Assembly: GCA_048885865.1 (NCBI GenBank)
Contig: JBHLLF010000060.1
Coordinates: forward strand, 1 to 13,722
Reading direction: 5' to 3'
Length of the DNA: 13,722 nucleotides
From: Candidatus Hermodarchaeota archaeon
Lineage (GTDB): Archaea > Asgardarchaeota > Thorarchaeia > Thorarchaeales > Thorarchaeaceae
The notes beneath the pieces are model-generated. The model saw only the letters and a list, made by a program, of their open reading frames with translations, was not told the origin of the DNA and searched no databases. Within the stretch, counting starts at the first letter, position 1. Every line of letters begins with the position of its first letter. Shown piece after piece: positions 1-13,722 of the stretch. A program made the position numbers and the translations under genes.

Positions 1-3000
1 ATTGTTGCAGCTAGACTGGAGAGACCTAACTCCATCAAAGGTTGTCTAATTGGATTCGGTAAAGGTATCCATGAAATGATTAGTAGATAAACTGATACGC
101 CAACCAACGCGGCACGAGCGATGCCCAAGAGCATACCGGTCCTTTCACCTATAGTCAGTCTCGGCATGAACCGGAGGATTTCAAGGGCGACCAACACGGC
201 AAGCACCAAGTTGATGGTCATGAATGGGCTCAAGACTAGTGCTATAGCAATCCCAGTTGAGGCTGCAAAAACAGTCCATGTTACCTTGGTCCGAAGCTGC
301 TCAGGTATTGAGAGAAGCATTGATTCAAGCGCAACATAACCAGCAACAACAAGCGCCGCGTCGAGTGTATACAAATAGAAGTGCCAAAACAGGAAGGCGA
401 GCAAAGCACCTGTGACAACCGGATAAGCAAGAAGCACTCTATTGGCTTTGCTGAGAACTGGCGTCGCAATGAGCCCAAGACCAAATACGGCTAGAAGTGC
501 CTTGGATATGGGGTCGAATGGTGCCAAATAGAGACCTAGCAGCAATGCAGCACTGATTGCGAATGCTGCAAACTGAGCTTTTTGCTTAAAGAGGAGCGTC
601 AGAGGTGTCGATATTGAGAATAGAGCTGAAAACAGAGTAACTGCGCCAAGTATGTTCAGAATTGGATCTGTGATTTGAAGCAGCACAATCAAGTCAAGGC
701 TGACTACTGCACAAAGGATGATGAGTGCTATCGAATGGAGCCGCAGATTCTCAGACCTGCGAAGATGGAGAGCAGGAAGCCAGATGCACATACAGGTTAG
801 GATGAAGGTAAGTGCTGTTGGTGCTATGGGCACTGGATAGAAGGAGAATATTGGCACCAAGTAATAAACGAGTAATGAAGCGATGATGACTGAGAACAGA
901 GCAACAGCTGCCACAAGATGGATTGCAATGTACGCTAGGAAAACTTGCAGTGCCATCAACGCAGCAGCACCAAATGAAACAATTGCGCGCCAATATTGCC
1001 TGTAGGCGACCGGAATTGGCACCAAGAGCAAAAGGATGAAACTAAGAGTGTAGTTTGCAAAGTATAAGTGCGCCAACAAGGTAACGGAGGGAACGGCGAG
1101 CGCGATATAGAGGGCATTGACAATTCGAGGGGATCCGCCCATCAGTCTCAGAGGCAGCAATCCGAAGCCAAACAGAGCCGATGCTGAGAGAGCTGACTGG
1201 ATTTCTCCAAAACTCATGACGGTTTCTAGGAATATCCATGAGGATACCAGAGCAAGTATCATGAGCCAGGTTGTTGGGACGAAGTAGACTCTGATGGTTT
1301 CAGAGAATTTGCTTTTAGCTAGGGTTACCGCAAGGCAAGTGGCGGATACAGATGCAAGAAGACGAATTACAGCATGCAGCAGTTCCGTATAGAAGAACAC
1401 GAGAACTCCAAGTCCCAAAGCCGCTCCCAATATGCAGACTTGCAGGAGATAGGAAGGAGATTTTTCAGCTCGTCCGATAGCAGGCGCATACGCTAGGAAG
1501 AATGCCAAAGAAATCCAACCAATAATCGGTAGCGGGTCGTAACTGTAGAAAGGCGCAAGCCATTGCCAAGCTACGAACGCTAATCCGGCAAGCACAAACA
1601 CGGCCCATGATATGAGAATGAATTTCAGCAAGAATTGGCCTATGGAAATGAGTGCACGATGAAGGGCTGCTCCAAGTCTGCGAACTCCGAGCACAAGTGC
1701 TCTTCCAGCCCTTATTGCCGCAGCTGAAATCCATCTTCCAGCTTTGCGGTATTCGATATGGAGAATGGGTCCAGGCAATATAGCAACAAGCAGCAGTGTC
1801 AGAATGGGGAGCTCGTTCGACTGTATGGGGTCTTCGAACATCAGGGCCAGGAATAATGCTGCAAGTACCCCGGGCAAATATGCCAATCCAGTGTGGACTC
1901 GATTGAATCCAAGCCTCAATAAAGCAATCGAGCCTAGGAACCAGAGTAAGGAATAGAACACTGAATCTAAAACATCGATTGCCATAAAGTAGTAGAATTG
2001 CCAGAATGTGATTAAAGCCAATGAACCAAGAAACAGGATGAGCGCTAATGATAGATAGCGATGACGGTTTGACAGGCTTCGAAAGACTAGGAGACCGACA
2101 ATCCCCACTCCAGCAAACAAAGCGGCAAGTACACCTAGAATTGAAATCGGATATCCTGGCAATGGCTGCAGCATTGGGTTGATGTAGCTGAATAGAATAA
2201 TGCAGAGCGTCAGATCGGCGATAATTCCTGTCACGAGCATATTGCTCATAATCCATGCCTTGAGGTCTCTAAGACGACCTACTATTGAAAGCCAAATCCG
2301 TCTCCAGATTCTTCGTATCCATCTGAATAGGCCTGTCATTCCTGCGACAAACAAAGCAACCGATATTGTGAAGGAAATGAACACTGGCCAAAGATAGTAC
2401 TGAGTCCAAAGAAAGCCACTAACCGAAGCGATAGATACTATTGCCACGCCTATCGCTCTTACAGCCATATATTCTGAATCTCTAGTTAATCGCTCGCCCA
2501 ACCTGAAGAGAACTGGAGATGGCGCAAGGATTAGCAATCCGATGATGAATGCGATTGGTCCTATTAGATGAATTTCCGTCCCCCATATGCTTGGCTCGGA
2601 TAACCAAAGGAAGATGGATGGAATGCCTGCGGCCACAAGAATGAGTGAAATCCCTGACAGCGTATTGGCGTCCTCAGGAACGATTATCCTTTCTTCAGGA
2701 ACTGGTGGGCTCTCCTCATCCTCTTCGACAGCGGCTGCTAGCCCGATTTCTTCAAGAAGAGTGGTTCTGCGCTTCTTCTGCGATTTGCGAATCCATCTTG
2801 TACCTGCCCATGATTGGACACGCTTGGCGCATTGGGAAGTGATGAATAGTGTTGCGCCAAGCGTCACCAGAAATCCGGACACCAATAGAATGGGTGACAG
2901 AGCCGCGGAATTGATCAGGAAGTCAACAGTCAACATAGGTGGAGCGAGTGAAATGATGATTACATTAGGTACACCCAATCGAGCATACTTCTGCAAGTAT

Positions 3001-3533
3001 TGGAGTGCAATCGCGTAGATGGAAAGAGCCCCAATAAAGCCTGCCAGGATGAAGTAGATAGCGGTAGTGGTTTCCAAAAGCCAAAGCGCAAATGCAAGTG
3101 GGCCCGTCAATAAGATAGCTGGACCCAAAACCCACCCGACTCTATGAAACGTCTCATCTGAGATTCCTTCCCTATTTCGTAAGCTATTCAAAATCATGAT
3201 CGATGCTAATAGAAATCCATGAAGACTTAGAATAGAAGCCTGCATTGATTGCCATAATAGAGCAAGTGAAAGAGCAACGACGCCTGCACTCATGAACAGG
3301 AGAATTGTGCCTGAAAGCACCCTTTTCCTCCACACCAAAATGGACCCTGCAAGTGCAAGGCTGACTGACGTAGCTATTAACATCTGAACAAAGGTATCCT
3401 GCACAAAAGGCTGAATCAGGAAATAGGAAGCAAGCCAGACTGCTGCTGACACAATAAGAAGTACGGCAATAAGGGCGAAGAGCTGAATCCTATCTGCCCA
3501 ACGACTCGCTCTCTCGAATCCGTTTTCCTGCAT
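1..3533 (-). CDS. Giant polytopic membrane protein, 3'-truncated by the window edge (>=1177 aa, about 37-39 TM helices visible); not in the ORF track
   Basis: Manual translation from ATG at 3533 reads MQENGFERASRWADRIQLFALIAVLLIVSAAVWLASYFL... with no stop through position 3 (...PIRQPLMELGLSSLAAT). An in-frame TAG (3534-3536) immediately upstream fixes the start. The protein is a continuous series of ~20-aa hydrophobic segments with K/R-rich loops on alternate sides (positive-inside rule). The track probably missed it because it has no stop codon in the window. Confidence 0.95.
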   Translation of the reverse strand, partial: MQENGFERASRWADRIQLFALIAVLLIVSAAVWLASYFLIQPFVQDTFVQMLIATSVSLALAGSILVWRKRVLSGTILLFMSAGVVALSLALLWQSMQASILSLHGFLLASIMILNSLRNREGISDETFHRVGWVLGPAILLTGPLAFALWLLETTTAIYFILAGFIGALSIYAIALQYLQKYARLGVPNVIIISLAPPMLTVDFLINSAALSPILLVSGFLVTLGATLFITSQCAKRVQSWAGTRWIRKSQKKRRTTLLEEIGLAAAVEEDEESPPVPEERIIVPEDANTLSGISLILVAAGIPSIFLWLSEPSIWGTEIHLIGPIAFIIGLLILAPSPVLFRLGERLTRDSEYMAVRAIGVAIVSIASVSGFLWTQYYLWPVFISFTISVALFVAGMTGLFRWIRRIWRRIWLSIVGRLRDLKAWIMSNMLVTGIIADLTLCIILFSYINPMLQPLPGYPISILGVLAALFAGVGIVGLLVFRSLSNRHRYLSLALILFLGSLALITFWQFYYFMAIDVLDSVFYSLLWFLGSIALLRLGFNRVHTGLAYLPGVLAALFLALMFEDPIQSNELPILTLLLVAILPGPILHIEYRKAGRWISAAAIRAGRALVLGVRRLGAALHRALISIGQFLLKFILISWAVFVLAGLAFVAWQWLAPFYSYDPLPIIGWISLAFFLAYAPAIGRAEKSPSYLLQVCILGAALGLGVLVFFYTELLHAVIRLLASVSATCLAVTLAKSKFSETIRVYFVPTTWLMILALVSSWIFLETVMSFGEIQSALSASALFGFGLLPLRLMGGSPRIVNALYIALAVPSVTLLAHLYFANYTLSFILLLLVPIPVAYRQYWRAIVSFGAAALMALQVFLAYIAIHLVAAVALFSVIIASLLVYYLVPIFSFYPVPIAPTALTFILTCMCIWLPALHLRRSENLRLHSIALIILCAVVSLDLIVLLQITDPILNILGAVTLFSALFSISTPLTLLFKQKAQFAAFAISAALLLGLYLAPFDPISKALLAVFGLGLIATPVLSKANRVLLAYPVVTGALLAFLFWHFYLYTLDAALVVAGYVALESMLLSIPEQLRTKVTWTVFAASTGIAIALVLSPFMTINLVLAVLVALEILRFMPRLTIGERTGMLLGIARAALVGVSVYLLIISWIPLPNPIRQPLMELGLSSLAAT

Positions 3534-3628
3534 CTACATCCCCGAATACCATCGCGAATCCACAGAAAATTGGCGTCTTCTGAGGCAGAAGAAATCCTGT
3601 GGTGGCATCTAATATTAGGGAATTTGCA

Positions 3629-3645
3629 TTAATAAATTCGCTTCG
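3629..3645 (-). promoter_or_regulatory. Putative archaeal BRE-TATA promoter for the giant membrane protein gene
   Basis: Minus strand reads CGAAGCGAA-TTTATTAA (purine-rich BRE-like element followed by a TATA-like box), about 95 nt upstream of ATG 3533. Confidence 0.5.
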
Positions 3646-3729
3646 CTTGATTAAAACACTTCAAGCAATCCTTTTATCGACAATTTCGAAGGTTCAAATG
3701 AATGGTTCCTTCACGAGGATGCCAGCTGA

Positions 3730-3736
3730 GGGGTGA
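3730..3736 (+). promoter_or_regulatory. Ribosome-binding site (GGGGTGA) for the 3740 gene
   Basis: GGGGTGA is an archaeal-type Shine-Dalgarno sequence and ends 3 nt before ATG 3740. Confidence 0.7.
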
Positions 3737-3739
3737 AGC

Positions 3740-4270
3740 ATGCCAGAGAAAGTTGAGTGCCGTTATTGTAGTGCTATAAATGACCTAGGCGATGCGGAGT
3801 GTGCCAATTGTGGAGCCAACCTATCTGATGCCATCACACATGTTTCATGTGACAGATGTGGAATCCTCCTCAGAGAAGGGATAGATCCGGTAGGGCATTG
3901 CGTCGTATGCCAAACACCTGTTTTCCTCTGTGAAAAGCATAGGAAAAGAGTGGAGGATGATGAGGTCTACTGCAGAGAACATGAAACAGAGTGCTTTATA
4001 GCTACAGCTGTTATTGGCACTCCACTTCATCCGAAAATCGACCTTCTGAGAGAATTCCGAGATGAATGGCTTTCTGGCAGACTAATAGGCCGCATCGCAA
4101 TTCGGACCTACTACGATGTATCTCCGCCCATTGCTCGACGTGCAAGGCGAAATGACCGAATTCGGATGATTCTTCAACAGTTGATAGTGGAACCAGGTCT
4201 CAAGCTTGCACGAATAGTTCTCGGAAAGGAAGCCCATCCTCATCCCTTGAAAAGACACAACTCAAACTGA
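3740..4270 (+). CDS. Multi-zinc-ribbon/zinc-finger protein with C-terminal CFI-box-CTERM domain
   Basis: The N-terminal half has CRYC..CANC, CDRC..CVVC and CEKH..CREH ligand pairs. The C-terminal half, CFIATAVIG...LREFRDEWL...GRIAIRTYYDVSPPIA, matches the CFI-box-CTERM signature (CFIATA...LRxFRD...GR...YY..SPPxA). Good RBS. Confidence 0.88.
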   Translation: MPEKVECRYCSAINDLGDAECANCGANLSDAITHVSCDRCGILLREGIDPVGHCVVCQTPVFLCEKHRKRVEDDEVYCREHETECFIATAVIGTPLHPKIDLLREFRDEWLSGRLIGRIAIRTYYDVSPPIARRARRNDRIRMILQQLIVEPGLKLARIVLGKEAHPHPLKRHNSN

Positions 4271-4281
4271 GGATAGGCGCA

Positions 4282-4308
4282 CGAAATCGATTAATAGCAA
4301 GATAATCG
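4282..4308 (+). promoter_or_regulatory. Putative BRE-TATA promoter of the helicase gene, overlapped by a CGATTA-N9-TAATCG inverted repeat
   Basis: CGAAA (4282-4286) followed by TTAATA (4291-4296). Inverted-repeat arms are at 4288-4293 and 4303-4308. Confidence 0.4.
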
Positions 4309-4345
4309 CCTACAATTGAACGTGGTGAGTGAGGACCTGCCGATA

Positions 4346-7096
4346 ATGAAGGAATTTCCTCCAGAAACGAAATTTCGCTATACCTGGAGACCATATCAAG
4401 CACGTGTTCTGAGTGAGCTTGAAGAATACCTAGGCGACAACCGACTACACGTCGTTGCGGCTCCAGGGTCTGGAAAAACGCTTCTTGGATTGGAAGTTAT
4501 GAGAAGGCTGAACCAACCATCGATTATCCTAGCTCCTACCCTAGCAATCCGCGATCAATGGGTCTCAAGGCTTGTGGACTTTTTCATGCCTGAATGCAAT
4601 GAAACACCGGATTGGATTTCAACTGATATCTACCATCCGAGATTTGTGACAGTTTCAACGTACCAAGGCCTCTACAGTGCATGCTCTGGAGTTCTAGACG
4701 ACGACGAAGATTTCGACCTTGAAGAAATCGAATCAGAGGATGAGGATTCATTCAATAATGATTACTCAGAGGATATCGGAGAAGAACTCAATGAGTACAA
4801 TATAACCAGACTGCTACAAGAGTTATCGGTCAAGACAGTTGTCTTGGACGAAGCGCACCACCTCCGATCAAATTGGTGGCGTTGCTTGACGAGAGTTGTG
4901 CACGGACTGAAGGAAAGCACTGTTCTGGCGCTGACAGCAACACCCCCATATGATGTTTCGATGTTTGAGTGGGAACGATACATGGAGTTATGCGGCCCGA
5001 TAGATGCGGAGGTTTCTGTGCCTGAGCTTGTTCAGGAAGGGAATCTTTGTCCTCATCAAGACCTCGTTCTCTTTACATATCCTAGTCTTATTGAAGGAAA
5101 CAAGCTCAAGGAATTCAAGCAAGCAGTTGATGAGTTTGTTAAGGACCTTGAGTCAGATGAGGAGTTCCTAGGAGAGGTAAAGAACCACCCCTGGCTGAAC
5201 GACCCCGAAACGTTTGTGATTGAAATTCTAGATGACCCATCATTCTTCTCTAGTATGCTTGTCTACCTGAAACATCGCAAGGTAGTTCTACCAAAGCAAG
5301 CTATCGAGCTCGTTGCCGGTGAGCAGTTTGGAATTCCTTGGTTCGGCAAGGAATGGTTGGAAACTCTGCTCGAAGGGATGCTATTTCCCCCCGATGTTGA
5401 CCCTAGGGACTTGTCTCCAGTCCTGAAAAGAGTGAGGGATAGGCTCTATCGAATTGATGCTCTTGAGCGAAGAGATGTGAATCTGCATAGTACTAGGAAA
5501 CTGGATGCTGTTCTGAAACGAAGCATCACAAAGCTGTATGCTGTTCAAGCAATTGTGTCCATGGAACTCAAGGCGCTTGGTGAGAACCTTCGTATGGTCA
5601 TCCTTACAGATTACATAAGGAAGGCCTATCTCCCCAAGAGTGAACATGACCTTCCGAAATTGGATAGGATTGGTGTGGTGCCAATCTTTGAGGAGATTAG
5701 GCGATCGAATCTCAGTGGCATAAAGCTTGGTGTTCTTAGTGGTTCCTTGATAGTTGTTCCTACTGAGTCAACTGAACTCCTCCTTGAATGTGCTGATGAT
5801 TGTGAAATCCTTCGCGAATCAGTTTCAGTCAAACCCATTGCTGACCCAAGATTCTCAATGGTGACTATCAAGGGCATAGACAGGCAAAAGGCAGTACAGC
5901 TCATCACAGAGCTTTTCTCTAGGGGCGGGGTAACTGTCCTTGTAGGCACAAAGTCACTCCTAGGAGAAGGATGGGATGCACCATCAATCAACTCACTTGT
6001 GCTAGCGAGTTTCGTTGGATCCTATATGTTGTCCAACCAAATGCGAGGACGAGCTATCAGGACTGACCCAGAGCAGCCTGATAAGACATCCAATATCTGG
6101 CATCTGGTCTGTGTGGACCTCGACTCTGAGAGTGCAGGAAATGACTACCGCATTATGGAGAGACGCTTCAAGGCGTTTTTGGGAATATCCTTTGTTGAAT
6201 CAATTATAGAGAATGGTTTTGGCCGCCTTGGGGTTGGAGTTCCGCCATTTGACAAAGACGAGGTCCGGGAAATCAACTCATCAATGACAGCAAGGGCGAA
6301 GGACAGAACAGCTCTACAATTGGCCTGGGAGACTTCTCTTAGGCGAGGTGAAGAAGGAATCCGACTTGTAGAGGAAGTGAAGGCCAAAAAAGCACGACTT
6401 CCAGTCCCTCGAGGATTTGTTTTCAGGAATACCATCTCAGCACTCACCTGGGAAGTTCTGTTCCTATTCGGCTTCTTTGTTGCTCGGCAGATATTCTCGT
6501 GGGTTCTTCCGATTGGCAACCTTGGCTTGTCATTTCTATCATTTCTACCGATGCTTGGATTTCTCTACTTCATCCTCAGGTTTGCCCCAAAAGCGCTGAA
6601 GGCGATCTGGCTGTTTATCATGCACGGCCCTATCAAATCTAGCCTTGCTCAAGTCGGGAAAGCTGTGCTAGCCACCCTTTGCGAAGTTGGTGTAGTCAGA
6701 ACCTCATTTAATGATATGAGAGTTGTAGTGGAAGAAGGAAAGAAGGGTGAAGTTTTCTGTCATGTGGAAGGTGGCACAAGAAGAGAAAGAGCGACATATC
6801 TTAGTTCACTCAGGGAAGTACTGGGTCCAGTCGGATCTCCTAGATACCTTCTTCTAAGAAAATCAATGTTGGGAAACTCATTTGTTAGAAAGGACCTTCA
6901 TGCTGTTCCGACTGTTCTAGGAATCAAGAAGGTATATGCTGAATCCTTTGCGTCTCAATGGAAGAAGTACGTCGGTGAGATGGATTTGATTTATACTCGC
7001 AATAAGGAAGGGCGAATTGTACTACTCCGTGCTCGGAATCATTCACTCTCAGCTGGATTTCGACCTCGCTCTGAAAGGATCAGCCGTTGGAAGTAG
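4346..7096 (+). CDS. SF2 DEAH-box helicase (ResIII/SSL2-like) with a C-terminal two-TM hairpin
   Basis: Q-like motif WRPYQ, motif I AAPGSGKT, Ia APTLAI, II DEAH (4847-4858), III LTATP, V LLGEGWDAP, VI QMRGRAIR. Hydrophobic pair at about 6430-6620. ATG 4346 with upstream GGTGAGTGAGG is preferred over the track's TTG 4316. Confidence 0.92.
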   Translation: MKEFPPETKFRYTWRPYQARVLSELEEYLGDNRLHVVAAPGSGKTLLGLEVMRRLNQPSIILAPTLAIRDQWVSRLVDFFMPECNETPDWISTDIYHPRFVTVSTYQGLYSACSGVLDDDEDFDLEEIESEDEDSFNNDYSEDIGEELNEYNITRLLQELSVKTVVLDEAHHLRSNWWRCLTRVVHGLKESTVLALTATPPYDVSMFEWERYMELCGPIDAEVSVPELVQEGNLCPHQDLVLFTYPSLIEGNKLKEFKQAVDEFVKDLESDEEFLGEVKNHPWLNDPETFVIEILDDPSFFSSMLVYLKHRKVVLPKQAIELVAGEQFGIPWFGKEWLETLLEGMLFPPDVDPRDLSPVLKRVRDRLYRIDALERRDVNLHSTRKLDAVLKRSITKLYAVQAIVSMELKALGENLRMVILTDYIRKAYLPKSEHDLPKLDRIGVVPIFEEIRRSNLSGIKLGVLSGSLIVVPTESTELLLECADDCEILRESVSVKPIADPRFSMVTIKGIDRQKAVQLITELFSRGGVTVLVGTKSLLGEGWDAPSINSLVLASFVGSYMLSNQMRGRAIRTDPEQPDKTSNIWHLVCVDLDSESAGNDYRIMERRFKAFLGISFVESIIENGFGRLGVGVPPFDKDEVREINSSMTARAKDRTALQLAWETSLRRGEEGIRLVEEVKAKKARLPVPRGFVFRNTISALTWEVLFLFGFFVARQIFSWVLPIGNLGLSFLSFLPMLGFLYFILRFAPKALKAIWLFIMHGPIKSSLAQVGKAVLATLCEVGVVRTSFNDMRVVVEEGKKGEVFCHVEGGTRRERATYLSSLREVLGPVGSPRYLLLRKSMLGNSFVRKDLHAVPTVLGIKKVYAESFASQWKKYVGEMDLIYTRNKEGRIVLLRARNHSLSAGFRPRSERISRWK

Positions 7097-7219
7097 AATA
7101 GAAATCAGCTCTTTGGCCAGTGAGTTCCTTGTGACTAAAAGGCATTTCATAGATACGAAACTCAGAATCTGGGTGGAGCTACCGATAGTATCATAGGACC
7201 CTTTAATGCCCCGAAAGCC

Positions 7220-8122
7220 ATGCAACTCACACCGGATGCCATTTTTGGAACCGCTATTGGCTTCCTCGCGGCATCCATGTGGGCGGTATCTGTTGTTGTA
7301 TATCGGTCACAGAGTGACGAGATTAGACCTTTAGCTATTGGGTCCGTCAAGATGTGGGTAGCACTCGGATTCATGACCCTGCTTGTCATAATTCCATGGC
7401 GTCCAAATGCATTCTCGGTGCCGTTCGAGTCAATCATCTATTTGGCCCTCTCAGCAACGCTAGGGGCAGTTATCGGTGACACAATCCTGTTCATAAGCCA
7501 AGAAAGAATCGGTGTCTCTTATGCATTTCCAATTGCGATGTCATTTCCAGTTCTTACGTACATTCTAACAATTCTGATTCTTGGGGATGATGTTTCGGCG
7601 TTCCGATTCTTTGGCACCATAGTCGCAGTTTTGGGTCTCATTTTGATATCTCGTGAGCAAAATGAAGGTCAGGATGGTGAGGGTAACTCCCAATTTGACC
7701 TCTTGGGAATCGGAATGGCCCTCTTCACCATGGTCTGCTATGCAGTTGGAACTGTACTTCTTGAGATAGGAGTAACTGGGGTTGATCCAATTGACGCAAA
7801 TTTCGTGAGAATCGTCATCGGCTCTATTGAATTCGTTCCGGTCTATGTTGTTGCAAGCCATATGGGGATGCCAAGACCAACAAGACAGGCAACAAAGATT
7901 GTTGCAGTCGCAGGATTCTTCGGAATGGCTTTGGGCTCAGTGCTCTATGTTGTGATGGTGAAATATATCGGTGCAGCCATGGGATCGGTCATAGGTTCAA
8001 CCTCTCCGCTATTCGCTGTGCCAATATCAATGATCTTTCTGAAAGAGCGACCAACTAGACTAGCGCTTATTGGCATCCTAATCGCTATTCTTGGTGTCAT
8101 ACTTGTAGTAGGAGTCATTTGA
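7220..8122 (+). CDS. DMT/EamA-family transporter
   Basis: 300 aa with about 10 TM helices in two repeats. EamA-like motifs include IGVSYAFPI...FPVLT..L..LILGD and IGAAMGSVI.STSPLFA..ISMIFLKERPT. Confidence 0.93.
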   Translation: MQLTPDAIFGTAIGFLAASMWAVSVVVYRSQSDEIRPLAIGSVKMWVALGFMTLLVIIPWRPNAFSVPFESIIYLALSATLGAVIGDTILFISQERIGVSYAFPIAMSFPVLTYILTILILGDDVSAFRFFGTIVAVLGLILISREQNEGQDGEGNSQFDLLGIGMALFTMVCYAVGTVLLEIGVTGVDPIDANFVRIVIGSIEFVPVYVVASHMGMPRPTRQATKIVAVAGFFGMALGSVLYVVMVKYIGAAMGSVIGSTSPLFAVPISMIFLKERPTRLALIGILIAILGVILVVGVI

Positions 8123-8130
8123 CGATTCTA

Positions 8131-9057
8131 CTATGGTGCGGCTCCTAAGGTGACATAGACCTCGAAGATGTCATTTCGTCTTTGGAACCTGATACGGACC
8201 TTGTCGCCTGTGCGTTTCACAAGGATTTTCTTCCTGATATCCTCCATCCCTGTGATGTCTTCGTCATCAATTGCCTGAATGACATCCCCCGCTTTCAGTC
8301 CAGCCTGTGAAGATGGGCCACGAGGCACTTGGACAAGCAAAGCTCCCTTATCCGTGGACAATCTATAATGTGATGCCACGCCCGGATTAAGAGTGACACC
8401 CATTACTCCCAGCCATGGACTTCTGATAGTCCCTGTTTCCACAAGCTCATCAAATGCGCGCTTGACCCAATCAACAGCTATAGCAAAGCCAATCCCCTGA
8501 CTCCATGGAATCATTGCAGTTGGTACTCCAATAAGTTGACCTTCAGTATTAACTAAAGCCCCGCCAGAGTTGCCAGGATTAATCTGAGCTGATGTTTGGA
8601 TGAGGCCTTCAAGAAAGGTTCCGCTGCCTTGAATCGTTCTCTCAACGGCGCTGACCATCCCGAAAGTGACTGAGCTTCCCAGTCCAAGTGGATTTCCGAT
8701 TGCTACTGCTATCTGTCCTACCTGCAAGCTATTCGACTCTCCCAACTCAATTGGTGTCAAGCCCTCAACCTCGATTTTCAAGACTGCGAGGTCTCTGACT
8801 TTTGACTCTCCAACGACGACCGCCTTGAAAGCACGCCCGTCGTTCAATGTGACATCAACATCTCGGACTCCGTCAACCACATGCGCGTTGGTAACTATGA
8901 AGCCATCGTCTGTCAGAATTACACCAGATCCCTGCCCCTGAACAGGAACTGCCCTTGAAAGCTGGTCCCTCGCCATTCTTGTGGTTGTGACGCTTACAAC
9001 ACTGGGTATAACTTTCTCAACTACGGTGATAAGTTTCTTCTCTAACTCCGCAAGCAT
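8131..9057 (-). CDS. htrA: HtrA/DegP-type trypsin-like serine protease with one PDZ domain, no signal peptide or TM anchor
   Basis: GQGSGVI, TNAHVV (His), DLAVLK (Asp), AIGNPLG, IQTSAQINPGNSGG (Ser), GIGFAI, then PWLGV...GLKAGDVI (PDZ). ATG 9057 preceded by GGAG is preferred over GTG 9090. Confidence 0.93.
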   Translation of the reverse strand: MLAELEKKLITVVEKVIPSVVSVTTTRMARDQLSRAVPVQGQGSGVILTDDGFIVTNAHVVDGVRDVDVTLNDGRAFKAVVVGESKVRDLAVLKIEVEGLTPIELGESNSLQVGQIAVAIGNPLGLGSSVTFGMVSAVERTIQGSGTFLEGLIQTSAQINPGNSGGALVNTEGQLIGVPTAMIPWSQGIGFAIAVDWVKRAFDELVETGTIRSPWLGVMGVTLNPGVASHYRLSTDKGALLVQVPRGPSSQAGLKAGDVIQAIDDEDITGMEDIRKKILVKRTGDKVRIRFQRRNDIFEVYVTLGAAP

Positions 9058-9133
9058 TATCTCCACTGAAAGTTTGCTATAGTTTTTCACTTATTAGATT
9101 GAGCATTCGGTCCTGATATTATCCAGATATCAT

Positions 9134-9176
9134 CATCCATTTGTTTAGATAACCAAGATATCCTTTTCAAAAGATA
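9134..9176. promoter_or_regulatory. Two degenerate yATC-N10-GATA palindromic sites in the htrA/kinase divergent region
   Basis: CATCCATTTGTTTAGATA (9134-9151) and TATCCTTTTCAAAAGATA (9159-9176). Both are 18 bp, with a 25-bp period. Confidence 0.4.
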
Positions 9177-9207
9177 ACGGGCTCGTTTATCCCTTGAGTG
9201 GTGCTGG

Positions 9208-11487
9208 ATGAAAAAGAACCAGAAGCGAGCACTGGCGAAGATAGCTATCTTTGTTCCATTGGCATTGATAGCCACAATTATAGCTATTGGAGGCTTGTAT
9301 ATCGTTTCCACTACAACCACCTCCCGTGTAGGAGCTCATTCCCTTCTATCATACTGGGCATCAATCCCAGCAGCCATCCTGGTTCTAGCATTTGTTAGGC
9401 GTCCCTCCAAATCCTTGGCAGCATTCGCAGCCGCCCTCCTCTTTCCCATTATGGTGAACATTGGAAGTGCAATCAGCTACTTGACTGGACTTATAGCTGC
9501 TCCCGAAGTGAAGAATCTCGCCAATCTTGTGACAGATATATACGAGTTTGCAGTTTTTGGTGCCTTCATCCTGGTAGCTTTGACCACGCGCCAAGATCCA
9601 AGCCAAGAGAAGAGAATGACAGCTCGTTTGGGCTTTGCTATTGGCTTCGCTTCTGTATTCATCCCCGGAGCACTTTACGGCGTCATATGGTTCTTACTAA
9701 TTCCACCTATGACGACAGATATTCTAATCTACTTCGGAGCCTCCACAGCGCTCTCTGGCGTCATAATCACTCTTGCTGCCGTCTACCTCTTGATTAAACA
9801 CGGATACAAGGAGCTCTCCGTAGACATTGGGTATTTCGCTAGTGCATGTATACTCTCTGCAATTGCTATTTGTGTTTTAGTAGCAGAAATGTTCCTTTCA
9901 TCGGCCCTCTGGATATACGCTGAAACAATACAGATGGCATCGTACTTTTTGATTACAATTTCCCTTTCTGTTCCCTTTCTTAGAAAGGTAGGATATGATA
10001 GGATGACGGCATATCTCATTATTACTGCACTGGTTTTGCTCTCCTACTTGCCATTCACCATCACAATTGGCATTGAGGCTGCAGGTTTCCATCAGATAAT
10101 CGAACCGATGAACACTCTAGCATTCTCTATAATCCATATTGGAGTGGCGTCTCTCTCAATCATGATGGGATTCCTTCTCTTTGCGTACTCAAGACGACGC
10201 CCTTCAAGGAACCTCTATGCTCTCATCATGCTATTTGTGCTCTGGGCCGAAGTGGCTACAGTTTCCGTGCTAACAGTATTGCCACTTGAATTCGCGCCTC
10301 GGGGAGAGCCAATCGTATCATATCTAGTTGGCAGCATTCTATCAATCCCACTCTTGTATCTCGCTGCACGTTGGACTCCAAAGAACCATCTGCAAGAAGA
10401 CAGGCCTCCTTCATCATGGCTACTTCTTGCAGGGTCGTTTGTCATGCTGGGAGCTGTCTTGGCTGGAGAGATTGGAAATCAGCTTGTTTTACAACAATAC
10501 CCGCTGCTTTCTGGAAGCCCCCTAAGTAATTCCATGCTTCTGTTTGCAAACTTGCTGCTAATCTTCCTGATAACATACTTACTATTCACACAGGTTGAGA
10601 TATCTGGGGGTCAAGCCTCAATCGGAGTCTATGTCGTCCTATTCTTGTCGATGTGGATAGTCCCGAACGTGCTCAAGAGCTACTACAATATATGGACTGC
10701 AGGCTGGTGGGTCTCAGAGATTCTGATATTGCTTGCCCTAATGATAGGCCCAGCATTTCTAGGCCTTTTATACATGCGAGCAATGCGGGATGCAGAAGAC
10801 TCTCACTCAAAGGCAACCCTTTATGCAGACCTCCTTATGCATGACATTAGTAATTACCACCAAATGCTTCTAACCGCCGTCGAACTATTGGGAGAAGGAG
10901 AAACAACAATCGAGCAGCGAGAACGTCTCTCAGGTGACGCGTATCACGTAATCTCTCTTGCAGAGCAGCTCATCACCAATGTACGCCTAATAACTGAAAG
11001 CGAAGATCTTCAGAGAGAATCACTCAACCCGCTTAATCTGATGGAAACGCTAGTTGAATCCCTTGATAGGGTTATGCGAGTCGCTGGAGGCAAAGGTGTT
11101 AAACTGCAACTAATGCCATTCAGTGCGCAGGCTTATGTTCTTGGTAGCGGCGTGCTGAAGCATGTCTTCATCAATATAATCCATGGTGTCCTTTTGCAGC
11201 CTATGGAGGCATCAAGCATCAAAATTGAGATTCAGCCTCGTGTTGAAATGGGCTCTGAATATTGGATTGTCCGAATCTTCGTTCCATCCTGGTGGACGGA
11301 TATTGGGAGTGATGTGTCTCCCCCCGAATCTCAAGAAGATTACAGTGGCACTGCACTTGGACTTCTTGTATCACGGCTAGTTGCAGAGTCGTTGGGCGGA
11401 ACCATTACGGTTTCAAAGAAAATGCAAGAGCCGGATATGGGCACTCTATTTCAAGTTCTCCTGCCTGCATATGGGAGAGAGTCTTGA
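9208..11487 (+). CDS. Membrane-bound sensor histidine kinase-like protein (about 16 TM; intact H-box, degenerate ATP-binding domain)
   Basis: About 16 hydrophobic segments in residues ~12-525. H-box ADLLMHDISNYHQ (His545). N-box region VFINIIHGV. G2-like GTALGLLVSRLVAESLGGTI and terminal GTLFQVLLP. Confidence 0.88.
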   Translation: MKKNQKRALAKIAIFVPLALIATIIAIGGLYIVSTTTTSRVGAHSLLSYWASIPAAILVLAFVRRPSKSLAAFAAALLFPIMVNIGSAISYLTGLIAAPEVKNLANLVTDIYEFAVFGAFILVALTTRQDPSQEKRMTARLGFAIGFASVFIPGALYGVIWFLLIPPMTTDILIYFGASTALSGVIITLAAVYLLIKHGYKELSVDIGYFASACILSAIAICVLVAEMFLSSALWIYAETIQMASYFLITISLSVPFLRKVGYDRMTAYLIITALVLLSYLPFTITIGIEAAGFHQIIEPMNTLAFSIIHIGVASLSIMMGFLLFAYSRRRPSRNLYALIMLFVLWAEVATVSVLTVLPLEFAPRGEPIVSYLVGSILSIPLLYLAARWTPKNHLQEDRPPSSWLLLAGSFVMLGAVLAGEIGNQLVLQQYPLLSGSPLSNSMLLFANLLLIFLITYLLFTQVEISGGQASIGVYVVLFLSMWIVPNVLKSYYNIWTAGWWVSEILILLALMIGPAFLGLLYMRAMRDAEDSHSKATLYADLLMHDISNYHQMLLTAVELLGEGETTIEQRERLSGDAYHVISLAEQLITNVRLITESEDLQRESLNPLNLMETLVESLDRVMRVAGGKGVKLQLMPFSAQAYVLGSGVLKHVFINIIHGVLLQPMEASSIKIEIQPRVEMGSEYWIVRIFVPSWWTDIGSDVSPPESQEDYSGTALGLLVSRLVAESLGGTITVSKKMQEPDMGTLFQVLLPAYGRES

Positions 11488-11527
11488 GCTTCAAATAACA
11501 TCTTCAGAAGCATCCACCTAAGATTGG

Positions 11528-12388
11528 CTAGTTCATTTTATGCCCAGCAAAAGCTACTCTTTGCATCGGATAATCGATTACTAGCTCATAATCCCTCAAG
11601 AATGGATAGCCAATTACACCATAGTCAAGCTTTTGACCATTTGGAGAGATCACCCCGAGATCAATCACTCCCATGACGGTGTCAGAGAGCACTGCGGAAC
11701 CTATCGAGATGCTTCGGACCATTGCACCATAGCCCATCGCTCTCCCGCCCACTCCTATGCATTCGCCTCCTGAGCATCCTTTAGCAATGATTGGCTCGCT
11801 CGACGGGGTTGTTATACCAATCTCACTTGCCACCGTTGGAGTCATTACATTGCCACTCGAGCCAGTGTCTAGGATGTGATCAAAAGGTCCTTTGCCATTA
11901 ATGTATACTGGAACACCAATAAGGTGTGAGTCCATTAGATACTTGAATGGAATCCATTCAAATGCTTTCATAGTGTCAGATCCATTACTCTCCTCAAGAC
12001 TCAGTTGAAGAGTGCCGTAATTAAGACCGACTCTGAAATTCTTGAGAATTGTGTGTCCAATAACTCCTGCAGTCGGACCGCAACCAGTGGTCCCCAACAC
12101 ATTGGCGAAGTCAATTACACCAACTTCTTCATCCTGAAATTGTAGGAATCCTATTTCTAGCGATTCAATCTTCGCAGTCAAAACAGGGAGTTCATTCCCG
12201 CCGACTCCGCGTGCCTTTTTCTTCTCTCCCACATAGGTAGGTATTCCTAATTCCTCAACAAGGGAGCTGGATACCGTAGTTATACTTGCACCAGTATCGA
12301 GAACAAAGACAAAGGGCCCCTTTCCATTGATCATCACAGGCACATGAGGATGGCCCGACCCTGGACCTAATTGAATTTTCATCTGCAT
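11528..12388 (-). CDS. Aspartyl protease with two tandem retropepsin-like domains
   Basis: The two halves each have VPVxINGKGPF, a catalytic DTG (FVLDTGAS D31; HILDTGSS D174), a GVGG flap and GVIG-x-x-hydrophobic-L. SD-like GAGGA upstream. Confidence 0.92.
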   Translation of the reverse strand: MQMKIQLGPGSGHPHVPVMINGKGPFVFVLDTGASITTVSSSLVEELGIPTYVGEKKKARGVGGNELPVLTAKIESLEIGFLQFQDEEVGVIDFANVLGTTGCGPTAGVIGHTILKNFRVGLNYGTLQLSLEESNGSDTMKAFEWIPFKYLMDSHLIGVPVYINGKGPFDHILDTGSSGNVMTPTVASEIGITTPSSEPIIAKGCSGGECIGVGGRAMGYGAMVRSISIGSAVLSDTVMGVIDLGVISPNGQKLDYGVIGYPFLRDYELVIDYPMQRVAFAGHKMN

Positions 12389-12400
12389 GGTTGCATCCTC

Positions 12401-12462
12401 TAGATATATACCTATCTCACGTCTGAGATATATTAACCTATCTCAATGTAGAGATATATTAA
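12401..12462. promoter_or_regulatory. Tandem palindromic operators (TATCTC-N6-GAGATA x2 plus a half site) overlapping TATA-like boxes
   Basis: TATCTCACGTCTGAGATA (12413-12430), TATCTCAATGTAGAGATA (12439-12456) and a half site TAGATA (12401-12406). Minus-strand TTAATATA at 12429-12436 and 12455-12462 overlap the sites. Confidence 0.75.
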
Positions 12463-12512
12463 GTCTCTGTTCTATGCCGATACGCTTATTTCCATCTCAC
12501 TGGAACTAGGTA

Positions 12513-12809
12513 GTGATAGCAGTGAGAATCAAAGCAGTCCTTCGCGATAGTGAGATTCTCAAAATGGAGCCCGCATCCAAAGTCAGAATCATCGCGACTG
12601 CAAGGAAGAATGTTGACCGAATTGTTACCCTAAACAGCCTACTAAAGGTAATGGGACTAGAGGCAGAAAACCGAATCGAGCTTCTTCAAGCTCTTGAGGA
12701 TTCGAAATTGCATATCTGGCTCTTTCAGGATTCACAACAAGACCTTATTTTTCTGAGTGAGAGTGAAAAGATACAGGACTATGGCTTTCGTGGCTACAAA
12801 TGGCGATGA
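12513..12809 (+). CDS. Small hypothetical protein, possibly a winged helix-turn-helix fold
   Basis: Clean 98-aa ORF filling the gap between two minus-strand genes. Start is GTG 12513 or GTG 12522 (GGTAGTGA upstream of the latter). IVTLNSLLKVMGLEAENRIELLQALE followed by two beta-strand-like segments (LHIWLF, DLIFLS) resembles a wHTH. Confidence 0.8.
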   Translation: MIAVRIKAVLRDSEILKMEPASKVRIIATARKNVDRIVTLNSLLKVMGLEAENRIELLQALEDSKLHIWLFQDSQQDLIFLSESEKIQDYGFRGYKWR

Positions 12810-12814
12810 AGAAG

Positions 12815-13579
12815 CTAGAATCCTTCTATACGAGCGGATCCTTCTTTGACAGCATTTTGCAATTGCCTGCCAAGGGATGTAGGCAAGGTGAAACCTCGTT
12901 CATTAATAACTCGAGAGAGATGATCCAATTCACCAACAATTCGTAAATACTCTTCCTGCATATCCGTCGCAAGGGGCTCTTCCATCCCTGAGAGTGGACC
13001 GACATTCTTCTTGATTCTCATCATTACATCAAATTGCTCAAGGAGATTCACTGTTAGCTTTTCCAGAGTTTCATTATCCGTTGATTCACTGATATAACCT
13101 TCACAGAGTTCATCCTCGACTATCGCAAGCAGGTATCTCAATCCATCATATGCTTCAAGACAATTTGGGAATCTGTTCGCATGTGCTCGAGCGACTTCAA
13201 GAGCCTCTAAGTATTGACCTTCTGCAAGTAATAATCTGCAGAGGTCATCAAGTGCACAATGACTTGCAGGAGACTCAGTCAAAAGTCTTCGATAGACTTG
13301 CTCAGCTTCCTCAGTTCTCAGCGATTGATCTAGCAAACGACCCAAAGCGCATGATGCACCTTCGTGGAGAGGATCATCCCTCAGCACCCCCCTCAATGTT
13401 ACCTCTGCTTCGTCCTCTCTATGTAGCCTAGCTTGTATTTTTCCAAGCATCGTCCGAAGGTCTGGATTCTCCGGGTAGCTCCCTAGAGCATCTAATATCA
13501 CTCGTTGAGCCTTCTCATCACACTCTTCATCGCAGAGTTTAGAAGCTCGATCAAGTGAGTCTCTGACACCCGGGTCCAT
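12815..13579 (-). CDS. Tetratricopeptide repeat (TPR) protein
   Basis: 34-aa periodic motifs ending in YP/DP/SP/FP turns (LGKIQARLHREDEAEVTLRGVLRDDP; LGRLLDQSLRTEEAEQVYRRLLTESP; LCRLLLAEGQYLEALEVARAHANRFP), followed by a helical C-terminal region. Confidence 0.88.
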   Translation of the reverse strand: MDPGVRDSLDRASKLCDEECDEKAQRVILDALGSYPENPDLRTMLGKIQARLHREDEAEVTLRGVLRDDPLHEGASCALGRLLDQSLRTEEAEQVYRRLLTESPASHCALDDLCRLLLAEGQYLEALEVARAHANRFPNCLEAYDGLRYLLAIVEDELCEGYISESTDNETLEKLTVNLLEQFDVMMRIKKNVGPLSGMEEPLATDMQEEYLRIVGELDHLSRVINERGFTLPTSLGRQLQNAVKEGSARIEGF

Positions 13580-13618
13580 TATGCGTTTGCACCAGTCTGG
13601 GATTTTGTGCTAGCCCCC

Positions 13619-13629
13619 TTATCAATTCG
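13619..13629 (-). promoter_or_regulatory. Putative BRE-TATA promoter of the TPR gene
   Basis: Minus strand reads CGAA-TTGATAA, about 40 nt upstream of ATG 13579. Confidence 0.4.
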
Positions 13630-13704
13630 TGTGAAGAGAATTGAGGGCAATTTTTGCAGGCGACTTTTTATGCGAATCCACAATTGCGAAAATGGGTAGT
13701 GACA

Positions 13705-13722
13705 ATGCTACAAGTCTACAAC
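13705..13722 (+). CDS. cysS: 5' end of a gene, probably cysteinyl-tRNA synthetase
   Basis: ATG CTA CAA GTC TAC AAC = MLQVYN, which resembles the typical CysRS N-terminus (M-x-x-h-Y-N-T-L). Preceded by GGTAGTGA and a TTTTTAT box at 13665-13671. Only six codons are visible. Confidence 0.45.

Follow-up and report, generated by a model that had tools for sequence, protein, structure and literature searches.

Comparison with described many-helix membrane proteins

Piezo1 and Piezo2 are eukaryotic mechanosensitive channels whose protomers each have 38 transmembrane (TM) helices, arranged as nine 4-TM repeat units and a pore module. DUF2339 proteins (Pfam PF10101) are bacterial many-helix membrane proteins to which no function has been assigned, and they are much shorter than the giant archaeal protein described here. 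In papers, Piezo has been called the protein with the most transmembrane segments. The giant protein, whose gene runs off the edge of the window that we analysed (a stretch of 13,722 nucleotides that is an entire contig), is likewise a very large chain made up almost wholly of membrane helices, and it shares with Piezo repeated helical modules, interfacial amphipathic helices, and a distinct, conserved C-terminal module. On the other hand, about 60-67 helices are predicted as opposed to 38, the repeat has ~258 residues and ~8 helices rather than being a 4-TM unit, there is no extracellular cap domain and the outer loops are all short, and the protein is archaeal and confined to one taxonomic family. 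Moreover, it has no sequence or HMM similarity to Piezo, no Piezo model being matched in Pfam-A at E-values up to 1, which agrees with the preliminary description of this DNA, where no such homology was claimed. Should the topology prediction hold, this would be by far the most polytopic single chain described so far.

As for DUF2339, the likeness lies in a polytopic, loop-poor, and uncharacterised chain with dozens of helices, but a Pfam-A hmmscan of P0001 (codons 1-1177), P0002, and 17 full-length family members gave no PF10101 match at E-values up to 1, and the comparison drawn in the preliminary description holds as an analogy only. The sole link came from a feature search of the ESM Atlas, where a cluster with DUF2339 in 46% of its members matched the protein at a chance-level score of 0.76.

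The giant gene and its completion

On the minus strand of the window, the frame complement(3..3533) runs from a conserved ATG through 1,177 codons without a stop and is still open at the window edge. An unbroken frame of at least 1177 residues leaving the window had been claimed beforehand, and on translation we found neither a stop codon nor a frameshift, either of which had been named as grounds for rejecting it. The frame was absent from the original ORF listing because it is open-ended and is listed solely when open ends are allowed; the lesson for such scans is that the gene seemed 'hidden' only through outsizing its contig. Preceding the start codon (3531..3533, minus strand) is a Shine-Dalgarno-like GGGGATG block that is invariant in six members of the genus, and the N-terminal residues M1, A13, and D14 are kept across the family.

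Leftward extension of the contig, which had been suggested earlier, completes the gene. Positions 1..77 of the window overlap in the assembly graph with the end of a second contig, C82 (G000:C82:9026-9102), as an exact and genome-unique match of 77 nt, and the join gives a single-copy ORF of 2,085 codons plus stop, the remainder of which lies on the minus strand of C82 (L003:6301-9102). The window thus holds the first (5') 56% of one gene. This join is validated by the orthologue in a same-genus genome (G015), which sits on one contig, is exactly 2,085 residues long, and shows 93.9% position-wise identity with no indels; single-contig orthologues measure 2,085, 2,086, 2,096, and 2,101 residues. 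In addition, contigs from three sediment runs overrun base 1 of the window, and the giant-gene sequence in contigs of four such runs has no indels and no joints.

That the gene is divided between two contigs here would suit an artefact, be it a mis-assembly, a frame opened by chance in T-rich, low-complexity DNA, or a functionless gene in decay, as would a relative with one internal TAG stop (G388) and another in two frames (G023). However, the sequence recurs, free of indels, in the four runs, full-length collinear orthologues span nine genera at ~30% identity across genera, and a search for DNA repeats found nothing relevant within the gene. The probability of an open frame of 1,177 codons arising by chance is about (61/64)^1177, or roughly 1e-25 (47% GC). 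The giant gene is under purifying selection, with a dN/dS of 0.20 overall and 0.15-0.26 in every region, and we regard an artefact as refuted, its residual probability being negligible. An Rfam search of the window gave no match.

An orphan family within the Asgard archaea

Relatives of the giant protein are exceedingly few (29 matches among 1.84 billion (1.84e9) representatives, all from the same family) and are annotated in databases only as 'hypothetical protein'. Their genomes are Thorarchaeota/Promethearchaeota MAGs, and the protein is found in a single Thorarchaeota family of the Asgard archaea, so the preliminary assignment to an archaeon, possibly an Asgard one, was right. Asgard membrane biology, with its protrusions and perhaps remodelling of membranes, is relevant to hypotheses on the origin of eukaryotes.

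No match to the protein was found in Pfam, NCBIfam, PADLOC, or PHROG, with neither Pfam nor NCBIfam recognising any domain in the 1,177 residues of the window, a profile search of the PDB with the family gave 0 hits, and no enzyme, transporter, or nucleotide-binding signatures were detectable. Together with fold searches in which the giant-protein models had no significant match, as the proposed Pfam and AlphaFold/Foldseek checks came out, this supports the earlier view of an uncharacterised membrane protein without a soluble, catalytic, or nucleotide-binding domain, and places the protein outside every known sequence family and fold searched. The ESM Atlas feature search with P0002 scored at chance level (0.84). 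A paper on PSP and LiaI-LiaF-TM proteins (PMC11237479) proved not to be relevant to this family.

Membrane topology and conserved features

By a Kyte-Doolittle (KD) scan, the window part (1,177 residues) has 36-38 segments resembling TM helices, and the AlphaFold2 model of residues 1-1177 (pTM 0.43) is all-alpha; 35 of its helices are clearly hydrophobic, and another 4 are short or split. For the full 2,085 residues, 61 hydrophobic segments were counted at KD 1.5 and 67 at KD 1.2. Hydropathy and modelling thus predict about 60-67 membrane helices, 35-39 of them within the window part, and therefore the 37-39 counted in the preliminary description are fair; its claim of a giant polytopic chain stood as well, though the true size exceeds what was stated.

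Hydropathy has periodicities of 28 and 56 residues and K/R content one of 60, with a further peak at 234, and the predicted layout is one of 30 or more hairpins of ~56-60 residues. Loops rich in K/R alternate with K/R-free ones, and this pattern is preserved in 17 family members. All loops quoted earlier as lying on alternate sides were located, these being RKR (69-71), RNRE (119-122), RSLSNRHR (485-492), KSKF (740-743), HLRRSENLR (923-931), and KQK (983-985). The K/R-rich loops are conserved and predicted to be cytoplasmic, and the outer turns are predicted to be short and aromatic-rich.

The only long loop, residues 234-290 (2664..2834, minus strand), is basic and then acidic (10 K/R and 11 D/E in 57 residues) and predicted to be cytoplasmic; Q234, Q240, and R246 are nearly invariant, and pLDDT is low at 254-277. 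Residues 403-430 (2244..2327, minus strand) form a predicted Arg/Trp-rich amphipathic, interfacial helix with the motif FRWIRRIWRRIW, in which F403, R407, W410, W414, and W427 vary little or not at all, and the hydropathy of 404-430 is low (0.65). Over the chain, 100 columns are conserved at ≥90%, and 79 of these are G, P, F, W, L, Y, A, V, or I. Conserved ionisable residues in the predicted TM cores are limited to H105, R1140, and E1315.

Repeat modules and the C-terminal domain

Two tandem modules were found by hhalign, M1 (residues 488-745; 1299..2072, minus strand), with ~8 TM helices and a central basic segment from the invariant Y595, and M2 (residues 746-1003; 525..1298, minus strand), where the invariant Y847 is the counterpart of Y595. 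Their alignment has a probability of 97.7%, an E-value of 1.7e-12, and a score of 107, as against noise-level scores of ≤37 for a reversed-profile control. The repeats are detectable by hhalign alone; a BLAST self-comparison of the 2,085-residue chain showed no internal repeat, and an ungapped profile dot-plot gave a marginal signal only. In relatives of 2,256-2,306 residues, profile positions ~737-988 are matched twice in tandem, which amounts to an extra copy; the eight-helix modules of 258 residues, two in tandem here, thus vary in copy number among relatives.

The C-terminal ~300 residues are a separable domain and the most conserved block of the protein, and AlphaFold2 modelled residues 1752-2085 as ten packed helices with no soluble insert (pLDDT 87, pTM 0.75). 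One genome (G390) has this domain as a stand-alone gene (40% identity, E-value 1e-44), and searches for other stand-alone homologues found fragments only; one candidate, P0034, turned out to be a chimera carrying an HlyD piece. A conserved C-terminal pore or oligomerisation module had been put forward as something to look for, and the conserved block is indeed there, with no marks of a pore or of oligomerisation found in it.

This confidently folded, highly conserved domain is what could favour a channel or transporter, possibly force-gated and Piezo-like, in which peripheral hairpin arrays would give the protein a large footprint in the membrane and ions or solutes would pass through a conserved core, for instance the C-terminal ten-helix domain, perhaps once oligomerised. 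Also in keeping with this are the invariant H105, E1118, R1140, and E1315, which lie within or near membrane helices and could equally mark an ion path, and, by analogy, an overall plan that would resemble in outline that of Piezo, namely an arm of repeated modules and a distinct C-terminal module. Yet for a chain of 60-plus helices there are very few conserved polar residues, the short outer loops hold no cap-like domain, and the HMM searches returned no Piezo, channel, or transporter family. Similarly, no channel was returned by the fold searches, in which all Foldseek matches stayed short of significance and the best VIA-align scores fell below helical noise; neither listing includes a Piezo chain for either model, although at a pTM of 0.43 for the large model such an absence does not exclude the fold. 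The functions suggested in the preliminary description (curvature or tension sensing, or association with a channel) drew no direct support from the analysis. On balance, we consider a conducting role rather unlikely.

A divergent zinc-ribbon partner

Divergently oriented to the giant gene is a gene for a 176-residue protein, P0032 (3740..4270, plus strand), which is probably cytosolic and has two CxxC...CxxC zinc ribbons and a C-x2-H...C-x2-H site (three Zn sites in all). It matches the CFI-box-CTERM model NF041770 with 75.6 bits, or 77.6 in the genome search, where it is the only match in the source genome, and in this likeness to CFI-box-CTERM proteins it passes the curated cut-off of 40; it differs in being a small protein whose CFI-box domain comes after three Zn sites. 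The CFIATAV motif is invariant in six orthologues, which NCBI names CFI-box-CTERM proteins. We know of no function for this domain, and a literature search found no mention of 'CFI-box'. Beyond the zinc ribbons and the CFI box no family was recognised in the partner, a PDB search with its profile finding generic zinc-ribbon ribosomal proteins only (E-value 0.036 or worse) and the ESM Atlas feature search scoring at chance level (0.86).

In all 12 distinct genomes where the 5' end of the giant gene is present, the partner is found ~200 bp upstream in divergent orientation, and both genes are present in 20 genomes of the Thorarchaeota family. Between them in the window are 206 bp (3534..3739) that show 81% mean identity over six same-genus loci, with long invariant blocks in the six-locus alignment (GATAAAAGGATTGCTTGA; GCGAAnTTATTAATG; GCCACCACA) that may represent TATA-like archaeal promoter elements. 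The pairing is not obligatory, given that a closed genome (G344) keeps the zinc-ribbon gene and lacks the giant gene, and that G390, where the C-terminal domain occurs by itself, has no partner gene. The ORFs beside the zinc-ribbon gene in G344, which sum to ~2,000 residues, were considered as a frameshifted giant gene and are unrelated to it by tblastn.

Such a divergent pair with strongly conserved intergenic blocks might also suggest a sensing or anchoring role in the membrane for the giant protein, which would sequester or activate its zinc-ribbon/CFI-box neighbour to produce a signalling or regulatory output, the small partner then being a nucleic-acid-binding or RING-like effector, by analogy with membrane-tethered regulator pairs. 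Consistent with this, the partner holds three Zn sites and has diverged less across genera than the giant protein has (47-58% vs ~30% identity), and one Atlas match, to a cluster with Prok-RING_2 in 75% of its members (score 0.81), can serve as a lead only. Nevertheless, no DNA-binding or E3 domain was found in the partner at the curated threshold, sixty-plus helices far exceed the needs of sensing or anchoring, and G344 has the partner with no giant gene, and we think this role unlikely. As a defined entity, the partner of the giant gene is testable.

Proposed role as a membrane platform

Our leading guess, held with somewhat less than even confidence, is that the giant protein is a non-enzymatic structural platform or scaffold inside the membrane that docks the cytosolic zinc-ribbon partner. 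A very large and rigid array of helical hairpins would organise, stiffen, or shape a patch of membrane, with its interfacial basic helices resting on the inner leaflet and the partner docked from the cytosol. The scaffold is suggested by the mostly nonionisable conserved columns (79 of 100) and the few ionisable residues in TM cores, and by the weak best fold rows of the 1,177-residue model, which are alpha-solenoids (Foldseek E-values 0.014-0.4; VIA-align Z 10.8 for Bro1), though with TM-scores ≤0.15 and rmsd >9 Å they are below helical-repeat noise. With the soluble alpha-solenoids of the TPR/HEAT/ARM kind (IFT-A subunits, STAG/SA2, Ski3, and the Bro1 domain), the model shares an unbroken antiparallel array of helical hairpins, but it belongs in the membrane, and the likeness does not extend beyond general architecture. 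Whether its shape is a ribbon or solenoid rather than a compact bundle is not settled by a model with a pTM of only 0.43.

In a bolder form, to which we give little credence as yet, the protein might be a membrane-embedded alpha-solenoid, a curved hairpin ribbon of more than 60 helices that would shape, stiffen, or sense the Thorarchaeota membrane as an analogue, not a homologue, of the Piezo blade and be read out or positioned by the zinc-ribbon/CFI-box partner. If true, the protein would define a new class of membrane-protein architecture, and one from the archaeal lineage closest to eukaryotes. Even without a function, the protein is a clear target for structural biology, the question being how a chain of 60-plus helices gets into the membrane, how it packs, and what use is made of it.

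Against the platform may be set an enzyme embedded in the membrane or a machine for handling lipids, for instance one that scrambles or transports lipids or translocates a polymer or glycan, whose divergence would hide it from recognition. Many polytopic enzymes of the GT-C and MurJ/Wzx-like kinds also lack soluble domains, and among the weak shape matches that the Atlas gave for the C-terminal domain are PMT_2 and MurJ/Polysacc_synt clusters (TM 0.26-0.31). TM-scores below 0.5 are, however, at chance level. A link to GT-C glycosyltransferases is limited to the PMT_2 row (TM 0.28), there being no Pfam match in the giant protein and no acidic motif in the first outer loop; its outer loops are aromatic as well as short and have almost no conserved D or E and no conserved acidic motif. 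Among transporter superfamilies (MFS, RND, ABC-2, APC, MOP/MurJ, and others), none had a Pfam or NCBIfam match, and the best fold rows are noise-level (a ferroportin homologue, E-value 0.32; MurJ/Polysacc_synt in the Atlas, TM <0.32). Nor are there conserved glycosylation or lipid genes nearby, the downstream genes differing between genera, and we hold such an enzyme or lipid-handling machine to be distinctly improbable.

Downstream of the giant gene, the source genome has an ABC-2 transporter and a HEAT protein. An ABC-2 operon (an ATPase and two ~280-residue proteins) had appeared conserved from the similar gene lengths across genera, but Pfam types the corresponding genes in another genome (G024) as NiFe-hydrogenase/oxidoreductase subunits, and downstream synteny is therefore not conserved. 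Likewise rejected as a conserved neighbour is a small gene that converges on the 3' end, its product being of the P-loop type here and of the Ssb-like OB-fold type in G024.

Open frame and its completion across contigs

On the minus strand of the window, the giant-gene frame occupies 3..3533 (ATG at 3531-3533) and stays open for 1,177 codons, with no stop codon up to the first base. Translation recovered both the unbroken frame claimed in the preliminary description and all the basic loops quoted there, the frame having been missing from the accompanying ORF track because it is listed only when open-ended frames are included. The encoded protein has an extreme composition (Leu, Ala, Ile, Ser, Val and Phe make up 61% of residues), and the coding strand is T-rich (AT skew of 0.24 on the plus strand). 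Here, we noticed that window 1-77 is identical to the terminal 77 bases of contig C82, a match that is unique in the 117-contig genome and typical of an assembly-graph overlap. Joining C82 to the window, itself the whole of the 13,722-bp contig C60, carries the frame leftward, past the window as had been predicted, to 2,085 codons and a stop located on C82 (L003:6301-6303). In Candidatus Thorarchaeota archaeon TM1S.110 (G015), from the same genus, the orthologue is exactly 2,085 aa on one 345-kb contig and shares 93.9% position-by-position identity with the joined protein, with zero indels, and that of a second congener (G010) has 2,086 aa and 79-81% identity. Moreover, contigs from another three sediment runs continue past window base 1 and contain no indels or joints within window 1-3600. 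The C82-C60 join is independently validated by these two orthologues and the sediment-run contigs. Relative to G015, the gene has an overall dN/dS of 0.20, and five regions taken separately all give 0.15-0.26; therefore purifying selection acts along its whole length. With the join validated and selection evident throughout, we consider it extremely improbable that the gene is an artefact.

Elsewhere in the phylum, the orthologue of genome G023 (G023:C20, L019:6064-12368) is interrupted and falls into two frames, of 1,274 and 870 aa, with a TGA, and that of G388 (G388:C7:149337-155468) carries one in-frame TAG; these interruptions could be sequencing errors, pseudogenes or recoding. At the opposite end of the window, the last 77 nt (13646-13722) match, in reverse complement, the terminus of contig C55 (L004, 14,861 bp), which makes it probable that C82, C60 and C55 form one continuous stretch of the genome.

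Membrane topology

A Kyte-Doolittle scan of the joined protein gave 61 TM-like segments at a threshold of 1.5 and 67 at 1.2, with 36-38 of these in the window part. The AlphaFold2 model of residues 1-1177, built on a 20-sequence alignment, is all-alpha (pLDDT 75.4, pTM 0.43) and contains 35 helices that are clearly hydrophobic and a further four that are short or split, so that the earlier count of 37-39 TM helices is closely matched. For the C-terminal 334 aa, a confident ten-helix model was obtained (pLDDT 87, pTM 0.75), and the middle of the protein, between the modelled parts, has 15-17 segments. Based on the modelled helices and these segments, the predicted total is about 60-67 helices.

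The loops are in turn K/R-rich and K/R-free, and this alternation, already proposed for the window part, is kept across the 17-member family alignment. Autocorrelation peaks lie at 28 and 56 aa for hydropathy and at 60 aa for K/R, with a secondary peak at 234 aa. From the loop alternation and the 28/56/60-aa periodicity, the chain is thus a regular array of positive-inside helical hairpins. By the positive-inside rule, the N-terminus and K/R loops would be cytoplasmic. The outer turns are short and W/Y/P-rich, and a single loop is long (residues 234-290), combining basic and acidic residues. Amphipathic helices rich in Arg and Trp are found repeatedly, at residues 403-430, ~595-637, ~844-860, ~1539-1566 and ~1735-1772, and no soluble domain is found in the protein.

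Repeat modules and C-terminal domain

While BLAST self-comparison of the protein found no internal repeat, profile-profile comparison matched module M1 (residues 488-745) to M2 (746-1003) over their full length (probability 97.7%, E 1.7e-12, score 107), whereas no 258-aa segment scored above 37 when the profile was reversed. Residues 1658-1884 may represent a third copy, which is weaker (score 51, probability 73%). In relatives of 2,256-2,306 aa, profile positions ~737-988 are matched twice, in tandem, and therefore this ~250-aa eight-helix module varies in copy number. Tyr595 (M1) and Tyr847 (M2), both invariant, occupy equivalent sites at the start of a basic segment.

The most conserved block is the last ~300 aa (1786-2074). 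In genome G390, a separate 308-aa gene (G390:C116, L031:10046-10972) is a homolog of the final ~290 aa, with 40% identity (E 1e-44). Its neighbours are unrelated (amidohydrolase, Mut7-C RNase and PHP), and neither the remainder of the giant gene nor the Zn-ribbon partner described below is present in G390, which is 99% complete.

Family distribution and search for homologs

An exhaustive phmmer search with the window part against 1.84 billion representatives returned 29 proteins, all belonging to this family, the full-length matches being 2,033-2,447 aa. Records with organism names are Thorarchaeota or Promethearchaeota MAGs, and public annotation is "hypothetical protein" throughout. Among 400 genomes of the phylum, a profile search found the gene in 25 of the 85 genomes of one taxonomic family (nine genera); it was not found in the 315 searched genomes, many incomplete, of 32 other families.

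The expected lack of a match to any characterized family held in every search. Neither half of the protein matched Pfam, NCBIfam, PADLOC or PHROGs; Pfam over 17 family members gave no recurrent weak family; and a profile search of PDB sequences yielded no matches at E up to 10. For the C-terminal domain model, Foldseek against the PDB gave none at E 0.001 or better (best 0.32), VIA-align gave a Z of 9.2 with 108 residues aligned, where noise for helical proteins is stated to reach ~13, and ESM Atlas matches had a TM of 0.38 or lower. With the 1,177-aa model, Foldseek ranked soluble alpha-solenoids highest (E 0.014 or worse, TM 0.15 or lower) and the best VIA-align row was a Bro1 domain (Z 10.8, rmsd 9.3 Å), which would signify only an array of helical hairpins. 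Our literature search found no paper describing the protein.

Possible function

Taken together, the giant protein is real, selected, lineage-specific, modular, nearly all membrane helix and paired with a Zn-ribbon protein. In the family alignment, 100 columns reach a conservation of at least 90%; of these, 79 are Gly, Pro, Phe, Trp, Leu, Tyr, Ala, Val or Ile, and the conserved ionisable residues in predicted helix cores are only His105, Arg1140 and Glu1315. Because conserved columns are mostly non-ionisable, few conserved ionisable residues lie in helix cores and a soluble domain is lacking, we tentatively favor a scaffold or structural platform within the membrane that has basic interfacial helices and would dock the partner. 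That the protein is instead a divergent enzyme or lipid handler seems quite improbable. We allow an outside chance to a channel or transporter, of which a Piezo-like force sensor would be one form. The protein may work somewhat like the Piezo blades or like an alpha-solenoid in the membrane. No Piezo chain is among the fold-search rows of either model, and no channel or transporter among those of the 1,177-aa model; by the tests run the protein is a non-member of Piezo, DUF2339 and GT-C, and it matches no transporter family in Pfam or NCBIfam.

Divergent Zn-ribbon partner and neighboring genes

The sole conserved neighbor of the giant gene is the divergent partner gene at window 3740-4270 (+). 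Its 176-aa product, the only CFI-box protein of this genome, combines a pair of CxxC...CxxC ribbons and one C-x2-H...C-x2-H site with a CFI-box-CTERM domain that scores 75.6 bits (cut-off 40). The partner gene lies ~200 bp upstream of the giant gene in all 12 distinct genomes for which the giant gene's 5' end was available. Across genera, the partner is better conserved (47-58% identity) than the giant protein (~30%). Its 34 detectable homologs are from Thorarchaeota wherever the source names the organism, and 20 genomes of the taxonomic family have both genes. Discordant genomes are mostly fragmented MAGs, with two genuine exceptions, G344 and G390. The closed 3.16-Mb genome G344 (C1) has the partner gene (L033:10282-10815) and no giant gene either beside it (tblastn) or elsewhere (profile search), and therefore the partner can persist alone. 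A role for the giant protein as sensor or anchor of a regulatory Zn-ribbon effector would suit this pairing, but we judge it decidedly unlikely; a complex prediction of residues 1-460 with the partner gave no verdict and counts neither for nor against binding.

The divergent intergenic region (window 3534-3739, 206 bp) has long blocks that are invariant among six members of the genus, although their proteins are 20-30% different. These include the 18-mer GATAAAAGGATTGCTTGA, a TATA-like box TTATTAATG that precedes the giant-gene ATG by ~95 nt and, in what is presumed to be the leader, GCCACCACA; all are possible shared regulatory elements.

Genes downstream of the giant gene are not conserved across genera. 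On C82, a 176-aa P-loop (AAA_18/kinase-like) gene (L003:5782-6312, +) converges on the giant gene and overlaps the final 12 nt of the latter; this P-loop gene is kept within the genus, and an Ssb-like OB-fold gene is found instead in G024, another genome of the phylum. The Zn-ribbon gene is followed after 46 nt, in the same orientation, by that of a 926-aa ResIII/DEAD-box superfamily-2 helicase (window 4316-7096, +). The helicase has weak PADLOC matches to PbeA, type I REase and Cas3b, with E values of about 1e-8 to 1e-5; G015 and G010 share it at this site, but other genera do not. The 759-aa protein at window 9208-11487 (+) is recognizable only at its C-terminus, by a weak match to HATPase_c that falls below the cut-off (E 2e-4), and it may be a divergent sensor kinase with a 650-aa N-terminal region of no assigned family. 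The 286-aa protein at window 11528-12388 (-) has two tandem retropepsin-like aspartyl protease domains (Asp_protease_2, two stretches, E 5.6e-30) and resembles a pseudo-dimer built as a single chain, here in an Asgard archaeon. Between its gene and the next ORF, the intergenic stretch at window 12404-12455 comprises two adjoining 26-nt direct repeats, ATATATACCTATCTCACGTCTGAGAT and a variant, that are 73% identical.
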